From: an uncultured Candidatus Saccharibacteria bacterium
GTDB lineage: Bacteria; Patescibacteriota; Saccharimonadia; Saccharimonadales; Saccharimonadaceae
Direction: 5' to 3'
Assembly: GCA_963456275.1 (NCBI GenBank)
Contig: CAUOLJ010000003.1
Location: forward strand, 201 to 64,200
Length of the DNA stretch: 64,000 nt
Part shown: piece after piece, positions 1 through 64,000 of the stretch
Numbering within the stretch: position 1 is the stretch's first letter
How the letters are laid out: every line of letters begins with the position of its first letter
Program-made: the position numbers and the translations under genes
The notes under the pieces: generated by a model
Told to the model about the DNA's origin: nothing
The model's database searches: none
The model's input: the letters and a program-made list of their open reading frames with translations, nothing else

Positions 1-390
1 AAAAAATATGACATAGGCCCGCCAGATGCTTTGGAGATTCTTGAACTGATTAATTATGCTCGTAGTAAAGAAAATCTGAAGCCGTTAAAAATGTACGAGC
101 CGCTTAACCGAACAGCGCAGTGGATGGCGAATGACATGAAAGAGAATAATTATTTTAGCCATTATAAACCAGGCACAACTATTCCGCACGGACTGCTTAA
201 AGCGAGGGCTGTCTGCAACGCGCCAGCCGAGAATCTGGTGCAAACTTCGCCACCAGATCTGCACACTAGCCGCGTGGCATTCAACGCCTGGATGCAATCG
301 CCGCCGCACAGGCAATCCATCATGTCGAGCACCTACACGCTAACCGGATTTGGCATTGCCGGCAATAAGATTGTGGAGCATTTTTGTTGA
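1..390 (+). CDS. CAP/SCP-domain protein, C-terminal part (begins before window)
   Basis: Frame open from base 1; motifs LINxxR, AQxxAxDM..YFSH, AENL, WMxSPxHR, GFGI. Confidence 0.85.
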   Translation, partial: KKYDIGPPDALEILELINYARSKENLKPLKMYEPLNRTAQWMANDMKENNYFSHYKPGTTIPHGLLKARAVCNAPAENLVQTSPPDLHTSRVAFNAWMQSPPHRQSIMSSTYTLTGFGIAGNKIVEHFC

Positions 391-556
391 GTGTGTGTTT
401 AAACTGCCCGTCTTATAGCCATTCTCGCCGCCATTGGTATTCTATGAAAACTGCGCGGATAAATCTGATGTAGGGAGGCGATATCCTGCTAATACCTCAT
501 GATTTAAGTATGAACAAGATGGGTGGTTTGGATAAATCGGATGAAGGCTAAATACT

Positions 557-2017
557 TTACAATATAACATTACTCCACTCAAACATACTCCTGCCTAAGT
601 CTTCTCTATTAGTGATTCCAGCGCGAGAAAATACGTGCAGCAAATTTTGATTACTACATGACATAAATAAGTCGTCATAGTTACGAGAAATATTATGCCA
701 TATCCTGTCCTTAGTTTCTAAATAATCACTATTGATAATCTTGCATATCATACATAGAAAATCTTTATCCTTAAGTTTTTCTATAAACTCTGGTATATAT
801 CGTTCCCATGAAGGACCTAGTAGAATTCCTAATAACCACGGAAATTTTCCAAACATTAGATACTGTATGATATTGCCATCAAGGTATGTCTGCAGGAGGC
901 TTGGATTGTCAGCAAAACGCTCTTGCAGGAGTTGAGTTGTCGGGAGTGTAAGGTTCGCATCTTTTAATTTTTTATAGTGATCTAATACATGTTCAGGATA
1001 GTTTATTGTCGTAATATTTTCCAGATCTATATTATTAGCGATCGGGAGGAGACTACTTGGATTAATTAGTCTTATTTTTGCTATTGTTGGCAGTATGGTC
1101 CATGACTTGCTATCAACGATAGAGCCAACGATTAAGGATATTATTTCGTTGATAATCAAAGAATAGTACTCGATTGAAATTTCATGAGATATACTAGTAT
1201 TTTTAGAAATTTCAGCGTAGTGATCTAGAATAATTTGAATTGATTTGTATGCCTGTTCTAGTATATCCGCTCTTTCGTATTCAGCGGCCTTTTCAAGAAT
1301 TTCATGTAGCTCAATAGCTATGTCTTTAGTAGCACAATACGCATTATATACATTTGCTGTGTATTCCTCCGCTGCTACGCCTTCGTTAAATACACCAGGT
1401 GATAAGTCTAAGTATTGCTCATAGGTGTTTGCAAAATAATCTCTTATAGTTTTCTTTGCTGGCTTTCCGTTTTCAATTGCGCGAATAAGACTATCTTTAT
1501 AGGATTGAGTTTTGTTAATTTTTTCTTCGTTTGCCAACGAATCCAGGTGTGCTACGATAGCCTCCTTTAGGCTTCTCTTTAGTAATATAGCTTTATTATC
1601 TTTTTTTATAGAAAACCCTATCGTTCTTTGATGGGCAATATCAAATGGCAGTTCTTCCATTCTACCCAGATCAATATTTGCAACTTGGATAACCTTCTCC
1701 TCTGTGTGCTTACCAATTGCATATCCAAGTTCAAACATCACGTTTTGATTAACGATACCTTTTCCAGACTTGCCTCTGTCAATAATGGATACGTCTGCAA
1801 GAAAAATGCCGCAATTATTAATCTTTTCCTTGATGGTGGCTCCTATGTTAACGGCTCCTACCGCACCTTTCGTATCCTTATCTAATTCGACTCTTGGTGA
1901 CTCTTCTAATGCAGGAGTGTCGGAGATTTCTTTAATAACATCTAGCAGGGTTTTTTCGATATGACGTCGTGTTTTCGGGTGGTTAGACTGCCATGAATAA
2001 AATACTTTTCTTTTCAT
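557..2017 (-). CDS. TIR-like / nucleoside-deoxyribosyltransferase-like nucleotide-binding domain protein, probable defence gene
   Basis: N-terminal KVFYSWQS...IFLADVS...NQNVMFELGYAIG...LPFDI motifs; long divergent C-terminus; AT-rich. Confidence 0.7.
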   Translation of the reverse strand: MKRKVFYSWQSNHPKTRRHIEKTLLDVIKEISDTPALEESPRVELDKDTKGAVGAVNIGATIKEKINNCGIFLADVSIIDRGKSGKGIVNQNVMFELGYAIGKHTEEKVIQVANIDLGRMEELPFDIAHQRTIGFSIKKDNKAILLKRSLKEAIVAHLDSLANEEKINKTQSYKDSLIRAIENGKPAKKTIRDYFANTYEQYLDLSPGVFNEGVAAEEYTANVYNAYCATKDIAIELHEILEKAAEYERADILEQAYKSIQIILDHYAEISKNTSISHEISIEYYSLIINEIISLIVGSIVDSKSWTILPTIAKIRLINPSSLLPIANNIDLENITTINYPEHVLDHYKKLKDANLTLPTTQLLQERFADNPSLLQTYLDGNIIQYLMFGKFPWLLGILLGPSWERYIPEFIEKLKDKDFLCMICKIINSDYLETKDRIWHNISRNYDDLFMSCSNQNLLHVFSRAGITNREDLGRSMFEWSNVIL

Positions 2018-2084
2018 AATATTCCTCTAGTTTAGTATATTACATTTCAGGTTTGAATAAGGGTTGCAAAATTAGTACATTAAT

Positions 2085-2111
2085 AAAACAAAAAGACGCA
2101 CCAATAGCGTC
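2085..2111 (-). terminator. Probable intrinsic terminator downstream of the RT operon
   Basis: Minus strand GACGC-TATTGGT-GCGTC followed by TTTTGTTTT. Confidence 0.5.
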
Positions 2112-2120
2112 CTTATCCTA

Positions 2121-2185
2121 ATTGGTGGTAATTTACGCCAAAGCTCGAACCCATTTCGAGCTTAAAAGCTGAGCCATGTAGGCTC
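2121..2185 (+). repeat. 65-bp inverted repeat, left copy (partner 5273-5337)
   Basis: Reverse complement matches 5273-5337 at 58/65 positions by hand alignment. Confidence 0.9.
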
Positions 2186-2392
2186 AGCCCCAACGCCTGT
2201 GCCAGCAAAGCTGGCATGCGTCCAGTCAGAAAAACCGCTCCTTGAATTATCTTTTTGAAATTTCCCCGCCTTATTTTTCTCTTTAGTTGAAAGGGTCGGA
2301 TTTTTTCTGTCGGTCCGCCCACCGAAATCGGTGGAGGCGTTGTGGCTTCGCTCGGGCGGCAGAACCGCCACATCTTTGCAAGCAAGGCGTTC

Positions 2393-3394
2393 CTAACGCT
2401 CAACATATTCTTTATAGCGCAAAGTCGATTTTCGTTTTTTACGTATCGTGGTATTTCTCCTTCGGGACTCCTTATACCTATGCGTCAAGTTGGCTAACTT
2501 CCATCGAGTTTTCGTACCGAGTGTTAATGAGTTTCTATTCATCTGTAATCCCAGATGCTCAAAACCTCGCTTTCCTTGATAAATTCCATCTATGTCGTAT
2601 TCGTCGCCGGAATGGTATATGATTTTGGTTTTTGCGTCATTGAGCGGCAGCTTCTGATTTTTGTCGCTCTCAAGAATAGTCTTGATTTTTGGATAAAGCT
2701 TCATCATATCCTCTTTGGTGATTCCACTTGCCGTAATAGCAATATCATCAACGTAAATAGCAATACGAGGATCTTTGCCTTGTAGCTCCTTTTTCACAAG
2801 TCGCTCGAGCCTGAGGAATGTATCGAGATTACACCATACCGCCAGGCGAGACGAAGTTGAAAACCCGCGGGCGATTGTCTTATAAGTTCCGGGGTTATCT
2901 TTCGCACCAATTGGCACACAACAAAGGTCGGCCAGCAATCTTGCACCTCTTTGCCCACATTGACCCTTGGCTAAAAAGAAGCTATAGACACGTTCATATT
3001 TAATTTGCTCAAAAAACCGTGAAACATCCAGCTTGAGGATAATTCGCTTCCGCTTTACTCCGAGCAGGTGTGTTACTGCGACTTTATGGTTCCGTCCGCT
3101 CACGCCTCCGAATACGAACGTTGGAATAAGTGAGTCATGGGGAGCTAAAACTTTTACATTAATAAGCTTGAGTAATTTTCCCAGGTCGGTGCGCGATGCG
3201 TCGCGCACCCATTTACCTTTTTCGGGTTGCGATTGTGTGGGATGGTCAGTCCAGTAGTTGTCGTAGTTCATCTTAACGTCGCTTACCAGTCTTGCCATAT
3301 CCTCAACTGAATCTCGCTTATCACTTAAACGTTTCGCAAGCTCTCGCTTGCTCCGAATGGCGATTTTAGGATAGTTATGTTGGTTATTTTTCAT
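2393..3394 (-). CDS. Reverse transcriptase, retron-like (333 aa)
   Basis: LKLDVSRFF (RT3), ARGFSTSS (RT4-like), IYVDDIAIT (catalytic YxDD), HLGL; RT-only size, no maturase or endonuclease domain. Confidence 0.92.
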   Translation of the reverse strand: MKNNQHNYPKIAIRSKRELAKRLSDKRDSVEDMARLVSDVKMNYDNYWTDHPTQSQPEKGKWVRDASRTDLGKLLKLINVKVLAPHDSLIPTFVFGGVSGRNHKVAVTHLLGVKRKRIILKLDVSRFFEQIKYERVYSFFLAKGQCGQRGARLLADLCCVPIGAKDNPGTYKTIARGFSTSSRLAVWCNLDTFLRLERLVKKELQGKDPRIAIYVDDIAITASGITKEDMMKLYPKIKTILESDKNQKLPLNDAKTKIIYHSGDEYDIDGIYQGKRGFEHLGLQMNRNSLTLGTKTRWKLANLTHRYKESRRRNTTIRKKRKSTLRYKEYVER

Positions 3395-3710
3395 TGCGCC
3401 TTAATAACTTTGCTCGTTCTTTGATGAGATGATTTTGTAACTTGGTACCCCAACCTATAAATTGTTTTTCAATAACAGATAGTTTTTTACCGTTTTCGAC
3501 ATTCTCTCCATACAAAAAAGGAGTTATCGAGGCCGGGTGTACTTTTAAGCCATCAGCAAGCTTCAAAATTAGCTTTTTTGACACCTCTTTTTGTCCACTT
3601 TCGACCATAGCAATCAAAACCGGCGACACATCTATGGCCTTAGCAAGCTCGGTCTGCGTTAAACCAGCTTCGTTGCGTATCTTTTTGATTAGTTCTGGGA
3701 ATGAATACAT
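3384..3710 (-). CDS. XRE/Cro-family HTH protein, overlapping the RT start
   Basis: IKKIRNEAGLTQTELAKAIDVSPVLIAMVESG; 11-nt overlap with RT. Confidence 0.92.
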   Translation of the reverse strand: MYSFPELIKKIRNEAGLTQTELAKAIDVSPVLIAMVESGQKEVSKKLILKLADGLKVHPASITPFLYGENVENGKKLSVIEKQFIGWGTKLQNHLIKERAKLLRRNEK

Positions 3711-3729
3711 TGTTTTACCTTCATAACGA

Positions 3730-3897
3730 CTACAAGCCGGAGGTAATTTGACTTAAATCATGTCGCGGATAATTCTGACTATTTGTAAAATAATCTTCAT
3801 TATCCGCAAGACCTTGGTAAAAGTCTTCATTATTACCCTCCGGCTTGCGATACGGATGCCACAGTTTAGTTGGTAAAGAAATAAGTTGCTTTTCCAT
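3730..3897 (-). CDS. Unannotated 55-aa ORF (MEKQLISLPTKLWHPY...ITSGL) enclosing the peptide ORF in another frame
   Basis: AAAGGAAGG Shine-Dalgarno at 3910-3902, ATG 3897, TAG 3732-3730. Confidence 0.5.
   Translation of the reverse strand: MEKQLISLPTKLWHPYRKPEGNNEDFYQGLADNEDYFTNSQNYPRHDLSQITSGL
3753..3830 (-). CDS. Unannotated 25-aa cationic amphipathic peptide MKTFTKVLRIMKIILQIVRIIRDMI, candidate toxin
   Basis: GGAGG SD at 3841-3837, ATG 3830, TAA 3755-3753; SD paired with CCTCC at 3743-3739. Confidence 0.65.
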   Translation of the reverse strand: MKTFTKVLRIMKIILQIVRIIRDMI

Positions 3898-3914
3898 ATG
3901 GCCTTCCTTTCTAA

Positions 3915-4217
3915 CAAGCTAGATTAAAATATTTAGTTAGTAAAAGTTGGACAATCTTACTCTCGGGGCTATCGTTTCGATTGGTATAGACATCCGGTAA
4001 TACCCTAGTCGGCAAGATATAAATCTCGTAGCCCCGATTTGGATAGTCCCTGTGCTGGAAGCATTGCTTCAAGCCACGTAACATGTACAACGCGCGGAAT
4101 ACCGACCCGTGGTACAAGTCCTCACTCTGAATGGAATGGGTCAAATGCGTTTTATAGCATCTCAATCTATCGATTTGACAGCTTTATCGCTAAACTGATT
4201 TTTAACTTACTAGCCTG
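3915..4217 (-). ncRNA. Candidate RT-associated ncRNA (msr/msd-like)
   Basis: Ends pair (CAGGCUAG 4217-4210 with CUAGCUUG 3922-3915, plus UUAAAA/UUUUAA and UUUAG/CUAAA); internal stems 3963-3971/4029-4037, 4058-4070, 4140-4146/4173-4179. Confidence 0.6.
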
Positions 4218-4222
4218 CTACC

Positions 4223-4252
4223 AGTATATACAAAACGTATAAGTCCTGTCAA
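4223..4252 (-). promoter_or_regulatory. Sigma70 promoter of the RT operon
   Basis: TTGACA (4252-4247), 18-nt spacer, TATACT (4228-4223); predicted start about 4217. Confidence 0.7.
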
Positions 4253-4267
4253 GACTTTGGTTCACCC

Positions 4268-5157
4268 AACTAACCTGGAACAGCCATAGCAAACCGTAGG
4301 AATGCTATTGGGCTGGCGAACAGTTCTGGCTGGTTAGCTCTTGCCATCCATTCTCGGCAAAGAGAGTCTAGCTGTCTCGTCAGGATTCTTCCTCCGAACA
4401 GCTTCCGAGCATGCCGCTTCGTCACGCTCCAGATATTCTCTCCTTGGTTGGTACCGGCAAAGCACTCTTTGCTATGATTCCAGCTCTCATGGGCGTAGCC
4501 AAGTAGTTCTAGCTCGTCATACGCCCACCATTTGTCGCTTGCCACTAGGCTGCCTGCTACGATGTAGTCCTGAACAAATTGTTCAAGCGGTTGTCTATCC
4601 CGGCTGTCGGTAATGCGTAGGGCAATGCGCCCAGTCGCAGTGTCTTTAGCGCCAACTACGATGCGCTGAGGCTGTTTGGATCGCCTCTTGCCAAAGTAGC
4701 TTTCATCTACTTGCACCACACCCTCCAATATAGCGGTGAGCTTGCTGCTGTCAGGCAGTTGCTTGCGAAATCGGGCAAACCAGCGCCGAACAGTAGTATA
4801 GCTTACGCCAGCTAATAGATATGCCTGCCGTTTCTGTTGAGCGTTTTGTTTGCCAACAGTAGAGCAGGATGAACAGCTGCCGAGAACTTAGCTTCATGCC
4901 GTATAGCCAGCTAGCCTGGTAGCTGGTTGGACGATGCTTCTTGCGACAGAACTTGCACCATAGATATCTGTTGCAATAGCTCTCCTGAAGACTTGTGCGG
5001 CAGCGAGGACACAATACCTCATCGCCGAAAGCCAATTTGTTAAGGATCTGCCAATATTTCTTGTTACTGGCAAACTTTGGTATGGTAGACATTAGGAACA
5101 CCTCCTTTTACTTAGTTGCTATTCACTCCTAAGTTTACGGGATGTTCTGGTTTAGTT
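4268..5157 (-). mobile_element. IS1595-family insertion sequence
   Basis: Zn-ribbon plus ISXO2-type DDE transposase; imperfect terminal inverted repeats 4268-4285 and 5140-5157 (14/18). Confidence 0.8.
4270..5092 (-). pseudogene. IS1595 transposase, frameshifted
   Basis: CPRC..CKFC in the 5' frame, VQVDESYFG..SDKWWAY..H in the 3' frame; frames joined by removing a TGCC duplication at 4822-4829. Confidence 0.85.
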
Positions 5158-5272
5158 TAATGGACCTGCGAGACTTAGCGTTGCATTTATTCATGATGAT
5201 ATCTACGACGATAAGATATTCCAGTCTTGGCGGTAGACCTTGGTGGTAAAGTAGTTTTAGTTTGAGAGCGCG

Positions 5273-5337
5273 GAGCCTGTACAGCTCAGCTTTTACGCTT
5301 GAAATGGGTTCGAGCTTTGGCGTATATTACCACCAAT
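5273..5337 (-). repeat. 65-bp inverted repeat, right copy (partner 2121-2185)
   Basis: 58/65 identity to the reverse complement of 2121-2185. Confidence 0.9.
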
Positions 5338-5629
5338 AGAACTAAAACGGTCGCCCATTTGGGCGACGAAATATCAGCAATTTTGTATTGGTGCGGAATT
5401 ACAGAACCTACTCAAACTTTTTGAATACATTATGGATTACCCTGGTCCAGCTCCAGCAATAAAAAGACGTACAGCGCAGCATAAACAAACGCTATCAATT
5501 ATTTATTAGTAGCAATCTGTTGTGATATCAGAAGATAGTTTACAGGGGGTTGTTACTCTTTAATACGTAGAAATGTCATTCCGCTATGTAAATGGTAAAT
5601 TTTTGGGTGCAAAGTTGCCAATACTTTTT

Positions 5630-5800
5630 TTAAGCGTGCCAATAATGATTAGGGCTAATTGAGTAGTATAGAATTGTAAAGAAACCAACGCCAACCAGGC
5701 ATAGTAAGATGTGTTTTATAATACTATGTCCCTTTTGCTCTCGTACATAGTTAAAATTTTCTTGTTTTGTGTTTCCTGATGATTGTTGATGGTTGTTCAT
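5630..5800 (-). CDS. Unannotated 56-aa small membrane protein (MNNHQQSSG...HILLCLVGVGFFTILYYSISPNHYWHA)
   Basis: GGAGG SD, ATG 5800, TAA 5632-5630; one hydrophobic segment. Confidence 0.7.
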   Translation of the reverse strand: MNNHQQSSGNTKQENFNYVREQKGHSIIKHILLCLVGVGFFTILYYSISPNHYWHA

Positions 5801-5823
5801 AATACCTCCATTATTTAATTATT

Positions 5824-5941
5824 AAAAAAGGACAGCCACTGCTGGCTGTCTAGACCCACAACGAGAAGTTTTATCCCTATTGCTTTTAGCAAATGGCTGC
5901 CCATTTTCGGGATAAAATGAGCCCTGTTGTGAATCTAGACA
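5824..5941 (-). ncRNA. Structured leader or sRNA with overlapping intrinsic terminator
   Basis: Nested stems 5847-5854/5934-5941, 5857-5862/5926-5931, 5869-5877/5909-5917, 5880-5884/5888-5892; terminator 5831-5850 plus T6; extended -10 TGCTATAAT at 5956-5948. Confidence 0.6.
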
Positions 5942-6361
5942 TTATCTATTATAGCATTTTGATGTAAAATTTGAATTTCTGATATAATAGGTAATGTAAT
6001 TAATAAAATAACCGCATTCTAGTGTGGCTACATAGCGGAGACGGACCGCGTAAAAAACGGGTAGCACATTTACACATTAGAATAAGCATACGAGAACAGC
6101 TCGGTAAAAATGGGGCTTTTAGCGGACTAACTGAAGTAACTGCTTCAAGGAGTCTCGTATGTCCCCTTCATCTAACCGAAAAGTTTTCATCGATGACAGT
6201 ATATTAAAGTTGCTCAATGTATTGTTTAAATATAGCGACAAGCACAATGAAAAAATAAACACCACATCAAATAGACAGCGCTACATAATCAATAGAGGAG
6301 TAAAAATCCTTTTATAGTTCCCTATAGCCTAAATTAGCTCTAACTATAGGTAGGGGCTATA

Positions 6362-8026
6362 ATGGGAATTATGCAGAATAATAATGATTCTATAAGTGTA
6401 AAATTACTATTAGATAAACTTACGGGCGGTGGTCCTGAAAGCAGTGAGGACTCGCTTAAGCCCGTACGCTATGGGTTGTACGCCCGTAAGTCTACTACAA
6501 GCGAAGATAGACAGGCTTCATCAATAGAAGACCAGATAAAGGAGTGCGTAGATAAGGTTATTACACCAAACGGCTTAAATGTCAAAAAGATATACAAGGA
6601 AAGCTTTTCTGCTAAAATTGCAGATATACGTGATGAATTTAATAAACTTATAGATGATATTGAAAACGGAAGGATAGACGGCTTGATAGCTTGGCATCCT
6701 GACCGCCTATCACGAAATATGAAAGAGGCGGGTGTTATTATCGACCTGGTGGATAGGGGCTTAATTAAGGACCTAAGATTTGCAACATTTACATTTGAAA
6801 ATAATCCGGCGGGTAAAATGCTGCTCGGCATTACGTTTGTGATGGCTAAACAATATTCTGAACATCTCTCCGAATCGGTGGACCGTGGCAATAAAAGAGC
6901 CATAGAAGACGCTGAGTTTATCGGTAAGTTCAAGCATGGCTACATACTAGACTCAAATCGTTTTTTCCAACCTGACCCGAAGAATTTTACAAAGGTTAAA
7001 CATATATTTGAATTAGCTCTAGACGGTAAATCCCAGAAAGACATTAGAGAATGGATTAATAGACAAAATTATACTGTTCAAAAGCGTGCAGGAGGTCCTT
7101 ACCAAAATCATGATTGGTCCAAAGATGATATTTCAAAGACTCTTAAAGACCCCTTTTATGCTGGTATTTTAAAATGGGGCAAGCATTACAAAAATTTATT
7201 AGAAGAGTATGATTTTCAGAGTGCAATTACTGTTGATGAATATCTAAAAATAAATAAGATTGATAGCTTAGATTCCTCTAAAGTTTATGCTATCAACAAG
7301 CCAAAAGGTGGTGAAATATTTGCGAATTTATTTCGGGGTGGAGTCGTTTGTGGGGCTTGCAATGAGCCCATGACTTCAATGGTTACAAATAAGCGGAATA
7401 AGGTAACGGGCGAAAAATACGATTATAGATATTACTATAAGTGTGAAAACGGACACTGTAATTTCAACGGAAAATCGATTCGCGCAAAAAGTATTATTGA
7501 TACGGCTGAGGCATTTTTTAATAGTTACTTATTCATTAATAAAAGTAATTATTTGGTAATAAAAGAAAGTGCTGAAAAATCTATAAAATGCAAAGGGGCT
7601 AATCTTGCTAGCGAGATAGCTAGCTTAAAACGAAAAATAGCACTTAAAAAGCAACATTATGAACAGACAAAGGCTCTCATACTAGAGAATCCAGAACTAA
7701 AGGACTATTACAATCTTGGCGAATTTCTTGATGAACAAAAGGAATTAGAACAACGTTATGAACTGGTGGCTAATCAAAAACGCTTACTAAAGGATTCGTT
7801 GATTACATTTGATGAATATCTCAAACTTTTTAAATCCCTCCCTGTTATTTTTGAAAAACTTGATGATATGAATGAGTTGAACCAACTACTAAAAATATTC
7901 TTCTCTAACTTCATAATTGAACCCATTAAAAAAGACACTTTTAAGGGGTCAAAAGTATCCTATAAACTAAATGAACCCTGGAAAGGGTTCATTGAATCAA
8001 ATGATTTCGTTTGTGGTGCGGGTTAG
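6362..8026 (+). CDS. Large serine recombinase (resolvase, recombinase and Zn-ribbon domains)
   Basis: YARKST catalytic Ser, DRLSRN, CGAC...YYKC; stop codon lies inside the tRNA 3' end. Confidence 0.95.
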   Translation: MGIMQNNNDSISVKLLLDKLTGGGPESSEDSLKPVRYGLYARKSTTSEDRQASSIEDQIKECVDKVITPNGLNVKKIYKESFSAKIADIRDEFNKLIDDIENGRIDGLIAWHPDRLSRNMKEAGVIIDLVDRGLIKDLRFATFTFENNPAGKMLLGITFVMAKQYSEHLSESVDRGNKRAIEDAEFIGKFKHGYILDSNRFFQPDPKNFTKVKHIFELALDGKSQKDIREWINRQNYTVQKRAGGPYQNHDWSKDDISKTLKDPFYAGILKWGKHYKNLLEEYDFQSAITVDEYLKINKIDSLDSSKVYAINKPKGGEIFANLFRGGVVCGACNEPMTSMVTNKRNKVTGEKYDYRYYYKCENGHCNFNGKSIRAKSIIDTAEAFFNSYLFINKSNYLVIKESAEKSIKCKGANLASEIASLKRKIALKKQHYEQTKALILENPELKDYYNLGEFLDEQKELEQRYELVANQKRLLKDSLITFDEYLKLFKSLPVIFEKLDDMNELNQLLKIFFSNFIIEPIKKDTFKGSKVSYKLNEPWKGFIESNDFVCGAG

Positions 8027-8089
8027 GAGACTCTAACTCCTGGCCTCTTCCATGGCAAGGAAGCGCTCTAACAACTGAGCTAAACCCGC
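8014..8089 (-). tRNA. tRNA-Gly(GCC)
   Basis: 76-nt cloverleaf GCGGGTTTAGCTCAG...CTTCC TTGCCAT GGAAG...CCCGCACCA. Confidence 0.95.
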
Positions 8090-8222
8090 ATAATGTTCGC
8101 TGCGTATCTCGCTGGCAAATCGTCATAATTTTGCGAACTCGCCTATGATGTGCGATACAACAGCCAATCTTTCGATTACATAGTAAGTATAGCAAACAAA
8201 ACCGCTCATTTCAATAATCTTC

Positions 8223-9014
8223 TCACCAATTTCTCTTCGTATGATCTGGCGTGGCGTCTTTGTAATCTTCTAGGTGCTGGTTTCTTTCCTGGGATTTACG
8301 CTGTTCATTGTAGGCGTCGATGAATCGCTTGTCCAGCTCTTTGAGTTTGCTATCGGTGCTGCCAGTGTCAACTTTTTCTTTATCGTCAGGTTTGGTGACT
8401 GAAATATCTTGGTCGCCGTTTCTGAGCTGTTTTATCTGCGCCAACTTTTGTCGGATTCGCTGCTCAATAACGATTGCCGTTTTGCCGTCGTCATTGTTCG
8501 CGTCGACTGTTTGGCTGGCAAATTGCACGCCGCAACTATCCTCGCCGTCGTGCAGTACGGCGTTTGCTTCGTCGTAGCGGATGATTGCTCGGTCGTAGCG
8601 TTTTTCGCTGGCGAGGGCGTCTGCTTGCGCTTCAATTGATAGCGCCAAGTTGATGCGGACAGGGCATTCGTGAGTTTTCGGCGCTTTTTGTAAGGCTTGG
8701 CGGAATTGTTTTTCTGCCGAGTCGTAGCGGGCTTGCTTATATAGAGCATTCCCGTCGTTAAAAAATACTTTATAAGATTCAAACAAATTCACGGCATAAA
8801 CTGGCGATAAGCGGAAAGAAGCCTGGCTGTTGTCGCCGTCTTTATAGGCGGTATGCGCTGCTAGCGACAGCAGAGGAAAACTCGTCAATTTAATAGCAAT
8901 CAGCAGAATCACCGCGCAAGCAGGGAATGAATAACGGAGCAGTTTCCGGCGTTTTTCTCGGCGGATTTTTTCAAAATCTAGTTTTTTCAGGTCAAATGGA
9001 CGATTCTTGTTCAC
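8223..9014 (-). CDS. TPR-containing membrane protein (Bat-like operon)
   Basis: TM segment, FNDGNALY..A...F..AL TPR pattern. Confidence 0.7.
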   Translation of the reverse strand: MNKNRPFDLKKLDFEKIRREKRRKLLRYSFPACAVILLIAIKLTSFPLLSLAAHTAYKDGDNSQASFRLSPVYAVNLFESYKVFFNDGNALYKQARYDSAEKQFRQALQKAPKTHECPVRINLALSIEAQADALASEKRYDRAIIRYDEANAVLHDGEDSCGVQFASQTVDANNDDGKTAIVIEQRIRQKLAQIKQLRNGDQDISVTKPDDKEKVDTGSTDSKLKELDKRFIDAYNEQRKSQERNQHLEDYKDATPDHTKRNW

Positions 9015-10024
9015 GGCTGTTTCTCCTCTGGCGGTGTTATGTTTTGCAGTTTGCGCAAAGGCAAATAGACGGTTCTGATTTCAAAGGCCAGCAGAATAGC
9101 AGCCGCAAATATTGCTATCCAATATATATCGTTGTAGCCGTCGAACGAGCGGCTGCTATTGACAGCTTTGTCGACGGAACCGTTCTTGACGACAGTTTCA
9201 ATAGAATCTGGAGTTTGCCGGTGTGTGTACGGCAGTCCTGTTTGACTGGCAATGTTTTTAAGGTTTGTCTCGTCGATTTTTGATACGGCATATTTCAAAT
9301 CTGGCCCGCGCAAATAAAAACCGTCAAAGCCGTCGCTGTAACTTGGCGTTTTTATTTTTCCGCCGTCGGTAGTGCCGTAACCCATGATTGCGCCGCCGCC
9401 CAGCAGGGGCTTTAAGCTGGCGAATGACTTTGGCGAGGCGTCGCTGGTTTGTTCGCCGTCGCCCAGGTAAAATAGCAGCGAGGTGCGCTCGGGATTTTTA
9501 TGCTTGGTGCGAGTAATCTCCGAGGCGATGGTGTCAATCGGTGTATCAATTGAGCTGCCCATGGCATAGCTTTCGCTGATGATATTTACCGTGTCAACTG
9601 CCGATTCAAACATCCTGACGTCTGTCGATAACGGCGAATCAACGAAAGCTTTATTGTTGAAAGTTATTAGGCTAAATCGCGCGCCAACCAGCTTTTTGGC
9701 AATTTCTTTGGCGTCGCGGCGCATGCCGTTGATTCGCGGCTGGCCGTTATCATAATCCTCGGCAGCAGAACTCATCGTTGTGTCCATGACAACATAAACA
9801 TCGACTAGCGGCGCGCCCCATTCTTTCACTTCGCCAGGAATAGCTGGGCGAAAACAAGCGGTAATGATAAGCAAGACAATACAGAACCGCCGCAGCCACG
9901 CTCGCCGGTTAGATATTGGTTTGGATAAAATCCTCCAGCCGGTAAAAATTGCAGCAACTACCAGAATTATCAGCAGCAGATACCATGGCAAAATCGGTTG
10001 CATTATCATATGCGAAGCCTCCAA
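9011..10024 (-). CDS. VWA-domain membrane protein
   Basis: DTTMSS MIDAS-like motif, GDGE. Confidence 0.85.
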   Translation of the reverse strand: MEASHMIMQPILPWYLLLIILVVAAIFTGWRILSKPISNRRAWLRRFCIVLLIITACFRPAIPGEVKEWGAPLVDVYVVMDTTMSSAAEDYDNGQPRINGMRRDAKEIAKKLVGARFSLITFNNKAFVDSPLSTDVRMFESAVDTVNIISESYAMGSSIDTPIDTIASEITRTKHKNPERTSLLFYLGDGEQTSDASPKSFASLKPLLGGGAIMGYGTTDGGKIKTPSYSDGFDGFYLRGPDLKYAVSKIDETNLKNIASQTGLPYTHRQTPDSIETVVKNGSVDKAVNSSRSFDGYNDIYWIAIFAAAILLAFEIRTVYLPLRKLQNITPPEEKQP

Positions 10025-11016
10025 TCAATAATAATGAGGGAAATTATGATGATAAGCATGCCGTACAGTAATAATTGTGGCTGATCAGTGCGAGTAACGC
10101 GCGGCGTGCCTTTGAAGCGGGAGGCGTCTTGGGCGGTAATTTTTTGGACAATGTTTGGAATTGTGTTTTTGTCGTGCAGTGCGTAGTAATCGCCGCTCGT
10201 CGCCAGCATGGTTCGCTTCAATTCTGCCGCTTCGGCTTCGCGATTTTTATTACTATTCGGGTAAATGCCGTATACGCGGATATCTTTTTGTTTGGCTAAC
10301 TCTGCCGCTTCGGGTAGGGAAATTATCGGCGTGCCAGCTAGTTGATTGTCGGTTCCTAAAATGATACTTCGGGAGCGTTTGTTGTCCAATTTATCGAAGC
10401 GGCCGATGCAACTTGCTAGCCCGTCGCCGATCAGCGATGAGCCTTGCCCATTCGAGACTACCGTACCAGATAAAATATCGAAATATTCCAGCGTTCCGGG
10501 TGGCGTCAGCGCTTTTTCGATTAGCGCTAATTTGCTGTCAATGAGGCTGGCGTCGTCTGTCAAAGGAAATATCACTGCCGGCGAGCGGTCAAACAATACT
10601 AAACCGAGTCGTTCGCCGTCAAATTTTCGTGCCAATGTGCGGTAAGTTTTAATAATCTCTACATCATATTCATACATCGACCGCGATACGTCAAGGCACA
10701 GCACAATGTCGCGATTTTTCACCTCGGGAGAAACGACGGCTACCGACGAAGGGCGGCCAGTGAGAATAATCATCATGACTAGCAGGAGCGCGTGCAGTCC
10801 CAGTACAACCGCCAATAGTTTTTTGTACCGCTTGACCTGCTGAATATAGAGCGGGAAAGCGCGCAGCCGCGAGGTATTAGCGATAGGGAGTTTTTGCCTA
10901 GGCGCGTCATGGCGTTTCAATCGGCTGTATCGGCGGAGTATAATCGGCGCGGCAAACCACAGCAGGGCGATAATTATAATTAACGCCAGCGACAATTGCC
11001 AAAAAACTAATTCCAT
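10006..11016 (-). CDS. VWA-domain membrane protein (BatA-like)
   Basis: DIVLCLDVSRSM MIDAS, IGDGL, TDN. Confidence 0.88.
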   Translation of the reverse strand: MELVFWQLSLALIIIIALLWFAAPIILRRYSRLKRHDAPRQKLPIANTSRLRAFPLYIQQVKRYKKLLAVVLGLHALLLVMMIILTGRPSSVAVVSPEVKNRDIVLCLDVSRSMYEYDVEIIKTYRTLARKFDGERLGLVLFDRSPAVIFPLTDDASLIDSKLALIEKALTPPGTLEYFDILSGTVVSNGQGSSLIGDGLASCIGRFDKLDNKRSRSIILGTDNQLAGTPIISLPEAAELAKQKDIRVYGIYPNSNKNREAEAAELKRTMLATSGDYYALHDKNTIPNIVQKITAQDASRFKGTPRVTRTDQPQLLLYGMLIIIISLIIIDWRLRI

Positions 11017-11486
11017 GTCGCTACCGTCTTTCTGGCTAGTGCCGCTGCCTCGGCAACGCTGCCTTGTTCGACCGCGGTAAATTCAGGAATATAGAATTGT
11101 TTGATGGCGGCCGCCAATGTTTTATAGCGAGTCTTTTCTAGATCTCGCAGCGTCAACGTGTCAACGCGGTGGCCGTTTATCTCGACAACGAACATGCGAA
11201 GAATATGGCTTAATTTCTGGTGGGCTTTACGCGAGGATAATTTTCCGGCAGTGTGATTTTGCTCGATTTCATCGATTAACTGCTGGTATTTCTGTTTCAA
11301 ATCAGTCAAATCTGGCGGCGTGTATGGTTTTGGTTTGAGCGTAGCCAGGCTGCGGTGAGAGCGGCGGCGAGTAGAGTAAAACACAAATCCGTACCATAAA
11401 ATAATCGCGCTTAAAAGCAAGCAGCCGATAACCAGCCACAGCGGGTCATAATCTACCCATTCGCGAAGCTCAGTGCCAGCGCGCAT
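11007..11486 (-). CDS. Membrane protein of the MoxR/VWA operon
   Basis: One TM helix; overlaps neighbours. Confidence 0.7.
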   Translation of the reverse strand: MRAGTELREWVDYDPLWLVIGCLLLSAIILWYGFVFYSTRRRSHRSLATLKPKPYTPPDLTDLKQKYQQLIDEIEQNHTAGKLSSRKAHQKLSHILRMFVVEINGHRVDTLTLRDLEKTRYKTLAAAIKQFYIPEFTAVEQGSVAEAAALARKTVATWN

Positions 11487-12351
11487 GCTTTTGCCTTTCT
11501 AATAGTGAAAAGAAACTGCCGACGACGTCCTCTTCTCCGGAAATTCGCTCGCTGATGACGCCCAAACGCTCCAGGGCAGTGGAATATTCGCGGTAGTACG
11601 ATTGCTGTCTGCGGTCGAAATCGTCTTGCAGGCGCGTTTGTTTGCGAATAAAATAAGGCAGCTCGGCCAAATCGTCAATATCGTAAAAATCGCGGTTTTC
11701 GTCAAGTCCTGAAATATCATTGATTGTGATCCATAATATCTCGTGCTGGGCGCGCAGCCGCCGGATAATATGCTGGTGCTCGCTGGTCAGTTCATCGTCA
11801 TTGGCAACCACCACCAGCATCATCTTGCGCCGTAAATTGCGTGCAATATATTCAAGCTGATTAACAATATTACTCGGCGCTGCTGCTAGTTGAGTGCTCT
11901 TTTCAATGTGCCGCAGTAGCTGCTCGATATGCCGATCATCGCCTTTGAAAGGAATATAGGTGTTATTCTTGGCGTCGCCAGACACCAGTCCGATCAAATC
12001 GCCGTGCCGTAATACGATGTAGCCCAAGACCCCGGCAGCCATGATACTGATGTCGCGCTTATTGCTGCCAGTTTTACCGGTCGCTGCCATGTGGCGGCCA
12101 GTGTCGACTACTAGTAAAATATTATGTTTGCGGATTGCTTGGTAGCGCCGGATTCGAATACCGCTGCTGCGAGCAGTCGCTTTCCAGTCGATATCTTTTA
12201 CATCGTCGCCAGGAATGTATTCGCGCAAGTCGTCAAAATCAAGGCTGCGACCCTTAAATACCGAGCCGTATTGACCGTCCAGCAAACTCCGCACCTTTTC
12301 ATGGGCGTAGAGATCCATCTTGGCTTTGACTTTGGCGAAGAGACTTGGCAT
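11470..12351 (-). CDS. DUF58-family protein
   Basis: GRSLDFDDLREYIPGDDVKDIDWKATAR; start placed at MPSLF. Confidence 0.9.
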   Translation of the reverse strand: MPSLFAKVKAKMDLYAHEKVRSLLDGQYGSVFKGRSLDFDDLREYIPGDDVKDIDWKATARSSGIRIRRYQAIRKHNILLVVDTGRHMAATGKTGSNKRDISIMAAGVLGYIVLRHGDLIGLVSGDAKNNTYIPFKGDDRHIEQLLRHIEKSTQLAAAPSNIVNQLEYIARNLRRKMMLVVVANDDELTSEHQHIIRRLRAQHEILWITINDISGLDENRDFYDIDDLAELPYFIRKQTRLQDDFDRRQQSYYREYSTALERLGVISERISGEEDVVGSFFSLLERQKHARWH

Positions 12352-12352
12352 A

Positions 12353-13552
12353 TTACGGCACAGGAACAGCGTTAAATATCGAATCAATGATAACTTCCGG
12401 ATGAACTTGGTCGGCGATGGCTTCAAAATTGAGGATAATGCGGTGGCGCAATACGCTGTGGCGCAATTGTTTGACATCCTCTGGAATAACATAGTTGCGG
12501 CCGTTGATTAGCGCCAGGGCTTTGGCGACTTGTTGGAAAGCGATGCTGGCGCGCGGGCTGGCGCCGTATTGGACGTAGCGCGCCGTTTCGCTTGGTATGA
12601 TTGAGGCTGGATTGCGCGTTGCCGAGACAATTTTCACAATATAATTCTTAATGGCGTCGTCAATGTATACTTTTTGCGCCAAGTTTTGCAGCGTCTCGAC
12701 TGCCGCCAGCTCGATATTTGGCGTATTGCTATTATTTGGCGCCTCGCTTAACTTGCCCGATTCTATGCGTTTCAAAATCTCTAGTTCCTCGTCTGGAGCA
12801 GGGTAGGACAAAACTTCTTTCAACAAAAAGCGATCTAGCTGTGCCTCTGGCAGCTCGTATGTTCCTTCCTGTTCAATCGGGTTCTGAGTGGCCAGCACGA
12901 TGAAGGGTTTCGGTAAATCATAGCGTTGTCCGCCGATGCTGGTCTGCTTTTCCTGCATCGCCTCCAGCATGGCGCTTTGGGTTTTGGCGCTGGAACGGTT
13001 AATTTCGTCCAGTAGTACGAAATTGGCATGAACCGGACCGAGCTCGGTGCGAAATTCGCCTTTGTTATAATCGTAAATCTGCGTACCGATGATGTCGCTT
13101 GGCAGCAAGTCCGGCGTGCATTGAATACGTTTGAAAGAGCCTTGCACGCTGGCGGCTAGCGTCTGCACAGCTGTCGTTTTGGCAAGACCTGGCACGCTTT
13201 CTAGCAGAATATGTCCGCCAGTCATCAAGCTAACCATCAACGCCGTTCGCAAGTTTTCTTGTCCGACCACTCGCGACGAGAAAGCGTCGAAAACAGTCTG
13301 GATATTTTGGTCAGCTGCGGCCAACTCGTCGTCGCTAATCGGCGCAGACGCAGGTTGAAATTGCGTCGCTGGCTGTGCGGCAGTCTGGGATTGTGCTGCT
13401 AGTGTGGTTGCAGGCTGGGATTGTGCTGCCGGCTCGGTTGCCAGTTGAAATTGCGCTTCTGGCATAGCTACGGACGCACCATTGTCTGCCGGAGAATACG
13501 ACTGAGCTGGCGCTGGTTCTTGGTCTGCTGATATAAACGGATTTGGATTCAT
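12353..13552 (-). CDS. moxR: MoxR-family AAA+ ATPase
   Basis: HILLESVPGLAKT, RIQCTPDLLPSD, LLDEINR, ATQNPIEQEGTY. Confidence 0.93.
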   Translation of the reverse strand: MNPNPFISADQEPAPAQSYSPADNGASVAMPEAQFQLATEPAAQSQPATTLAAQSQTAAQPATQFQPASAPISDDELAAADQNIQTVFDAFSSRVVGQENLRTALMVSLMTGGHILLESVPGLAKTTAVQTLAASVQGSFKRIQCTPDLLPSDIIGTQIYDYNKGEFRTELGPVHANFVLLDEINRSSAKTQSAMLEAMQEKQTSIGGQRYDLPKPFIVLATQNPIEQEGTYELPEAQLDRFLLKEVLSYPAPDEELEILKRIESGKLSEAPNNSNTPNIELAAVETLQNLAQKVYIDDAIKNYIVKIVSATRNPASIIPSETARYVQYGASPRASIAFQQVAKALALINGRNYVIPEDVKQLRHSVLRHRIILNFEAIADQVHPEVIIDSIFNAVPVP

Positions 13553-13567
13553 AATAATTATTCCTTT

Positions 13568-14221
13568 CTATGTCCAATATTGCGAAATATTCGTTACCAA
13601 CGAGCGGCACTCTTCCGGCGTGTAGCTATCCTTTTGTTCAAAATAATGCTCCGCCGGAAACATATGAGTCATGACGTCCAGGGCGACGTCTTTGTCTGTT
13701 TGTAGGTGAAAATAATCTGCCGCCGTACTATCGACATTACCGCCCAGCCCGTATAAGGCTCTGTAGCGCACACTCTTCAAGTATTCCAGAGCCATCGCAA
13801 TTTCTATCCGGTCTTCGACGATGTCGCCAGTCAGCAGCAACACTCTACCATTAAGGCCATCCTTAGAAAATGTCCCGTATTGATCGAGAATGCGATTCAG
13901 CTCAGAAAAGGCCTGGCGCTTCATGTCTTCCAATACCGAGCGGGATTCTAGTTCAATGCCGTCGCGCTGCGGTTTTTCCAGATCAGGGTTCCACGTAAAC
14001 ATACCCGCCGGGTCGATTAGCCCGACCACCCGCGGATCGCCAGGGATAATGATTCGCTTGCTGAGCAAAGGAAACACCCAAGCGTTAATCTCGCTCGCCA
14101 AACCAATGCAAGCTGTCAGCGCATCTTCTTTCAGCGCGATAACGACCGCTTCCTGACCCTTCAAATCGCTCACGCGCCCCGCCAAAGTCCGCCCCAGCTC
14201 AATCCTATTGATATAGTACAT
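13568..14221 (-). CDS. Phosphoribosyltransferase-like protein (divergent)
   Basis: NRIELGRTLA N-terminus, GRVLLLTGD PRT-like strand. Confidence 0.55.
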   Translation of the reverse strand: MYYINRIELGRTLAGRVSDLKGQEAVVIALKEDALTACIGLASEINAWVFPLLSKRIIIPGDPRVVGLIDPAGMFTWNPDLEKPQRDGIELESRSVLEDMKRQAFSELNRILDQYGTFSKDGLNGRVLLLTGDIVEDRIEIAMALEYLKSVRYRALYGLGGNVDSTAADYFHLQTDKDVALDVMTHMFPAEHYFEQKDSYTPEECRSLVTNISQYWT

Positions 14222-14438
14222 ACTGGTTATGATTATGCCTGAAAGCGCGGGAGAATGCAATTGCGGCGGATACTCGTCTGTTTCAGATTGCAGTAAACTA
14301 GCCTATATTCATTAAGTGTATGATTTTAATCTCGCCGCTCTACCTGTACCATACATTGTGCCAAGCGTCAATGAGATGTTACAGTAGCCTAGTGGCTTGA
14401 CTGGAAATCATGTATAATAATGTCTGAAGTGAATTATC

Positions 14439-15641
14439 ATGCAAAAAAACGAAAAAATCCTCAAACGGCAATCGACTAAAATCTTCTTTGATAATGACGA
14501 TACCGATTTCTTTTTCAACTGGATGCTCGGTGTGGCGGAGCTGTTCGGGATGTCGCATGGTGAGTTGTTTTATCTGGCACATAAGATCGGGCGCGACGGA
14601 AAACCGAGTAAGTGGCGATCCTGTTTTACGGACCATGCTGATTATCTTGTTCGCTCGGCGAAAGCAGCCACCGGTGAACAAATGGCTGTCGACTGCTATT
14701 TTGGCGCAACCTATGCCTATCGGGCAGTACTGCAGTTCGCTGATCCGTTTTCTCCGGAATATCCGAAGCTTGTCGGCGCTATGGAAGACGCTTTTGCTGG
14801 TGCCGCTAAGGCGATAGATATACCGATCAAATCCGTGCGCGTTCCGTATCAAACCGGCTATTTACCCGGCTACTATCTTCACTGCGACAGCAAGCGTCCG
14901 ACCGTGGTCATGGTCGGCGGCGGTGATACGTACCGGGAGGATTTGTTTTATTTTGCTGGCTGGCCGGGGTGGCGGCGGAACTATAATGTGCTGATGGTTG
15001 ATTTACCCGGTCAAGGCTCTAATCCCACCAGAGGTCTCACTTTCACTGTTGACGCCGGCGAACCGATTGCTGCGTGCCTCGACTGGCTGCAAACCGAAAA
15101 TCCCGACGCGCGTCACATTGCGCTATACGGTGTTAGCGGTGGCGGGTATTTTACTGCTCAAGCGGCGGCAAAAGACATAAGGATTAGCGCGTGGATTGCC
15201 AGTACGCCTATTTTTGACGTGGCAGAACTGTTCCGTCGTGAGTTCGGCGCAGCGCTCAAAGCGCCCGGCTGGCTGATGAATCTTGCTTTAAAATTAGCAG
15301 GGAACATCAATGAAGTCGCCGATATCAATTTGAAAAAATACGCTTGGCAGTTCGGCACGAGCGACTTCCGTTCGGCGATCAATGAAGTTTTCGAACAGGC
15401 AAAGGTTGTCGATCACCAAGCTATCACCTGTCCGTCGCTGTTTCTCATGGGGGAGAGCGAAGGTGCTGAACTCCGGCGGCAAACGCGATATCTCCACGAC
15501 GAATTTATCCGGCGCGGACTTGATACGACGCTGCATGAGTTCGATTCGCAAAGCGGTGCTGACGCTCATTGTCAGCTGAATAATCTACGTTTGGCGCATA
15601 GCGTGGTTTTTGATTGGCTGGACAGTCAGCTGGTTGATTGA
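14439..15641 (+). CDS. Alpha/beta hydrolase (FrsA/S9-like esterase)
   Basis: GGGD, DLPGQG, GVSGG nucleophile, GADAHCQ. Confidence 0.85.
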   Translation: MQKNEKILKRQSTKIFFDNDDTDFFFNWMLGVAELFGMSHGELFYLAHKIGRDGKPSKWRSCFTDHADYLVRSAKAATGEQMAVDCYFGATYAYRAVLQFADPFSPEYPKLVGAMEDAFAGAAKAIDIPIKSVRVPYQTGYLPGYYLHCDSKRPTVVMVGGGDTYREDLFYFAGWPGWRRNYNVLMVDLPGQGSNPTRGLTFTVDAGEPIAACLDWLQTENPDARHIALYGVSGGGYFTAQAAAKDIRISAWIASTPIFDVAELFRREFGAALKAPGWLMNLALKLAGNINEVADINLKKYAWQFGTSDFRSAINEVFEQAKVVDHQAITCPSLFLMGESEGAELRRQTRYLHDEFIRRGLDTTLHEFDSQSGADAHCQLNNLRLAHSVVFDWLDSQLVD

Positions 15642-15703
15642 CAAGGTTTTCGGACTGAAGAGTTGCGCTGAGGAATCCAGCAGTTTATTTGTAAAGATTG
15701 GTG

Positions 15704-15952
15704 CTAATCCCGCCGTTCTACCGCGATCGTGCATTGCGCCATCAATGCCACTGCTGCGCCGAGTGCTGCGAGTGTTGGTAGTAATAATGCGCCTACCACA
15801 CCAGCAGTGACTGGGAATTCCATGATATTTTCGCCTTTTTCGTTCTTGATGATAACGCGGCGGACGTTGCCTTCTTTGATAAGTTGCTTGACCTTCTCGA
15901 CAACTTGATCGCCGTTAACACTAAATTCTTCGGTACGGTTTTGTTCGCTCAT
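15704..15952 (-). CDS. DUF4342-family protein
   Basis: VKQLIKEGNVRRVIIK...EFPVTAG. Confidence 0.85.
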   Translation of the reverse strand: MSEQNRTEEFSVNGDQVVEKVKQLIKEGNVRRVIIKNEKGENIMEFPVTAGVVGALLLPTLAALGAAVALMAQCTIAVERRD

Positions 15953-15961
15953 GGTTATTCC

Positions 15962-16705
15962 TTACTTTTTATTCCCGCGAATCGCGTCAATCAGTTCAAT
16001 TGGGAAGAGCATCATCGTCTTTTGTGATGGTTCGGTCGAGATGCGCTCCAGTGTGTTCAGGGTGCGCAGGTTAATCGCGCCTTGGGTTTTCGCCAGGATC
16101 TCCGCCGCCTGCGCCAGCGTTTCAGCGGCAGCTTTTTCGCCGTCGGCGTTGATGATGTTAGCGCGGCGTTCGCGCTCGGCTTCGGCTTGCTTGGCCATGG
16201 CGCGCTTCATGTCGCCCGGCAGTTCAATGTTCTGGATTTTGACATTCTCAACATCGATACCCCATTTGTCGGTTTCGGCATCGACAATTTCCTTGATTTG
16301 CTGCGAGATCTCCTCGCGCTTGGCGAGCAGGTCGTCCATATCGACATTACCAGTTACGTCGCGCAGGGCAGCCTGGGCAAATTGGCTGGTGGCATAAATG
16401 TAGTTGGTCGTCTCCAGTACCGCTTTTGGGGCGTTAATTACTCGGAAATAAACTACCGCGTCAACGCCGACAGTGACGTTGTCTTTGGTGATGACTTCTT
16501 GTTTCGGTACGTCAATCGGTGTTGAGCGCACATCGACCATCATCATCGTTTGAAAAATCGGTATCACTACGCGCAAACCCGGCTCGCGCACGCCAGTAAA
16601 TTTACCGAGCGTCAGCACCACGCCGCGCTGATATTGATTGACTACTTTTATGCCGCTCAGTACATAAATAGCCAAGATGACTAAAATTACTATTGCTATT
16701 TCCAT
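15962..16705 (-). CDS. SPFH/stomatin-family protein
   Basis: QEVITKDNV, RAMAKQAEAERERRA; AGGAGG SD before MEIAI. Confidence 0.92.
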   Translation of the reverse strand: MEIAIVILVILAIYVLSGIKVVNQYQRGVVLTLGKFTGVREPGLRVVIPIFQTMMMVDVRSTPIDVPKQEVITKDNVTVGVDAVVYFRVINAPKAVLETTNYIYATSQFAQAALRDVTGNVDMDDLLAKREEISQQIKEIVDAETDKWGIDVENVKIQNIELPGDMKRAMAKQAEAERERRANIINADGEKAAAETLAQAAEILAKTQGAINLRTLNTLERISTEPSQKTMMLFPIELIDAIRGNKK

Positions 16706-16760
16706 AAATTCCTCCTGTTTATATAATGATATTTTAGCACCAAAGCGGTATAATAACCAT

Positions 16761-17432
16761 ATGAACAATGACCAGCAAAACGCGAATCTGCGGCCGCCAG
16801 TTTCGCAAACAATGCCAACGATGCAGCCAATGCCCGACCAGTCGCCGCAAGTGACGCCAGCGACACAGCCGTTACCTAGTCAATCACCGCAAATGGCAAA
16901 CCAACAGTCGGCAGTAGAACCTGAAGCGGAGGCGGTTACAAACCCCAACGACGCTCCTAAAGGTATTATTCAGCAGCATCGAGAGTTTATTAATAGTAGT
17001 AATAATATTGTTTTTCACCCAGCGCGCAGTACAATAATTGCCTTGATCGTCTTCTTCGTCGGGGCTTTTTTGATGTTTATTACTCGCATGCAAGACGAGC
17101 CGTTTTTTGGACCTGTAATAGTTAATCTTTTCTTGGTACCGTTTTGCTTGACTCTCGGGACGGCTCATTCACCGTTAGCGAGGCTGCGGCTATGGCGAAT
17201 TGTAAGTTCAATCATGCTGATGCTGAATGTAGGCATGCTATTCATGCATGGTTTATTTGGTATCGCAAAGGACAACGACCCCAGCCCTGCAGTTGGTAGT
17301 ATGCCGCTGTGGATGCTGCCTGCCGAAAAATCCTTGATCACAGTACTAGCGTATATGGTATTTATTATTCCGCCAGCCATTATTTTCTTGGTTACTACGC
17401 TGAAGTATTCTAAGGCTACTCAGCTAAAATAG
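16761..17432 (+). CDS. Hypothetical membrane protein, Q/P-rich N-terminus
   Basis: About four TM segments. Confidence 0.7.
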   Translation: MNNDQQNANLRPPVSQTMPTMQPMPDQSPQVTPATQPLPSQSPQMANQQSAVEPEAEAVTNPNDAPKGIIQQHREFINSSNNIVFHPARSTIIALIVFFVGAFLMFITRMQDEPFFGPVIVNLFLVPFCLTLGTAHSPLARLRLWRIVSSIMLMLNVGMLFMHGLFGIAKDNDPSPAVGSMPLWMLPAEKSLITVLAYMVFIIPPAIIFLVTTLKYSKATQLK

Positions 17433-17490
17433 GCTGTTCACGTTAGTAAATACTTATAATCAGTCAAGCTTTGAATACGTGCTAAGTAGG

Positions 17491-17520
17491 TTGACATAAT
17501 ACCCCCAGGGGGTATATAAT
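17491..17520 (+). promoter_or_regulatory. Promoter with CsoR-type operator
   Basis: TTGACA-N18-TATAAT with perfect palindrome ATACCCCC-A-GGGGGTAT (17499-17515). Confidence 0.88.
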
Positions 17521-17526
17521 AACTTT

Positions 17527-17814
17527 ATGGATACAGCAGATATCAAGCGGCGAGCTCTGCACCGCACAAAAATTATTTTAGGGCAAATGCGCGGACTAGA
17601 GAAGCAAATTGCCGACGACGCATATTGCATGGATATTTTAACGCAAAGCCTAGCGCTGCAAAAGTCGCTGGCATCGCTCAATAAGCTCATTTTGGAGCGG
17701 CACTTGCGCACGCACATTGCTGACAAAATAGCCTCGGGCGATGAAATCCAGCAAAATGAAGCCGTAGAAGAGCTACTTAATCTATACGAGTTAAATAATA
17801 TAAGGACGAAATGA
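17527..17814 (+). CDS. csoR: CsoR/RcnR-family metal-sensing repressor
   Basis: GQMRGL..I..DAYCMDILTQ...HL..H. Confidence 0.85.
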   Translation: MDTADIKRRALHRTKIILGQMRGLEKQIADDAYCMDILTQSLALQKSLASLNKLILERHLRTHIADKIASGDEIQQNEAVEELLNLYELNNIRTK

Positions 17815-18296
17815 TGCACCACGAATCTCACCCTCACTGCAATATAAAAACTTCAACCAAACGCATGGCATTAGCAGCGACTTTGCACTGTTTGGCGGGC
17901 TGCATGATCGGCGAAATGCTCGGTGTCACCATCGGCACGCACGCTGGATTTACACCGCACGCCACGGTAATTTTGGCATCGGTTTTGGCATTTACGTCTG
18001 GCTATACTGTATCAACTATCCCGCTGATAAGCGCTAAGCTATCGTTCATCAAAGCCTTCAAATTGGTTTTCGCTGCCGATACGTTATCAATTCTGTCGAT
18101 GACCATCGTTGACAATATCATCATGCTCGTTGTGCCAGGCGCCATGAACAAAGACCTCACTCATCCGATGTATTGGACAAGCCGGCTGCTATGCATGACT
18201 GCCGCGTTCCTAGTGTCGTACCCTGTTAATTTATATTTATTGCGCCGCGGCAAGGGTCACGCGCTGACTCATCAGTATCACCACCATAATAAATAA
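17811..18296 (+). CDS. DUF4396-like membrane protein, His-rich ends
   Basis: ATLHCLAGCMIGE...YPVNLYLLRRGKGHA. Confidence 0.8.
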   Translation: MMHHESHPHCNIKTSTKRMALAATLHCLAGCMIGEMLGVTIGTHAGFTPHATVILASVLAFTSGYTVSTIPLISAKLSFIKAFKLVFAADTLSILSMTIVDNIIMLVVPGAMNKDLTHPMYWTSRLLCMTAAFLVSYPVNLYLLRRGKGHALTHQYHHHNK

Positions 18297-18383
18297 TAAC
18301 GGCGCGCGGATAAATTCCAAGGAGCCTTGGCTTTTTCCTTGCCAGCTCGCCAGATTTTTAGTACAATCATAAGGTAGTTTTGT

Positions 18384-18459
18384 GGCTCTTTAGCTCAGTT
18401 GGTAGAGCAGAGGCCTGAAGAGCCTTGTGTCACTAGTTCGAGTCTAGTAGGAGCCACCA
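18384..18459 (+). tRNA. tRNA-Phe(GAA)
   Basis: 76-nt cloverleaf, anticodon loop CTGAAGA, CCA end. Confidence 0.95.
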
Positions 18460-18523
18460 GTAAAATACTCTCCCCGCCGGAGAGTGTTTTTCTTTAGGCT
18501 AGAAAGCAGGTATAATAATTTTA

Positions 18524-19141
18524 ATGGGAAGTATTCAGCAAAAGCAAGTATCTTGGCGCGGGCCGATAATTTTCGGTGTGGTCTTGGTAGTGGTAATTGT
18601 CTTGGTGTGCATAGCGACCTACTTTACATTTCGTTCATCGGGTGGCTACACTGCTGTCAAATTGCAACCAGCTCGTGAAAAATTCCCTGATATTCAGGTA
18701 GATAAGCTGTCGCCGCTACGTGCTCGCGCTGTAAATATACTTCGCCAACAGTATGACAATCCGCAGCCTGGCCCGTTTTATAGCCAGGGCGAGAAGCAGG
18801 ATTGGTGCGCAAATTTTGTTAGTTGGGTCAGCCGCCAAGCTGGCGCGCCGCTAACTAATCCGCATAGCGGCGGTTGGCGTATTCCAGGTGTACGCAGTCT
18901 CGAGACATATTATCGCAACGCTGGTAAGTTCCGTGCTGCAAATAGCGGCTATCAGTTGCAGCCTGGCGACGCTATTATGTATGATAACGCCAGCCGTCAT
19001 GGTGAGCACGTGAACTTTGTGCTCAAATACGACAACGGCAAGGTGACGACTATTGGCGGTAACGAGGGCGGCGTGATTAACATTCAACAGTCGGATCTCA
19101 GCCGCGACGGACCGATTCGCGGTTTTGGGCTGCTAGAATGA
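18524..19141 (+). CDS. Membrane-anchored CHAP-domain peptidoglycan hydrolase
   Basis: WCANFVSWV, PGD, HV, GGN. Confidence 0.88.
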   Translation: MGSIQQKQVSWRGPIIFGVVLVVVIVLVCIATYFTFRSSGGYTAVKLQPAREKFPDIQVDKLSPLRARAVNILRQQYDNPQPGPFYSQGEKQDWCANFVSWVSRQAGAPLTNPHSGGWRIPGVRSLETYYRNAGKFRAANSGYQLQPGDAIMYDNASRHGEHVNFVLKYDNGKVTTIGGNEGGVINIQQSDLSRDGPIRGFGLLE

Positions 19142-19186
19142 TGGCTCACATTTCAATTTCTTAACCGTATACGGTATGATAGAATT

Positions 19187-20461
19187 ATGTTCAAAAAGTA
19201 TATCAAGAAGAAGCTTCAAAAGTATGTTGTTAAGTACTTTGAGCTGCATCCGCATGTCAGATTGATAGTTGTTGCTGGCAGTGTTGGCAAAACTAGCACC
19301 AAGCGTGCTCTCGGCAGGTTGTTGTCGCAGCGTTTTCGTGTTCGCATGCATGAAGGCAATCACAATTCAGAAGTGTCGGCGCCATTGGCGATTCTCGGCA
19401 TTAACTTACCAGAGAGACTGCATAGCCCATTGGCGTGGCTGGGGGTTTTTAGGGCAGCGCATCGCCGCGTCTATAGTCCGGCGGATGTTGATGTCATCAT
19501 CCAAGAATTAGGCGTTGACCATCCAGGCGAGATGATGGATTTCGGCACTTACTTGCGGCCGAACATTGCGTTGGTTACGGCGATAACGCCTGAACATATG
19601 GAATTTTTTGGCTCAATTGAACATGTGGCCCAAGAGGAGTTGTTTGTTGCTAAATTTTCTGAGTATACGCTGATTAATCGCGATGATATTGACGGGCGAT
19701 TCGCAGATTTCTTGGAGTCGGCAAACTTTAGTACTTACGGCACGACTGGGCTAGCAGAGTTTCGATTTGAGCAGCAACAGCTTGACGAAAATGGCTACAG
19801 CGGCACGGTTATTGCCCCTAACGATATTCGTTTTCCCGCTACTATTAAAGTAGTGGGCGAGCATAGCTTGCGCCCGATCATGGGGGCAGTTGGCGCGGCG
19901 ATGATGCTCGGGCTGCCAGTGGAAGACATTATACGCGGCCTGTCGCTCCTCAAGCCAGTGCCGGGGCGGATGAATCTGCTGCGCGGCATTGGCGGTGTGA
20001 CTATTATAGACGACACTTATAATTCTAGCCCGGCAGCGGCTCAGGCGGCGCTGCGAACTCTATACGAGTTCACGGATGTACCGAGTCGAGTGGCTGTTTT
20101 TGGCGATATGCTAGAGCTTGGCGGCAGCAGCCAGGCCGAGCACGAGAAGCTCGGTCGCATGTGCGATCCGAATCTTTTGTCGTGGGTGGTAGTTGTCGGC
20201 GTGGCGGCGACGCAATACTTAGCACCAGCGGCCCGTTCGACAGGTTGCCAAGTTCATGTGGCACGCAACGCTATTGAAGCTGGCGAGTTCGTCCGTTCAA
20301 TAACCGAGCCGGGGACGGTAGTGCTGGTCAAAGGCTCGCAGAACGAAATATTCCTCGAAGAATGTGTTAAGGTGCTCTGCGACATGACCGAGGACGCTGA
20401 ATTAGTCCGCCAAAGCGATAAATGGCTAGCTATCAAAGACAAATATTTCCAGCAATTTTAA
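19187..20461 (+). CDS. murF: Mur ligase, MurF-like
   Basis: GSVGKTSTK, DDTYNSSP, GDMLELG, VLVKGS. Confidence 0.85.
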   Translation: MFKKYIKKKLQKYVVKYFELHPHVRLIVVAGSVGKTSTKRALGRLLSQRFRVRMHEGNHNSEVSAPLAILGINLPERLHSPLAWLGVFRAAHRRVYSPADVDVIIQELGVDHPGEMMDFGTYLRPNIALVTAITPEHMEFFGSIEHVAQEELFVAKFSEYTLINRDDIDGRFADFLESANFSTYGTTGLAEFRFEQQQLDENGYSGTVIAPNDIRFPATIKVVGEHSLRPIMGAVGAAMMLGLPVEDIIRGLSLLKPVPGRMNLLRGIGGVTIIDDTYNSSPAAAQAALRTLYEFTDVPSRVAVFGDMLELGGSSQAEHEKLGRMCDPNLLSWVVVVGVAATQYLAPAARSTGCQVHVARNAIEAGEFVRSITEPGTVVLVKGSQNEIFLEECVKVLCDMTEDAELVRQSDKWLAIKDKYFQQF

Positions 20462-20509
20462 TCGTGTGTATAATAGGTTTAAGTTAAGAAGTAAAGGAGT
20501 AAGCTAGCA

Positions 20510-21871
20510 ATGAAACAGGACGGTGCGCCAAAGAAGCCGAAAACCACTAAAAAGAGGGTTTCTGACAAGCCCAAAACCAAGACCAAAACCGAGACCAGTA
20601 AAAAAGCTAAAGTTTCAACAAGCACGACGACACCAGCGCCAGCGCCCGCCGAACAATCCGCTGCAAAATCCAATACTGTGGTAGAACAGCCAGCCGCCGC
20701 TCCGACTGCTTCTAACCAGACTGTGGCTCAACCTATAGCTCAGCCAGCGTTGCCGCCGCAGATGGCGATGGGCCAGCGAAAGTCTAAAGCAGGCTTGATC
20801 ATTGCTATTTGCGCTGCAGTAGTAGTTGTACTGTTGGCGATTGCTGGCGCTACTGCTTATGCGTTTTATCAGAAGCCAGAAAATGTCTTGCTCGACGCGG
20901 TTAGCAAATTACCGCTCGCTACCAAAGTATCAACTAAAACCACGGTGAACTCAAACTTTTCTTATGAAGCCGACGGCGTGAAAATTAAGTTCAAGAGATT
21001 TACATTTGATACAGGCGCTGAAAATACGCCGAAATTTGACGCAAATGCCGAGTTAGTTCTAGAGGTGAATGGCAAGGAGCTGTCTCTCAAGGCTAGCGGT
21101 TTGGTAACTGACAACGGCACGGTCTATTTCAAGGATAATATCGTATCAAGTATCAAGGAGACGTTGTCTATATTACATCAAAAGCTGCCAGCTCAGGCTG
21201 AAAAACATCTGAAAAAGATTGACGGCAAATGGGTAAAGTATTCGCTAGCCGATGCTCGCAAGCAGGACAAAAAATCAGCCAATCAACTGCAGTGTGTGAT
21301 TGATGCCTACAAAAAATATTCCAAAGACGATAAAGCTAAGCATCAAATCTCCAGCGTTTACAAAAAACACCCGTTTATAATTATTGACAAGGAAGTCAAA
21401 TCGCAAAGTGGCAACTTTGGCTACGATGTGTCAGTTGATGATGACAAAGCAGAAGCTTTCTGGAAGGACTTTCGAGAAACCTCTTTCGCTAAAAGCGTTG
21501 AATCTTGCGCGCCGAACGTTTCGTCTTCGTCGTCTGATACTTACAAGTCTGCCAAAAAAGCCAAATCAAAAGCTGACGCTACCATGACCGTTTGGGTGTC
21601 GCAATGGTCGCATGAACTGCGCGGCGTTGACGTTAAGGCCGCTAACCTTAAGACCGATAGCCGTTCCGACAAAAACTACAATGTTAGCGCCAAAACAGTT
21701 ATTGATTTTAGCAAAGGTTCGCAGGTCGCTGTTCCAAGCGATGCCATAAGCGCTGAAGAGTGGGCAAGGGCAATCAGCCAATCTTTTCAGTCGGTAGCTG
21801 GCGGTAGTTATTTATCTGCGCCAACCGTTGATACCGATAATGATTTAGATTATGGCGATTACGACGATTAA
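20510..21871 (+). CDS. Hypothetical single-TM surface protein
   Basis: K/T/P/A-rich N-terminus, TM helix, large extracellular domain. Confidence 0.75.
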   Translation: MKQDGAPKKPKTTKKRVSDKPKTKTKTETSKKAKVSTSTTTPAPAPAEQSAAKSNTVVEQPAAAPTASNQTVAQPIAQPALPPQMAMGQRKSKAGLIIAICAAVVVVLLAIAGATAYAFYQKPENVLLDAVSKLPLATKVSTKTTVNSNFSYEADGVKIKFKRFTFDTGAENTPKFDANAELVLEVNGKELSLKASGLVTDNGTVYFKDNIVSSIKETLSILHQKLPAQAEKHLKKIDGKWVKYSLADARKQDKKSANQLQCVIDAYKKYSKDDKAKHQISSVYKKHPFIIIDKEVKSQSGNFGYDVSVDDDKAEAFWKDFRETSFAKSVESCAPNVSSSSSDTYKSAKKAKSKADATMTVWVSQWSHELRGVDVKAANLKTDSRSDKNYNVSAKTVIDFSKGSQVAVPSDAISAEEWARAISQSFQSVAGGSYLSAPTVDTDNDLDYGDYDD

Positions 21872-21913
21872 TTACTAGAACCAGCTGTGTTTTATCTGTT
21901 ATACTGATAGTTG

Positions 21914-24343
21914 ATGAGACACTATAACCCTTCTGAAATTGAGCCGAAATGGCAGCAAATCTGGGCGGATGACCAGCGTTATCATACGAACGAGTCAAGC
22001 GCCAAGCCAAAATACTATGTGACGGGCATGTTCCCGTATCCAAGCGGCGCAGGCATGCATACCGGTCACTTTATGGAGCATTCCATTGTCGATGCGGTGG
22101 CGCGTTTTCGCCGGGCGCTCGGTTACAACGTAATGTATCCGATTGGCTGGGATAGCTTTGGTTTGCCGGCCGAGAATTACGCTATCAAAACTGGCCGCAA
22201 ACCTCGAGAAACTACCGCTGACAATATTGAGAATTTCAAAAAACAATTGCGCAGTGTCGGTGCTAGTATTGACTGGTCGCGCGAGATCAATACCAGCGAC
22301 CCAGAATACTACAAATGGACGCAGTGGATATTTACTAAGCTGTTTGAAAAGGGTTTAGCCTATCAAAAAGAATCGCTGCAATGGTGGTGTCCAAAGGATA
22401 AGACGGTTCTCGCCAACGAGCAGGTGATTGACGGCAAATGCTGGCGCTGCGACTCGGTCGTTGTCAAGAAGTCGATGAAACAGTGGTTCTTCCGGATTAC
22501 TGCTTATGCCGAGCAGCTGCTTGCCGAGCTGCCAGAGATGGATTGGCCCGACAAAATCAAAATTGCGCAGACTAACTGGATTGGCAAAAGTGAAGGCGCT
22601 GAGATCACTTTTCAAGTTGACGGCAGCGACGATACGATAACCGTTTTCTCGACGCGTCCTGATACGATTTTTGGCGCAACCTTTTTGGTATTAGCGCCCG
22701 AGCATCCATTAGCGCGCACGCTGCTGACCGATGAAACGCGTGAATTAGTCGAGAACTATATTAATGATGCCGTCAAGAAATCAGAGATTGAACGCAGCAA
22801 CGACACCAAAGAGAAAACAGGGGTTTTTAGCGGCAGCTATGCTATCAACCCGGCGACCGGCCAAAAGATTCCAATTTGGATTGCCGATTATGTTCTGGGG
22901 GGCTATGGCACTGGTGCGGTGATGGGTGTGCCAGCGCATGACGACCGCGACTTTGCTTTTGCCGAGAAATTCGAGCTGCCAGTCGTTGAGGTGATAGAGA
23001 GACCCGAGGATGACATTGACACCGACGCTTGCTATCATGGCGAAGGCGTTCTAGTGAATTCTGGCGCTTTTGATGGTACGCGCAGCGAGGATGCTCGCGA
23101 GCAAATTGTCGCTTGGCTCGAACAAGAGGGTAAAGGCAAGTCGCAAATTACTTACAAAATGCGCGATTGGCTAATCAGCCGCCAGCGCTATTGGGGCGCA
23201 CCGATTCCGATTATTTATTGTCCGGAGCACGGTGCAGTGCCAGTTCCAGAAAGTGATTTGCCAGTGCTATTGCCGGATGTCGATGATTTCCAGCCGCGCG
23301 GCGATGGCAAATCAGTCTTGGCGGCGCAAGAAGACTGGGTGCAGACGACTTGTCCAGTTTGTGGCTCTCCAGCTCGGCGCGAGACCGACACGATGGACGG
23401 TTACGCTTGCAGTAGCTGGTATTTGCTGCGGTATACCGATCCGCACAATGCGCAGCAGGCTTGGGCGCCAGACAAGGCAAATTACTGGGCGCCGCTCGAT
23501 ATGTATGTCGGCGGCGATCACGCGACGGCCCATTTGCTGTATGTGCGTTTTTGGACGCATGTCTTTCGCGAGCTTGGGTTGACGGATTTTGCTGAACCAG
23601 TAAAAAAGCTGGTTTACCATGGTTTGATTCAAGCCGAGGACGGCCGCAAAATGAGTAAAAGCCTCGGCAATGTCGTTGATCCGCTCGAAGTCATCAACGC
23701 TGGCTATGGCGCTGACGCCCTGCGCACATTTGAACTATTCCTGGGGCCGATTAACGAAAACTCTAGCTGGAACAGCCGCGGCATTGCTGGCGTTTATCGT
23801 TTTCTTAATCGCTTGTGGACGCTAGTGCAAGAATTTAATGACAGCAACAAAACCGGTACGTCTGATACTCAGAAGCTTGATATCATTATTAATTCTACTA
23901 CCAAAAAAGTCACCGATGACATTCATCGTCTCAGCTTTAATACGGCGATTGCAGCGCTGATGGAATGCGTGAATGATTTGTACAAATTGAAAGTGGCGGG
24001 CTACAGCGAAGATTGGCGCCCGCATCTCAAGACGCTAGTGCAGCTAGTGCAGCCGTTCGCGCCGCATATGGCTGCCGAATTGTGGCAGCAGCTAGGCGAA
24101 ACTTCGCAGCTCGATTTTGCTGCTTGGCCTGCCTGGGATAATGCTAAGATTGTTAGCGGCAGCTTGCTCATTATCGTGCAAGTCAATGGCAAACTGCGCG
24201 CTAAGCTCGAGGTCGCTGCTGATGCTAGCGAAGAACAGATCAAGGATCTAGCGCTAGCCGACGCCAACGTCCAGAAATTCGTGCTGGCTGAGCCGAAGAA
24301 GATTATCTACGTCAAGGGCAAGCTCGTCAATATCGTGGCGTGA
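21914..24343 (+). CDS. leuS: Leucine--tRNA ligase
   Basis: MFPYPSG..HTGH, KMSKS. Confidence 0.97.
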   Translation: MRHYNPSEIEPKWQQIWADDQRYHTNESSAKPKYYVTGMFPYPSGAGMHTGHFMEHSIVDAVARFRRALGYNVMYPIGWDSFGLPAENYAIKTGRKPRETTADNIENFKKQLRSVGASIDWSREINTSDPEYYKWTQWIFTKLFEKGLAYQKESLQWWCPKDKTVLANEQVIDGKCWRCDSVVVKKSMKQWFFRITAYAEQLLAELPEMDWPDKIKIAQTNWIGKSEGAEITFQVDGSDDTITVFSTRPDTIFGATFLVLAPEHPLARTLLTDETRELVENYINDAVKKSEIERSNDTKEKTGVFSGSYAINPATGQKIPIWIADYVLGGYGTGAVMGVPAHDDRDFAFAEKFELPVVEVIERPEDDIDTDACYHGEGVLVNSGAFDGTRSEDAREQIVAWLEQEGKGKSQITYKMRDWLISRQRYWGAPIPIIYCPEHGAVPVPESDLPVLLPDVDDFQPRGDGKSVLAAQEDWVQTTCPVCGSPARRETDTMDGYACSSWYLLRYTDPHNAQQAWAPDKANYWAPLDMYVGGDHATAHLLYVRFWTHVFRELGLTDFAEPVKKLVYHGLIQAEDGRKMSKSLGNVVDPLEVINAGYGADALRTFELFLGPINENSSWNSRGIAGVYRFLNRLWTLVQEFNDSNKTGTSDTQKLDIIINSTTKKVTDDIHRLSFNTAIAALMECVNDLYKLKVAGYSEDWRPHLKTLVQLVQPFAPHMAAELWQQLGETSQLDFAAWPAWDNAKIVSGSLLIIVQVNGKLRAKLEVAADASEEQIKDLALADANVQKFVLAEPKKIIYVKGKLVNIVA

Positions 24344-24555
24344 TCCCGTCCTTGCAGACTCACAAATGGCAAGTAGCGGTTTCTAGCCCTATACGCTATT
24401 ACTTTGTTCATGACTCATAGTCTTATTATAACATAACCGATATAAAAAGTCAATAATTAAAATACGATAACACTACAATGTCAAATACTTGAGAAAAGCC
24501 TCGCTTTAGCGTATAATACTACTAAGTTTATACAAACCGAGAAGGAGAACATTTC

Positions 24556-24702
24556 ATGGCACAGCCAAAGAAACAATCAAGTCCTCGCAAGACTGGCATG
24601 CGTCGCAGCCATCTTGTCGAGAAGTTAGCCAAGCGCGTTAACGGCCATTCGCCAGTCAAGGTATTGATTGGCAAGAAAAAATCATCAACCAAGCAGAAAT
24701 AA
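24556..24702 (+). CDS. rpmF: 50S ribosomal protein L32 (missed by ORF track)
   Basis: MAQPKKQSSPRKTGMRRSH...; AAGGAG SD. Confidence 0.88.
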   Translation: MAQPKKQSSPRKTGMRRSHLVEKLAKRVNGHSPVKVLIGKKKSSTKQK

Positions 24703-24748
24703 CCGTTTCAAACAAAAACGGTGAGATAATAAAAGGAAACAAACGCGA

Positions 24749-25225
24749 ATGGCATCGAATAGACACCTTGGTCGGATTGTTGCGCTGCAAGCGCTATACG
24801 AATTGGAATTGCGCCGGCAGTCTGGCGACACCAGTGCCGCGTTAGACGATATCTTGAAGCGCGACGTCGAGCGTTACCGTTCGGCGATTGACGACATCGC
24901 TTTCGTAGAAGGACTGGCCAGCGGTGTTGTTAGTCAGCAGGCGGAACTTGACCAGCAGCTGCAGCCAATTGCGCCCGAGTGGCCAATTACGCAGATAGCA
25001 CGGATCGACAGGGTAATCTTGCGGATTGGCCTGTACGAATTACTGCACCATCAAGATACTGTGCCGCCGCGCGTCGCCATCAACGAAGCGATTGAGCTAG
25101 CTAAAGCGTTTGGTTCTGATAATTCGAGCAAGTTTGTCAACGGCGTACTGGGTACCGCTTATCGCAAATTTGTCGAGGAGGGGTCAGATAATGCCAAAGC
25201 CGAAGGCCAACAAAAGCAAGTTTGA
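24749..25225 (+). CDS. nusB: Transcription antitermination factor NusB
   Basis: VAINEAIELAKAFG..S.KFVNGVL. Confidence 0.95.
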   Translation: MASNRHLGRIVALQALYELELRRQSGDTSAALDDILKRDVERYRSAIDDIAFVEGLASGVVSQQAELDQQLQPIAPEWPITQIARIDRVILRIGLYELLHHQDTVPPRVAINEAIELAKAFGSDNSSKFVNGVLGTAYRKFVEEGSDNAKAEGQQKQV

Positions 25226-25700
25226 TCATATACGCAAATATTTAACAAAGTCGCGTTCGGCGTCTATCCAAGAAATCGTCCGCGAGCCGACTAGCGGCGG
25301 CGTGATTTTCCGCCACGGCAAGTCGGGTATCGAGATTTTACTGATTCAGGATGCCAAAGACCGCTGGACAATTCCCAAAGGCCACATCGAGGAGGGTGAG
25401 ACGGCCGTGCAGACTGCTCGCCGCGAAATTGGCGAGGAAGCTGGCTTGCACGACGTCGATATGCTAGGCTGGCTGGGCAAGATTCATTTTCGCTATCGCC
25501 GTCTCGATAAGCTCGTTTTGATGACGACGCAAATTTATTTGGTGCGCGTTCGTACCAGCGGCGATGAAATCCAGAAAGAGGATTGGATGAAAGGTATCAA
25601 ATGGTTCCCGTTCAACGAGGCGCTCGAGCTGATCGAATACGAAGACATCGCCAAGCTAATGCTGAAAGCTAAAACGCGGATCCGCCAAGAAAACTTATAA
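25191..25700 (+). CDS. NUDIX hydrolase
   Basis: PKGHIEEGETAVQTARREIGEEAG Nudix box. Confidence 0.92.
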   Translation: MPKPKANKSKFDHIRKYLTKSRSASIQEIVREPTSGGVIFRHGKSGIEILLIQDAKDRWTIPKGHIEEGETAVQTARREIGEEAGLHDVDMLGWLGKIHFRYRRLDKLVLMTTQIYLVRVRTSGDEIQKEDWMKGIKWFPFNEALELIEYEDIAKLMLKAKTRIRQENL

Positions 25701-25727
25701 ACTTACAAAATACGAAAAGGAGGAAAG

Positions 25728-26438
25728 ATGAGTGGTATGCCAACCGGGCCGTACCAAGATTGGGCGAAGCAGAAATTAGGTTTTGAATATAAAGACATTC
25801 AGCTTCTGATTACTGCTTTGACACATCGCAGCTACGTCAACGAGCACAAAAAATCGGTGAGCGAGCACAATGAGCGCTTAGAATTTCTGGGCGACGCCGT
25901 GCTAGAACTAGCGGTAACGGACTATTTATACAAACATTACAGTGAACCGGAAGGTATCTTGACTAGCTGGCGGGCGGCGCTAGTTAACACCACTAGCAAC
26001 GCTAAATCTGGCGAAGAGCTTGGTTATGAGCCATTGGTGCGGATGAGCCGCGGAGAGAAGCATGGTTCCGAGCGGGCGCGCCATCAGATTCTAGCTAATG
26101 CTTACGAAGCGGTGATTGGTTCGATTTATTTGGAGCGCGGCTATGATGACGCGGTGGCCTTTATCGAGAAGCACACAATCAGTAAGCTTAAAGGGATTTT
26201 AGAGAGCGGCTCTTGGCGCGACCCTAAAAGCCATCTGCAAGAAATCAGCCAGCGCGTTGACGGCGCTACGCCAGTCTACAAAGTCATCGCCGAAGACGGC
26301 CCAGACCACGACAAGGTCTTCACGCTCGGCGCTTATGTCGGCGACAAACTGATGGGTAAAGGCATCGGCCCTAGCAAACAAACCGCCCAGCAGCAAGCCG
26401 CCAAGGCAGCGCTGGAAGAGTATAAGAAACGACAATAA
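25728..26438 (+). CDS. rnc: Ribonuclease III
   Basis: NERLEFLGDAVL plus dsRBD. Confidence 0.97.
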   Translation: MSGMPTGPYQDWAKQKLGFEYKDIQLLITALTHRSYVNEHKKSVSEHNERLEFLGDAVLELAVTDYLYKHYSEPEGILTSWRAALVNTTSNAKSGEELGYEPLVRMSRGEKHGSERARHQILANAYEAVIGSIYLERGYDDAVAFIEKHTISKLKGILESGSWRDPKSHLQEISQRVDGATPVYKVIAEDGPDHDKVFTLGAYVGDKLMGKGIGPSKQTAQQQAAKAALEEYKKRQ

Positions 26439-26544
26439 AAAAGCCTGTTTCCAGGCATAAAACTATTAACTAATTTGAAGTTGTGATTGCCCGCAGCCGG
26501 ACTGCGCAGGAGCTAGGCTCGACTGCGGGCAATCTGGCTACGGG

Positions 26545-26832
26545 CTAGTTGGTCGTGTTCTCTCTGTGATGCTTATCTTTGTTCTCTAAAAGGAGAACAA
26601 AGATAGCGGGAGTGACTATTACTTCATAAACGACAAGGAGAAACTTAAATGACACAACTATGAACGTTAGGTTATAGTTGCTGATCAGTCTCCACGTCTC
26701 GACGTGGCTACCGGTAGCCACGATAGATGCCGTCCAAACAGCCCACTCAACGTGGTGATTGCGGCTGATCGCCAGCCGCAAAACAGCGATAGGAGCGACA
26801 AGGGCAGTGGTGACGACGAGTACGAAAAACAT
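26545..26832 (-). CDS. Small hydrophobic orphan protein (95 aa)
   Basis: AAGGAGG SD, own promoter upstream, GC hairpin downstream (26486-26533). Confidence 0.55.
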   Translation of the reverse strand: MFFVLVVTTALVAPIAVLRLAISRNHHVEWAVWTASIVATGSHVETWRLISNYNLTFIVVSFKFLLVVYEVIVTPAIFVLLLENKDKHHRENTTN

Positions 26833-26856
26833 CTTTCCTCCTTCAGAGGAACGAGC

Positions 26857-26943
26857 TTGCTCAAGCAGGGGCTACTTCTCGCCCCTTACAAACCTGGGCA
26901 AAAAGCTTGATACTTATATATCACGCATGAATCGCCATGTCAA
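26857..26943 (-). promoter_or_regulatory. Promoter plus hairpin leader, copy B
   Basis: TTGACA-N17-TATATA, then TTGCCCAGG..GGGGC-GAGAAGTA-GCCCC..CTTGAGCAA; homologous to 28682-28766. Confidence 0.7.
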
Positions 26944-27177
26944 CGGTTTTTGCAATTATTTCGCAAAAATTGCAAATTTTAAGTATTTTTGAGCCGTTTT
27001 GGCCGTTTTTGCGCCCTCTAGCGGCGTTTTCTGCCTGAATTGGCCTATGAGGCTAGACTTGAATGAAAAGGTGTCTAGGTAGCGCTTAGGTGCTTTGTTG
27101 ACATTTTACCCGTAACACGCTAGAATATGACAGAAGTAACAATAGTACTAACGTGAAGTAAAGGAAGTTTTAATTTT

Positions 27178-27540
27178 ATGCTCGCAATTCGTTTGCAACG
27201 TTTGGGCCGCAAGGCTTATCCGGTATACCGCGTCGCCGTCCAGGAAGCACAGCGCCATCCATCGAGCGGCCGCGTGGTCGCTTATGTCGGTAGCTACAAC
27301 CCGCATACCAAAGACGCCAATATCAATGTCGAGGCTGCTCAAAAATACCTTGATAACGGCGCTCAACCGACGCCGCGCGTTGCGAAGTTGTTAAAAGAAG
27401 CTGGCGCCAAGCTGCCGAAATGGGTTAAAGAGTTCCAGGGCGGCAAGACCAAAGCGGTCAAGAATGCTGAAAAGTTGCGCAAGAATCAGCCAAAAGAAGA
27501 GCCAGCCGCCGAAGAGGCAGAAGCTCCAGCTGAAGCCTAA
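27178..27540 (+). CDS. rpsP: 30S ribosomal protein S16
   Basis: MLAIRLQRLGRK..P.YR...GSYNP...GAQPT. Confidence 0.96.
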   Translation: MLAIRLQRLGRKAYPVYRVAVQEAQRHPSSGRVVAYVGSYNPHTKDANINVEAAQKYLDNGAQPTPRVAKLLKEAGAKLPKWVKEFQGGKTKAVKNAEKLRKNQPKEEPAAEEAEAPAEA

Positions 27541-27670
27541 CGCTTTTAATTACGAACTAACGCGCTCTAACTGCATGGCTGGAGCGCGTTTTTCGATTTC
27601 ATAGCAAAAGCATGTTACAATGAAAGTACGATAGTAACCGTGTGACCGCAAAGGAGGAGATACCGTGGGC

Positions 27671-28072
27671 ATGTCGACCATTGACCAGGAATTTGTCGAA
27701 TATATCGTAAAATCACTAGTAGGACATCCAGATGACGTGGTTGTTGACCGGATTGTCGACGAGAAGGGCGTTTTGCTGACACTAACTGTTAATCCAGAAG
27801 ATTTGGGCCGAGTGATTGGCCGCCGCGGCTCGACCGCGCAAGGGCTGCGCACGCTGCTGCGAGCGTTGGGTGCTAAAAATACCGCTCATTACAACCTGAA
27901 AATCGTCAATAATGACGACCGCGAGGACGCCGATTCGGCTGCAGTGGATAATGATGTGGAAAACGCTACTAGTGATTCTGTGGAAAATGACGCAGAAAAC
28001 GCAGAAACCGAGAGCGATTTCGCAAAAAAGTCGCGCCAAGAGCTTGCAGAATTAGACGACCTTGATATATAA
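27671..28072 (+). CDS. khpA: KH-domain RNA-binding protein
   Basis: DLGRVIGRRG; follows rpsP. Confidence 0.88.
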   Translation: MSTIDQEFVEYIVKSLVGHPDDVVVDRIVDEKGVLLTLTVNPEDLGRVIGRRGSTAQGLRTLLRALGAKNTAHYNLKIVNNDDREDADSAAVDNDVENATSDSVENDAENAETESDFAKKSRQELAELDDLDI

Positions 28073-28178
28073 TCATAAGTAAGTTCATGCGAGAACCTTG
28101 AACTATCGAAGAAAACAAAGTACAAAAGCTCTACTGCGAGCAAACCAACAAATGGTTTGAGAGACTTATTTGTGCAAG

Positions 28179-28205
28179 AAAGCCGTCTTTTGAGGCGGCT
28201 TTTTT
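28179..28205 (+). terminator. Intrinsic terminator
   Basis: AAAGCCGTC-TTTT-GAGGCGGCTTT followed by T-run. Confidence 0.75.
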
Positions 28206-28509
28206 GTTGGGGTGAAATTTCGAGAAGGCCAGGCGTAATTTATTACACTAAAAGCCAAACGTGTCAATTGAGACTATACAACTATTTTTGTAAAAGCACA
28301 AATATATAGATAAAATATAATGTATAATAAGTCAAATACTATTAGGCAATAAAATCTAGATTGCAGTAAATTATTGCAAGACATGAAAATAGCCCGCCGA
28401 AAACGTGCTCAAGCTGGAAACTGGGTATTCAACCCAGGAAACGCAGAAATGCGCGTCTCGGACCAGATTGAACAGTAGTTTTCAGCGAGCTATTCTCGAG
28501 CGGGCTGTG

Positions 28510-28662
28510 TCAGCCCCTCAGGCCTCTATAGAGGCCCACACAGAATGCTGCGAGGAGCGAGTGACCGCTCTCTACGGCCTTGATGTACCACTTGAGCGCG
28601 CACATCTGCGCGCGCTCAAGTGGGTTGGGCTTGAACCTAGGATCGGCGGTAACAGTCGGCAT
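28510..28662 (-). CDS. Small orphan ORF (50 aa, MPTVTADPRF...GLYRGLRG)
   Basis: AAAGGAGG SD 6 nt before ATG 28662; own promoter. Confidence 0.5.
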   Translation of the reverse strand: MPTVTADPRFKPNPLERAQMCALKWYIKAVESGHSLLAAFCVGLYRGLRG

Positions 28663-28681
28663 GACCGTCCTCCTTTCTTCT

Positions 28682-28766
28682 TTGCTCAAAGCAAGGGCGA
28701 CTTTCGCCCTAAACAACTTTGAGCAAAAGTTGATATATATATATCACAGATAGACATCCGTGTCAA
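28682..28766 (-). promoter_or_regulatory. Promoter plus hairpin leader, copy A
   Basis: TTGACA-N17-TATATA, then TTGCTCAAAG..AGGGCGA-AAG-TCGCCCT..CTTTGAGCAA. Confidence 0.7.
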
Positions 28767-28786
28767 GACTTGCTACACTATAACAG

Positions 28787-29443
28787 ATGAGAAAAATTCA
28801 GGTGATTACCTTATTCCCAGAAATGTTCGCTGGCGTGTTCGGCAGTTCGATGATGTGGAAAGCGCAAAAAGACGGCTATGTTGAACTTTCGATGATTGAT
28901 TTGCGCCAGTTTGGGATTGGCCCGCGCCGCACGGTCGACGATACGCCGTACGGCGGCGGCGATGGTATGCTGCTGATGGTCGAGCCGCTATGGAATGCGG
29001 TGCAGCAGGCTAAACAGATTGACCCTGGCGCTAAAGTCTTAATCATGACACCGCGCGGCCAGCGTTGGCGGCAGGCGTTGGCGCAGCAATACAGCGAAAG
29101 CGAAGATGGTTATATTGTAATCTGCGGCCGCTACGAGGGCTATGACGAGCGAATTATGGCGCTGGTCGATCAAGAGCTCAGCGTTGGCGATTATGTGCTA
29201 ACTGGCGGCGAATTGCCAGCGATGACGATTATTGATTCAATCGTGCGGCTAATCCCTGGCGTACTCGGCGGCGAAAACAGCGCAGCGATTGAGAGCTTCA
29301 GCGACGGCGAAACGCTAGAATATCCGCAATACACTCGGCCCGAGGAATGGCAAGGTTTGCGCGTGCCAGAGGTGCTATTGAGCGGGCATCATGGCAAAAT
29401 CGCCGAATGGCGGGCGGCGCACAGTAAAAAGGCTGGGGAATAA
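28787..29443 (+). CDS. trmD: tRNA (guanine-N1)-methyltransferase
   Basis: DDTPYGGG, CGRYEG.DER, GDYVLTGGE. Confidence 0.97.
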   Translation: MRKIQVITLFPEMFAGVFGSSMMWKAQKDGYVELSMIDLRQFGIGPRRTVDDTPYGGGDGMLLMVEPLWNAVQQAKQIDPGAKVLIMTPRGQRWRQALAQQYSESEDGYIVICGRYEGYDERIMALVDQELSVGDYVLTGGELPAMTIIDSIVRLIPGVLGGENSAAIESFSDGETLEYPQYTRPEEWQGLRVPEVLLSGHHGKIAEWRAAHSKKAGE

Positions 29444-29684
29444 AGCGATTTTGCTAGTGCCGGGCAGTCCCAGCTAGCGTCAACTAAACTAGGAAACAAA
29501 ATACTCCTCGCCAAGGCAGAGGAGTATTTCATTGTTGTGGTGGATTTATCGGAGAGCGATCGATACATTTTTGTGTTTGTTTTTGTAACTTCGCTGTCTA
29601 TACAATATACGTTTTTGTGTTTAATAGCAAGCATTTTTTGGACAAAAAATAAAAAATCATGTGGAAAAATGCTATGCTAATAAT

Positions 29685-30143
29685 ATGAAACAGTTTATAG
29701 CTAGTATTTTTCCGCCAACAATTTTCAAGAAGCGCGCACAGTATGCGGCGCTGGCAGCAGGTTTCTGGACGATTATTATAATGTTGGCGCAATTGTTTAG
29801 GTTCGAAAAATTTCCAAAAACTCTAGAGTCGCTGGGGATTGGCGACGGCACTATCGCCGCGGTTGCTATAGTTCTGCTAGAATTTATTTCTTTGCCATTT
29901 TTGCTGTCTATGCCGCGGTTGAGCAAGTTAGAGCGGCGAATATCAGGTGTGTGCACATTGCTAGCGCCTGGCGTTTGGCTGATGATTAGCGCGGCTGTGC
30001 TGATGAGCGGCGGACAGGGAAAAGTTAGTTTGTTTGGCGCGGTGGCGGCGCTGCCGGGGGTGGTTAGTTTGCTGCTGACCGGCGCGTGGCTAGCAGCTGC
30101 GGCGTATTTGACTGCTAAACTGCGGCGGCTAGATTTGAAATAA
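29685..30143 (+). CDS. Hypothetical membrane protein
   Basis: Four hydrophobic segments. Confidence 0.7.
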   Translation: MKQFIASIFPPTIFKKRAQYAALAAGFWTIIIMLAQLFRFEKFPKTLESLGIGDGTIAAVAIVLLEFISLPFLLSMPRLSKLERRISGVCTLLAPGVWLMISAAVLMSGGQGKVSLFGAVAALPGVVSLLLTGAWLAAAAYLTAKLRRLDLK

Positions 30144-30176
30144 CGGCGCTCTAGTGATATATTAAGGTAGGCGCGA

Positions 30177-30251
30177 TGGGGTGTCGCCAAGTGGTAAGGC
30201 ACTGGGTTCTGGTCCCAGCATGCGGGGGTTCGAATCCCTCCACCCCAGCCA
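30177..30251 (+). tRNA. tRNA-Gln(CTG)
   Basis: TGGGGTGTCGCCAAGTGGTAAGGC..TTCTGGT..CACCCCAGCCA. Confidence 0.95.
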
Positions 30252-30263
30252 AGAAATAATGAT

Positions 30264-31577
30264 ATGAAAATAACTACTCCCCGCATTCCGAGCGGTTTCA
30301 GCGAATACCTGCCAGGCGACCAAATAGAGTTTAATCGTTTGCGCGACATTATTCGCGAAACTTATGAGCGCTATGGCTACGCGCCGCTGGACACGCCAGA
30401 TATTGAGCTGAGCGAAGTATTGTTGGCGAAGGGCGGCGGTGAAACCGAGAAACAAATCTATCGGTTTGAACGCGGCAAGAATGATTTGAGCTTGCGTTTT
30501 GATCTAACGGTGCCGCTGGCGCGCTACGTCGCCGAACATGAAGGCCAGCTGGTTTTTCCGTTCCGGCGTTACCAGATTGGCAAAGTGCACCGCGCCGAGC
30601 GAGCTCAAGCTGGACGTTTCCGCGAATTCTACCAGTGCGACATTGATGTGATTGGTTCGGAAAGCGTGGCAGCCGATGCGGAGTTTCCAGCGGTAATCAA
30701 CGATATTTTTGAGCAGTTTGCTTTCGGCGAGTTCACGATTCACATCAATAATCGTTTGGTGTTGAACGGCTTTTTCGCTGGAATTGGTTTGGCCGATGTA
30801 TCGGCGGATGTACTGCGAGTGGTTGATAAAATCGAGAAAATATCGCGTCAAGATTTTATGGCGGAATTACGCGAGTTGGGTCTTAGTGAAAAGCAAGTCT
30901 TGCAAGTAGTTGCTTTCACAGAAATTAGCGGTAGCAACGACGATATTTTATCGCAGCTAGAGTCAATGAAAAACGAGATCAATTCTGATGATTTCGCGCT
31001 TGGCACGGCAAAATTACGTGAGTTGCTGGCGATGCTGCGAAACATGGGCTTGCCAGAGCAGCGTATTCAGCTAGACTTACGGATTGCGCGCGGACTGGAT
31101 TATTATACTGGCGTAGTCTACGAAACGACGCTTGATGATTATCCAGAAGTCGGTAGTGTTTGCTCGGGCGGACGCTACGATAACTTGGCCGAGAATTATA
31201 CGCGGACACGTTTGCCAGGCGTTGGTGTGTCGATTGGTCTGTCGCGCTTATTCTATAAACTACGCGAGGCAGGCGTCGTGTCTAGTAGTCGCCAGACATT
31301 GGCGCGCTGTATGGTGGCGGCCTTTGATGATGCGCAATTCGGTGAGGCGCTGCAAATAGCTGCCGAGCTGCGGCGAGCTGGCGTGGCGACAATCCTCAAT
31401 ACCGAATCGGTGCCGTTAAAAAAGAAGCTGCGCTATGCTGATCGTCTTGGTATACCGTTGGTAGTCTTGATTGGCGAAGAAGAAGTACGCGGCCGTTTCG
31501 CGACAGTGAAGGATATGGCAACCGGTGAGAATAAGCCTATCCCCCGCCAGCAACTAGTCGAGGAGCTGCAACGATAA
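30264..31577 (+). CDS. hisS: Histidine--tRNA ligase
   Basis: LRFDLTVP, GRFREFYQCD, RGLDYY, GGRYD. Confidence 0.97.
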   Translation: MKITTPRIPSGFSEYLPGDQIEFNRLRDIIRETYERYGYAPLDTPDIELSEVLLAKGGGETEKQIYRFERGKNDLSLRFDLTVPLARYVAEHEGQLVFPFRRYQIGKVHRAERAQAGRFREFYQCDIDVIGSESVAADAEFPAVINDIFEQFAFGEFTIHINNRLVLNGFFAGIGLADVSADVLRVVDKIEKISRQDFMAELRELGLSEKQVLQVVAFTEISGSNDDILSQLESMKNEINSDDFALGTAKLRELLAMLRNMGLPEQRIQLDLRIARGLDYYTGVVYETTLDDYPEVGSVCSGGRYDNLAENYTRTRLPGVGVSIGLSRLFYKLREAGVVSSSRQTLARCMVAAFDDAQFGEALQIAAELRRAGVATILNTESVPLKKKLRYADRLGIPLVVLIGEEEVRGRFATVKDMATGENKPIPRQQLVEELQR

Positions 31578-31578
31578 G

Positions 31579-32079
31579 GTGGCTTGGCTGGTTAAGATAA
31601 TCGCCGACTGGCTGCTGATTCCGTTAGTACTGCTGGCTTTGTATGAACTATTTTTTAAGGTTGAAAGTAAGCGCCGCTATGAAATTTATTCTCGCGTGCT
31701 GATGGCCGGACTGACGTCTTATGTGATTGCTAAAATCCTTGGGCTAATATATCAGCCTGAACAGTTGCGTCCGTTTGAGCTGCTTGGCGTTAATCCGGGG
31801 GCGGCTTATCTGAATAATCCGGGATTTCCGTCGGATCACGCGCTTTTTGCGATGTTTTTGGTGCTGGCGGTCTGGTATGCGCTGCGTCGCCGCTCGATTA
31901 CTATAATTATGCTAACTATGGCGCTGCTAGTTGGAGTTGGCAGGATATTAGCGCTGGTGCATACGCCGCTTGATGTTGTCGGCGGCATGGCGGTGGCTTG
32001 CTTGGGGGCGTTGTGGTACGTGGATTGGCCTAATGTTAAGCTTGCATCTAGCAAAAAACGCAAGAATGTAGTAAAATAA
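31579..32079 (+). CDS. PAP2-family phosphatase
   Basis: RP, FPSDH, GRILALVH..D. Confidence 0.9.
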   Translation: MAWLVKIIADWLLIPLVLLALYELFFKVESKRRYEIYSRVLMAGLTSYVIAKILGLIYQPEQLRPFELLGVNPGAAYLNNPGFPSDHALFAMFLVLAVWYALRRRSITIIMLTMALLVGVGRILALVHTPLDVVGGMAVACLGALWYVDWPNVKLASSKKRKNVVK

Positions 32080-32088
32080 CTTAGTAAG

Positions 32089-32595
32089 ATGACTAATGTG
32101 GAGAAACCTATGAACAACGCAAACGAGACTGCAGCGGTGAAGCTGGAGCCGTTTATTCCGATGGACAAAAAGGATATCATTCGAGCTGCTATCTATGGAG
32201 CATTCGCTGGTGCAATACTAACGGTGTTGTATATTTTGGTTGGCCGGGTCGCGTCGGCGGTGATGTGCCGCGGCGATAGTGATTTATGCCAGAATGCGCC
32301 GCTGTATGTAGCAATTTTTTCGGTAACTTTGGTGTCAATCGGCGGATTGATACTGCTGTCGCAGGCGCGAATTTACCGGCCGTTATTTATCGTTATTGCT
32401 TCGATAGCGGCTCTATGGGGTCTGCAATCGTATTTAGCGCTCTTGCCGTGGTATTGGGCGATGGCGGCGATGACGGTAATTGGCGCGTTGACGTATGCGA
32501 TGTTTACTTGGTTGGCGCGATTGCGGTCGTTTATACTTTACTTAGTAGTATCGATTGTGCTGATTGTAGCGGCTCGGTTGATTATCGCTGGGTAG
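32089..32595 (+). CDS. Hypothetical membrane protein
   Basis: Five hydrophobic segments. Confidence 0.7.
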   Translation: MTNVEKPMNNANETAAVKLEPFIPMDKKDIIRAAIYGAFAGAILTVLYILVGRVASAVMCRGDSDLCQNAPLYVAIFSVTLVSIGGLILLSQARIYRPLFIVIASIAALWGLQSYLALLPWYWAMAAMTVIGALTYAMFTWLARLRSFILYLVVSIVLIVAARLIIAG

Positions 32596-32631
32596 CTGGC
32601 ACAGAACCGTTATTTGCGGTATGCTAGCTAT

Positions 32632-33708
32632 ATGGAAATAATGGTTTTGCTTATAATTTTAGTGATAGTCGTCGCAGCGGCTAGCGTGGTTATTTTTGTG
32701 TTGATGCAGCAGCTGAAGCGAGTGCAAAATAACTCGGCGGTAGAGCTGATTAAGGGCGATGTCGTTGAATTGTCGCGCTCGATCACTAATTTGCAGCAAA
32801 CAATGAGCGACAAGCTTGAACGCTCGCAGCTGTCAACTCAGCAATCGGTGCAAAAGCAGCTCAGTGAAAGTTCAAAATTGGTGGCCGATGTCACGCAGCG
32901 CTTGACCAAGCTCGACGAGACCAACAAGCGTGTCGTTGATGTGGCGACTGACCTCAAAACCTTGCAAAATGTTCTACAAAACCCCAAGCAGCGCGGTGTT
33001 TTTGGCGAATACTATTTGTCGAGTGTTCTCGAAAATATTTTGGCGCCAGGGCAGTATCAAACTCAGTATAAGTTTCGCGACGGCGAAATGGTTGATGCGG
33101 TGATTTTTCTTGATAAGGGTCAGATTCTGCCAGTTGATAGCAAATTTAGCCTCGAAAATTACAACCGGATGATTGAAGCTAGCGGCAAAGAGCGCGAGCA
33201 GCTAATGCAAAAAGTCAAAGCTGATCTGAAAGGGCGCATCGACGAAACCAGTAAATATATTCGTCCGAGCGAGCATACTATGGATTTCGCATTTATGTTT
33301 ATTCCCAGCGAATCGTTGTATTATGATTTACTGATCAATAACGTTGGCCAGGGCGGTAGTTCGCGCGATCTGATTGAGTATGCTTTTCGCGAAAAGCACG
33401 TGATTATCACCAGTCCGACTAGTTTTATGGCGTATCTACAAACGGTATTGCAAGGTTTGCGCAGTTTGCAAATCGAGGAGCAGGCTAAGGATATTCAAGT
33501 TCGTGTCGGCAAGCTCGGACAACACATCGCCAAATTTGAAGAGTACATGCAGAAGCTAGGCAATAGTCTCGGCACGACGGTCAATCATTATAACAACGCT
33601 CATAAAGAGCTCGGTAAAGTTGATAAAGACGTGGTGAAGATCGCTGGTAGCGATTCTTCTGTCGAAGTATTGGCGCTTGATCGTCCGTCGTCTATTGATA
33701 AGAAGTAA
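32632..33708 (+). CDS. rmuC: DNA recombination protein RmuC
   Basis: NPKQRG.FGE, VDSKF, TMDFAFMFIPSE. Confidence 0.92.
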   Translation: MEIMVLLIILVIVVAAASVVIFVLMQQLKRVQNNSAVELIKGDVVELSRSITNLQQTMSDKLERSQLSTQQSVQKQLSESSKLVADVTQRLTKLDETNKRVVDVATDLKTLQNVLQNPKQRGVFGEYYLSSVLENILAPGQYQTQYKFRDGEMVDAVIFLDKGQILPVDSKFSLENYNRMIEASGKEREQLMQKVKADLKGRIDETSKYIRPSEHTMDFAFMFIPSESLYYDLLINNVGQGGSSRDLIEYAFREKHVIITSPTSFMAYLQTVLQGLRSLQIEEQAKDIQVRVGKLGQHIAKFEEYMQKLGNSLGTTVNHYNNAHKELGKVDKDVVKIAGSDSSVEVLALDRPSSIDKK

Positions 33709-33724
33709 AGATTTTTGACTATCA

Positions 33725-33754
33725 AAATATCCCGCCGATAGACGGGATATTTTT
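33725..33754. terminator. Bidirectional terminator
   Basis: AAAATATCCCG..CGGGATATTTTT between convergent genes. Confidence 0.8.
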
Positions 33755-33771
33755 GTTAAGAAAGCTAAGAC

Positions 33772-34713
33772 TTAGTCTTTCTTTTGCCGGCCAGCAACCA
33801 ACACGTAGAGGTTGGCACCGACAGCTGCGCCCGCTAAAGCGCCAACTAGCGACTCGAGCGAGAAGCGTGAATTGACAACTTCGTTAGAGCCAGCTGAACC
33901 AGTAGTGAGCTCCTTTTCGGTCGAATCGGTCATTGCTAGCGCAACAGCCGGGTTAAGGCTAGCGCCCTTGACGTAAGCGACGTGAGGAATCTCAACTTTA
34001 TTAGAAGCCGAAGATGCTGCTTTGCTTTGGTAGTCGGCGATTGCTTGCGTCTTGGCGGTCGATAACAAGTAGCCAGATGTCAAAATGCCGACTGCCAGTG
34101 CCAAGCCAACGCCGAGCGCTTTGCCAGTATTGCAGGTCTCTTCGCGCGATAGAACTGCTGCTAGTCCGAATAGGAAGATAGCGGTGCCGACCAGCTCAAT
34201 GCCGAATATCGACCAGTTCATGCTGCTAAATCCACTAAAGCCGAAATTAATCGAGCCGCCAGTAACCCAGTTGGTGACAATTACAGCTAGCATAGCGCCG
34301 ATGAACTGAGCGCCCCAGTAGAACGGCAACAGTATTGTCTTGAGCTTGCGCATAGTCCACAAACCAAATGTTACGGCTGGGTTGACGTGCGAGCCCGAGA
34401 CAGCGCCGATGCTCATCACCAGCATTACTAGCGTGAAGCCGACAGCTAGCGCGCCAACGCCGCCGTCTTTGAACGTGGTCAAAGCAACCAGCGTCAATAC
34501 GAACGTACCGATTAGTTCGGCAAAGATTATATTTATGATATTTGATGGAAGATTGACGCTGCTGCGTTTAGTTGTCGTAGGTTTGGCAGCGGCAGTTTCC
34601 TTCTTTGGTGCTTCTACTTTTTCGGCAGATACTGTACGAACAGTCGTCTTGCTGGCGGCCGTTTTCTTGGCGGTCGTCTTCTTCTTGGTAGAAGCGGCTT
34701 TTTTAGTAGCCAT
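33772..34713 (-). CDS. MIP/aquaporin-family channel
   Basis: SGSHVNPAVT and SLNPAVA motifs. Confidence 0.93.
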   Translation of the reverse strand: MATKKAASTKKKTTAKKTAASKTTVRTVSAEKVEAPKKETAAAKPTTTKRSSVNLPSNIINIIFAELIGTFVLTLVALTTFKDGGVGALAVGFTLVMLVMSIGAVSGSHVNPAVTFGLWTMRKLKTILLPFYWGAQFIGAMLAVIVTNWVTGGSINFGFSGFSSMNWSIFGIELVGTAIFLFGLAAVLSREETCNTGKALGVGLALAVGILTSGYLLSTAKTQAIADYQSKAASSASNKVEIPHVAYVKGASLNPAVALAMTDSTEKELTTGSAGSNEVVNSRFSLESLVGALAGAAVGANLYVLVAGRQKKD

Positions 34714-34795
34714 GAATATTCCCTCCTTTACTGAAATATAGACATAGTATAACACAAAAATATTTTGGGTTGTATACATCTGTTATAATGATGAT

Positions 34796-35050
34796 ATGGG
34801 ACGTTATTTTGAACAGACAGAAAGCCGCAGCGAACTGCAGCAACGGATTGCTGCCGACTTGCGGGCAAAAGCAGCGCAGAAGGCAAGGCAAGAAGGCGAG
34901 CCAGTTCCGGGTGTTAGCGGCGAGCTAATCGAAAACTCAGAATATTTGAAAGGCACCAAGGCTACGACAACTCTAGCACCAGCTTGGGTGTTTATTGTAC
35001 TGATGGCAGTTGGCGTATTTGTGTTATTCGTATATCAGGTGAATAAGTAG
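34796..35050 (+). CDS. Small hypothetical membrane protein
   Basis: C-terminal TM helix, upstream TATAAT. Confidence 0.7.
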   Translation: MGRYFEQTESRSELQQRIAADLRAKAAQKARQEGEPVPGVSGELIENSEYLKGTKATTTLAPAWVFIVLMAVGVFVLFVYQVNK

Positions 35051-35057
35051 GTTAGCG

Positions 35058-36098
35058 ATGGATTTCGAGAAAGTTTTACAAGTTTTATCAGCGCGGGCGG
35101 CCCAGTCTAACCATCCGCAAGAAGTATTGCGCGCTCCAGAAATCAAAGCACTATACGACCACATCAAGACTTTGCCAAGCGATGAGCGCGGGGCTTTCGG
35201 CAAGCGAGTCAACGAGCTGAAAAAATCGCTGGAAGTGGTCATAGAAGTTCGCCGCCAGGAGCTCGATAAAGTCGATTTGCCGCCAATCGACGTGACGGCA
35301 CCGATGGATATCAATGCATCGCAGCCTGAATTACTGCCGAGTGAGCGGGGCACGATTCACCCGCTGAGCGCCGAGATTGACCGCATTTCTGACATTTTCA
35401 ACCGCATGGGCTTTGTGACGGAAGAGTCGCGTGAAATTGACGATCAATTCCATATGTTCGAGAGCTTGAACTTCCCGAAGGGTCACCCAGCACGTGATGA
35501 TTACGATACCTTCATGACCGAAGAGACTGACGCTAACGGCGACCGTTTAATTGCGCCGGCGCACACCTCGACCATGCAAAACCGCGTGCTGAAAAAATAT
35601 CATGGCAATTTGGAAAAGGGCGAGGCGATCGCCGCCATCGTGCCCGACCGGGTGTTTCGCAACGAAGATTTGGACGCGCGGCACGAGCACACGTTCTATC
35701 AAGTCGAGGGCGTGTATGTCGCCAAGGGAGTCAATGTCGGCAACCTCATCGCCACGCTGCAGGAGTTTTTGCAGGAATATTATGGCAAGAAGTTGGATGT
35801 GCGCGTCAACCCGTTTTATTTCCCGTTCACTGAACCGAGTTTTGAATTTGCGCTGAGCTGCCCGTTCTGTGAAGGCAAAAAGCCGGATTGCAAAGTTTGC
35901 TCGGGTGAGGGCTGGATTGAGCTATTAGGCTGCGGCATGATTCACCCGAATGTGCTGAAAGCTGCTGACATCGATCCGAATGAATACACCGGCTTTGCCT
36001 TTGGTTGCGGCATCGACCGCTTGGTAATGATGAAATACGGCATCGAAGACGTGCGGCATTTTGAAAGCGGTAAGTTGGACTTTTTGGAGCAGTTTTGA
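35058..36098 (+). CDS. pheS: Phenylalanine--tRNA ligase alpha subunit
   Basis: HPARD, HTS, FPFTEPS, GCGMIHP. Confidence 0.97.
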   Translation: MDFEKVLQVLSARAAQSNHPQEVLRAPEIKALYDHIKTLPSDERGAFGKRVNELKKSLEVVIEVRRQELDKVDLPPIDVTAPMDINASQPELLPSERGTIHPLSAEIDRISDIFNRMGFVTEESREIDDQFHMFESLNFPKGHPARDDYDTFMTEETDANGDRLIAPAHTSTMQNRVLKKYHGNLEKGEAIAAIVPDRVFRNEDLDARHEHTFYQVEGVYVAKGVNVGNLIATLQEFLQEYYGKKLDVRVNPFYFPFTEPSFEFALSCPFCEGKKPDCKVCSGEGWIELLGCGMIHPNVLKAADIDPNEYTGFAFGCGIDRLVMMKYGIEDVRHFESGKLDFLEQF

Positions 36099-36377
36099 TT
36101 CTAGGCGGCAAGATAGGCAACTATTCTTTGTGACTGGCTATCGCCAAAATAATAACGATAATAATTCTTTGGGTCTGATACAAATACTATCAGTGTAGTC
36201 GCTCGGCGAACTTAAGCGTACTGGTTCATTGATATATGGCTTGATGAGTTGTGTAAATTGATATTCGTCGGGTATCTGTTTCAATTTTTTGCTGGATAAT
36301 TATTCATACAATAATCTTAAATTATATCAAGAAAAGTAGACAGTTTTATAACCTATACAGATTTCATAGACTAAAAT

Positions 36378-36671
36378 CTATTCAGCAAGGGAACGATATC
36401 CATTATCGTCAAACAGGCTACTAGCCCCTGCCGCTTTATATAAGGCATCCACTGCCAAAAGCATATCATTCTGAAGCGCCGGCTGATTATCAATATTCTT
36501 ATTATAGAAATCCCGCAACGACTCCGGATAACCTTCATCAGACGCATCGTATAGGAACGTATCTTGTAGCAGCTTCTTCTGCTCAGGCGTAATATCATCA
36601 AAAAACTTTGGATGAAAATCATAAAACCATTCAAGACGGGTTTGTAATTCTAGATATCTATCGTAGTTCAT
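36378..36671 (-). CDS. Hypothetical protein (97 aa)
   Basis: ATG-initiated ORF of plausible composition. Confidence 0.65.
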   Translation of the reverse strand: MNYDRYLELQTRLEWFYDFHPKFFDDITPEQKKLLQDTFLYDASDEGYPESLRDFYNKNIDNQPALQNDMLLAVDALYKAAGASSLFDDNGYRSLAE

Positions 36672-36741
36672 GACTATATTATATATAATTCAGGGAATGG
36701 CCCCTCTCTGGATGTGGAGAGGGGCATCCTCGAGGACTATC

Positions 36742-36951
36742 TCACTCCTCGTCCTCCTTGTCGTCGGAGTGGTACTTCAGCCAGCTCGGCGTGCCCTCGT
36801 TGTACATGTAGTACCCGTCGGAGTGCGGTTCGCCAGAGGTCTGGCCGTGGTGCATGTGCTCAGGCTGGTTGGGGTCGACAACCCACGCTTCGTCGCCAGG
36901 GTTAGGGACGAGGTAGCTGGCGATGTCGTTCAGATCGCGCCGGTTCGGCAT
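36742..36951 (-). CDS. Small acidic orphan protein (69 aa)
   Basis: AGGAG SD, strong C/G third-position bias, downstream hairpin GCCCCTCTC/GAGAGGGGC. Confidence 0.65.
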   Translation of the reverse strand: MPNRRDLNDIASYLVPNPGDEAWVVDPNQPEHMHHGQTSGEPHSDGYYMYNEGTPSWLKYHSDDKEDEE

Positions 36952-37005
36952 GATCATCTCCTGTCTACTCAAGGATGGCTGCATCTCAGCCTAGAGTGTA
37001 TGATA

Positions 37006-37025
37006 TAGAATAGAATAGAATAGAA
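37006..37025. repeat. (TAGAA)4 microsatellite in a promoter spacer
   Basis: Lies between minus-strand TTGACA (37033-37028) and TATCAT (37005-37000). Confidence 0.85.
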
Positions 37026-37179
37026 TATGTCAACCATTAGCGTCTTTTGACAAAGAAGATTTTACTAGAACATAGATTAAACCAGCAAACTGTATATTCA
37101 CTCTCGTTTTTGCCTATACTGAAATAAAAACAATCAATGTCCACGTATCATTTCTTGTTGGTTATCTAGGCAGGCGACT

Positions 37180-37746
37180 CTACAATCCCATGCAAATATC
37201 CCGATAAGGCCGCGTGACAACTTCTGCCGAGCCAAGACCTAGTTTGGTTTCGATTTCACTAATCATCGCCAATGCGCTATTTTCATCGTCTGATAAAACC
37301 TCAACTTCCACGAAAGTCCCAGCGTCTTTGATTTCGTCTATAGCCACCGTTGCCTGCGGAAAATCAGAGGACCGAAATGATCGCCGGTATTTGTCAACCT
37401 CGACCAGCAGTACCATGCCGAGGTTGGCGAGTAGCTGTTTGGCGATTGCCGCGTCACCGGGCTGAATCGGTAGGTTTGTCTCGAGCTTAATGATTACATC
37501 GTTTTTCGTATGTGTTGCAGTCGTCGTCGCAGGCTTATATGTCACCTCAGCAAAACCATCGCGCTGGCGAATCCGCAAGCACTCAACCGTCTGCATGAAA
37601 TCGACATCGGGGCGAGAATAATATGTATCAATTTCGTGGCGGCTACTCTTTGGCTTAAAACCGAGGTCTTGCAATTGCTTGATTAATTCTTTTGCGTCAC
37701 CAGTTAATTGGCGTTTGCGTTCGATTTCTAGTAGTTTTTTGGTCAT
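37180..37746 (-). CDS. CYTH-domain protein (class IV adenylate cyclase-like)
   Basis: EIERK, DTYY, LRIR, FVEVE. Confidence 0.88.
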   Translation of the reverse strand: MTKKLLEIERKRQLTGDAKELIKQLQDLGFKPKSSRHEIDTYYSRPDVDFMQTVECLRIRQRDGFAEVTYKPATTTATHTKNDVIIKLETNLPIQPGDAAIAKQLLANLGMVLLVEVDKYRRSFRSSDFPQATVAIDEIKDAGTFVEVEVLSDDENSALAMISEIETKLGLGSAEVVTRPYRDICMGL

Positions 37747-38005
37747 TTGGTGGCCTTTCGGGTTCTTACCTAGCACTGTGTTTACCTAGATAATTAATTC
37801 ATTGGCGCGAATAGCAGCGGCGATTCGACGGGTAATAGTGTTCATAAATTAAGGATAGAGCAGTTTGCTGTATCATGCAATAACTATTTAGGAACGTCTC
37901 GTAAGGTTTATGCTATAATTAAGTTATAAAGGTTATCAATACTGCAATCCTTGCTGGATATCAACGGCCAGTAAAAAGCAAAGTTCGCTTATGAAAGGTG
38001 TAAAA

Positions 38006-38971
38006 ATGTCTGTAGCGCTCAGTAGCAAAAAGATAATACTAATCGTAATATGCGTGATACTTGCGCTGATAGCAGGATTTGCGGCTTGGGCATTTCTGTG
38101 GCCTAGCCGTAGTGCCGACTTGCAAAAAGCCGATATCCAGCGGCGCGATTATAACCAGTCGGTGGCAGATATCCAAAAAATCATTGCCGATGATACCGCC
38201 AATAATGAAGTGCGGCCAGATTGCCGGCCGATTCTGAAGACTCACGGCAAGAAAACTGCCCGAGCGGTGATGATTCTTCACGGCGTTAGCGCTGAACCTT
38301 CAGGAATGGTTGAGCTGGCAGACTGGTTTTACCAGGCGGGCTACAATGTGTACGTACCGCGAGTGCCGCACCACGGTATGAAAGACAATAAGCTCCATGG
38401 GCAAGTTCGCGCCAGCGAATTGGTGAAGTTCATGGGTGACAGCGCTGGGCTAGTCAGCGGCCTGGGCGACGAGCTAGGTGTGATCGGCCATTCTGGCGGC
38501 GGCACGCTGGCAACGTGGCTGGCGCAATATGGCGATGGACTATTCTCGCGGGTATTACTGCTCTCGCCGTACTATGAACCGGACGCTTCTAAAGCGCCAA
38601 AGTGGCAAATGGCGCTGCTGCGCAATATCTATGGCAACCATCTGCTGCCAGATCAATTCTTTGACGGCAATTTGTCATACCGGGCGCTGGCAAATTATGT
38701 CATTATCAAGCAGAATTATCGCAATGATTTGAAAGCTGAAGGCTTGAAACATCTCGGCTTGATAATTGGTAGCGAGGACGATTTGATTGATAAAACCATG
38801 GCACTGAATATCGCCGAGAGCACGGCTAAGGCTAGCGGCGCCGAATTTACTTACGAAACGACGCCAGCTTATATCGGCGCTGGCCACGAATTAATATCTA
38901 CAGAAGACAAAGTCGTCAAGAAATACAAGAAAGAATTGTACGGCATGTACCTGCGGGTATATGAGAAATAG
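38006..38971 (+). CDS. Membrane-anchored alpha/beta hydrolase
   Basis: ILHG, GHSGGG nucleophile, D and H of the triad. Confidence 0.85.
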   Translation: MSVALSSKKIILIVICVILALIAGFAAWAFLWPSRSADLQKADIQRRDYNQSVADIQKIIADDTANNEVRPDCRPILKTHGKKTARAVMILHGVSAEPSGMVELADWFYQAGYNVYVPRVPHHGMKDNKLHGQVRASELVKFMGDSAGLVSGLGDELGVIGHSGGGTLATWLAQYGDGLFSRVLLLSPYYEPDASKAPKWQMALLRNIYGNHLLPDQFFDGNLSYRALANYVIIKQNYRNDLKAEGLKHLGLIIGSEDDLIDKTMALNIAESTAKASGAEFTYETTPAYIGAGHELISTEDKVVKKYKKELYGMYLRVYEK

Positions 38972-39047
38972 TATTTAGTAGTTGCGTACTATCAGATGTT
39001 TTTCATTTTCGGCTTAGTTAGGTAGAGGTCTGTTATAATGGTCTATT

Positions 39048-39572
39048 GTGACTGCACGTAAAGTAAATATATCCACGAGACCGTTTAGGAGTGCCGTTTC
39101 TGGCGGCAAAACCGCCAAACCGCGACTGCATAAGGGGTGTCGCCGAAAAACACAGTCTAGCGGCCAAGCCATGCTTGCTCGTAATATTAAGCATCATCAT
39201 GCTGCGCCCGCTCGAAAAATGAGGATTAAAAAGCCATATTACGACGCCATCATGTCGGGTCGTAAAACCCTGGAGGTTCGCGTTGGCTATGGCAGTATCA
39301 AGCGCTTGCGGGCTGGCGAGCTATTACAACTAGAAACTAGTCATGAGTCTGGCGCGGTACAGATTAAGTCGATTCGTATCTACGATAATTTTGCTAAAAT
39401 GCTGGCAGCTGAGGACTGGCGGCAAATTGTACCGCAAGCCAAAGATAGAGCGGAAGCGCTTCAGCTTCTTCAGAAAATCTACCCGCCGCGCAAAGAAAAA
39501 CTCGGCGTGTATGCTATTGAAATTGCGAAAGCAGAGAAAGGCAAATCGGCTAAAGGCAAGAAAAGCAAATAA
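39048..39572 (+). CDS. ASCH/PUA-like domain protein (start uncertain)
   Basis: YYDAIMSGRKTLEVR; EKLGVYAIEI. Confidence 0.8.
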   Translation: MTARKVNISTRPFRSAVSGGKTAKPRLHKGCRRKTQSSGQAMLARNIKHHHAAPARKMRIKKPYYDAIMSGRKTLEVRVGYGSIKRLRAGELLQLETSHESGAVQIKSIRIYDNFAKMLAAEDWRQIVPQAKDRAEALQLLQKIYPPRKEKLGVYAIEIAKAEKGKSAKGKKSK

Positions 39573-39670
39573 TACTTTTTAGGCGTCTCGAGGGCGTATT
39601 TTTGCAATTAAGACAATTTTGTGGCATCATAAAAGATAAATGATTCAATATAAAAGGAAATTAGAATAAT

Positions 39671-40123
39671 ATGAGTGAACTTCCATACTTGTTAACAGCG
39701 GCTCCATCTGAATATCCTAGTGGCGCGCCATCAATGTCAGGAATTGATTCTATGCCGACACCACTGACTGCTAAGCTAGCTGGGGTGCCAGGGTTGGATA
39801 TAGCAGGAATAGTGAATCGTGGTTTGGAGAAAAATGAAGATGGTAATCCTTCGGTAGAAGCCGTACAAGGCATTGGCGAGACGGCAAGCCGTGCTATGTT
39901 CAGAAATTTAGCAGATGAGGTGAGCTCAAAAGACCCAAGCTCTATCATAGGAACTCAGAGTGAGAATGACCCGACGGCCACGAGGATGCTGGACGATCTA
40001 GAAAAACGCGTAGAAGCTGGAGAGGCTGGCGCGCTTGCTGCTCCTATTCCTCCAGAATCTCTAGAAATGATTAATAATTTAAATGGAAGGGTCGAAGAAA
40101 GAGGCGGTCAGGCTGGCGAATAG
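39671..40123 (+). CDS. Hypothetical protein
   Basis: ORF with upstream AAGGA. Confidence 0.6.
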   Translation: MSELPYLLTAAPSEYPSGAPSMSGIDSMPTPLTAKLAGVPGLDIAGIVNRGLEKNEDGNPSVEAVQGIGETASRAMFRNLADEVSSKDPSSIIGTQSENDPTATRMLDDLEKRVEAGEAGALAAPIPPESLEMINNLNGRVEERGGQAGE

Positions 40124-40281
40124 TCTCTGAATAATAGGATGAAAAAAGGTAAAGAGGCAGGGAAGTCCCATTTTACACTTTGATTATACTGCAGAGGTGG
40201 TAGACTAGTACGAATAGTTGTAAATATAATGTTTTTGTGTTATAATAGAAAGAGCAGTGATAAGAAGGAGCAATTGTAAAC

Positions 40282-40656
40282 ATGGCAAATCGTAACAGTG
40301 AATTTGGCGATATAATGCCCATAAGCGGTAACCTATCACACGAAGACAGAATGGCAGTGTTGAGGGCTTTTGGTGGTGGCGCTAAACTAATGAGTAGTCC
40401 AGATGGTGGCTTATATTTGCAGCTTACTGGTGAGCAGCATGGTGCTCCTTGGCAAGGAGAGTATATGCCTAGTTTTGTGGATCCAGAGGCTGGTGCGCGG
40501 AGTGATGAGGATGATAATTCTCAGGCGGCCTCTCCAGAAACACTCTCTGAAAAAGCTGCTGGCCGACGTGCGTTTTTGCGAAGCAGGCCAGGGTGTTTTG
40601 GCAGTTATTTGGCAGGTCTTGCGGACAAGTTTGATCCGTCCTCGTTTGAATTGTAG
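40282..40656 (+). CDS. Hypothetical protein
   Basis: TGTTATAAT promoter and AAGGAG SD. Confidence 0.6.
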   Translation: MANRNSEFGDIMPISGNLSHEDRMAVLRAFGGGAKLMSSPDGGLYLQLTGEQHGAPWQGEYMPSFVDPEAGARSDEDDNSQAASPETLSEKAAGRRAFLRSRPGCFGSYLAGLADKFDPSSFEL

Positions 40657-40796
40657 ACTAACGATTAGCATAGCAAATTCGTAGATTAAATGTGCTGGCT
40701 CTGCTCGCAATGATACTGATGTCGTCTAGACAGGCCAGAATAGCTGCTGAATTTTTCTACGAATGTAGTTGCTGAATTGCTGATTTGGTTTTTTTG

Positions 40797-41747
40797 CTAC
40801 TCAATCACTTCGCTCTGATTGCCATACTTAGCGATGATTTGCGTTGCTTGCGCCACGTCGTTTACGTTGTCTGGCGTAGCAATTGCGTGCCAGCCGTCAC
40901 TACCGAGCAAAATGCCCAAATCAAGCAGCATTCGGTCGATGTCGGGCGCTATCGAAGGTTCATCGGTATAAGATATACTATGCAAATAATCGACAAAGCG
41001 TTGATTCAGATCGGGCGAGCGTAAATCCCGGGCGACGGCCTGGACGCAGCGGATAATGTCAGCAAATTGGATTGGTCCCGATTGCACACTGAGATGCAGC
41101 GTATTAGTGACAGACATGTCTTCGGCGTGATATTTGATATGATTGTCGTCGGTGTAGGCGCCAAATTGGAGGCTAAGCTTTTGGCTGATTGATAAGTTCA
41201 AAAAGTGTACATATTCGTAAAATAGCGGCAATGTTTCGGGCCGTTGCTGGCGGAATTGCTGAGTTAGCTGAAAGGATATGTAAAGTTTGCGCGGAATTGC
41301 TGACGGCTGGTCAGTCGAGTAAATTATACCGCTGATTTGGCTAGTGCTGCTATTCAGCCGCTTGATATTATCGATGTTTTGCCATGGCCGAGAGTCAAGC
41401 TGTCTTAACTCGTGCATCATTCGGCCGCTGTCGGCAACGTATAGCTGGTTTGGCTCTTCGGCCAGCAAACGGTACAGAGCTAGCGAGACCGGCTCGTTGT
41501 CCATCTCGCCGAAATCAGTTGGCAAAGTTAATATCTTGTTGGCTAACCGCGTGGCATCGACCGAGTGCCAAATACTCTTAATAATGATAATGCCGCCAGG
41601 GTAAGTGTGTCCGTCTAGCATGTAGTCGATTAACTGGTACTGGCCTTGCTGGTACATGAATTCGGCCGCCGTCGCCAAAAACATATGCTCATATAAATGA
41701 GCTAACTGCGTGCATGGATGGTGCTTAACCATAGTGATGCGCTTCAT
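40797..41747 (-). CDS. Hypothetical protein with M16-peptidase-like HxxEH motif
   Basis: AHLYEHMF near the N-terminus. Confidence 0.6.
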   Translation of the reverse strand: MKRITMVKHHPCTQLAHLYEHMFLATAAEFMYQQGQYQLIDYMLDGHTYPGGIIIIKSIWHSVDATRLANKILTLPTDFGEMDNEPVSLALYRLLAEEPNQLYVADSGRMMHELRQLDSRPWQNIDNIKRLNSSTSQISGIIYSTDQPSAIPRKLYISFQLTQQFRQQRPETLPLFYEYVHFLNLSISQKLSLQFGAYTDDNHIKYHAEDMSVTNTLHLSVQSGPIQFADIIRCVQAVARDLRSPDLNQRFVDYLHSISYTDEPSIAPDIDRMLLDLGILLGSDGWHAIATPDNVNDVAQATQIIAKYGNQSEVIE

Positions 41748-41854
41748 TATATTAATTATAGCAGAGAGTTAGAGCTGATACTCTTTGATGCGGTAGCGAA
41801 CGGTTTTCACGAGCAATTTTAGCTCGCGTACGATAGTGTTATACTATATGTAAT

Positions 41855-44425
41855 ATGAAAGTCAGCCTAAACATTATCAAACAATTGATTAATTTTGAAT
41901 TACCGCCGGTGGATGAGTTGGTGGCGCGGGTCAATCAGCAACTTGGTGGCGTCGAAGCAGTGATTGAACTGAGCGCCAAATATGGTGGCGCGCGAATTGT
42001 CCGGGTGGTTGAATGCGCCAAGCATCCTGATGCTGATCGGCTGAGCGTAACCAAGATCGATGATGGCGGTGCGGTGGCGGATGTGCCGCGTGATGAGAAC
42101 GGGCTAGTGCAGGTGGTCTGCGGTGCGCCAAATGTACACGCTGATATGTGGGCGATTTGGCTGCCACCGAAAAGTATGGTGCCGGCAAGTTTTGATGACG
42201 ACGAGCCGTTTGTACTGGACGCGCGACCGCTGCGTGGCGTGCTCAGCCAAGGTATGTTGGCGGCGGCGGATGAGCTGGCGATTGGCACGGATCATGAGGG
42301 AATTATTGAGATTCATGAACATGACATGCCGGCGGGTGTTGAGCTCACGGTGGGTGCGGGTTTTGTGGAAATGTTTGGGCTGGATGATTACGTGCTGGAC
42401 ATTGAAAATAAGATGTTTACTCACCGGCCGGATTGCTTCGGGCAATTGGGCGTGGCGCGTGAGATTGCTGGGATTTTTAACGAGCAGTTTACTAGCCCCG
42501 AGTGGTATAAATCAGAGCAACAATTTACTGGTGCTGAGGGTTTGGAGCTAACGGTAACGAACGACGCGCCAGAATTAGTGCCGCGCTTCATGGCGGTCGC
42601 GATCAAAAATGTTGAAGTCAAATCTAGCCCGCTGTGGCTGCAGTGCCAGTTGGTGGCGATGGGCGGTAAGCCGATTAACAACATTGTTGATGCCACGAAT
42701 TACATTATGCTGATGACGGCGCAGCCAACGCACGCGTATGACTATGATAAATTACGTGGACATAAACTTGAGGCGCGGCTGGCTCGTGATGGCGAGAAAG
42801 TCAGTTTGCTCAATGGCAAAGAATATGAGTTGACGAGTGATGACATCGTCATAGCTGATGGCGAGGGTGTGATTGGCTTGGCGGGAATTATGGGCGGTAC
42901 CGACACCGAGGTTTCAAATGACACCAAAAATATTGTCCTAGAATGCGCTAACTTTGACATGTATGCACTACGCCGCACGGCCATGCGCCACGGTATTTTT
43001 ACCGACGCGCTGACGCGGTTTAATAAGGGTCAATCACCGCTCCAAAATGCTGCCGTGCTGAAGCAGCTGATGAGCATGGTCGATGGAGTGCAGGCGAGCG
43101 AAGTGTTTGACAATCGCAACGATCGCCTGATGGTCATACAGCACGATTCGCGAGTTACATTTGGCTCTGCCGGCAAGGAAACCATTTCGATTTTCGATTG
43201 GGGCGCAGTAACTGGCGTTTTAGTGTTGGAAAGTACCTTTGTGAATGAACGTTTGGGTACAGAATTTTCGCCGCAGGAAATCTGCCGTATCCTGAAGAAT
43301 GTTGAAATTAAGGCGCATGAGGAACCCGAGCCAAATACGCCTTATCAATTTGAAGTAATTGCGCCGTTCTGGCGTACCGACCTTGAGCTGCCGGAGGACA
43401 TTATCGAAGAAGTCGGTCGGCTGTATGGCTTTGATAAACTACCGCGCCAATTGCCAATGCGCAGTATCAAGCCGGCGCCGAGGAATCCGCGCCGCCAACT
43501 CAAGCAAGCGATTCGCCAGAGTTTGTCGCGCGCCGGCGCCAACGAAGTCTTGACTTATAGTTTCGTCCACGAGCGCGTCCTGAAAAACGCCGAGCAAGAC
43601 CCAAGCCGCGCTTATCGGCTAAGCAACGCTTTAAGCCCTGATTTGCAGTACTATCGCACCAGCGTGCTGCCGAGTTTGCTGGATAAGGTTCACGCCAACA
43701 TCAAGGCTGGACATGATGAGTTTATGCTATTTGAAATCGGCAAAATTCACGATAAAGAATTGCCGCTTACTGACGAGAATCTGCCGAGCGAGCAGACGTT
43801 TGTCGACGGTATTTATGCTAGCAAAAAGCCGCGAGCCGGCGCGCCATTCTATAAAGCGAGGAAATTGGTAGACAGGCTGTTGACAGATATTAACGTTAAG
43901 GCTGATTTTGTGAAAATAGCAGAGTCTGACGCGGATATTCCAGCGCCGTTTGACGGCCAGCGCAGTGCTTGGATTGTCGCAAAAAACGGTGACAATCTGG
44001 GCATTGTTGGCGAATTATCTCAGACGGTGCGGCGTAATTTCAAGCTGCCAGATTATACGGCAGCGTTCTCGCTTGACGTTGAAAAATTGCAAGTCTGTTT
44101 GGCTAGCAGCCGCGAGTATAATTACCGGCCGCTGAGCCGTTTCCCGTCAATCAGTCAAGATATCTCGCTGCGCTCAAGCGTGGAAATCTCGCATGATGAG
44201 TTGCTGCGAGCGGTTCGGCAATGCTTGGACGGGCCAAAAAATCCACATTGCCAGGTACAGACGCTTGGTATATATCAGCCAAAAGACGACGCGGCTATCA
44301 AGACTACCACTTTCCGGCTAACGTTTACCAGTTATCAGCAAACCCTGACTGATGCTGAGGTCAAACCGATTATGGATAATATTGCGACGGCAGCGCTTAC
44401 TAAACTTGACGCCGAGCGAGTGTAG
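41855..44425 (+). CDS. pheT: Phenylalanine--tRNA ligase beta subunit
   Basis: HPDADRL, VVCGAPN, RPDC, EEVGRLYG, FDX-ACB C-terminus. Confidence 0.96.
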   Translation: MKVSLNIIKQLINFELPPVDELVARVNQQLGGVEAVIELSAKYGGARIVRVVECAKHPDADRLSVTKIDDGGAVADVPRDENGLVQVVCGAPNVHADMWAIWLPPKSMVPASFDDDEPFVLDARPLRGVLSQGMLAAADELAIGTDHEGIIEIHEHDMPAGVELTVGAGFVEMFGLDDYVLDIENKMFTHRPDCFGQLGVAREIAGIFNEQFTSPEWYKSEQQFTGAEGLELTVTNDAPELVPRFMAVAIKNVEVKSSPLWLQCQLVAMGGKPINNIVDATNYIMLMTAQPTHAYDYDKLRGHKLEARLARDGEKVSLLNGKEYELTSDDIVIADGEGVIGLAGIMGGTDTEVSNDTKNIVLECANFDMYALRRTAMRHGIFTDALTRFNKGQSPLQNAAVLKQLMSMVDGVQASEVFDNRNDRLMVIQHDSRVTFGSAGKETISIFDWGAVTGVLVLESTFVNERLGTEFSPQEICRILKNVEIKAHEEPEPNTPYQFEVIAPFWRTDLELPEDIIEEVGRLYGFDKLPRQLPMRSIKPAPRNPRRQLKQAIRQSLSRAGANEVLTYSFVHERVLKNAEQDPSRAYRLSNALSPDLQYYRTSVLPSLLDKVHANIKAGHDEFMLFEIGKIHDKELPLTDENLPSEQTFVDGIYASKKPRAGAPFYKARKLVDRLLTDINVKADFVKIAESDADIPAPFDGQRSAWIVAKNGDNLGIVGELSQTVRRNFKLPDYTAAFSLDVEKLQVCLASSREYNYRPLSRFPSISQDISLRSSVEISHDELLRAVRQCLDGPKNPHCQVQTLGIYQPKDDAAIKTTTFRLTFTSYQQTLTDAEVKPIMDNIATAALTKLDAERV

Positions 44426-44426
44426 T

Positions 44427-45842
44427 TTATTTTAGTTGTTTTTGATTAGAACGCAGCGGGCGTTCTGGCAGGTTGTTGCGCAACGTTACTAGGCTGCGTC
44501 GTGTTGGGCGGCCGATAAGTACGCCGAACGAGGCGCCAGCAGCAATGGCTACCGCAATCAGTATAGCTCGCATCAATAACAGAGTACCGTCTACAGCGGC
44601 CGGATTAGCGATTAGTGCCATTAGTCCGTTATACAAGGTTAGTCCGGGAACCAGCGGCACGATACCAGCATCGATGATCGCTTGGCTAGGAATTCTGGTT
44701 AAGCGTGAAACAACAGTAGCTGTAAAGCCGACGGTAAATCCAGCGACAGCGTTAGCAGGGATAATTATCAAGCCTAATTCTGATACAGCTAACAGCACAT
44801 AATAACCCAATAGTCCGCTGGCGCCGGTGATTAATAATCCAACTGGCCGCGAATTATTACTTAATGCAAATGATGCCGAGATGATGACGGCGCCAATATA
44901 CTGATAGGTAGTGTTTGTAAAGGATAAGCTGTCGGGGGTTGCGACAAACGCTAAGCCAAACTGCCTGGCGGCGTACAGGCCCATACTTACACCCAGTACA
45001 ATACCAAGCGTCAACATCACCACTTTTAATAGCCGAGCGCTAGCTGTGACGTAATATTCATCAATTGCGTCCTGAAAGGCGCCAACAATCATCATGCCGG
45101 CTACTAGCAAGACGATATCGCCAACGGTTAATATCGTTGGATCAATCAAAGCAAAAAATTCCCAATATTTATGATTAACTAGCCACAATATACCAGTAGA
45201 TACTAACGTGACTGATAACGCGGCAATAATCTGAATGAAAAATGGCGGCAGCGCAGCGCGCCCTAGTAGCTTTATCAGAAGAGTAATCAAAAAACCTATG
45301 ATAAAGGCAGCCAAGATAATCGGTATAGACGTCGTGTAGAGCGCAACCGAGCCGGCACTCAGGCCGCCGCCAGCAATATAACTGATAATGCCAGGATAGC
45401 GCTTATTGTTGGCAATGATGGCATCGAGTTCATTTTCGGCATCATCTAGAGTGACTTTATGGTTGGCAATTTGGCTGGCTAGGTTTTGTAATTTGCGCAT
45501 TAGCCGGTAGTCGGTAGCGTGTGGCGAGATAGTGCGGATCAGTGTCAACGGTTCGCGATCGATGCCGCGGTCTTGCGAGAGTGTAATTTGATTAAAGCTG
45601 ACATCGATATGTACTTTTCGCTTGCAATATGTGTCGGTTACCCCGAGCGCCATATGCACGACGCTATTCGCTGGCGTGCCCATTGATAGCAAATGGTCTG
45701 ACATGTTCATAACCAGCCGCAAGGCTCGCATATTCGGCGTCAGTGTCTCATCGATTTTCTCGATATCAACTTGATCAGCATCGTCGGTTGCCGTCAAGAT
45801 GCTTGTTAGCGAGTGGCGCATGAAGCGAATAAGCGGATTCAT
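44427..45842 (-). CDS. ThrE-family threonine/serine exporter
   Basis: About 10 TM; PLVPGL.LY motif. Confidence 0.85.
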   Translation of the reverse strand: MNPLIRFMRHSLTSILTATDDADQVDIEKIDETLTPNMRALRLVMNMSDHLLSMGTPANSVVHMALGVTDTYCKRKVHIDVSFNQITLSQDRGIDREPLTLIRTISPHATDYRLMRKLQNLASQIANHKVTLDDAENELDAIIANNKRYPGIISYIAGGGLSAGSVALYTTSIPIILAAFIIGFLITLLIKLLGRAALPPFFIQIIAALSVTLVSTGILWLVNHKYWEFFALIDPTILTVGDIVLLVAGMMIVGAFQDAIDEYYVTASARLLKVVMLTLGIVLGVSMGLYAARQFGLAFVATPDSLSFTNTTYQYIGAVIISASFALSNNSRPVGLLITGASGLLGYYVLLAVSELGLIIIPANAVAGFTVGFTATVVSRLTRIPSQAIIDAGIVPLVPGLTLYNGLMALIANPAAVDGTLLLMRAILIAVAIAAGASFGVLIGRPTRRSLVTLRNNLPERPLRSNQKQLK

Positions 45843-45983
45843 ATCTTGATTATGGCAAAAAACCTATTAGTATTCTAGAGGCATATGATGTCATTTTCAC
45901 AACTCCTTCAGCGGGTAGTGGTCGCGGTTGCTGGTGCGCCGAATGCTATCGAAATTAATCCGCTTTTGCTATACTGATTTAAT

Positions 45984-48410
45984 ATGGGTAGACAGGGGCT
46001 ATCGCGCGATCAAGTAGTTATTCAGTGCGAGAAATATGGTGAGAATCGATTGCCTGACCGCGAAAATAAAAGTATTGTTAGGCTGATCTTAGCGATTATT
46101 ACCGAACCAATGATTTTCTTGCTACTAGCGGTGGTGGTAGTGTACTTTTTCTTGGGCGATTGGCATGAAACGGTGGTCCTGGCACTGTCGGTGATTGGCG
46201 TGGTGGCTCTAGAATTGTATCAGGATTCTAAAACTGAGCGGGCGTTAGAAGCGTTGCGATCATTGTCTGTGCCGCAATGCCAGGTGGTGCGCGCTGGCGA
46301 ATATGTTACCATTCCTAGCGTAGAGGTGGTAGTTGGCGATATTTTGGTTGTCGGCGAAGGTAGCCGAGTGGCTGCTGATGGTAAGCTCATTGAATCGTCA
46401 AACGTCGCTGCTAACGAAAGTATTTTGACTGGCGAATCGCTGCCAGTCGAGAAGACCGCTGGCAACCAAGCCTTCTCTGGTACGGTAATAACATCTGGGC
46501 ACGGACTCGTCGAAGTGACCGCCGTCGGCGAGCAGACCGAAATGGGGCGCATTGGTGTGTCGCTGCACGAAATTAAGCCAGAAAAGACATTATTGCAAAA
46601 GGAAGTTGGCCGAGTCGTGCGCTATATAGCGGTGGCGGCAGTGCTCTTGGCTGTGTTGCTGACATTGCTGTTTTGGCTGCTGCGCGGCGATTTTTTGCAT
46701 GGGTTTTTGGCGGGACTGACGTTGTCAATTGCGATTTTACCCGAGGAATTTCCTGTGGTCTTGTCGGTATTTATGGCGCTGGGAGCTTGGCGCTTGGCCA
46801 AGAGCAACGTACTAGCGCGCAAGAATCAGACCATCGAGACGCTCGGCAGCGCAACGGTGCTCTGCACGGACAAAACTGGGACACTGACTGAGAACCGTAT
46901 GGCGATAACTCAGGTGATCGCGGCTAGCGGTGAAGAGCCTAGCGACGCTCAGCGCAACGAAATTATTGCCTATGGTATTCTGGCGTCGCAAAAAAATCCG
47001 TCCGATCCGATGGAGGAGGCATTCTTGGCGGCAGCTGATGACCTAGCAGCGATTTATAACGGCATGGATATCATCAAAGAGTATCCGCTAGATAGCCATT
47101 CGTTTTCGGTAGCGCAAATTTGGGGGCGCAGTGGTAAGCCTGAGATTATAGCGCTGAAAGGAGCTCCAGAGGAGGTTTTTCGACTATGCCGCTTGCCCAG
47201 TGAGCAGCAAAGACGGCTGCAAGAGATTGCTGATGATGCAGCCGATGACGGTTTGCGCGTATTAGCAATTGCCAAGGCGGTGGCGGAAAACATCGAACCC
47301 TCTCGCGCTGGCTATCAATACGAGCTGCTAGGTTTGGTGGGGCTGTCCGACCCGATTCGTACCGAGGCTAAGGATGCTGTCGCCTTGGCGCACCGAGCTG
47401 GCATCAAAGTGATTATGCTAACTGGCGACCATACCGAAACAGCGCGGCGTATCGGCCGCGAGATTGGTTTGAATACTGAACGAGTGATAACCGGTCAAGA
47501 ATTTTTGTCGATGAGTGAAGGGCAGCAGCGCGAGCTTGTTAAAACTACAGAAATCTACAGCCGCGTCGCGCCAAATGTCAAGCTGGCGATTATTTCCGCT
47601 CTTAAGCAAAACGGCGAAGTGGTAGCGATGACTGGCGATGGAGTTAACGACGGTCCGGCCCTCAAGAGTGCGCATATCGGTATCGCCATGGGCCAGCGCG
47701 GTACCGACGTTGCGCGCGAAGCGTCATCGATCGTGTTGCTGGATGATAACTTCGCCTCAATTGTTCAAGGCGTGCGTATCGGCCGAAGGATTTTTGCTAA
47801 CTTGCAAAAAGCGGTGATGTATATCATGATTGTGCATATACCGATTGCCGCGTTGTCAATTGTGCCGGTATTGCTTGGTTGGGAATTGATTTTACTGCCA
47901 ATTCACATCGTATTTTTTGAATTTATTATTGATCCTGCTTGTACGCTAGTGTTTGAGGGCGAGCCAGAGGATGAAGACGCGATGTGCCGGCCGCCGCGGC
48001 GGATTTCGCAGCCATTATTTAGTAGAGCGGTAGTGCTAGAAAGTTTAGCAATTGGCGGGTTGCTGGCGCTGATGGCCGTTCTAATTCATGGCGGAATGCT
48101 GGGCAGCGGCGCTTCTAGCGATCAAGCGCGAGCGGTAACTTACTTAACGATAATTCTCGCTAACATCGGTATGATTTTGGCGCTATCCGGCCGCAAAATC
48201 ATTCGCTTGGCCGTTAAACAGCGTGGCAAGAATGCCTTGGCTATTGTGGTGGTCGCAGCTTCTGTCGCCTTGGCGGCGGTCTATAGTTTGCCATTTCTGC
48301 GCAATTTATTCAAAATCGCACCGTTATCGCCAGCTGAATTCGGCTTAGCGGCAACCGCGGCGATTATTGCGTCGCTGCTGGCGGCAATTGTGCGTAAACT
48401 ATGGCAATAA
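45984..48410 (+). CDS. Cation-transporting P-type ATPase
   Basis: TGES, PEEFP, DKTGT, GDGVND. Confidence 0.95.
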   Translation: MGRQGLSRDQVVIQCEKYGENRLPDRENKSIVRLILAIITEPMIFLLLAVVVVYFFLGDWHETVVLALSVIGVVALELYQDSKTERALEALRSLSVPQCQVVRAGEYVTIPSVEVVVGDILVVGEGSRVAADGKLIESSNVAANESILTGESLPVEKTAGNQAFSGTVITSGHGLVEVTAVGEQTEMGRIGVSLHEIKPEKTLLQKEVGRVVRYIAVAAVLLAVLLTLLFWLLRGDFLHGFLAGLTLSIAILPEEFPVVLSVFMALGAWRLAKSNVLARKNQTIETLGSATVLCTDKTGTLTENRMAITQVIAASGEEPSDAQRNEIIAYGILASQKNPSDPMEEAFLAAADDLAAIYNGMDIIKEYPLDSHSFSVAQIWGRSGKPEIIALKGAPEEVFRLCRLPSEQQRRLQEIADDAADDGLRVLAIAKAVAENIEPSRAGYQYELLGLVGLSDPIRTEAKDAVALAHRAGIKVIMLTGDHTETARRIGREIGLNTERVITGQEFLSMSEGQQRELVKTTEIYSRVAPNVKLAIISALKQNGEVVAMTGDGVNDGPALKSAHIGIAMGQRGTDVAREASSIVLLDDNFASIVQGVRIGRRIFANLQKAVMYIMIVHIPIAALSIVPVLLGWELILLPIHIVFFEFIIDPACTLVFEGEPEDEDAMCRPPRRISQPLFSRAVVLESLAIGGLLALMAVLIHGGMLGSGASSDQARAVTYLTIILANIGMILALSGRKIIRLAVKQRGKNALAIVVVAASVALAAVYSLPFLRNLFKIAPLSPAEFGLAATAAIIASLLAAIVRKLWQ

Positions 48411-48457
48411 TCGAGATTTTATGCTATAATGAAAGGGTAAACTAGAGAGGGGAAATA

Positions 48458-49147
48458 ATGGCAACGTCAAAGAAACAACGCGCTGGCATTCTGATTATCA
48501 TGGTCGCGACCGTTCTAGGTACGCTAGGATCGTTCGCGGTGATGATTTTATCAATGCAGTCAAACAAGCAAGCTCAGGCGGACTACCAAAAAGTTCTAAG
48601 CGAATATAAAAAAGAACAAGCTGCTTACGAGCAAAAAAAACAAGCGCAAGCCGACAAGCTATCAGCCAAATATTACGAGACGTTCAAGCAGTATTCTAGC
48701 CAAGTTGCAAAGTTCGAAATCGATAGCGTCAAATCACTAGCAACCGAAGATCTAACAGAGGGCGATGGCGCATTGGTAGACGATAAAACTAATTTTGCGG
48801 CTTATTATATTGGCTGGGATGCAAATGGTGATATCTTTGATCAGAGCATTGATAACAATAAGCTGAAAACGCCATTGCCAGTAAGCGGGTTGAGTACGGC
48901 TGGTATAATTAACGGCTGGAAAGAAGGTCTGAAAGGAATGAAAGTCGGCGGCGTGCGGCTATTGTCTATCCCGGCGGATAAAGCTTACGGTGAGGCTGGC
49001 AGCAAAGACTCTAAAGGCAAGCAAATTATCGCGCCGAATATGCCATTGAAATTCGTCGTTATGGCGATTCCAGCACCAGAAACTATCACTCCGCCAGATA
49101 TGACGAAGCTGATGAACGCATACCAAGAAGCTCAACGAGCGCAGTAA
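48458..49147 (+). CDS. FKBP-type peptidyl-prolyl isomerase
   Basis: FDQS, GWKEGL.GMKVGG.R.L.IP..AYG. Confidence 0.9.
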   Translation: MATSKKQRAGILIIMVATVLGTLGSFAVMILSMQSNKQAQADYQKVLSEYKKEQAAYEQKKQAQADKLSAKYYETFKQYSSQVAKFEIDSVKSLATEDLTEGDGALVDDKTNFAAYYIGWDANGDIFDQSIDNNKLKTPLPVSGLSTAGIINGWKEGLKGMKVGGVRLLSIPADKAYGEAGSKDSKGKQIIAPNMPLKFVVMAIPAPETITPPDMTKLMNAYQEAQRAQ

Positions 49148-49165
49148 GAAGAGGAGGAAATCTGC

Positions 49166-50101
49166 ATGGAAGATATTAAGCCTGTGGTGATGATTGGCGC
49201 TGGCCCGAGTGCGCTAGCGGCAGCGATTTATACTACGCGCGAGGGCATTGACACTACTCTTTACGAGAAGGGCGTTGTTGGCGGTCTAGCAGCAATTACT
49301 GATAAAATCGACAACTATCCTGGCTTTCCCGATGGCGTCCCAGGTATGGAATTAGCAGATAATTTACGCAAGCAAGCCGAACGCTTTGGTGCCAAGATTG
49401 ATTACGGCGACGTTTCAGCGCTGCGCCATCAGGATGGAGTTAATATTTTGACGGTTGACGGCCAAGAGGTTAAAGCTCGCGCTATACTGATTGCTACAGG
49501 CAGCGGTTATAAGAAACTTGGCATTCCTGGCGAGGCAGAATTTTATGGCCGCGGCGTGCATTATTGTGCGACTTGCGATGGTGCTTTTTATAAAGGCAAG
49601 AGACTGGTCGTCGTCGGCGGTGGCAACTCGGGTGTGCAGGAAGCGATGTTTTTGACGCGTTTTGCCGAGCATATTGATTTGCTGGTGCGAAGTTCCGTAA
49701 AGGCCAGCAAGACTCTACAGGACGATTTGCAGAAATACATTGATAATGGCAAAATTACCGTACATTTGCAAACAGTAGCGCAAGAAATCGTCGGCGAGGA
49801 CGGCGCGGTGGCGGCGGTGCGGGCGCTCGAAAACGGCGCAGAAACGACTTTCGAGGCTGACGGCGTGTTCGTTTTCATCGGCTTGAAGCCGAATACGCAG
49901 TTTTTGGCGGATAGCGGCGTTGAGTTCGACGAGTACGGCTTCATCAAAACTGACGACCATTTGGCGACGGCTTTGCCGGGCGTATTTGCTAGCGGCGATG
50001 TCCGTAGCGGCGCTACCATGCAGGTGGCCAGTGCTGTCGGCGAGGGGGCGACGGCGGCGCTGAGTATCCGCGAGTATTTAGAGGGCGTGAAGGCGGAATA
50101 G
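49166..50101 (+). CDS. trxB: Thioredoxin reductase
   Basis: GAGP, CATCDG, GGGNS. Confidence 0.95.
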   Translation: MEDIKPVVMIGAGPSALAAAIYTTREGIDTTLYEKGVVGGLAAITDKIDNYPGFPDGVPGMELADNLRKQAERFGAKIDYGDVSALRHQDGVNILTVDGQEVKARAILIATGSGYKKLGIPGEAEFYGRGVHYCATCDGAFYKGKRLVVVGGGNSGVQEAMFLTRFAEHIDLLVRSSVKASKTLQDDLQKYIDNGKITVHLQTVAQEIVGEDGAVAAVRALENGAETTFEADGVFVFIGLKPNTQFLADSGVEFDEYGFIKTDDHLATALPGVFASGDVRSGATMQVASAVGEGATAALSIREYLEGVKAE

Positions 50102-50122
50102 CTTCGACACTGGATGTCGGTG

Positions 50123-51127
50123 CTATTCGACGTATTTCTTGCGGAAAGCTTCGAGTTGTTTAATGATGGCTGGGTCGCTAGTCTCGAGAGCGATTTCGCG
50201 TGTGCCCATGATGCCAGAGCCGCGCATGAAATTATGCGATCCTGATAGTGCTACTTTCGAACCGTCAGACATCGTGAAAACAATGAATTTGGCGTGCAGA
50301 TATTGCGGATGCTGATATAGGGTTTGTTGCCGGCTGGTTAAAGTGCCGAGTTTGATGAGAAGTTTATTGATTGGCGAGGCAGTGCGCCAATTATTGAAAT
50401 ATAATTTGGCATTTTTGCGCTTGAGAATGCGGTTGAGTTTGCCAGTCGGGCAGTACTGCGATACTAGTACGATGTTCTCAGCTTGTTCAGCTAGGTCGCA
50501 GGCGCGCTTGTAAATGAGAGAATTAGTTGGCAAGCCCTGATCAACCAGGACAGTCGAGTGTTCGTCGAGACCAAACATTGAATTGCGAATCGAACCGCCG
50601 CGCTTGTCAGCGCGAGCGATGAGGTATTGCTCGTTAGATAGTTTATCGGCTAATACTTTATTATCAAATCGGAACATGTAATCGATATTAGCTAGGCTCT
50701 CGTGGTCCATATTGACACCGCCGCAAGCGTAGACTATGTCGTCAACAATCGACCACTTGCTATGAGTGCGGCCAGTCATTAGCATATTGGCCTTTTGACC
50801 GAGCCAGCGAAAAGCCACGCCCGCTTTTTTTAGCCGCCGTTCTAACTTCATGGCGTGAACGGCGCGCGATGGCTGGCGACGCGGCGAACGCAGAATAAAT
50901 TCCTTCGGTTCGAGATAAGTGAATGAATCGGCGCAAACCGAGGCTGGCACGCCGCGCTCAGCCGCTGCGCGCTCGACGGCGGCGATTACGGCTTCGGTGT
51001 GCTTATCATCGGCGCGAAAGGTGGTTGCCACCATATTGACGCGCTGCTTGGCATTGTCAATTTTAACTGCTAAATCCGACATATAGTCTTCTGCTGTCAA
51101 TAGCGTCGGACTCTTTTTCTTACTCAT
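50123..51127 (-). CDS. Phospholipase D-family protein
   Basis: HSKWSIVD..GGVN and HAK...GSHN motifs. Confidence 0.85.
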   Translation of the reverse strand: MSKKKSPTLLTAEDYMSDLAVKIDNAKQRVNMVATTFRADDKHTEAVIAAVERAAAERGVPASVCADSFTYLEPKEFILRSPRRQPSRAVHAMKLERRLKKAGVAFRWLGQKANMLMTGRTHSKWSIVDDIVYACGGVNMDHESLANIDYMFRFDNKVLADKLSNEQYLIARADKRGGSIRNSMFGLDEHSTVLVDQGLPTNSLIYKRACDLAEQAENIVLVSQYCPTGKLNRILKRKNAKLYFNNWRTASPINKLLIKLGTLTSRQQTLYQHPQYLHAKFIVFTMSDGSKVALSGSHNFMRGSGIMGTREIALETSDPAIIKQLEAFRKKYVE

Positions 51128-51199
51128 ATCTCTATTAGTATACTCTATAGCGTAAAAAACTGGTACTATATAGGTAGTAACTGTAAGCAAAGGAGCAAT

Positions 51200-51724
51200 A
51201 TGGCAGATTTTAATAAAGTTCTTGATCCGGGAGATGTCGATGGCGGACTGGTCAATACGGTGGTAGAAATCCCCGAAGGGTCGCGCCTGAAAGTCGAATG
51301 GGATCGGCAGCGGGCAGCCTTTATGCTGGACCGCGTCGAGCCAAAAATCTTTGCTAAGCCGTGCAATTACGGCTTTATTCCGCAGACGCTTGATGAGGAT
51401 GGCGACGAGCTAGATACGCTGATTATTTGCCCGGAACCGCTGGCTACCGGCGTGTGGCTAGAGGCGCGCATTATTGGCGTGCTGCGCTTCGAAGATGACG
51501 GTGAAGTCGACGACAAAGTAGTCGTGGTACCAGCTGATAATCGCGACGATGATCGTATTAACTCGCTCGATGACATTCCGCAGCTGGTTAAGCAGCTTGA
51601 ACATCATTTCACCCATTACAAAGACCTCAAGAAGCCAGGCAGTACTATCGTCAAGGGCTGGGGCGATGTCGAGGAAGCCAAGACGATTGTCAAACAATGC
51701 ATTGACCGCTATAATAATCAGTAA
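51200..51724 (+). CDS. ppa: Inorganic pyrophosphatase (family I)
   Basis: NYGFIPQTLDEDGDELD. Confidence 0.95.
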   Translation: MADFNKVLDPGDVDGGLVNTVVEIPEGSRLKVEWDRQRAAFMLDRVEPKIFAKPCNYGFIPQTLDEDGDELDTLIICPEPLATGVWLEARIIGVLRFEDDGEVDDKVVVVPADNRDDDRINSLDDIPQLVKQLEHHFTHYKDLKKPGSTIVKGWGDVEEAKTIVKQCIDRYNNQ

Positions 51725-51745
51725 TAAACTTAAACGGAGCAAATT

Positions 51746-52363
51746 ATGGATTATTATGATTATTCAACTTCGACTTATGCGGCTAGCAGCGATGTCGGTG
51801 CGGTTGCAGTTGTAATTTGGCTGTTTGTCATCTTAATTGTAATGGCAGTTTCCATACTAATGATTATCGCCATGTGGCGAATCTTTACCAAGGCTGGCAA
51901 GCCAGGCTGGGCGTCATTAGTGCCAATATACAACATGGTAGTAATGATGCAGATTGTCGGCCGGCCAGAGTGGCAAGTCGTACTGATGTTCTTGCCATTT
52001 GCCCATATATACATTTCGATCGTGTTGCCGCTAGATTTAGCAAAATCGTTCGGCAAAACGACTGGTTTTGGTGTTTTGATGATCTTCTTCCCGGCGATCA
52101 TGAACCCGATTTTGGCGTTTGGTTCAAGCCGCTATGTTGGCCCGGTTATGCGGCAGCAACCTGTCTACGGCCAGCCGCCGCAGCCTGGGTATTACGCTCC
52201 TCAACCTTACGCTCAGCCGCAACAACCTTACGCTCAACCGCAGCCGGTAGCTTACGCTCAGCCACCTCAGCCGTATACTCAACCTCAGGCGCCAGCCGCT
52301 CCGCAGCCGCCGGTAGTTCCTCAGGACGGGCAGCCGCAGCCGCCTCAGCAGCCGCAAGCATAG
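51746..52363 (+). CDS. Membrane protein (WRIFTKAG.PGWASLVP family) with P/Q/Y repeat tail
   Basis: TM segments, PYAQPQ repeats. Confidence 0.8.
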   Translation: MDYYDYSTSTYAASSDVGAVAVVIWLFVILIVMAVSILMIIAMWRIFTKAGKPGWASLVPIYNMVVMMQIVGRPEWQVVLMFLPFAHIYISIVLPLDLAKSFGKTTGFGVLMIFFPAIMNPILAFGSSRYVGPVMRQQPVYGQPPQPGYYAPQPYAQPQQPYAQPQPVAYAQPPQPYTQPQAPAAPQPPVVPQDGQPQPPQQPQA

Positions 52364-52395
52364 GTTAGGTAGCGAACCTTAAGCGCGAACTTAGC

Positions 52396-52425
52396 AAAAT
52401 AGCCAGAGATTGTCTGGCTATTTTT
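52396..52425. terminator. Bidirectional terminator
   Basis: AAAATAGCCAGA..TCTGGCTATTTTT. Confidence 0.8.
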
Positions 52426-52433
52426 GTTAGCGG

Positions 52434-53963
52434 CTATTTGGTTTTGTTGCGGCGAAACGGTGCTGTGCGCTGCAACAGGCTGCCAGCGCGGCCCAGCAGC
52501 GAGGTTTTTTTGAGCTGGGCCTTGAGCTTCATCCGAGCGTGTCCGGTGATGACATATTCGTTCCAGCCGGGCTTTGGGCGGGCGCGCTTGTTAGTTAGAA
52601 TTTCAACGGTATCTCCGTGCTGCAATTTGTAGCTGAATGGTTCCATCTTGCCGTTTACTAGAAATCCGCTTGATTTAGCGGCTAGATCAGAGTGCACGCG
52701 ATAGGCAAAATCTAACGGGAAAGCGCCGTCTGGCAGGTCGTAAATATCACCCTTTGGCGAATAAATAAAAATCCGGTCGCCGAACAAATCGACCTTCAAA
52801 TTATCAACGTCGAAATCTTTACCCTCGCGAATCATCGATGCTGCCGACTGCAAATGCTTAATCCAGTGTAAATCTGTCGGCAGGCTGGTCATTTTGCCCT
52901 TGATATAAGCATCAGTTAGCTTTTGCTCATTATAATGAAAACTGGCTGCCAGTCCGCGTTCGGCGTAATCGTGCATCTCGCGGGTGCGGATCTGGAACTC
53001 GACCGCTTGGCCGTTTTTAGTAACCACCGTAGTGTGCAGTGATTGGTAGCCGTTGGGCTTCGGTTTCGAGATGTAATCTTTGATTCGCCCAACCATCGGC
53101 TCGTACATATTGTGCAGTTCGTTAAGTACCAGATAGCAAGTGTCGATATCGTCAACGATAATCCTTAGCGCGATCAAATCATAAATATCGTCGATATTGG
53201 GGACGCGCTTCATCTTCTTATACAGGCTGTAGGTACTCTTGACGCGGCCGTCGATTTGGTGCTGAATTTTCTCGTCGCTGAGGCGCGAATCGACAGCGCG
53301 GCGGACGGCATCTAGCTTGCGTTGAGATTTCTTTAAGCGGCTATCCTTGAGGGCAACAGTTTGGTTATATTCCTCGGGCATTAAATATTTGAAGCTCAAT
53401 TCCTCGAGCTGCACGCGCAGCCGCCCCATGTTTAACCGATCGGCTAACGGTGCGAAAACGTCTAGTGTCTCGCGAGCGATTTTCTTCTGCTTTTCCGGAC
53501 TTTTGAATTGCAAAGTTTGCATATTATGCAGGCGGTCGGCCAGCTTGATGATGATCACTCGCACGTCTTGGCCGACAGCGATGAGTAATTTCGTCAAATT
53601 ATCGGTAGTACTTGGCAAATACGATTCGAGGTTTTTCATGCCGGCGCGGGCTTGGCTAACCTTAGTAACGCCGTCAACCAGAAAAGCAATATCTCGGCCG
53701 AATAGCTCGGTGATTTCCTCTAGTGTAGCATCAGTGTCCTCGACTGTATCGTGCAGTACGCCAGCAATCACCGAATCAATATCCATGCCCCAGTCGACCA
53801 GCATAGCAGCGACTTGCAGCGGGTGAGTGATGTACGGCTCGCCGCTCTTGCGTAGTTGCCCGTCGTGTTTATCGGTAGCATAATGGATTGCTTTTTCTAA
53901 CAATGCGACCTGCTCTTCACTGTAATGGCTTCTAGCCAGATTAACCAGCTCGACCTCGTTCAT
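52434..53963 (-). CDS. rel: RelA/SpoT (p)ppGpp synthetase/hydrolase (HD, synthetase, TGS)
   Basis: SGEPYITHP, LHDTVEDT, GYQSLHT, DFAYRVH. Confidence 0.93.
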   Translation of the reverse strand: MNEVELVNLARSHYSEEQVALLEKAIHYATDKHDGQLRKSGEPYITHPLQVAAMLVDWGMDIDSVIAGVLHDTVEDTDATLEEITELFGRDIAFLVDGVTKVSQARAGMKNLESYLPSTTDNLTKLLIAVGQDVRVIIIKLADRLHNMQTLQFKSPEKQKKIARETLDVFAPLADRLNMGRLRVQLEELSFKYLMPEEYNQTVALKDSRLKKSQRKLDAVRRAVDSRLSDEKIQHQIDGRVKSTYSLYKKMKRVPNIDDIYDLIALRIIVDDIDTCYLVLNELHNMYEPMVGRIKDYISKPKPNGYQSLHTTVVTKNGQAVEFQIRTREMHDYAERGLAASFHYNEQKLTDAYIKGKMTSLPTDLHWIKHLQSAASMIREGKDFDVDNLKVDLFGDRIFIYSPKGDIYDLPDGAFPLDFAYRVHSDLAAKSSGFLVNGKMEPFSYKLQHGDTVEILTNKRARPKPGWNEYVITGHARMKLKAQLKKTSLLGRAGSLLQRTAPFRRNKTK

Positions 53964-54043
53964 AGCCTTATTATAGCAAATTTGCCAAAGCTATTGCGCT
54001 TTTGCTAAAATATTAGCAAAGATGGCTTAATCAAGGAGTGGGC

Positions 54044-55039
54044 ATGGTGAAAATAAAAGTAGCGATTAACGGTTTTTGCCGGGTTGGCCGGAGTGTTTTC
54101 AAAATTGCGCAGAGCCGTTCAGATATCGAAATAGCGGCTATTCGGACGCATCTGAGCGCCGAGCAGTGCGCTTATCTGCTGAAGCACGACTCGATTTATG
54201 GCCATTATGCCAAGGCGATTGGCACTGGCGACGCGTCGCTATATGTAGGCGACCGGATTATTCCTATCATAAGCGACAAGCGGACAACCAAATTGCCGTG
54301 GGGCGACCTGGGTATTGATGTTTTGATTGATGCTGGATGTCAGACTGATGCTGCTGAACTGCGCCGTCATCGGACGGCTGGTGCTCGGCGCGTGGCGTCG
54401 TTGTCGCAGTGCGCTGATTTTGCGACGATCGTCATGGGCGTTAATGACGGATTGGTCAATGTCTCGACGGATATTGTCTGCAGCGGCGATGCGGCGATTA
54501 GCTCGGTAGCGCCGGTTATCGCTACACTTGATCAAGCGGTTGGCGTCGAGGCGGCAACGATTACGGCGGCTGGTAATTATCATTTTGCTGGTTCGCTATT
54601 AAAGACTGAGCGTCTGGGTGACAGCGACTTGGTGGCGATGGCGGCTGATTACGGCCAGCGATTGCAGACAGTTTTGCCAAATGTTGCGAGCGCGGTAGGC
54701 GGGCTTACAGTTAGCAGTCTCCAGTACGGTAATGTCGGACTATCAACGATTTCGCTGCTGCTGCGCGAACCAGTCGCGGCCAAGAAAATAAACGAGATTT
54801 TAATGCATGCTGCCCGCGAGCCGTTATACAACGGTATTTTGGCAGTTACCGACAAAGAGCTGGTAGCCGAGGATTTTCGCGGCAATAGCTACAGTTCGAC
54901 AGTTGATGTCGGGCTAACTGTCGTTGTCGGCGAGCGATTGGCACAAGTGTCAGCCTGGTACGACGGCGAGTGGGCCAGCGCCAACCGCTTGGTCGAGTTG
55001 GCGGCTGAAACTGGACGGTATGCGTGGAATGTGCAGTAA
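54044..55039 (+). CDS. GAPDH-like protein lacking catalytic residues
   Basis: VAINGFCRVG, YLLKHDS.YG, LPWGDLG, WYDGEW; SCTT motif absent. Confidence 0.8.
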   Translation: MVKIKVAINGFCRVGRSVFKIAQSRSDIEIAAIRTHLSAEQCAYLLKHDSIYGHYAKAIGTGDASLYVGDRIIPIISDKRTTKLPWGDLGIDVLIDAGCQTDAAELRRHRTAGARRVASLSQCADFATIVMGVNDGLVNVSTDIVCSGDAAISSVAPVIATLDQAVGVEAATITAAGNYHFAGSLLKTERLGDSDLVAMAADYGQRLQTVLPNVASAVGGLTVSSLQYGNVGLSTISLLLREPVAAKKINEILMHAAREPLYNGILAVTDKELVAEDFRGNSYSSTVDVGLTVVVGERLAQVSAWYDGEWASANRLVELAAETGRYAWNVQ

Positions 55040-55119
55040 ACTTACTCTTATGATAGGATTAACAAAATCCTACTCTAACAGGGCTTGCCAGGGGCGCGTA
55101 TTATGCTTATACTAATGGT

Positions 55120-55581
55120 ATGAAGATTTTTCTAGGAGCGGATCATGGTGGGTTTTATCTGAAGGAGAAGATTGAAGCTTATCTGACCAAGCGCGGCATC
55201 GAGTGGGAGGATGTCGGCGATAAGATACTCGATCCGCAAGACGACTTCCCGCAGTTTGCCCAGATGGCCGTGACTAAGGTGTTGGGCGAGGACGATTCTA
55301 CTGATCCGCGGGCAATTTTGATTTGCACTGGCGGCCAAGGTATGGCGATGGCAGCTAACCGTTTTCGCGGCATCCGAGCGGCGGTGATTTGGGATAAGTT
55401 CGAAGCGCATGAGTGCCGTAACGATAACGATTGTAACGTCCTATGCTTGCCGGCGCGGGTACTGGACGCGCCGGGCGACGATTTAGAACTCTGGAAAGAA
55501 ATTATTGACGAGTGGATCGCTACGCCATTTGCCGGCGCGGCGCGGTTTGTTCGCCGCAACGCAGAATTGGACGCTTTCTGA
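55120..55581 (+). CDS. rpiB: Ribose-5-phosphate isomerase B
   Basis: GADHGG, LICTGGQG..MAAN. Confidence 0.92.
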   Translation: MKIFLGADHGGFYLKEKIEAYLTKRGIEWEDVGDKILDPQDDFPQFAQMAVTKVLGEDDSTDPRAILICTGGQGMAMAANRFRGIRAAVIWDKFEAHECRNDNDCNVLCLPARVLDAPGDDLELWKEIIDEWIATPFAGAARFVRRNAELDAF

Positions 55582-56225
55582 TGGCCGAGATTGTTCCGAC
55601 AGTGCTCTGTGAAAATGCAGAAGATTACAAGCTAACGATTGAGCGTTTATCGCCATTCGCTAAGCGCGTTCATCTAGATTTGGCTGATGGCGAATTTGCA
55701 CCGACCAAAACCGTCGAGCTGAGCGAGATGTGGTGGCCGCAAGATTGGCAGGTTGATATCCATGCTATGGTAGCGCGGCCGAGTTTGTATGTTGATGCTT
55801 TGGTGCAAATGCGGCCGTCGCTGGTGATTTTTCATGCCGAAGTTGATGAGGATTTGCAGCCTTCTATCCAGCAGCTCAAAGCTTCGGGTATTCAAACTGG
55901 CGTGGGATTGCTGCGCCCGACGGTGCCAAATACCGTCAAAGATGTCATCAGCGCAGTTGATCATGTGCTGGTGTTTAGCGGTGATTTGGGTCACTATGGC
56001 GGCAAGGCCAGCTTGATGCAGCTGGAAAAGGTTCGCTTGATTCGCAGTATTCATCCTAGCGTTGAAGTCGGCTGGGATGGCGGCGCGACGCTCGAAAATG
56101 TTTTTAGCCTAGCGCAAGGCGGCGTTAATATCGTCAACTGCGGCAGCGCTATCCATTCGGCGCCAGATCCGGCAGAAGCTTATCAGAAATTAGTAGCAGA
56201 AGTTAATAAGCAAGGAGTAATTTAG
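55581..56225 (+). CDS. rpe: Ribulose-phosphate 3-epimerase
   Basis: HLD..DG.F, DIHAM, WDGG. Confidence 0.88.
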   Translation: MAEIVPTVLCENAEDYKLTIERLSPFAKRVHLDLADGEFAPTKTVELSEMWWPQDWQVDIHAMVARPSLYVDALVQMRPSLVIFHAEVDEDLQPSIQQLKASGIQTGVGLLRPTVPNTVKDVISAVDHVLVFSGDLGHYGGKASLMQLEKVRLIRSIHPSVEVGWDGGATLENVFSLAQGGVNIVNCGSAIHSAPDPAEAYQKLVAEVNKQGVI

Positions 56226-57095
56226 GTGGCTCGCGAAAAATTATCTATTCCACAGCTCAAAATAAAAGCCAACGATGTGCGGCGCGACGTAGTTCATATG
56301 CTAGAGCTGGCCAAGAGCGGGCACCCGGGCGGCGCGCTGGGGCTGGCGGATATCGTCACGGCACTATATTTCAATATTATGAATATCGATCCGCAGAACC
56401 CTGAATGGCCAGAGCGCGATATCTTTATGTTGAGTAATGGCCACACAGTGCCGGTGCAATATGCGGCCATGGCCGAGGCAGGATACTTCCCAGTCGAGGA
56501 GCTGTCGACGCTGCGCAAGCTCGGGTCGCGTCTGCAGGGCCACCCAGAGCGCGTCAAGTTACCAGGGCTTGAGAATACTTCCGGGCCGCTAGGCAGCGGC
56601 ATCGGGCAAGCAGCAGGTTACGCGTATGCGCTGCAATATCTAGATAAGCAGCGCCACCGCTGGGTGTACGCGATTGCTGGCGACGGCGAGCTTGATGAAG
56701 GTAATATCTGGGAGTCGGCGATGTTTGCTGGTAAGTATAAACTACGCCAGCTAATCCTCTTCATTGACCGCAATAATATCCAGATTGACGGCCCGACCGA
56801 AGATGTCATGCCGCTGGAAAATTTGCGCGGCAAGTGGGAAAGCTTTGGCTGGCACGTCCAAGAAATCGACGGCAACAATATTGAAGGCATCATCGACGCA
56901 GTAAACTTAGCCAAGGCGATCGAGAACCGGCCGTGTTGTATTATCGCGCATACGATTCCGGGCCGCGGTGTTGGTTTTATGGAATACGATTACAAGTGGC
57001 ACGGCGTAGCGCCATCAAGCGATCAGGCGGCTACGGCGCTGACTGATTTGGCGCATTCAGAATCACAACAAGATGCAGGAGGATATTATGAGTAA
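56226..57095 (+). CDS. Transketolase N-terminal subunit
   Basis: SGHPGG, LQGHP, GDGELDEG. Confidence 0.93.
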   Translation: MAREKLSIPQLKIKANDVRRDVVHMLELAKSGHPGGALGLADIVTALYFNIMNIDPQNPEWPERDIFMLSNGHTVPVQYAAMAEAGYFPVEELSTLRKLGSRLQGHPERVKLPGLENTSGPLGSGIGQAAGYAYALQYLDKQRHRWVYAIAGDGELDEGNIWESAMFAGKYKLRQLILFIDRNNIQIDGPTEDVMPLENLRGKWESFGWHVQEIDGNNIEGIIDAVNLAKAIENRPCCIIAHTIPGRGVGFMEYDYKWHGVAPSSDQAATALTDLAHSESQQDAGGYYE

Positions 57096-58158
57096 TCAGT
57101 CGTCTAGCAATTCGATGCCGTCCAAGGCGCCGAAACCGCCAACTCCACCAAAGCCGCCGAAACCGCCGAAGTCTTCGGCTGCATCCACTCCGTCAGGGCC
57201 GCCAGTTCAGCCAGCTGCCTCAGTGCCGCCTGCTTCGCCGCCAGCACCGCAATATACTGCTCCGCAGTACACCGCTCCGCCAGCAAACAATACTTATCCG
57301 CCGGCTAGCCCTTACGCTTATCCGTATTCGCAGCCTGCGCCAACACAGTCGCCAGGCAACTGGATGGGTGCTGTTAGTATCATACTTGGCTTGCTTTGGG
57401 TGAGTATGATTGGCTTGCCGCTCGGCATTGCTAGCGTTGTTAAGGCGAACCGCTACGGTACTTCGAAAGTAGCAGGCGTTATCGGTATTATTATTAATTC
57501 GGTTACGCTTGTTATTTCTATTATCGTTACGATACTTCTAGTGTCTGGGGCGATGCAGCCGCTTTTCTCGCAGTTTGATCACGCCGGCGATAACAAAGGC
57601 AAGGAAAAAGATAGCGCCAGAACTGTCCGAAGTGTCTCGCTTGATGATAATTACCAGCCGCAAGGTTCACCAGTTTGGCGCATCGAAAACGGCAAATTGC
57701 CAGAAGGTTGGACTGAAAAGGAAAACGATAATGGCGTTCATTGGTATTCTGATGGCAGCGGACTCTTAATGACTATATCTGTGGTTGGTAGCGAAAATTT
57801 TATCAGTAGTTCTGATAGAGTTAATTCGCGAAAAGTTATCGAAGACAAGATCGGAAATGCGAAGAGTAACGGTGACTTGGTGACTGGTGTAGAGTGGTAT
57901 CAGTCATTTGCTGATTTCGCGAATGACCGCGGCGCTGTGCAACTTTTGTGTGCTCGCGTTTTGGCTAATGACGGCAGCGGTAAGCCGCATTTATCAGTGA
58001 TTTGCTCGCGAGCATACGGTAAAGGAAGTTACTTATTGTACTTATACAACAATAAAGAATCGCTCGCTGTTTCAGAAAGCGCCAAGGCGATGTTCCGAGC
58101 GCTAGTGATTCTCGAGAAAAAAGATGCAAAACGATATTCAGGAGAAGGCCGTGTATAA
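57088..58158 (+). CDS. Pro-rich membrane protein (DUF4190-like) with extracellular domain
   Basis: PKPP/PQYTA repeats, two TM helices, GGAGG SD. Confidence 0.75.
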   Translation: MSNQSSSNSMPSKAPKPPTPPKPPKPPKSSAASTPSGPPVQPAASVPPASPPAPQYTAPQYTAPPANNTYPPASPYAYPYSQPAPTQSPGNWMGAVSIILGLLWVSMIGLPLGIASVVKANRYGTSKVAGVIGIIINSVTLVISIIVTILLVSGAMQPLFSQFDHAGDNKGKEKDSARTVRSVSLDDNYQPQGSPVWRIENGKLPEGWTEKENDNGVHWYSDGSGLLMTISVVGSENFISSSDRVNSRKVIEDKIGNAKSNGDLVTGVEWYQSFADFANDRGAVQLLCARVLANDGSGKPHLSVICSRAYGKGSYLLYLYNNKESLAVSESAKAMFRALVILEKKDAKRYSGEGRV

Positions 58159-59149
58159 TTATCCTCTAAATGACAACATTTATAATGAAAAACCAGAAGC
58201 AGAAGCCACGCGTGCTGGTTTCGGGCGCGGCTTGAAGGCAGCTGGCGAAGCTGATGAGCGAGTAGTCGGTCTGTGCGCCGATTTGGTCGAGAGTGTCAAA
58301 ATGGATGCCTTTGCCAAGGCTTTCCCTGAGCGTTATATCGAGGTCGGTATCGCCGAGCAAAACCTAGCGACAGTGGCAAGCGGCCTAGCGCGCGCTGGTA
58401 AAATTCCGTTTGCAGCCAGTTACGCGGCGTTTCATCCGGGGCGCAGTTGGGAGCAGATCAAAGCGACGATTGCACTTAACGACATGCCGGTTAAGATTGT
58501 CGGTGGACATAGCGGTACAACGGTTGGGCCGGATGGTGCTACCCACCAAATGTTTGAGGATATCGCGTTGATGCGGGTGTTGCCGAACATGATTGTCGTT
58601 TGTCCGGGCGATGCTATTGAGGCTGAAAAAGCCACTAAAGCACTTGCCAGGACTGATAAGCCAGCTTACTTGCGGTTAACGCGCGCTGTTACGCCGACAT
58701 TCAGTACACTGGATTCGCCATTCGAGATTGGCCAGGCGTATGTGTTGCGCCAGGGCAGCGATGCGACAATTGTTAGTACCGGCATTATGACCGCTTATGC
58801 GCTGCGGGCAGCTAACGAATTGCAAAGTAGCAGCGTGTCAGTCGAAGTGGTACATGTGCCGACAGTCAAGCCGCTCGATAACGAGACGATTCTGGCAAGC
58901 GTTCGCAAAACTGGCCGGGTAGTTACTGTCGAGGACGCGCAAATTGCTGGCGGTTTGGGCGGCGCGGTCGCCGAATTGCTAGGCGAACAGTTGCCGTCGC
59001 CGTTATTGCGCATCGGCATGAATGATCGTTTCGGCGAGAGCGGCGAGGCTGGCGAGTTGCTGCAAGCCTTTGGACTTGATGAAGCGAGTATCGCTCAGAA
59101 GACGCGCGAATTTGTCGATCGCGTGCCGCAATATCATGCAGGATTTTAA
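58151..59149 (+). CDS. Transketolase C-terminal subunit
   Basis: GIAEQN, GPDGATHQ, GGLG; GTG start after AGGAG. Confidence 0.92.
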   Translation: MYNYPLNDNIYNEKPEAEATRAGFGRGLKAAGEADERVVGLCADLVESVKMDAFAKAFPERYIEVGIAEQNLATVASGLARAGKIPFAASYAAFHPGRSWEQIKATIALNDMPVKIVGGHSGTTVGPDGATHQMFEDIALMRVLPNMIVVCPGDAIEAEKATKALARTDKPAYLRLTRAVTPTFSTLDSPFEIGQAYVLRQGSDATIVSTGIMTAYALRAANELQSSSVSVEVVHVPTVKPLDNETILASVRKTGRVVTVEDAQIAGGLGGAVAELLGEQLPSPLLRIGMNDRFGESGEAGELLQAFGLDEASIAQKTREFVDRVPQYHAGF

Positions 59150-59163
59150 GGAAAGGAGACAAT

Positions 59164-60078
59164 ATGAGCTTATCAATTGATGAAATTCGTCAGCGTACTA
59201 GCCGGGCGCGCGACCTAATGCGACGCAGCCGCCAGGAAGGTTTCGCGGTAGGAGCTTTTAATATCGATAATCAAGAAACGTTACGTGCGATTTGCCAGGC
59301 AGCACAAAAAACCAAGGCGCCAGTGATGGTCGAAGTTAGCGCTAATGAAGCAGCTTCGCTGGGCGGCTACGAAAATATTCGCGATTTGGTCGATAACTAT
59401 AGCCAAAACTACGGTGTCGAGATGTATATCAACCTCGATCACGCGCCGACAGTCGAGGGTTGCAAGCAAGCTATCGATGCTGGCTTTGAGTTTATTCATA
59501 TCGATATTTCGCAGGCAAATCACGATGCTTCGCTCGAGGAAATTATCGAGAAAACTCGTGAAGTTGTCGAATATGCTAAGTTTACAGGCGCGCTGGTCGA
59601 GGCCGAGGAACGCTATTTCTTTGGCGACTCCAATCTCCATAAAGAAGAAATCGACTACGAAGAAGTCAAAAAATGGAATACCAAGCCCGAGGAAGCTAAA
59701 AGTTTTGTCGATGCCACGGGTATCGATACTATGGCGGTGCAGGTTGGGAACTTGCACGGGCTGTATCCGGTGCCGAAGATTCTCGACCTAGATTTGCTGC
59801 GCCAAATCCGTGCGGCGATTGATTGCCAGATTAGCTTGCATGGCGGTAGCGGCACGCCGCTACACTACTTCGAGGACGCGTCCAAAATTGGCGTTAGTAA
59901 GATCAATATTAATAGCGATTTGCGCTACGCCTTCCGTACTACGCTCGAAAAGGTTTTGCGCGAGAATCCTGACGAGTATGCTGTTTTCAAATTGATGCCC
60001 GAAGTTTACGATGCTGTCCAAAAAGTCGTTGAAGAGAAAATTGGCGCTTTTGGCAGCGCTGGAAAGGCGACGCTTTAG
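59164..60078 (+). CDS. fba: Class II fructose-bisphosphate aldolase
   Basis: AVGAFN, LDH, GNLHG, LHGGSG, KININ. Confidence 0.93.
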   Translation: MSLSIDEIRQRTSRARDLMRRSRQEGFAVGAFNIDNQETLRAICQAAQKTKAPVMVEVSANEAASLGGYENIRDLVDNYSQNYGVEMYINLDHAPTVEGCKQAIDAGFEFIHIDISQANHDASLEEIIEKTREVVEYAKFTGALVEAEERYFFGDSNLHKEEIDYEEVKKWNTKPEEAKSFVDATGIDTMAVQVGNLHGLYPVPKILDLDLLRQIRAAIDCQISLHGGSGTPLHYFEDASKIGVSKININSDLRYAFRTTLEKVLRENPDEYAVFKLMPEVYDAVQKVVEEKIGAFGSAGKATL

Positions 60079-61058
60079 TGGCGGTTAAAATTTTAGCAAT
60101 CGGCAAAGGCACGCAAGACGTATTCCTTCGCAGCAATGAGTTCGACCCGCATACTCGCGGCAAAAAAGTCTTTACCGAGCTGCCGCTAGGTATCAAAATG
60201 GAAGTCGAAGACGTGATCTTCGGCACTGGCGGCAATGCTACAAACGTCGCGACAACGTTTGCCCGCCAGGGCTTAGACAGTCGCTATATGTGGGCGCTGG
60301 GTAATGATTCGGCCAGCCAGGCGGTGATCGCGGCGCTTGATACCGAGGGTGTCGATACGCGCGACGTTTTGATCGATGATCGAATGCAAGCTGGCTATTC
60401 AGTAATTTTGATCGCAACCAATGGCGAACGAACGATTCTGAACCACCGCGGGCGGACATTTGGCAAGGATGTTAGCCGCTTGAACTTGCAAGCTATCAGC
60501 CAAGCTGATTGGATTTACCCGACGTCGTTGGCCGACAACAGCCTGACGGTGTTACGGGTGATTTTGGACGAAGCTGAGCGCGTTGGCGCCAAAGTCATGC
60601 TTAATCCGGCTGGTCCGGAGCTAGCTGATCCGGAAAAGCTAAAAGGTTTGCTGGACACAGTTGACGTGCTTTGCACCAACAAAGAAGAGATGCAAAAATT
60701 AGTAGCTGGCGAGACTATCGAGGAGTTGGCTCTGCGGGCGCTGCACTATTGTCCGACAGTGATTGTCAGCGACGGTCCAAATGGCGTGGTAGCGACTGAC
60801 GGCAAGACATTGGTGCGCGCTGGCATGTATGAAGACGTGCCAGTAGTCGATCGCACGGGCGCCGGCGATGCCTTTGCTAGCGGCTTTTTGAGTCAATGGG
60901 CGCAAGGTAAAAGCTTAAAAGATTCGATTATTTTCGCTAGCGCCAATTCGACTAGCGTTGTCACCAAAATTGGCGCTAAGGACGGTATTTTGCATAAAGG
61001 CGTCAAACTGCACGCTATGCCAATCACCGAGAAACAATTACCGAAACGAGGAGAATAA
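60078..61058 (+). CDS. PfkB-family carbohydrate kinase
   Basis: GGNATNVA, DRTGAGDAFASG. Confidence 0.93.
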   Translation: MAVKILAIGKGTQDVFLRSNEFDPHTRGKKVFTELPLGIKMEVEDVIFGTGGNATNVATTFARQGLDSRYMWALGNDSASQAVIAALDTEGVDTRDVLIDDRMQAGYSVILIATNGERTILNHRGRTFGKDVSRLNLQAISQADWIYPTSLADNSLTVLRVILDEAERVGAKVMLNPAGPELADPEKLKGLLDTVDVLCTNKEEMQKLVAGETIEELALRALHYCPTVIVSDGPNGVVATDGKTLVRAGMYEDVPVVDRTGAGDAFASGFLSQWAQGKSLKDSIIFASANSTSVVTKIGAKDGILHKGVKLHAMPITEKQLPKRGE

Positions 61059-61666
61059 TGAAATACCAGATTTGCGTATCGGGCGCGGCGTCGGGCGAGA
61101 CAGTTGATAGCGCTCACGAAAAAGCTTTTGCGATTGGCGCTGAAATCGCACGTTCGGGCAAGACATTGCTGACAGGCGCTACTGTCGGCTTGCCGCACTT
61201 TGCCGCGCGCGGCTTCAAAAGCGTTAGCCAGACCAAAGGCGTGTCGGTCGGATTCTCGCCGGCTAGTTCGTTTCGCGAACATATTTCGACTTACCGTTTG
61301 CCGACTGCCGAATTCGACTATATCAACTTCACCGGTATGGAATATGTTGGCCGCGATGTTCATCTGGTGCGCAGTGCCGATGCGGTGATTACTGTCGGCG
61401 GGCGAATGGGCAGCCTGCATGAGCTGTCGACAGCGCTCGAAAGCCGTAAGGTCTGCGGTATCTTGCTGGGTAGCGGCGGCCTGGCGGACTACACGATTAC
61501 TCTGCTCAAGAACGTCTGGGCGCCGGGCGCTAAAGATGTCATTTACGACGCTAATCCCGAGCGGTTAGTGGCGCGAGTCATTGAGGCGCTTGACAAGAAA
61601 TACGCCGATGTCGAGCACGATAGCAGCGACCCGCAGGTTAGTGTCAAACGTTACGGCCAAGGTTAG
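61058..61666 (+). CDS. LOG/SLOG-family nucleotide-binding protein
   Basis: TGA..G, VGG..GSLHE. Confidence 0.8.
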   Translation: MKYQICVSGAASGETVDSAHEKAFAIGAEIARSGKTLLTGATVGLPHFAARGFKSVSQTKGVSVGFSPASSFREHISTYRLPTAEFDYINFTGMEYVGRDVHLVRSADAVITVGGRMGSLHELSTALESRKVCGILLGSGGLADYTITLLKNVWAPGAKDVIYDANPERLVARVIEALDKKYADVEHDSSDPQVSVKRYGQG

Positions 61667-61700
61667 CTAGAAATAGTCCAAAAATGTTAAAATATTCTAG

Positions 61701-63674
61701 ATGGATAGTCAGCGATTTCGACTAAAATCTGCGTATCAGCCGACTGGCGATCAGCCGCAAGCGATCGCCCAGTTGCTGAATGGTTTGCACGACGGCCAGC
61801 GCGAGCAAACGCTACTCGGTGTAACAGGTAGCGGTAAAACTTTTACAATGGCGAATATTATCGCTCAAAGGAACGTGCCGACATTGATTTTGGCGCATAA
61901 CAAAACCCTCGCTGCCCAGCTGTTCAGCGAATTCAAGCAGTTTTTTCCCGACAACGAAGTTCATTATTTCGTCAGCTATTTTGATTATTACCAGCCAGAA
62001 GCTTACATCGCGTCGAGCGATACCTATATCGAGAAAGATTCGGCGATCAACGAAGAAATCGACCGCTTGCGCCATGCTGCTACCGACGCTTTGCTGACAC
62101 GGCGCGACGTGGTTATCGTGTCGAGCGTCAGCTGCATTTATGGTTTGGGCTCGCCGGCGGATTATTATGATTTGTCGATTACCGTTAAGCGCGGTGAGCG
62201 GCGTTTGCAAGATAAATTTTTGCGCCAATTGATGGATATTCAGTATCATCGCAACGATATCGACTTTGCGCGCGGTGCGTTTCGCGTCAAAGGCGACGTG
62301 GTCGATGTCTTTCCGGCGGGCGGTGAAACGGCTTATCGAGTGGAGTTTTTCGGCGATGACGTCGATCGAATTACGCGGATTGACCCGCTGACTGGCGAGA
62401 TTCTAGAAGAGCCGGAACTCTTCACTATTTTTCCGAGCAGCCACTACGCTACGCCGAAAGAAAAAATCAAGCGCGCCATCGAAAACATTCGCACCGAGTA
62501 CGAGCAGCGCGTCGAATGGTTCGAGAAGAATAATAAATTGTTGGAGGCGCAGCGACTCAGCCAGCGCACCAAGTATGACCTCGAGATGCTCGAGCAGACT
62601 GGCTTCGTCAAAGGTATCGAAAACTATAGCCGTTATCTAACCAACCGCGAACCGGGCGAGCAGCCAGCGACTTTGCTAGATTACTTTCCAGACGACTTTT
62701 TGATGATTATCGACGAAAGCCACGTTACCGTGCCGCAAGTGCGCGGCATGTATAATGGCGACCGCGCCCGCAAAGAAGTCTTGGTCGAGTACGGTTTTCG
62801 CTTGCCGAGTGCCCTAGATAACCGCCCGCTGCGCTTTGACGAATTTAATAAACACATCAACCAAGTCATTTACGTTTCGGCGACGCCTGGCGATTATGAA
62901 CTCCAGCGCAGCCCGGCGCCAGCGCAGCAAGTGATCCGCCCGACTGGTTTGCTTGATCCAGAGATTATCGTCCGACCGACCGACGGGCAAGTCGACGACT
63001 TGATCGCCGAGATCCGCGACCGCGTCGACAAAAAGCAGCGCGTACTAGTCACTACTTTGACTAAACGGATGGCAGAGGATTTATCGACTTACTTGACGGA
63101 GATCGGTATCAAGACGGCTTACATTCACAGCGAAATCGACACGCTGGAACGAGGCGATATCTTGCGCGATTTGCGGATGGGCGTTTATGACGTGCTGGTC
63201 GGCATCAATTTGCTGCGCGAGGGGATTGACTTGCCAGAAGTTAGTTTGGTGGCGATTATGGATGCCGACAAGGAAGGATTTTTGCGCAGCGAACGCAGTC
63301 TAATTCAGACGATTGGCCGGGCAGCGCGCCACGTTGACGGCAAGGTGATTATGTACGGCGACAATATGACCGATAGCATGCGCTTGGCGATCGACGAAAC
63401 GCGCCGTCGCCGCCAAATTCAAGAAAAATACAACCGCGAACATAACATCACGCCTCGCGGTATCAATAAAGCGATTGACGAAGGCCTGCGCGCCATCATC
63501 CCGCAAAAAGAAGACGGCAAGCCAAAGCTCGACCTGCGCAAAATCCCGCGCGACGAGTACAAAAATCTCGTCAAAGACTTGACCGCGCAGATGAACCTAG
63601 CTAGCGCTAACTTAGAATTCGAACGCGCCGCCGACCTGCGCGACCTAATCGCCGAGATTCGCGAGAAGATGTAG
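61701..63674 (+). CDS. uvrB: Excinuclease ABC subunit B
   Basis: [19 protein letters not shown]. Confidence 0.97.
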
Positions 63675-63709
63675 GGCTAGTAACGAAAACTTTAGTAGAA
63701 AGGATCAAA

Positions 63710-64000
63710 ATGACACCAAACAAACTGCAGCCTGGCGATGAAATTAGAATCGTTGCACTGGCGCGCTCGGCTAGCGACATTGACGAGGCTGTTTTGCGGC
63801 GGGCGACAGCGGCGTTGGAATCGCTCGGTCTGATAGTGACATTTAGCGAAAATGCCTTTTCACGGTCTCAGCGCGGCTGCCCGAGCGATCAAGAGAAGGC
63901 CGACGATTTGCACGCTGCATTTACCGATTCGAAAGTCAAAGCGATTTTGCTGGCCGTCGGCGGTTTTAATTCAAATCAGCTACTCGACAAAATAGACTGG
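63710..64000 (+). CDS. S66 LD-carboxypeptidase/MccF-like protein, truncated by window end
   Basis: LQPGDEIRIVA...DDLHAAF.D..VKAI...GGFNS. Confidence 0.85.
   Translation, partial: MTPNKLQPGDEIRIVALARSASDIDEAVLRRATAALESLGLIVTFSENAFSRSQRGCPSDQEKADDLHAAFTDSKVKAILLAVGGFNSNQLLDKIDW

Follow-up and report, generated by a model that had tools for sequence, protein, structure and literature searches.

A probable, divergent type VI-family retron of Patescibacteria with a candidate toxin peptide in an overlapping reading frame

A stretch of 64,000 nucleotides from an uncultured Candidatus Saccharibacteria bacterium, hereafter the window, carries a reverse transcriptase (RT) module which, judged by best hits, is very probably a type VI-family retron of a divergent, Patescibacteria-wide lineage. 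This kind of retron is already known and has been studied; the new part appears to be its small-protein slot, which is dual-coded. By sequence comparison, the peptide evolving as a protein in this slot is a short helix, encoded in a frame that we call B. Frame B overlaps a longer open reading frame (ORF), frame A, which is without constraint at the protein level and yet is never interrupted.

The module, its family and its context

The module is about 1.9 kb in size and reads 5' to 3' as promoter, structured leader of about 320 nt, small-ORF region, helix-turn-helix (HTH) gene and RT gene. All elements of the first-pass annotation were recovered in place, as a single unit on the minus strand. 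The module, its two larger genes and the flanking repeat are:

2379..4258, minus strand: conserved retron module, from blastn of the window against four close relatives in other genomic contexts (L033, L035, L036, L038)
2393..3394, minus strand: RT, 333 amino acids (aa), YVDD at residues 214-217, Pfam RVT_1 at 8.3e-12, PADLOC RT_VI as best model, 11-nt overlap with the HTH gene
3384..3710, minus strand: Cro/C1-type HTH protein, 108 aa, Pfam HTH_3 at 2e-14 and PADLOC HTH_VI at 1.4e-12, proposed antitoxin and repressor
2121..2188 and 5270..5337, unstranded: arms of a 68-nt inverted repeat, 88% complementary, context and not part of the retron

Among the PADLOC models the RT matches RT_VI best (3.5e-23, 80 bits), with RT_IV as runner-up (52 bits), followed by RT_V (40 bits), Drt3a (37 bits) and AbiA (18.5 bits); HTH_VI is the best model for the HTH protein. 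RT_VI was also the top model for three of three further RTs of the clade (L024, L029 and L028, 63-96 bits). With the type VI models the canonical locus of an Aeromonas plasmid scores 329 bits (RT) and 116 bits. The best NCBIfam match of the RT is retron_St85_RT, at 45 bits with a cut-off of 235. Type VI RTs form a clade of their own, Mestre RT-Clade 3, with types IV and V as its sisters; since the RT_VI and retron_St85_RT scores are low, membership of the window RT follows from best-hit logic and not from a tree. The earlier reading as a type VI-like retron is supported by the two best models, weak as their matches are, and by the order of small protein (SP), HTH and RT, and the HTH gene does overlap that of the 333-aa RT as described. 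There is no need for the alternative offered with that reading, a new RT defence system. The RVT_1 palm domain is shared with retron types IV and V, DRT3 (Drt3a) and Abi RTs, but the combination of an HTH_VI-type protein, encoded upstream and overlapping, with a small ORF inside a structured leader defines none of these systems.

Two motifs are usual in retron RTs, a PQG..TS block (domain 4) and VTG (domain 7); they are characteristic and not formally defining. The window RT and 20 relatives have ARGF(S/P/A)TS and (F/Y)E(H/L)LG instead, while a genome of the same genus holds a more canonical RT with VPQGSPTSM and SVTGVI. The YVDD, ARGFSTSS and HLGL motifs reported at first reading are present, the last as FEHLGL, and conserved in 21 aligned relatives, over which YVDD stays intact down to 54% identity.

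We found 360 relatives of the RT, in at least ten candidate phyla, and the gene order recurs across Patescibacteria; RT_VI matches occurred in 4 of 31 related genomes. The gene-order check suggested by the first-pass annotation was run on homologous loci and found the HTH gene adjoining the RT in 104 of 113 sources. Five of the other nine are cut by a contig end, one is a spurious RT match and the remaining three (L013, L028 and L031) have no whole HTH gene. A Candidate Phyla Radiation (CPR) entry of type VI, from Ca. Levybacteria, is present in the 2020 catalogue according to a passage of a type VI preprint. A search of viral contigs with the Aeromonas RT returned no canonical type VI locus. 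Literature searches on retrons in Patescibacteria and on retrons with hok/mok, in part not retron-specific, returned nothing for this lineage or for overlapping frames.

The inverted repeat encloses the retron together with IS1595-type transposase fragments (PF12762, 5.9e-18). Retron function may have been lost or never present, with an RT that makes no msDNA and with frame B and the HTH protein forming a plain toxin-antitoxin pair that stabilises an IS1595-like element or island. The atypical RT motifs and the setting between inverted repeats beside a transposase would suit such a pair, as would a passage of a type VI preprint reporting six type VI retrons, a CPR one among them, that gave no detectable ssDNA in E. 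coli, and the report that the HTH-SP pair of Retron-Sen3 acts independently of RT and ncRNA (bioRxiv 10.64898/2026.04.27.721009). We hold this to be unlikely: the RT is strongly conserved with its YVDD motif intact, stems that are conserved and covary persist in the leader well away from the ORFs (helices 3 and 6), and the unit from promoter to RT moves between genomic contexts without the transposase. A 486-aa TIR-like gene at 557-2017 was considered as effector and rejected. It occurs only in relatives of the same context (L034, L044) and is missing downstream of the module in L033, L035, L036 and L038; its Pfam match, PF10137 at 23.5 bits, is below the cut-off.

Two overlapping frames in the small-protein slot

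Two ORFs share the region between leader and HTH gene:

3730..3897, minus strand: frame A, 55 codons and stop, ATG start, always open, protein sequence unconstrained, proposed leader or 'corridor' ORF
3753..3830, minus strand: frame B, 25 codons and stop, MKTFTKVLRIMKIILQIVRIIRDMI, proposed toxin, studied by codon-position entropy, pN/pS, alignment and a binding model

Frame A has 44-59 codons across the loci and is the ORF that gene callers report. Public protein collections list its exact 55-aa sequence, unnamed or as hypothetical, so that the earlier description of two unannotated small ORFs does not wholly apply to this one. From stop to stop, frame A is nowhere shorter than 45 codons (78 of 78 unique loci), against a median of 11 codons in the third frame; in the part outside the overlap, frame A has a stop in 0 of 72 loci, while the other two frames have one in 61 and 67 of them. 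When the codons of frame B were resampled synonymously, frame A was expected to be open in 19.6 of 76 loci and was observed open in 76; for 15 representatives with less than 70% HTH identity, 4.3 were expected and 15 observed. Counts across loci overstate independence, as the loci are kin, and these coding nulls leave aside RNA constraints, the coding region of B also forming hairpins. One locus, L080, departs from the pattern by a shortened frame A. The product shows no constraint as a protein: mean column identity is 25%, pN/pS in the A-only part is about 0.7 in all three frames, and the structure model has a pLDDT of 57.7 and a pTM of 0.14. Comparison with Pfam gave nothing significant (DUF1391 at E 0.19). 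We lean slightly towards a frame A that would work through its translation and not through its product.

Frame B lies in the +1 frame of A, in an ORF (3753-3917) that would give 54 aa from a TTG and gives the 25 aa from an internal ATG at 3830. Across loci its peptide is a 21-31-aa helix of Arg, Ile and Leu. The ATG is at a conserved place in 71 of 78 loci, with GTG in two more, and a G-run or Shine-Dalgarno (SD) core precedes it in 62 of 72 (GGAGG in the window). Entropies at the three codon positions are 1.18, 0.60 and 1.51, and T makes up 66% of second positions. In 32 unique sequences (74 pairs), pN/pS was 0.36 for frame B, as against 1.31 for frame A in the overlap and 0.82 for the third frame. 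L009, with a stop inside B, departs from the pattern. The 25-aa peptide is not in public protein collections, nor were any of four B peptides searched for in one; the claim that the effector escapes ordinary gene calling thus stands as far as frame B is concerned. Pfam and NCBIfam gave no family for it, Hok, Fst and other toxins included, and a phenol-soluble-modulin match in NCBIfam (E 0.06, 13 bits, cut-off 30) was discarded as not significant. We regard frame B as the likely effector and propose it as a toxin, and we further propose that it corresponds to the hydrophobic helix at the C-terminus of the type VI SP. Its likeness to the canonical helices is one of character only; it is found at the place of the SP, between ncRNA and HTH gene.

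The two frames might instead be joined. A programmed +1 frameshift would fuse about 22 N-terminal residues of A to the B helix and give an SP-like product of about 47-55 aa. Canonical SPs do combine a hydrophilic N-terminus and a hydrophobic helix in one frame of 47-53 aa, B is in the required frame, and an internal G-rich, SD-like element before the junction recalls the prfB frameshift site. This fusion has only a small chance of being correct, given that B has its own start codon at a fixed place, that B-frame stops lie just upstream of this ATG in several loci (e.g. L004, L011, L017, L018, L021), and that in all loci frame A continues open for about 30 codons beyond the junction, something that a frameshift would not call for. 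No shared slippery motif was found on reading the alignment.

Returning to separate frames, A appears tied to the gene behind it and B to that gene's product. The stop of frame A lies 4-24 nt before the ATG of the HTH gene in 71 of 72 loci, and only 6 of 72 have an SD core before the HTH gene, 66 having none. In a model of the HTH-B complex, ipSAE was 0.68, and 0.00 for the best and thereby all controls. In calibration, 116 of 157 solved complexes reached this ipSAE mark, as did 2 of 215 mismatched pairs; these counts hold only roughly here because the complex was modelled with our own alignments. The runs agreed in 100% of contacts with a partner pLDDT of at least 82. The modelled contacts include the near-invariant I22, I25 and D28 of B and the conserved G87, Q91 and L94 of the HTH protein (L004 numbering). 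In the model, B binds the C-terminal domain of the HTH protein, at its conserved part; amphipathic helices, though, dock easily.

Against this background a rival reading of the locus can be weighed, namely an ordinary type VI retron in which the 55-aa frame A protein is the toxin and the B peptide is incidental. Frame A is the always open ORF of the gene callers, it starts with ATG in all loci and is preceded by a strong SD in the window, and its 44-59 aa fit the SP lengths given in two preprints, 55 aa for Retron-Vpa2 (bioRxiv 10.1101/2025.10.22.683967) and 79 aa for Retron-Sen3 (bioRxiv 10.64898/2026.04.27.721009). All five canonical type VI loci that we compared have a single-frame SP of 47-53 aa with a Lys/Arg-studded hydrophobic C-terminal helix and no second open frame. 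Such a hydrophobic core is missing from the frame A product, which is poorly conserved, modelled with low confidence and free of protein-level constraint in either part of the ORF, and it is B that carries the signature of coding, a conserved start and the interface modelled with the HTH protein. An ordinary type VI retron is therefore highly improbable to us.

The leader RNA and its long-range helices

The RNA elements, all on the minus strand, are as follows:

4223..4252, minus strand: sigma-70-like promoter, -35 TTGACA (4252-4247), 18-nt spacer, -10 TATACT (4228-4223), 11/12 matches
3898..4216, minus strand: non-coding part of the hybrid RNA, retron ncRNA candidate, from fold z, alignments and RNAalifold
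3963..4037, minus strand: conserved leader stem-loop (helix 6), arms 4037-4029 and 3971-3963, loop with near-invariant ATTACCGGA
4190..4197, minus strand: helix P2, 5' arm CAGTTTAG, near the 5' end of the transcript, pairs with 3862-3869
3862..3869, minus strand: helix P2, 3' arm CTAAACTG, inside frame A, codons 10-12
3836..3848, minus strand: helix P3, 5' arm, holds the GGAGG SD of B, 6 nt (3836-3831) before the ATG of B
3732..3744, minus strand: helix P3, 3' arm, final codons of frame A as far as the TAG stop

The TTGACA/TATACT site of the first-pass annotation is in place and promoter-like. Between 1900 and 4800, 4 promoter-like sites were found and 4.7 expected from shuffles, and as the site alone is thus not significant, the call is supported by the relatives: among loci with at least 450 nt of upstream sequence, 38 of 73 carry a site of at least 10/12 matches at a distance of 275-430 nt before the small ORF. 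The stretch that is alike in close relatives from other contexts begins at 4258, just upstream of the -35 box. The transcript would start near 4216.

The leader is folded, as had been claimed. The segment 3711-4225 has a minimum free energy of -160.3 kcal/mol (z = -6.6), and none of 100 shuffles was equally stable. A conserved 5' segment and a hairpin, a central region that varies in length and a conserved stem-loop make up the leader; of the 46 pairs in the RNAalifold result, 19 have compensatory change. In the stem-loop, helix 6, 90% of cells are paired and 8 of 9 pairs have compensatory change. A structured ncRNA continuous with the putative toxin ORF, long-range inverted repeats and a sequestered ribosome-binding site (RBS), as in the hyRNA of type VI, are all found here. 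An Rfam scan of positions 1-10000 returned tRNA only, the retron msr family being absent. An 84-aa ORF at 3911-4165 with a TTG start was dismissed as a gene and counted as leader RNA because of in-frame stops in the close relatives L035, L036 and L038. Metatranscriptome contigs from close relatives (90-99% alike) give a weak hint of a discrete leader RNA. On 2300-4400, contigs of 186-365 nt from four of four RNA runs (four studies) all fall inside 3718-4205, in the leader and small ORFs, stopping short of the HTH and RT genes and of the sequence upstream of the -10 box; such contigs carry neither level nor strand, and the uncovered part is no evidence.

Two of the helices connect the leader with the small ORFs. 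P2 closes a domain in which the start of frame A sits; over 37 sequences 89% of its cells are paired, with compensatory change in 6 of 8 pairs. P3, a perfect 11-nt inverted repeat in the window, has 92.5% of cells paired over 73 distinct sequences and compensatory change in 12 of 13 pairs; 0 of 500 shuffles came as high, slid controls reached 28-53%, and as helix 7 of a second helix comparison it was 94% paired. Together with two internal stems, P2 and P3 are 87-94% paired and show compensatory changes. Helix P1, which joins the 5' end to the segment before the SD of A in the single-sequence fold, was set aside as only 63% paired across relatives; helices 4 and 5 likewise pair weakly.

A proposed translational switch and its meaning

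Type VI retrons were characterised in 2025-26, and Retron-Vpa2 (bioRxiv 10.1101/2025.10.22.683967) and Retron-Sen3 (bioRxiv 10.64898/2026.04.27.721009) both share with the module the order of ncRNA, small ORF, Cro/C1 HTH and RT, an overlap of HTH and RT, and one structured transcript that is at once candidate RT template and carrier of the toxin ORF. Further likenesses are a toxin RBS buried in helices, long-range inverted repeats that flank the toxin ORF, and a toxin (here putative) with a hydrophobic helix; binding of HTH and toxin is described for Sen3 and only modelled here. The module differs in that its putative toxin has 21-31 aa, is a helix only and is not in frame with the ORF of 44-59 codons that occupies the place of the SP. 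Its HTH gene mostly goes without an SD and follows 4-24 nt after the ORF stop, its RT motifs are divergent, its model scores are low (80 bits as against 329 for the canonical locus), and its hosts are Patescibacteria. The main text of both preprints makes no mention of overlapping frames.

The second comparison is with hok/mok, where expression of hok needs translation of mok and not its product, and translation beyond the hok start is not required (PMC9841398). The two systems have in common a small hydrophobic toxin ORF (putative here) nested in a longer overlapping leader ORF, and long-range 5'-3' pairing that sequesters ribosome-binding sites; what counts in hok/mok is that the leader ORF is translated, as we propose for frame A, and activation proceeds by RNA remodelling, as we likewise propose. 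The antitoxin of hok/mok/sok is an antisense RNA, which the module is not known to have; the candidate antitoxin here is the HTH protein, with the RT and a template RNA candidate in addition. Frame A, moreover, stays open over its whole length and seems to supply the next gene, which mostly has no SD. Because translation beyond the hok start is not needed, the analogy leaves this openness unexplained, and the coupling of frame A translation to the HTH gene is what we infer beyond hok/mok. SD cores stand before frame A in only 36 of 72 loci, a point against this scheme. The analogy is one of working and not of membership, B having no match to the Hok/Gef family.

Taken as a whole, we favour with moderate confidence a type VI-family retron with frame B as toxin, frame A as corridor and the HTH protein as antitoxin. 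One promoter would give a hybrid RNA of about 510 nt, composed of the non-coding and small-ORF parts, with the transcript running on into the HTH and RT genes. Frame A would serve, mok-like, as a corridor for ribosomes, and its translation would melt P2 and P3, by which the start site of the toxin would be exposed and ribosomes delivered to the HTH gene, from where they could pass to the RT through the 11-nt overlap. The C-terminal helices of the HTH protein, if the model is right, would bind and neutralise the peptide, and the HTH protein would repress the system. By analogy with Retron-Vpa2, phage-triggered synthesis of msDNA from the leader may remodel the RNA and tip the balance to the toxin, whose production would kill or arrest the infected cell. 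We offer more tentatively, at somewhat below even chances, the full form of this idea: that the small gene of the annotation is no effector and acts as a 'ribosome corridor' with a sequence free to vary, that it conceals a +1-frame toxin of 25 residues and leads to an antitoxin gene without SD, and that reverse transcription of the leader controls a translational switch in the manner of hok/mok.

Type VI is the retron class in which reverse transcription controls the translation of a toxin, and how it does so is debated in the two preprints of 2025-26. The lineage described here would offer a natural dissection of this control, as toxin helix, translated ORF and locking helices could be separated by frame-specific silent mutations. 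It also indicates that catalogues of called genes can name the wrong small protein as effector, and that a peptide of 25 residues with a modelled protein antitoxin can be found by sequence comparison alone. Retron-type defence would seem to be widespread and mobile in the ultra-small Patescibacteria. If the proposed switch is true, the same logic may have been overlooked in other type VI retrons with a gene-called 'SP'.

Family, layout and boundaries of the retron

The best PADLOC models for the reverse transcriptase (RT; Pfam RVT_1) and the helix-turn-helix protein (HTH; Pfam HTH_3) are RT_VI (3.5e-23, 80 bits; RT_IV follows with 52 bits) and HTH_VI (1.4e-12). NCBIfam ranks retron_St85_RT first for the RT, far below its cut-off. 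Three further members of the clade (L024, L029 and L028, 63-96 bits) likewise have RT_VI as their top model. Since a canonical Aeromonas plasmid locus reaches 329 bits (RT) and 116 bits (HTH), these profile scores suggest that the locus is a divergent branch within the type VI class. A type VI-like retron, as proposed in the first-pass annotation, is correct in kind; the observation is real, and this retron class is already known. A 2020 catalogue already contained a Ca. Levybacteria type VI entry, which reportedly yielded no ssDNA in E. coli.

The locus forms a compact unit:

4258-2379, minus strand, whole unit
4252-4223, minus strand, promoter-like site TTGACA-18-TATACT (11/12 matches)
3730-3897 and 3753-3917, minus strand, overlapping small ORFs
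3384-3710, minus strand, HTH gene
2393-3394, minus strand, RT of 333 aa, overlapping the HTH gene by 11 nt

Promoter, folded leader, HTH-RT overlap and the RT motifs YVDD, ARGFSTSS and FEHLGL were all described in the first-pass annotation and are borne out here, the motifs being kept across 21 aligned relatives. The promoter scan by itself is without significance (4 sites versus 4.7 expected); among 73 related loci whose upstream DNA reaches far enough, 38 have a site with at least 10/12 matches 275-430 nt 5' of the small ORF. Between the promoter-like site and the small ORFs lie some 320 nt that hold no credible gene. An 84-aa ORF in this leader was rejected as a gene, since its reading frame is broken in close relatives, which points to RNA. 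Leader and small-ORF stretch together fold at -160.3 kcal/mol (z = -6.6), a stability equalled by none of 100 shuffles. Four metatranscriptome runs from four studies yielded, as sole contigs on 2300-4400, pieces of 186-365 nt inside 3718-4205; as contigs are silent on level, ends and strand, and missing cover proves nothing, they are a weak hint of expression. Close to the start codon of frame B (described below), at 3830-3834, the contigs of runs X17 and X18 break off and a contig of run X20 departs from the window sequence, which may reflect an assembly break at a hairpin-rich or variable region.

At E <= 1e-3, 360 relatives of the RT were found. Our locus set comprises 31 genome loci and 80 metagenome loci, the former from Saccharibacteria, Paceibacterota, Wolfe-, Jorgensen-, Harrison-, Doudna-, Morani-, Uhr-, Taylorbacteria and others. 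The proposed gene order recurs: 104 of 113 sources have an HTH gene adjoining the RT. Of the other nine, five break off at a contig end, one rests on a spurious match, and L013, L028 and L031 have no whole HTH gene. L028 (3284-4499, Saccharibacteria) carries two overlapping small ORFs like those of the window directly 5' of its RT and has no HTH match, possibly an HTH-less variant. RT_VI matches occur in 4 of the 31 related genomes searched. One genome of the same genus (G016) holds a second, different type VI-like element (L113:1309-2400), with a more canonical RT (RT_VI, 192 bits; VPQGSPTSM and SVTGVI motifs) and a 41-aa ORF alone upstream, without HTH.

In close relatives whose genomic context differs (L033, L035, L036, L038), the only likeness to the window starts at 4258 and stops between 2413 and 2122, which delimits the module as promoter to RT; likeness to L033 stops at 2379, 14 nt beyond the RT stop. 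About 200 nt (2189-2392) separate the RT stop from an inverted-repeat arm and are shared with L036 (likeness to 2122); a terminator-like hairpin lies beyond them (2114-2092). The downstream gene for a 486-aa protein (557-2017, minus strand), with a weak TIR-like N-terminus (PF10137 6e-5, under cut-off; PADLOC PDC-S35 1.3e-5), was rejected as part of the module: it lies 3' of the retron solely in the same-context relatives L034 and L044 and may therefore be a separate defence gene.

The genome measures 0.76 Mb in 23 contigs. Around the module we find:

2121-2188 and 5270-5337, 68-nt inverted repeats, 88% complementary, enclosing 3.1 kb
4751-5101 and 4270-4728, IS1595/ISXO2-type transposase split in two ORFs, between the repeats with the retron module

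This arrangement looks like a transposon with retron cargo. Farther along is a large serine recombinase (6362-8089) with Resolvase, Recombinase and Zn-ribbon domains; its end falls inside or adjoins an opposite-strand tRNA gene (8017-8089), which suggests an integrated island taking in the retron region.

Two overlapping frames upstream of the HTH gene

Two overlapping frames recur across 78 unique upstream regions. In the window they are:

3730-3897, minus strand, frame A, 55 codons plus stop
3753-3830, minus strand, frame B, 25 codons plus stop (peptide at 3830-3756, MKTFTKVLRIMKIILQIVRIIRDMI)

Frame B encodes a peptide of 21-31 aa (consensus ..LRIL.IILQI.RI..DL..), with its ATG at a conserved place in 71/78 loci and a G-run or Shine-Dalgarno (SD) core 5' of it in 62/72. 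Frame A, offset from B by two bases, has 44-59 codons and an ATG that is always present, 55-85 nt 5' of the B start. In all 78 loci it runs for at least 45 codons from stop to stop, against a median of 11 codons in the third frame.

Selection tests on the overlap speak against frame A as the true toxin, a reading they contradict. In frame B, codon-position entropies are 1.18, 0.60 and 1.51, and 66% of its second positions are T. Calculated over 74 pairs among 32 unique sequences without gaps (divergence 3-35%), pN/pS comes to 0.36 in B, 1.31 in A and 0.82 in the third frame. Frame A aligns poorly (mean column identity 25%), and its peptide is modelled as unstructured (pLDDT 57.7, pTM 0.14). 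Upstream of the B start no frame is constrained at the protein level (pN/pS 0.58-0.74); stops there are found in frame A in 0/72 loci versus 61/72 and 67/72 in the other frames. When B codons were replaced at random by synonyms, following the codon usage of the locus in question, an average of 26% of trials kept A open (19.6 of 76 loci expected, 76 observed), and the reverse test gave 29.9 expected versus 76 observed. Among 15 representatives below 70% HTH identity, 4.3 open A frames were expected and 15 observed. All these nulls leave out RNA constraints and residual relatedness.

A +1 frameshift joining the A start to the B helix is unlikely: the B ATG is conserved, B-frame stops lie just 5' of it, and A remains open past the junction. 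Two loci deviate, with a stop seven codons into B (L009) or an A frame some 12 codons short at its end (L080); these are possibly decaying copies or sequencing errors. None of four B peptides is in the public protein collection, in line with the earlier suggestion of an effector missed by gene calling; the small ORFs had both been called unannotated, which holds for B, while three of four A peptides are listed as hypothetical proteins.

RNA helices and the link to the HTH

Two long-range helices connect this region:

3848-3836 with 3744-3732, minus strand, helix P3, pairing a G-rich segment (with GGAGG, just 5' of the B ATG) to the last codons of A, directly 5' of its TAG
4197-4190 with 3869-3862, minus strand, helix P2, pairing the transcript 5' end to A codons 10-12

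Across 73 distinct sequences, 92.5% of P3 cells are paired and 12 of 13 pairs show both-sided changes; 0/500 shuffles reach these values, and slid controls give 28-53%. P2 is 89% paired on 37 sequences, with 6/8 pairs compensatory. Frame A thus contains P3 with both its arms as well as the 3' arm of P2, and its start falls within the P2-closed domain. Pairing in the leader reaches 87-90% in a hairpin and in a conserved stem-loop (4037-4029 with 3971-3963), and the central region varies in length. A further fold-derived helix, P1, is 63% paired and hence unsupported.

The A stop lies 4-24 nt 5' of the HTH ATG in 71/72 loci, and an SD core precedes the HTH gene in 6/72 loci versus 36/72 for A and 53/72 for B. 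When the HTH and the B peptide (31 aa) of L004 were modelled together, the HTH was predicted to bind B (ipSAE 0.68, best control 0.00; 100% contact agreement between runs, partner pLDDT >=82). This ipSAE is reached by 116/157 solved complexes versus 2/215 mismatched pairs, counts that hold roughly as our own alignments were fed to the model. In the model, residues 11-29 of B touch residues 56-98 of the HTH; the near-invariant B positions I22, I25 and D28 are among the contacts, as are G87, Q91 and L94 of the HTH.

A proposed translational coupling model and known systems

Ribosomes starting on A would melt P2 and P3 and so expose the B start. They would end beside the SD-less HTH start, re-initiate there and go on to the RT via the 11-nt overlap, and the HTH, by binding to B, would act as antitoxin as well as repressor of the system. 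We infer this coupling to the HTH as the explanation for A being open to its end. The main text of the Retron-Vpa2 preprint describes a 'hybrid RNA' in which the RT template is linked to a toxic small protein (SP) kept under translational repression, and a complex of HTH, RT and RNA (bioRxiv 10.1101/2025.10.22.683967). A trigger raising synthesis of msDNA, the RT product, as in Vpa2, would change the leader fold and tip the system to the toxin side. A less likely, though possible, reading is a plain toxin-antitoxin module that derives from a retron and makes no msDNA.

Under that model frame A would resemble mok as a leader ORF: PMC9841398 describes that hok expression requires translation of mok, not its product, and that long-range pairing conceals ribosome-binding sites. 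Unlike mok, frame A stays open up to its end.

The five canonical type VI plasmid loci (L117, L120-L123) have one single-frame, unannotated ORF of 47-53 aa, about 50-200 nt 5' of the annotated HTH, and no second open frame; public annotation covers HTH and RT only. Since these ORFs combine a hydrophilic or basic N-terminus with a C-terminal, Lys/Arg-studded hydrophobic helix, frame B looks like the helix alone. Canonical SPs have their N-terminal half in frame, whereas the window lineage has a separate, unconstrained ORF in its stead. The Retron-Sen3 preprint's main text reports that the HTH neutralises the SP toxin and that long-range repeats flank the SP ORF (bioRxiv 10.64898/2026.04.27.721009); overlapping frames are unmentioned in the main texts of both preprints. 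As far as the texts searched show, the dual-frame design with its covarying locks and SD-less HTH is an undescribed variant, one directly testable by ordinary genetics.

Follow-up and report, generated by a model that had tools for sequence, protein, structure and literature searches.

The stretch of Saccharibacterial DNA analysed here (the window, 64,000 nucleotides) contains a locus that, judged from its sequence, is a Type VI retron (hybrid RNA-HTH-RT), a putative anti-phage system, of Saccharibacteria-like Patescibacteria, and in which a 25-codon gene is enclosed within a covarying RNA hairpin and nested inside a longer, overlapping reading frame that is selectively kept open. In the explanation that we favour overall, and that we consider probable, the short gene (ORF B) would code for a toxin consisting of a single helix, its Shine-Dalgarno sequence (SD) would be locked in the closing stem of the hairpin, the outer frame (ORF A) would act as an opener of this stem, and the whole would be under msDNA/HTH/RT-dependent control.

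All components of the system are coded on the minus strand. A sigma-70-like promoter (TTGACA-18-TATACT, 4252-4223; 11/12 matches in a consensus scan), whose -35 and -10 boxes are kept among relatives (alignment A2), is expected to start the retron transcript at about position 4216. It is followed by about 310 nt with no credible ORF, corresponding to a putative msr-msd-like structured non-coding domain of the hybrid RNA (3905-4216), as indicated by folds, conserved stems and contigs from RNA libraries. Then come ORF A (3897-3730; 55 aa, P0002), with its SD AAGGAAGG at 3909-3902 and a UAG stop at 3732-3730, and the hairpin arm of the hybrid RNA (3727-3856, from the fold and RNAalifold), which encloses ORF B (3830-3753; 25 aa, P0001). 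The locus is completed by a gene coding for a Cro/C1-type HTH protein of 108 aa (3384-3710; HTH_3, 2e-14; PADLOC HTH_VI, 1.4e-12) and, overlapping it by 11 nt, a retron RT gene of 333 aa (2393-3394; RVT_1, 8.3e-12; PADLOC RT_VI, 3.5e-23, 80.3 bits, the runner-up being RT_IV at 1.7e-14). We assign the locus to Type VI because PADLOC names these two proteins RT_VI and HTH_VI, i.e. by profile match, and the HTH gene has the published characteristics of the type, with a product of 91-110 aa coded directly upstream of the RT gene or overlapping it (Mestre et al., 2020, PMC7736814). According to the same survey, a small protein (SP) gene precedes the HTH gene in a minority of annotated Type VI systems (Mestre et al., 2020, PMC7736814), and the HTH protein is described as an antitoxin or repressor in published ones. 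The promoter, folds, stems and contigs together are consistent with a hybrid RNA, that is, a transcript joining a structured msr-msd to a toxin gene with sequestered ribosome-binding site and start. An Rfam scan of positions 1-12000 at E <= 1 gave a single match, to a tRNA, and no family for the hybrid RNA. At 761,837 bases in 23 contigs, the source genome is small.

We compared the window with 13 loci from genomes and 80 from metagenomes (87 found, 80 kept), making 94 sequences in all. The genome relatives are Patescibacteria-type MAGs, except for one labelled Gammaproteobacteria and two unlabelled, and a comparison of the window RT with plasmids matched eight Aeromonas plasmids. The HTH gene could be located in 87 of the 94 sequences, and 68 loci were retained, having at least 170 nt free of N upstream of this gene, after removal of those identical over the last 170 nt. 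Loci from E. coli, Aeromonas, Staphylococcus, Enterococcus, Acinetobacter and Bacteroides served for further comparison.

ORF B had been proposed in an earlier note on this DNA as an amphipathic toxic peptide, and its translation is as given there (MKTFTKVLRIMKIILQIVRIIRDMI, ending at TAA 3755-3753). It is present in all 68 loci, on the strand of the ncRNA and the HTH-RT genes and invariably between them, and begins with ATG in 66, GTG in one (L019) and TTG in another (L029). The 62 distinct peptides measure 21-39 aa when counted from the first ATG, most often 22 (15 peptides), 24 (11) or 23 (9), and share a gapless 17-residue core with the consensus ..K.LRI.RIIL.IIRIL.DL... They are composed of isoleucine and leucine for 47% and of arginine and lysine for 20%, with a median net charge of +4 and a hydrophobic moment of 0.62, against 0.28 in shuffles, which agrees with the cationic amphipathic helix described before. 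A charged residue occurs every 3-4 positions and the longest uncharged run has a median of 6, so the peptide would be an amphipathic cationic helix with no plain transmembrane segment. Genes of this length fall below the usual limit of gene callers. A 15-nt direct repeat, AUAAUGAAGA(C/U)U(U/A)UU (3789-3833, minus strand), makes the ORF B start region recur in frame at Met11, where translation might also initiate and yield a peptide of 15 aa; the first copy of this repeat is absent in relatives with 22-aa peptides.

The hairpin around ORF B is as had been claimed from the letters alone. The 5' arm of its closing stem (3832-3847), which contains the SD (GGAGGG, 3841-3836, ending 5 nt ahead of the ATG), pairs with one bulged G with the 3' arm (3733-3747), which contains the anti-SD CCUCC (3743-3739) and starts 5 nt past the TAA; 11 nt of the two arms form a perfect inverted repeat (3733-3743/3837-3847). 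The second stem within the gene (3807-3799 with 3773-3765) is also recovered by both folding and inverted-repeat search, as part of an extended inner stem-loop (3765-3807) that is a 20-nt inverted repeat at 80% (3765-3784/3788-3807). The segment 3860-3725 (136 nt) folds with this pairing at an MFE of -51.8 kcal/mol, a value that none of 200 dinucleotide shuffles attains (mean -27.2, sd 3.79; z -6.49).

The same closing stem is found throughout the family. When the 30 nt preceding the ORF B start were paired with the 32 nt following its stop, the duplex had a median of -21.4 kcal/mol, with z < -2 in 63 of the 68 loci. Three of the five exceptions arose from the use of an upstream ATG and are resolved by the start-proximal one (-15 to -24 kcal/mol), and the last two (L038 and L090) retain 12-pair stems with z about -1.5. 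The position of the stem is equally constant: in all 63 loci with z < -2 the 3' arm begins between -3 and +4 nt from the end of the ORF B stop codon, at -3, i.e. with the stop codon itself, in 37 and at -2 to +4 in the remaining 26. In 51 of 68 loci an SD-like stretch (duplex <= -6 kcal/mol) precedes the start by 3-11 nt, always within the 5' arm, while SD-like sequence is weak in the other 17. The arms change in concert. Among 50 distinct arm pairs anchored at the end of the 3' arm, 9.28 of 10 positions are paired within a locus and 7.11 between loci, and each of the 10 positions shows at least two standard pair types (for example AU 35/GC 11, or GC 27/CG 15). RNAalifold on 14 close relatives likewise detects both-sided changes at four pairs of the closing stem.

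Such a very stable and covarying structure might suggest that the hairpin acts as RNA only, either as part of the reverse-transcription template or as an arm bound by RT or HTH, with neither ORF translated. Retron msd regions are long hairpins, and the inner stem-loop does explain part of what is conserved: in the window it encodes a near-palindromic R-I-M-K-I-I-L-Q-I-V-R-I-I-R, and in another example the inner hairpin GCGGAUAAUC...GAUUAUCCGC reads R-I-I-L-Q-I-I-R. Part of the peptide conservation is thus RNA conservation, because the hairpin constrains the same nucleotides. However, we find this reading very unlikely. The 51-nt core was compared pairwise over 65 distinct sequences. The first, second and third codon positions of frame B differ at rates of 0.51, 0.25 and 0.62, and at a mean nucleotide identity of 54% the amino-acid identity amounts to 0.48 in frame B but to 0.21 and 0.25 in the two alternative frames. 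This three-base periodicity shows a substitution pattern that a stem cannot produce and that marks frame B, from its sequence, as protein-coding. Moreover, start and stop are kept in 68/68 loci, changes in core length come in whole codons, the third frame is closed in all 68, and the msd is better matched by another hairpin, which lies upstream of the one enclosing ORF B and varies in length.

ORF A, which was absent from the earlier note, starts with ATG in a frame other than that of ORF B and spans the whole hairpin. An in-frame upstream ATG is available in 66 of 68 loci, and the frame is open across the entire ORF B in 64 of 68, compared with 17.7 expected when synonymous codons of ORF B are resampled with the usage of each locus; the third frame is open over ORF B in none. 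Among 37 representatives below 75% identity ORF A is still open in 34. The effect is visible at single sites, as third-position T is found at 7 of 209 places where it would create a stop in frame A and at 296 of 1108 elsewhere in ORF B, against 657 of 2243 and 1600 of 4545 for the corresponding T in the HTH and RT genes of the same loci. The end of the frame is constrained as well. In the 64 loci its stop (TAG in 52, TAA in 10, TGA in 2) lies directly past the 3' arm, ending 11, 14, 17, 20 or 23 nt beyond the ORF B stop (45, 11, 2, 3 and 3 loci, respectively; all 2 mod 3) and 4-38 nt ahead of the HTH start, and coupling of ORF A and HTH synthesis would be a further possibility.

The size and place of ORF A raise the question of whether it is itself the SP toxin, with the 25-aa frame as a by-product. 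It matches the described SP of Retron-Vpa2 in length (55 aa), occupies the SP position, has the stronger SD in the window, is kept open, and has been called in public gene predictions (nine clusters, unnamed and without Pfam domain). Against this, its amino acids do not appear to be under selection: identity in the overlap with ORF B is 0.21, the least variable of its own codon positions there is the third and the most variable the first, no periodicity exists over the 14 codons before the stem (0.50/0.47/0.49 in 47 distinct of 51 anchored loci), and no hydrophobic helix is encoded. In addition, four of the 68 loci (L029, L081, L085 and L090) have an early break in the frame but retain ORF B, and in them a shorter upstream ORF alone crosses the 5' arm; in L085 and L090 the usual stop triplet is no longer a stop. 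We therefore hold it highly improbable that the product of ORF A is the toxin. A programmed +1 frameshift from ORF A into ORF B was also considered and rejected, since ORF B has its own start in 68/68 loci and usually an SD as well, ORF A continues without a stop far past any shift site, and inspection of the junction revealed no slippery or stop motif.

A frame that is kept open, with a fixed stop and a free sequence, indicates that it is the act of translating ORF A that matters, and suggests that the switch works in part through translation itself. We propose, by analogy with mok, that ORF A may provide a second route to opening the ORF B stem. Its translation is nevertheless doubtful in most relatives, because a good SD is found in only 21 of 66 loci, with a strong one in the subclade of the window itself. 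Folds around the SD and AUG of ORF A in 13 loci are weak (-3 to -16 kcal/mol) and inconsistent. A bolder formulation, which we put forward tentatively and would rate at somewhat below even, is that of a two-frame toxin cassette, in which the annotated "protein" of 45-73 aa would be a sequence-free opener ORF and the true effector the nested, unannotated peptide of 21-39 aa. If this were true, public annotation would name the wrong gene throughout the clade, toxin output would be gated twice, at the start of the outer ORF and then by the SD/anti-SD stem, other Type VI retrons for which no SP is listed may hide similar mini-toxins, and SP mutational data from other systems would have to be re-examined for nested frames.

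Taken together, the favoured explanation would run as follows. A single transcript from the promoter at 4252-4223 would contain first the msr-msd-like RNA and then the hairpin with the 25-codon gene. In the resting RNA, pairing of the ORF B SD with the anti-SD at or just past the stop of the same gene would allow the toxin to be made very slowly. Ribosomes translating ORF A would unwind both arms of the hairpin, and on reaching the ORF A stop they would cover the anti-SD and thereby expose the ORF B SD and AUG, following the logic of mok/hok. Firing would be decided at the ORF A start by msDNA/HTH/RT-dependent control, if the analogy with Retron-Vpa2 holds, and the HTH protein may additionally bind the peptide as in Retron-Sen3.

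The last point may also be taken further, to a control that is post-translational as in Retron-Sen3: the peptide would be constitutive and neutralised by binding to HTH, and the hairpin would serve RNA stability or as a scaffold for RT, HTH and RNA. Such control has been published for Retron-Sen3 (10.64898/2026.04.27.721009), and it could coexist with the explanation that we favour. A predicted complex of the L020 HTH protein with its own 31-aa peptide lends it weak support, scoring 0.44 (median of three) against 0.00 for the best of three controls, with runs agreeing in at least 95% of contacts, a partner pLDDT of at least 75, and alignments for both chains. The mark for such predictions is reached by 116 of 157 solved complexes and by 2 of 215 mismatched pairs (counts that hold roughly, for own alignments), and at <=0.60 by 18 of the 157 and by both passing mismatches, so that a weak pass of this kind is by calibration more often wrong than right unless the pairing was likely beforehand. 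An SD placed in a stem that covaries over 50 arm variants and starts at the stop codon is moreover hard to account for without an effect on initiation. We regard the Sen3-like alternative as possible but doubtful.

In the earlier note, the fold-back sequestration of the SD had been taken as typical of type I toxin mRNAs. The lock itself is upheld in that the SD lies within a covarying stem, and it matches, by analogy, a mechanism already in print for Type VI retrons, being of the kind published for Retron-Vpa2; the locus, however, is no type I toxin-antitoxin. An independent hok/sok-like module that merely adjoins the retron would account for the small hydrophobic peptide, the masking of its SD by fold-back and the overlapping leader-like ORF, three features that are typical of hok/mok, and which here may denote a likeness of working and not membership. 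Yet in 68/68 loci ORF B is flanked by the ncRNA and HTH-RT, shares their strand and follows the retron promoter, and a charged residue every 3-4 positions is unlike a membrane-spanning type I toxin. A consensus scan, which is a weak test, revealed no promoter-like site on the plus strand facing ORF A or ORF B from which an antisense antitoxin could arise, and the sole plus-strand site (3948-3975, 9/12) points away. We find an independent module of this sort scarcely credible.

Concerning the RNA upstream of the hairpin, the 556-nt leader folds with a z of -5.82, and its non-coding domain displays conserved stems, a middle hairpin of variable length, and long-range pairing of its 5' and 3' parts as a closure, with compensatory pairs in stems such as columns 334-343/408-417 of alignment A2; the boundaries of this domain and the assignment of msr and msd are provisional. 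The most conserved 8-10-mer of the leader, the motif UAUUACCGGA at 3990-4003 (minus strand; 26-32 of 63 loci), lies within this same covarying stem and is perhaps a region of RT recognition or priming. We observed neither consistent complementarity, by which msDNA might open the ORF B stem, nor direct repeats or conserved repeated k-mers between the ncRNA and the hairpin, only scattered matches of 8-10 nt at chance rate.

Two metatranscriptome runs of one study each yielded one contig of about 300 nt, extending from 4205 or 4200 to 3904 or 3903, i.e. from a little downstream of the predicted transcription start as far as the ORF A SD, with no HTH or RT gene sequence, an absence that carries no information. 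A further contig of 258 nt (3991-3733), from a run whose RNA type is guessed, ends at the base of the hairpin. These contigs derive from relatives about 96% identical, in libraries that may contain DNA, and in the clear RNA runs the ncRNA and the hairpin never occur on one contig; they hint, weakly, at an abundant leader RNA with discrete ends. The ends at 3904/3903 fall within the ORF A SD, possibly a processing site that divides the ncRNA from the coding part.

An IS1595-family (ISXO2-like) transposase (4270-5101, minus strand), split into ORFs of 116 and 152 aa and broken in L015 too, ends about 20 nt from the retron promoter. A large serine recombinase of 554 aa (6362-8089; Resolvase, Recombinase and zinc ribbon) overlaps at its end a tRNA gene on the opposite strand (8017-8089), and recombinase and tRNA likely mark the border of an integrated element bearing the retron. 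Just downstream of the retron, a protein of 486 aa (557-2017, minus strand) has a weak TIR-like match at its N-terminus (Pfam CAP12-PCTIR_TIR, E 6.1e-5, 23.5 bits, below the cut-off of 24.7; PADLOC PDC-S35, 1.3e-5). We take its gene to be separate from the retron because it is present only in the nearest relatives L015 and L025, and probably a distinct defence gene of the same island. Neither this 486-aa ORF nor one of 97 aa, both downstream of the RT gene, was accepted as part of the system, because they occur only in the nearest relatives L015, L017 and L025 and in fragments, and not across the family.

Among known systems, the closest in organisation is Retron-Vpa2 of Vibrio parahaemolyticus, in which a toxic SP of 55 aa, coded in a hybrid RNA, is translationally repressed and derepressed by msDNA, as reported from experiments (Zhang et al., 10.1101/2025.10.22.683967). 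Its hybrid RNA of about 470-490 nt comprises msr-msd and SP, with ribosome-binding site and start hidden in stems (10.1101/2025.10.22.683967). The locus described here shares the order ncRNA-SP-HTH-RT, with ORF B as the candidate SP gene, a structured transcript with both template RNA and putative toxin gene, a ribosome-binding site and start enclosed in stems, and a helical peptide comparable with the hydrophobic C-terminal helix of the Vpa2 toxin. Unlike the Vpa2 SP as described, which is coded in one frame, the peptide is of 21-39 aa (mode 22), consists of the helix alone and is nested in a second ORF, and a single hairpin is closed by an SD/anti-SD stem that starts at the stop codon of the peptide gene. 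The 7-nt direct repeat proposed by Zhang et al. for an msDNA riboregulator was not found between ncRNA and hairpin.

Retron-Sen3 of Salmonella, a Type VI system of the cl2075 lineage, has an SP of 79 aa that is reported to be constitutive and neutralised post-translationally by HTH (Garcia-Rodriguez et al., 10.64898/2026.04.27.721009). It resembles the present locus in having a small gene in a conserved RNA frame, an inverted-repeat 3' arm past the stop of this gene, an amphipathic helix and an HTH partner, and differs in that the helix is C-terminal in an SP much longer than the 21-39 aa seen here, and that no significant covariation is described for its IR1-IR2 stem, whereas the stem here covaries strongly. 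Published SPs measure 51-79 aa. By analogy, ORF B may represent the small-protein toxin of a Type VI retron cut down to its helix. It is a conserved small ORF at the SP position in 68/68 loci, and shorter than these SPs; a profile of the peptides compared with SPs gave E 0.35 for E. coli and 0.073 for Aeromonas, neither significant, so that homology to the SP helix is argued from position and character.

Further parallels come from the more distant loci. The E. coli P2-prophage retrons (L096 and L097) have an annotated SP of 51 aa at the same place ahead of HTH-RT, and plasmid retrons of Acinetobacter (L100) and Staphylococcus (L098) have ORFs of 51 and 47 aa there. In these four, a polar N-terminal half is followed by a helix rich in W, K, R, I and L (for example ...IRLLDL...), all in one frame with the other frames closed, and ORF B looks like this helix alone, though without significant similarity to it. 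The ORFs of the S. aureus (L098, 720-864) and A. baumannii (L100, 645-801) plasmids are unannotated and lie directly 5' of HTH-RT. About three quarters of Type VI retrons are listed without an SP according to the Sen3 preprint (10.64898/2026.04.27.721009), and the plasmid ORFs suggest that such systems often have one missed by annotation. On an Aeromonas salmonicida plasmid (L094, 1954-2460), an SP-like polar stretch and a W/K-rich helix are in frame with HTH, without an intervening stop, and annotated as one HTH regulator of 165 aa, which may be a toxin-antitoxin fusion of natural origin or reflect a wrongly placed start. No convincing SP-like ORF was seen in Enterococcus (L099) or Bacteroides (L101). 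The nested frame was seen in none of the five inspected loci outside the Patescibacteria clade that have an SP-like ORF or fusion. The main texts of the two preprints, whose supplements might bear on the point, make no mention of frames that overlap around the SP, and our literature search found no publication combining retron, Patescibacteria and Type VI.

Outside retrons, hok/mok/sok of plasmid R1 and the lysis gene of MS2 combine a small toxic peptide, a start masked by RNA, and a requirement for ribosomes translating an overlapping frame. By comparison with hok/mok/sok, no antisense RNA antitoxin was seen here, and the retron RT/HTH/RNA complex may take its place as the proposed control; the peptide, unlike Hok or the MS2 lysis peptide, is amphipathic and cationic, with no plain membrane-spanning segment. 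The kind of mechanism is thus known, and what is new is the minimal, hairpin-enclosed putative toxin with its conserved outer frame. In Type VI retrons reverse-transcribed DNA turns the toxin on, whereas in other retrons it holds it off, and how RNA hides and releases the toxin gene is an open point in both preprints of 2025-2026. The clade would provide the simplest version so far, with one helix and one stem opposing SD and anti-SD, and its roughly 50 naturally occurring compensatory variants of the stem could serve as a mutational series. It also illustrates that an effector can escape gene callers, and would extend tractable retron biology to the ultra-small bacteria of the CPR.

Follow-up and report, generated by a model that had tools for sequence, protein, structure and literature searches.

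The window analysed here is a stretch of 64,000 nucleotides of contig CAUOLJ010000003.1, from an uncultured Candidatus Saccharibacteria bacterium. Its minus strand carries a locus with the order ncRNA, small ORFs, helix-turn-helix (HTH) gene and reverse transcriptase (RT) gene, in which the HTH gene (3710-3384) overlaps the RT start at 3394. The two genes and the elements controlling them are:

2393..3394, minus strand: reverse transcriptase of 333 aa with YVDD (Pfam RVT_1, 8e-12; top PADLOC match RT_VI, 3.5e-23)
3384..3710, minus strand: HTH protein of the Cro/C1 type, 108 aa (Pfam HTH_3, 2e-14; top PADLOC match HTH_VI, 1.4e-12)
4223..4252, minus strand: sigma70-type promoter TTGACA-18-TATACT, an 11/12 match to the consensus and similar in homologues; start of transcription inferred at ~4216
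4227..4241, minus strand: palindrome TATAC-N5-GTATA overlapping the -10 box, predicted HTH operator

Class, promoter and neighbourhood of the locus

The order published for type VI retrons is ncRNA-SP-HTH-RT, according to the accessible parts of the sources (10.1101/2025.10.22.683967; 10.64898/2026.04.27.721009; Mestre 2020, PMC7736814). The locus resembles these retrons in gene order, in the top PADLOC matches of both proteins (RT_VI and HTH_VI), and in an amphipathic helix encoded between the ncRNA and the HTH gene. As in type VI, the coding region of the small protein forms part of the folded ncRNA transcript, and its RBS is sequestered in that structure. YVDD is also the motif of the nine canonical RTs from which it was extracted. 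The canonical set comprises ten loci outside the Patescibacteria that are similar to an Aeromonas RT scoring with RT_VI, the only one that was scored against the profile.

The runner-up PADLOC profile for the RT is RT_IV (1.7e-14; 52 bits vs 80 for RT_VI). Within YVDD, Y214, D216 and D217 are invariant, and H103 is nearly so. G282 is likewise invariant, but it stands in HLG where region Y of retrons has VTG; the RTs of the clade have HLG or ILG for the VTG or ITG of canonical type VI. A quick tree, built without a type IV/V outgroup, placed 27 rows of the clade on one side (support 100). They sit on a long branch, next to 11 rows of canonical loci. The locus is likely a type VI-like retron. 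Its membership is not clean, because the RT scores 80 bits against RT_VI and a canonical member 335 bits, and because of the long branch and the HLG in place of VTG. A Levybacteria RT is entered as type VI in the part of a retron census table available to us (PMC10849725).

The pattern TATAY-N5-GTAT is present in 44 of the 47 dereplicated loci with enough flank, and the palindrome has three exact copies in genome G000. It lies between the -35 and -10 boxes and is a likely HTH operator, suggesting transcriptional autoregulation. The word "operator" is absent from both type VI preprints (10.1101/2025.10.22.683967 and 10.64898/2026.04.27.721009), as judged by a term search.

Contigs assembled from public RNA runs cover 3718-4205 in 7/7 runs, six of them recorded as RNA and one guessed. 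In one run the contig of a relative extends from 3742 into the HTH gene; the RT gene is covered in 0/7 and the HTH gene partly in that one, where lack of cover proves nothing. Such contigs represent a small share, cannot rank genes, may derive from DNA in the libraries and are no proof of transcription. Contigs of two studies end at 4195-4205 and that of a DNA run continues, a weak hint that the 5' end of the transcript is near the predicted start.

The region 557-8089 is likely a defence island. It includes a TIR-like ORF (557-2017, below the Pfam cutoff), pieces of the IS1595 family (4270-5101), and a serine recombinase (6362-8026) that ends at a tRNA-Gly (8014-8089). Two loci from the genus of the window genome (L015 and L017) represent another lineage of RTs with YVDD, in which a structured ncRNA is present and a single-frame, SP-like ORF of ~53 aa directly precedes the RT, with no HTH gene in between. 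The RT of a further locus (L016) is preceded by an ncRNA-like region and an ORF of ~40 aa that has a strong SD and encodes a product with a hydrophobic C-terminus; the ORF also contains an internal repeat.

Homologues were taken from genome contigs (13 loci), from metagenomes (the best 80 of 98) and from genome searches (6 loci). Where a source is named, it is nearly always a member of the Patescibacteria, and no relatives were found in viral contigs. A single-protein search of 101 related genomes returned, besides the RT of the window itself, only distant RTs. An RT and an HTH start were found in 91 of the 105 sequences examined, the others having no hit, flank or RT match. After exclusion of two copies of the window, three loci with short flank and one locus (L094) with a TAG at codon 4 of the peptide described below, 85 loci including the window remained, of which 51 were retained at <90% identity and 44 at <80% identity. 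The loci are related and the counts over the 85, 51 and 44 loci are not independent, so that independence is overstated in all of them. In L094 the leader is intact, and the locus may be a disarmed copy or an assembly error.

A conserved open frame around a nested peptide

Between the ncRNA and the HTH gene lie two overlapping ORFs and an 11-bp perfect inverted repeat, which we call the lock:

3902..3910, minus strand: SD-like sequence of the leader, AAAGGAAGG, -7.8 kcal/mol with a generic anti-SD, 4 nt before ATG 3897
3730..3897, minus strand: leader ORF of 55 codons ending in TAG, in the -1 frame relative to the peptide; its frame is conserved, its sequence is not
3753..3830, minus strand: ORF of a basic amphipathic peptide of 25 aa (MKTFTKVLRIMKIILQIVRIIRDMI), predicted membrane toxin and SP equivalent
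3837..3847, minus strand: 5' arm of the lock, containing the peptide SD (GGAGG, 3841-3837)
3733..3743, minus strand: 3' arm of the lock (anti-SD), ending at the leader stop 3732-3730

The leader stop directly follows the 3' arm of the lock and lies 19 nt from the HTH ATG at 3710. These elements had been described in an earlier, sequence-only reading, and all of its coordinates check out (SD 3910-3902, ATG 3897, 55 codons, passage through both hairpin arms, stop, and 19 nt to the HTH start).

Called by hydrophobicity and blind to the leader, the peptide is 21-31 aa long, basic and amphipathic in all 85 loci. Its median hydrophobic moment is 0.71 and its median net charge +4. It starts with ATG in 47/51 loci and with a near-cognate codon at the same fixed position in the other four (L023, L032, L080 and L095, where it apparently begins with GTG, TTG or CTG). 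The peptide SD reaches -5 kcal/mol or lower in 42/51 loci and lies within the lock. SD strength was calculated as pairing with a generic anti-SD, because the 16S tail was not found in genome G000, in which 166 of 469 long ORFs have SD-like starts. Three of the peptides matched 0 Pfam families and that of the window 0 NCBIfam families.

In all 51 dereplicated loci the -1 frame has an ATG 50-95 nt upstream and is open from there to the peptide start. The same test gave 0/51 and 1/51 in the other two frames; the 50-95 nt range was set post hoc, and the control frames were tested identically. The leader, 45-61 codons long across homologues, stays open past the peptide stop in 83/85 loci and in 49/51 after dereplication. 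Synonymous resampling predicts a frame open across the peptide in 15.4±3.1 of 51 loci with the codon usage of each locus, and in 22.6±3.4 with uniform usage. Anchored on the lock helix, a single leader phase was found in 50/51 loci, spacer lengths change in steps of 3, and the leader ends at the foot of the lock, 11, 14, 17, 20 or 23 nt past the stop of the peptide. The two exceptions (L032 and L067), whose leaders end 7 and 25 nt before the peptide stop, retain a stop at the lock base and may be disarmed copies or assembly errors.

The open frame might be an untranslated by-product of RNA structure and of codon choice in the peptide. RNA helices do constrain much of the leader, and for the window by itself chance would leave the -1 frame open across the peptide 44% of the time (p ~0.44 by synonymous resampling), which is why homologues were needed; over these, the open frame far exceeds chance. 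Among the 44 loci, however, TAA, TGA and TAG are the three most depleted triplets of the -1 frame (2 seen vs 49 or 28 expected), and the same triplets with another first base show no similar depletion. The ATG and the frame-keeping spacer lengths are conserved as well. This explanation is thereby largely refuted, and we regard it as very improbable. Comparison between loci shows selection on the leader frame, on its start, and on its stop at the foot of the anti-SD arm.

The amino acid sequence of the leader is poorly conserved. Median identity is 0.26 for the leader and 0.17 for its unpaired 5' part, compared with 0.43 for the peptide and 0.56 for the HTH protein. The frame is thus kept open in 83/85 loci while its sequence drifts to a median identity of 26%, which is the behaviour that the sequence-only reading had suggested looking for in homologues.

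That reading had also allowed for the leader being a second small protein. An acidic protein that acts as partner of, or antitoxin to, the basic peptide would be one example. A complete ORF with a fixed stop and a length of 45-61 codons would suit such a role, as would its median net charge of -1 vs +4 for the peptide and its recurring residues (P in 92%, Y and L in 80% of loci). We find the proposal improbable, since the sequence drifts in a frame that is kept open, with an identity of 0.17 in the part of the leader that takes part in neither RNA pairing nor overlap. The residues that recur coincide with covarying RNA helices or are dictated by the peptide frame. The apparent motif ELxxPY, for example, lies on the arms of the helices P1 and PK described below and alters with them (L047, L013 and L091); these helices account for this one apparent motif of the leader. 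The leader has no match among the families of Pfam, PADLOC and NCBIfam or in the ESM Atlas.

A quite improbable alternative is a programmed +1 frameshift fusing the first ~23 codons of the leader to the helix, which would yield an SP-like protein of ~48 aa. Speaking for it are the canonical loci, all ten of which have a single SP frame running from SD to stop and encoding a polar N-terminus and an amphipathic C-terminal helix. Their SPs measure 47-73 aa by a longest-ATG rule. In the clade, the junction is close to an SD-like motif and to a pseudoknot. Against this, the peptide has its own ATG or near-cognate start at a fixed position in every dereplicated locus, and in 17/51 a stop in the peptide frame lies at most 5 codons upstream of the peptide start. 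No slippery codons are shared, the 51 junctions having 48 different triplet contexts. The other frames of canonical loci are closed over the SP span; in L105 the -1 frame is open over the helix only. In the clade, then, it is the leader whose start and end fall where those of an SP would be, and the helix has a separate start. Profile comparison (hhalign) with canonical SPs gave probabilities of 0.5% for the leader and 1.2% for the peptide.

Covarying helices that join the leader to the ncRNA

About 320 nt of structured RNA precede the small ORFs (z -6.0), and the fold of the region around the lock beats all 200 shuffles (z -5.0). The arms of the lock pair with -20.3 kcal/mol in cognate and -10.8 in non-cognate combinations, and no other sequence in the locus outcompetes the lock. 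Further pairings involve the following segments:

3949..4050, minus strand: long stem-loop of the ncRNA, candidate msd, with arms 4050-4029 and 3971-3949
3989..3996, minus strand: 5' segment of helix PK, in the loop of the long stem, pairing with leader codons at 3860-3853, just 5' of the lock
4190..4197, minus strand: 5' arm of helix P1, near the 5' end of the transcript, pairing with leader codons at 3869-3862
3853..3869, minus strand: leader codons 10-15, forming the 3' arms of P1 (3869-3862) and PK (3860-3853)
4210..4218, minus strand: 5' arm of helix P0, pairing with 3922-3914
3914..3922, minus strand: 3' arm of P0, just before the leader SD

Pairing partners were found by a best-match search in a fixed window, and the nulls by the same search. 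For PK, 391 of 392 cells are paired over 49 loci with 23 distinct sequences (non-cognate null 314±5.5), and every position has double-sided changes and two or more types of Watson-Crick pair. A stem of at least 21 pairs encloses the PK segment in 48/48 loci folded with the segment held unpaired; the pairing is therefore a pseudoknot or an alternative fold. For P1, whose 3' arm consists of the next seven leader bases upstream of the PK arm, 302 of 315 cells are paired over 45 loci (null 262±4.6). P0 is less uniform (cognate -11.4 vs non-cognate -8.6 kcal/mol, n=45) and is clear in 22/45 loci at a shuffle p of 0.05 or below. An additional helix, in which the sequence 5' of the PK loop would pair with the tail that follows the leader stop, fits close relatives of the window by eye and was rejected, as it does not hold clade-wide.

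The link of the leader to the ncRNA is hence stronger than first noted, as leader codons pair, with covariation, with two segments of the ncRNA. The stated distance of 5 nt between the ncRNA stem and the leader SD holds (3-5 nt, depending on where the 3' arm is taken to end) if that stem is 4218-4210/3922-3914. The long hairpin ends 38 nt before the SD. Three candidates for the helix closing the msDNA template are P0, P1 and the PK junction; a conserved branching G at the inner end of P1 was not seen by eye across homologues.

In a folding computation, opening the peptide RBS costs a median of 24.0 kcal/mol, and 13.2 kcal/mol with a ribosome footprint at the leader stop. With the footprint 30 or 45 nt earlier the cost is 18.8 and 21.4 kcal/mol. 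Placed 15 nt before the stop, the footprint is equally effective in opening the RBS (11.7 kcal/mol), and 12-13 kcal/mol remain, so that termination is not singled out by the calculation.

The 5' extremity of the transcript can also pair with the 3' arm of the lock (cognate -8.2 vs -7.0; 0/2000 permutations). In seven loci (L009, L065, L067, L068, L073, L078 and L087) it is a repeat of the 5' arm of the lock and varies together with that arm, which would allow it to capture the anti-SD arm; matching changes occur in L065, L067, L068 and L087. This pairing bears on the main rival reading of the leader, which is possible though unlikely. The leader would be translated to feed the SD-less HTH start by termination-reinitiation, to repress the toxin start, or both; reverse transcription from P1 would copy the start of the leader and destroy it, and the 5' end, once free, would take hold of the anti-SD arm and so turn the toxin on. 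Such a role would account for the frame staying open to its end. The HTH SD reaches -5 kcal/mol or lower in only 2/51 loci, and the leader stops 4-24 nt before the HTH ATG in 50/51 (full range 4-38 nt). Furthermore, P1 encloses the leader AUG at a distance of 22-46 nt from the 3' arm of the helix, and it is at this arm that a template would start if P1 is the a1/a2 helix. The leader stop, however, is fixed to the lock and not to the HTH start, which occurs in all three frames and at variable spacing. Capture by the 5' end is clear in only 14/45 loci, the window (p 0.23) not among them, and is weaker than the lock in all loci listed.

Proposed control of the toxin and comparison with known systems

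A frame that stays open while its sequence drifts makes a regulatory leader similar to mok the best reading, and a second functional protein unlikely. We favour, with moderate confidence, a leader that is a translated regulatory frame whose ribosomes unlock the nested predicted toxin and which is gated by RNA bound to RT and HTH protein. Leader ribosomes would melt the hairpin that hides the RBS of the predicted 25-aa membrane toxin. In the resting state, a complex of RT and HTH protein would hold P1 and PK, barring ribosomes from starting or passing on the leader and keeping the lock shut. A phage trigger would then alter the RT complex by reverse transcription, by pairing of RT-DNA to the loop, or by loss of HTH protein or RT from the RNA. 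Ribosomes could now traverse the leader and open the lock, and their passage and termination on the 3' arm would prevent it from closing again. The toxin start, 90-110 nt upstream, would thereby become accessible to a second ribosome, and the same termination may also supply the SD-poor HTH start.

Because the anti-SD arm lies 3' of the toxin gene, the leader must be read as far as this arm for the lock to stay open. That selection preserves an open frame as far as the anti-SD arm is what the alignments indicate; translation of both frames, toxicity of the peptide and gating by RT and HTH protein we infer. Activation of the toxin and feeding of the HTH start are compatible functions and not exclusive. 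Speaking against an unlocking role, elongating ribosomes could also block the toxin start. Leader SDs are weak in most loci, reaching -5 kcal/mol in 15/51, with strong ones being lineage-specific, and together with the scarcity of strong HTH SDs (2/51) this fits coupling to the HTH gene equally well.

A rather doubtful variant is a DNA-based hok/sok circuit, in which the RT would erase the leader start in cis, msDNA would act as a Sok-like antisense in trans, and phage would free the leaders. If P1 is the a1/a2 helix, the leader RBS and AUG fall inside the reverse-transcribed template that it closes. As an antisense strand, msDNA would target the PK loop as well as the leader start. Phages interfering with the RT or with msDNA would leave the leaders translatable, ribosomes would open the lock, and the minimal 25-aa helix would kill the cell. 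The canonical SP gene of type VI would in that case have been split into a regulatory frame and a toxin frame.

New here is the strongly covarying pairing of leader codons immediately 5' of the lock, both with the loop of the long ncRNA stem and with the 5' end of the transcript. Control of a retron by a leader of the hok/mok style was not found in literature searches, in which subscription journals were thinly covered. Searches that joined retrons to Patescibacteria and leader peptides, to uORFs and translational coupling, or to Saccharibacteria and the candidate phyla radiation retrieved nothing. The arrangement is also absent from the publications retrieved on retrons with type I toxin-antitoxin systems, overlapping frames or mok, as judged from titles and the beginnings of abstracts. 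The terms "out-of-frame" and "upstream ORF" do not occur in the two type VI preprints, whose supplements, like that of Mestre 2020 (PMC7736814), may include members of the clade.

For the step from msDNA and RT to the toxin, the accessible text of Zhang et al. proposes an undefined riboregulator (10.1101/2025.10.22.683967). There, the SP of Retron-Vpa2 is translationally repressed in a hybrid RNA bound by RT and HTH protein, and is released by msDNA. Garcia-Rodriguez et al. describe, in the part available, post-translational control in another lineage, Retron-Sen3, where SP is made constitutively and neutralised by the HTH protein (10.64898/2026.04.27.721009). The clade studied here would offer a defined switch, in which leader frame, toxin frame and three covarying helices are separately mutable. 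If the proposed mechanism is true, ribosomes would link a retroelement to a toxin of the type I style. In type VI loci that seemingly have no SP, short SP genes may hide under an overlapping frame. Our data also document a retron lineage across the Patescibacteria.

The proposed element of Vpa2 is a 7-nt direct repeat, whereas the ncRNA loop of the clade is complementary to the leader (inverted repeat). No Vpa2-like 7-nt direct repeat is conserved clade-wide; the only repeats are the lineage-specific ones between the 5' end and the lock arm. In five canonical loci (L105, L109, L111, L112 and L113) there are two copies of GGCGA, one in the loop of a hairpin and the other close to the SP RBS, and by eye this matches the Vpa2 repeat. 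Canonical type VI has one SP frame, and the clade has a drifting leader in the SP position with the helix as a separate ORF of 21-31 aa.

In length and in its basic amphipathic helix the peptide resembles single-helix type I toxins such as TisB and DinQ. It differs from them in genetic context and in matching no HMM. Feature look-alikes of one peptide in the Atlas (L002) score 0.79-0.82, where scores below 0.9 are leads only. The absence of Pfam and NCBIfam matches likewise gives no assignment to the Hok/Gef family, and Rfam returned nothing at gathering level, with two matches at chance level.

The closest parallel in design is hok/sok with mok, and also the proposed ldrX of ldrD/rdlD, where an out-of-frame leader overlaps a membrane-type peptide with a hidden RBS and the amino acids of the leader are apparently unimportant. 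The likeness to mok that had been proposed from the sequence holds in that the out-of-frame leader overlaps the peptide RBS. The leader differs from mok in two respects, as no conserved Sok-like antisense promoter was found (a consensus scan, which could miss one, gave 21/51 loci vs 16.5 expected, at scattered positions) and as selection keeps the leader open to the far end of the lock. According to the accessible parts of two sources, it is enough for mok to be read as far as the hok SD (PMC9841398; PMC4147584). Reading past the hok start is thus unneeded, whereas here the anti-SD arm lies 3' of the toxin coding sequence and the leader is open to it. The gate is here predicted to be a retron RNP.

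Follow-up and report, generated by a model that had tools for sequence, protein, structure and literature searches.

A covarying pseudoknot joins a putative reverse transcriptase template to a candidate toxin gene in a divergent retron, very probably of type VI lineage, from Patescibacteria

What RNA does the reverse transcriptase (RT) of this saccharibacterial locus copy, and how might copying it affect the genes transcribed with it? The locus lies in a 64,000-nt stretch of contig CAUOLJ010000003.1 (the window, whose positions are used throughout), from an uncultured Candidatus Saccharibacteria genome that is 0.76 Mb in size and 81% complete. The retron's RNA, promoter and coding frames are all on the minus strand. 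An earlier note on this DNA had proposed that 3915–4217 encodes an RT template/primer RNA of about 300 nt, an msr-msd equivalent, closed by an a1/a2-like stem that begins at the predicted transcription start.

The minus strand of this interval does fold into a structured RNA, with a minimum free energy of −91.7 kcal/mol (z −4.34) that none of 100 shuffles equalled. In the fold, CAGGCUAG/CUAGCUUG form the closing stem, which includes a single G-U pair, and UUAAAA/UUUUAA and UUUAG/CUAAA are present too. Of the internal helices described by the note, GAAGC/GCUUC (4070–4058) and a 9-bp stem enclosing 57 nt are present, and GUCAAAU/AUUUGAC appears only partly in the centroid. The note had also read the G-U pair as consistent with the transcribed strand. 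The plus strand reaches −83.2 kcal/mol (z −3.42), so energy favours the minus strand, but by energy alone the preference is modest.

A sigma70-type promoter, TTGACA-18-TATACT (4223–4252; −35 at 4252–4247, −10 at 4228–4223; 11 of 12 matches), places the start near 4217. It is the best of three sites in 2000–4400, and because shuffles give 4.3, the site count alone is no evidence; it is the recurrence of this layout in homologues that points to a start near 4217. A weak plus-strand promoter-like site at 3948–3975 is within chance. We rejected the 84-aa ORF at 3911–4165 as a conserved protein: it has stops or frameshifts in two loci at 94–95% DNA identity (L023 and L024), a stop-free frame of at least 80 codons spans the region in 3 of 51 loci, and searches of Pfam, PADLOC and NCBIfam gave no match. 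Rfam found only tRNA over window positions 1–10000.

For comparison we used 97 loci including the window, the metagenome part being the best 80 of 117 matches. Among the 86 loci with at least 400 nt 5' of the RT, 84 have an upstream HTH gene, the misses being L007 (masked) and L020 (a sister lineage). The 84 reduce to 58 non-redundant loci at <85% identity, and the 51 in which a promoter palindrome was found were carried on, leaving out three short contigs and four loci without a match. The alignment holds 50 homologues (L015 was left out for its orientation) with a mean identity of 50%. Thirteen relatives lie on genome contigs, mostly labelled Saccharibacteria or other Patescibacteria and one labelled Gammaproteobacteria. 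Two scans of viral contigs found no relative of the retron, and phage and plasmid records hold distant RTs only (24–29% identity). The sequences P0050, P0051 and P0055 have W at several conserved G positions, as expected for TGA-encoded glycine read as tryptophan; if so, the clade would extend to recoded CPR lineages.

The gene order, ncRNA–small protein (SP)–HTH–RT, suggests a type VI retron. The 333-aa RT (2393–3394; Pfam RVT_1, YVDD motif) has RT_VI as its best PADLOC model (80 bits), and the Cro/C1-type HTH protein (3384–3710; Pfam HTH_3) has HTH_VI; at 108 aa and overlapping the RT gene, the latter falls within the 91–110 aa of adjoining or overlapping type VI HTH proteins. RT_VI is also the best model for seven further clade members, which with the window RT score 63–105 bits; six references reach 224–329 and one type IV RT reaches 182. 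In a quick LG tree (SH-aLRT 95, no bootstrap), the clade groups on a long branch with type VI references rather than with nine other RTs; the tree and the HMM comparison were made from sequences other than Vpa2, Sen3 and Cle1. The catalytic aspartates D123, D216 and D217 are invariant in 37 sequences, and region X has an NHxxAxxH-like stretch. In region Y, HLG replaces VTG with the G kept, and the references have ITG/VTG.

A small protein gene lies between ncRNA and HTH in all 58 loci. The type VI SP clusters described by Mestre 2020 (PMC7736814) are three-helix bundles of 75–79 aa, and those of this lineage are single helices of 20–31 aa. This mismatch makes membership of a described SP cluster less likely, not that the system works like type VI. 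With RT_VI and HTH_VI as best models and covariation in the RNA (see below), the note's proposal of an msr-msd equivalent 5' of the RT is supported, and from its architecture the RNA is very probably the 5' domain of a hybrid RNA in a divergent, long-branch patescibacterial retron of the type VI lineage. In principle, type VI retrons have been seen in CPR bacteria before, since Retron-Cle1 of Candidatus Levybacteria is already listed as type VI (PMC10849725).

Two outlying loci show other arrangements. L113 (G304:C19:18950-22810) encodes a 406-aa ORF with an HTH-like N-terminus fused to an RT (RT_VI match, E 3.5e-67), possibly an HTH-RT fusion form of type VI. L020 (G757:C1) has an RT at 1480-2400 (-), with RT_VI as best model (189 bits), that is sister to this clade and lacks an HTH gene; directly 5' of it is a 70-aa ORF with a hydrophobic tail.

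Which helices, then, does the family keep? The note had named covariation among homologues as the check on its RNA, and the 50 homologues provide it. The msd-like long hairpin (3949–4049, 57-nt loop) has an outer stem (4049–4042:3949–3956; GGAC/GUCC, 80% paired) and an inner one (4037–4029:3963–3971). The latter is the 9-bp stem, which is paired in 411 of 447 cells (92%) with two-sided changes at all nine pairs. GUCAAAU/AUUUGAC does not hold up as a family helix (73/313 cells, 23%); an msr hairpin, AGAUG...CAUYU (4143–4162), is used instead and is paired in 238 of 249 cells (96%). GAAGC/GCUUC sits in the length-variable middle, outside the pairing counts.

The a1/a2-like closing stem, P1 (4210–4217 with 3915–3922), exists in the window but is less secure in the family. 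It is paired in 198 of 320 cells (62%), in a gappy part of the alignment; in a per-locus search it scores at least 16 in 33 of 51 loci vs 486 of 2550 cross pairs, being clear in the part of the tree that includes the window, and weak in a single clade. As the least conserved of the supported helices, P1 has only a putative priming-stem role. An equally possible priming helix is P2 (4182–4177:3968–3973, its 5' strand lying in the msr), which is paired in 227 of 279 cells (81%, vs 21–37% when slid) with 24 parsimony pair switches, the own partner ranking in the top decile in 33/50 and 26/50 loci by two tests. Its extension, P2b, is 50% paired and poorly aligned. P2 and the inner msd stem use the same 3' strand, so the msd has two mutually exclusive conformations. 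Priming at P1 would give a product of about 130 nt, and priming at P2 would reach the pseudoknot strand described below within about 25 nt. G4210 is conserved in at least 90% of homologues, yet it is paired inside P1.

Covariation is strongest outside the proposed interval. The top two covarying pairs of the alignment join the loop of the 9-bp stem (3996–3989) to 3860–3853, and since this helix crosses the inner stem and P1, it is a pseudoknot. It is paired in 394 of 400 cells (98%), with two-sided changes at 8/8 pairs. Parsimony on the HTH+RT protein tree calls for no fewer than 42 changes from one Watson-Crick pair type to another, so the pairing is not a product of shared ancestry, and the excess of G-U (17) over A-C (3) means that selection acts in RNA. 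For the whole named structure, 0/500 shuffles matched what was observed, and pairing fell to 35–46% in slid controls.

Conservation of the RNA therefore extends past the proposed limit of 3915. It continues to about 3730, making the selected unit (about 4217–3730) larger than first thought and partly coding: a predicted hybrid RNA of msr-msd-like domain, leader and SP coding sequence, with a z of −6.62 for the fold of 3705–4225. In metatranscriptomes, two samples of one study each have a sole contig, spanning 3903/3904–4200/4205 of a relative about 96% identical. This is a hint, and a weak one because assembled contigs cannot show ends, strand or level, that the ~300-nt 5' domain accumulates as a stable species. 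Regions without cover carry no information on expression, and run X7 is probably DNA. In run X1 (library type unrecorded), a contig spans leader and SP (3733–3991) and ends at the last base of the clamp 3' arm.

What does the pseudoknot lie beside? Its 3' strand is 5 nt upstream of a helix, hereafter the clamp, that holds the Shine-Dalgarno (SD) sequence of the SP gene. The clamp 5' arm (3832–3847, containing GGAGG at 3841–3837) pairs with 3733–3747, thereby joining the SP SD to sequence 3' of the SP stop; it covaries, with a 7-pair core that is 97.7% paired and a duplex energy of −24.6 with its own partner vs −15.2 across loci. The SP has a strong SD in 43 of 50 loci, and the transcript is predicted to be a hybrid RNA with a sequestered SP ribosome binding site, like that of Vpa2.

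The SP itself (3753–3830) is a 25-aa cationic amphipathic helix with a hydrophobic moment of 0.71 (vs 0.40 shuffled), and we consider it a candidate toxin. An ORF of 20–31 aa ends closely 5' of the HTH gene in 58/58 non-redundant loci, starting with ATG in 56; the picking rule always returns a candidate, yet all fit one pattern, with the consensus LRxLRIILxIIRILxDLL. Pfam and PADLOC gave nothing near cut-off for the SP, and no Pfam family passed the cut-off in 54 members. An SP profile beat all shuffles for one of eight reference type VI SPs, which are 47–67 aa long. We infer toxicity by membrane damage, and the SP resembles the type I toxins TisB and DinQ in length and in its amphipathic cationic helix. 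Their ESM Atlas clusters are the nearest (0.83 and 0.79), but scores <0.9 are leads only, and there is no Pfam match.

A second reading frame runs across all of these elements. The leader ORF (3730–3897) has 55 codons, lies in the −1 frame relative to the SP and stops at the clamp 3' end, the clamp 3' arm being immediately 5' of its stop codon. Leaders have 44–59 codons, overlap the SP in the −1 frame and are intact in 55 of 58 loci. An upstream ATG, 52–91 nt away, is found in this frame in 57/58 loci vs 1 and 5 in the other frames, and the 18 upstream codons contain 0 stops vs 64 and 90. Within the leader/SP overlap, synonymous choices that would create a leader stop number 2 vs 41.3 expected (HTH control, 413 vs 510), a strong argument from codon choice for selection on an open leader frame. 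Leader residues are poorly conserved, so translation rather than its product likely matters. Among eight reference type VI loci, seven have stops in the −1 frame, and the GC-rich L102 is open. A programmed frameshift fusing leader and SP is disfavoured: the SP comes with an ATG and an SD of its own, and the leader frame stays open along the whole SP.

The exceptions are L035 and L064, where the leader is cut off inside the SP, and L089, which lacks the ATG; the L035 SP starts with GTG. Such loci are either natural experiments on what the leader does or copies in decay. A search of the leader against ESM Atlas gave no usable match, and the Atlas lists the 55-aa leader as a protein. This is a trap for gene calling: the leader is catalogued, whereas it is the 25-aa ORF within it that encodes the conserved peptide.

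The leader leads towards the HTH gene. Its stop is 11 nt 3' of the SP stop in 44/58 loci and 4–25 nt 5' of the HTH start in 54/58. An HTH SD is found in 2/50 loci and absent from the other 48, vs 8/8 reference type VI loci with one; for scale, 231/601 long ORFs of the window's genome and 13/62 flanking ORFs have an SD, as do 14/50 leaders.

The HTH protein probably also acts at the promoter. A palindrome, TATAC-N5-GTATA (4227–4241), lies between the −35 and −10 elements and recurs with at most one mismatch in 50 of the 54 loci that have enough upstream DNA for the count; it is exact in 48 of 51 found, against a background of 8 in 169,737 nt. The simplest reading is that it is the HTH operator. 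A different palindrome, TTCGC-N5-GCGAA, lies near the promoter (by eye just 5' of the −35 element) in six of eight reference type VI loci from plasmids or phages (exact in L101, L103–L105 and L110, one mismatch in L102) and was not found in L107 or L108; it is a candidate operator of canonical type VI HTH proteins. Together, the palindromes of this clade and of the six reference loci point to a DNA-binding role for the HTH that is absent from the main texts of both type VI preprints (10.1101/2025.10.22.683967, on Vpa2, and 10.64898/2026.04.27.721009, on Sen3).

Comparison thus shows one palindrome-bearing promoter, an msd-loop pseudoknot just 5' of a clamp that locks the SP SD, and a leader that crosses pseudoknot, clamp and SP to stop 4–25 nt before an SD-less HTH gene in most loci. 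We propose that, at rest, ribosomes translating the leader would pass through the clamp and bring translation to HTH and RT. SP initiation would be held low by the pseudoknot next to the SD, and the HTH protein would bind leaked SP and repress the promoter. During phage infection, the RT would copy the msd, and RNase H (an RNase H family gene is present in the window's genome) would remove the pseudoknot 5' strand, or the RT-DNA would invade in trans. SP initiation behind leader ribosomes would then be released, and SP would outnumber HTH and damage the membrane, causing abortive infection. The switch between the inner stem and P2 may gate priming. We put the chance slightly short of even that the entire chain holds together with its direction, in which toxin translation is released because reverse transcription takes the pseudoknot away.

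Several observations support this model: the gene order, the best-matching HMMs, the grouping with type VI in the tree, and the co-occurrence of the RT and HTH families, both found in the same three of 401 sampled genomes of the phylum. The pairing of pseudoknot and clamp, the selection on the leader frame, the SD pattern and the SP-HTH structure model described below count for it as well. The literature on Vpa2 also favours toxin release by reverse transcription, since the preprint reports that its SP translation needs RT activity (10.1101/2025.10.22.683967). The route must differ, however. Because the RT-DNA would have the same sequence as the pseudoknot 3' strand, the opening of the riboregulator proposed for Vpa2 is not available to it; the sequence leaves only consumption or invasion of the msd strand as its way to act. 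The model is weakened by the low RT_VI scores, by SP toxicity being a prediction, and by equilibrium folding, in which the SP start is no more open with the strand freed (0.24 vs 0.25). The pseudoknot is at the edge of the 30S footprint, and elongating ribosomes melt an 8-bp helix.

Folding of the leader start raises the opposite possibility, that the pseudoknot activates. In the window, the leader start has an unpaired probability of 0.30 with the 3' strand free vs 0.66 with it held, and across homologues, holding the strand makes the leader start more open in 23/50 and less open in 3/50. Once freed, the strand is able to pair with the leader SD in the subgroup to which the window belongs, and this pairing ranks in the top decile in 11/50 loci. 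As a family-wide switch, strand pairing with the leader start was rejected (own −6.0 vs cross −5.3), leaving it to the subgroup, where leader-start opening with the strand held would make the pseudoknot activating and so counts against our model. The pseudoknot could then be needed for leader-coupled SP translation, as in IncI repY/repZ; reverse transcription would defuse each transcript, and a phage block of the RT would unleash the toxin, which is canonical antitoxin logic. IncI/IncB have the same parts, a leader peptide together with a pseudoknot on which initiation depends (PMC8053102), and the ends of two RNA contigs fall at the leader SD, as though the sequence beyond it had been cut away. 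However, the strand lies outside the clamp and so cannot hold it open directly, and pairing of the strand with the clamp 5' arm was rejected, the best alternative register being only 62% paired and neighbouring registers 54–60%. RT-dead Vpa2 mutants, moreover, are reported as not toxic (10.1101/2025.10.22.683967). We consider this reversed arrangement rather improbable.

Structure modelling bears on another alternative. For the L030 homologues, the SP-HTH model scores 0.72 vs 0.00 for the best of three controls, runs agree in 100% of contacts, and partner pLDDT is at least 84; this mark is reached by 116/157 solved and 2/215 mismatched pairs, counts that hold roughly here because own alignments were used. 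The modelled interface, HTH residues 56–98 in L030, overlaps the helix modelled for Sen3 (residues 76–91), and the models support binding of SP by HTH. The locus could therefore be a constitutively armed toxin-antitoxin system like Sen3, in which leader and clamp set the SP:HTH ratio, resting SP is held by HTH on the RT complex, and infection frees it; a variant has the leader shut off once the pseudoknot is lost, after which HTH would be depleted and the stored SP set free. Besides the SP-HTH model, this would fit the SD-less HTH gene closely 3' of the leader stop, a leader open to the clamp end (which mok does not need), the strand-leader SD pairing in the window's subgroup, and the Sen3 precedent, a type VI retron that the preprint describes as working without translational control (10.64898/2026.04.27.721009), which counts against our model. 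Alone, however, it gives no reason why, among partners of the region 5' of the SP, the msd loop, which the RT is expected to consume, should covary with it most strongly, nor does it sit easily with an SP SD clamped by about −25 kcal/mol. We regard it as unlikely, though worth weighing.

The genomic setting raises a third alternative, that the locus has no anti-phage role and instead serves a mobile element as an addiction module, or belongs to a distinct RT system with only a resemblance to type VI. Inverted repeats of 68 bp (88%) at 2121–2188 and 5270–5337 enclose the retron and an IS1595-family transposase, which is split into two ORFs (5101–4751 and 4728–4270). A large serine recombinase gene (6362–8026, plus strand) ends in a tRNA-Gly gene (8014–8089, minus strand), and GC is 33–43% across most of 1–8000 vs 47–51% beyond, so the region is an integrated island running off the contig end. 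This setting, the patchy distribution (3/401 genomes), the long RT branch and the replacement of VTG by HLG all fit such a view. Against it, the gene order, promoter palindrome and modelled SP-HTH contact are common to type VI, and homologues occupy varied gene neighbourhoods. Mobility is also common among defence systems. We therefore give this view only a small probability.

Other observations concern the flanks. In L021, L023 and L024 the retron match ends at 4258 with one repeat copy kept, and L022 shares 396–5058. A 486-aa protein (557–2017, minus strand) has a weak CAP12/Pycsar TIR match slightly below the Pfam cut-off and is a possible second defence gene; it occurs in L022 and L032 and is not a conserved part of the retron.

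How does release of SP by reverse transcription, our preferred reading, compare with known systems? As the preprint describes it, Vpa2 (10.1101/2025.10.22.683967) shares the ncRNA-SP-HTH-RT order, a hybrid RNA of ~470–490 nt that holds msr-msd and SP coding sequence, a sequestered SP ribosome binding site, and a link between the msd loop and the region 5' of the SP. In Vpa2 a 7-nt direct repeat, which the msDNA reads, makes that link; in the present lineage it is made by an inverted RNA-RNA helix that covaries, and the SP is smaller. Direct repeats of the Vpa2 type between msd loop and riboregulator loop were not enriched in our loci (9/50 own vs 180/489 cross). Sen3 (type VI cl2075; 10.64898/2026.04.27.721009) likewise is described with an SP in a structured transcript, an inverted repeat 3' of the SP stop, and an amphipathic SP helix that models place against the C-terminal helix of the HTH protein. 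Its downstream repeat pairs with SL3 without significant covariation, whereas ours pairs with the SP SD and covaries, and its SP is about 79 aa vs 20–31 aa.

Likenesses also exist outside retrons. The hok/mok type I system (PMC9841398) is described as having a small membrane-type toxin, an overlapping leader whose translation rather than product matters, and a structure-gated mRNA. IncI1/IncB repY-repZ (PMC8053102) combines a leader peptide with a long-range pseudoknot 5' of a sequestered ribosome binding site, but there a replication protein is controlled via antisense RNA, whereas here the loop is the putative RT template and the clamp does not include the strand. In their main texts, the Vpa2 and Sen3 preprints mention no overlapping leader, pseudoknot, operator/palindrome or Patescibacteria under the terms searched, and a literature search over main texts and passages found no paper describing such retron control or a patescibacterial example.

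A template loop that pairs beside a locked, tiny toxin gene under a second reading frame suggests a new way in which reverse transcription may control a toxin. More tentatively, the RT template would be a cis switch of the toxin's mRNA: RT and RNase H would destroy the pseudoknot strand, and the leader would direct translation of a 25-aa membrane toxin and an SD-less antitoxin. The RT would then be an RNA-processing trigger and not a maker of functional DNA, and type VI HTH proteins would be operator-binding autoregulators. The locus adds a candidate defence system to Patescibacteria, for which the literature searched gave none. How msDNA controls the toxin is an open question for type VI, and the main texts of both 2025–26 preprints leave the riboregulator untested. 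This lineage supplies specified base pairs in which dozens of compensatory changes occur naturally, a leader start and stop that can be mutated, and a candidate operator, making the link between msDNA and toxin directly testable, and it predicts a third regulatory logic beside those of Vpa2 and Sen3.
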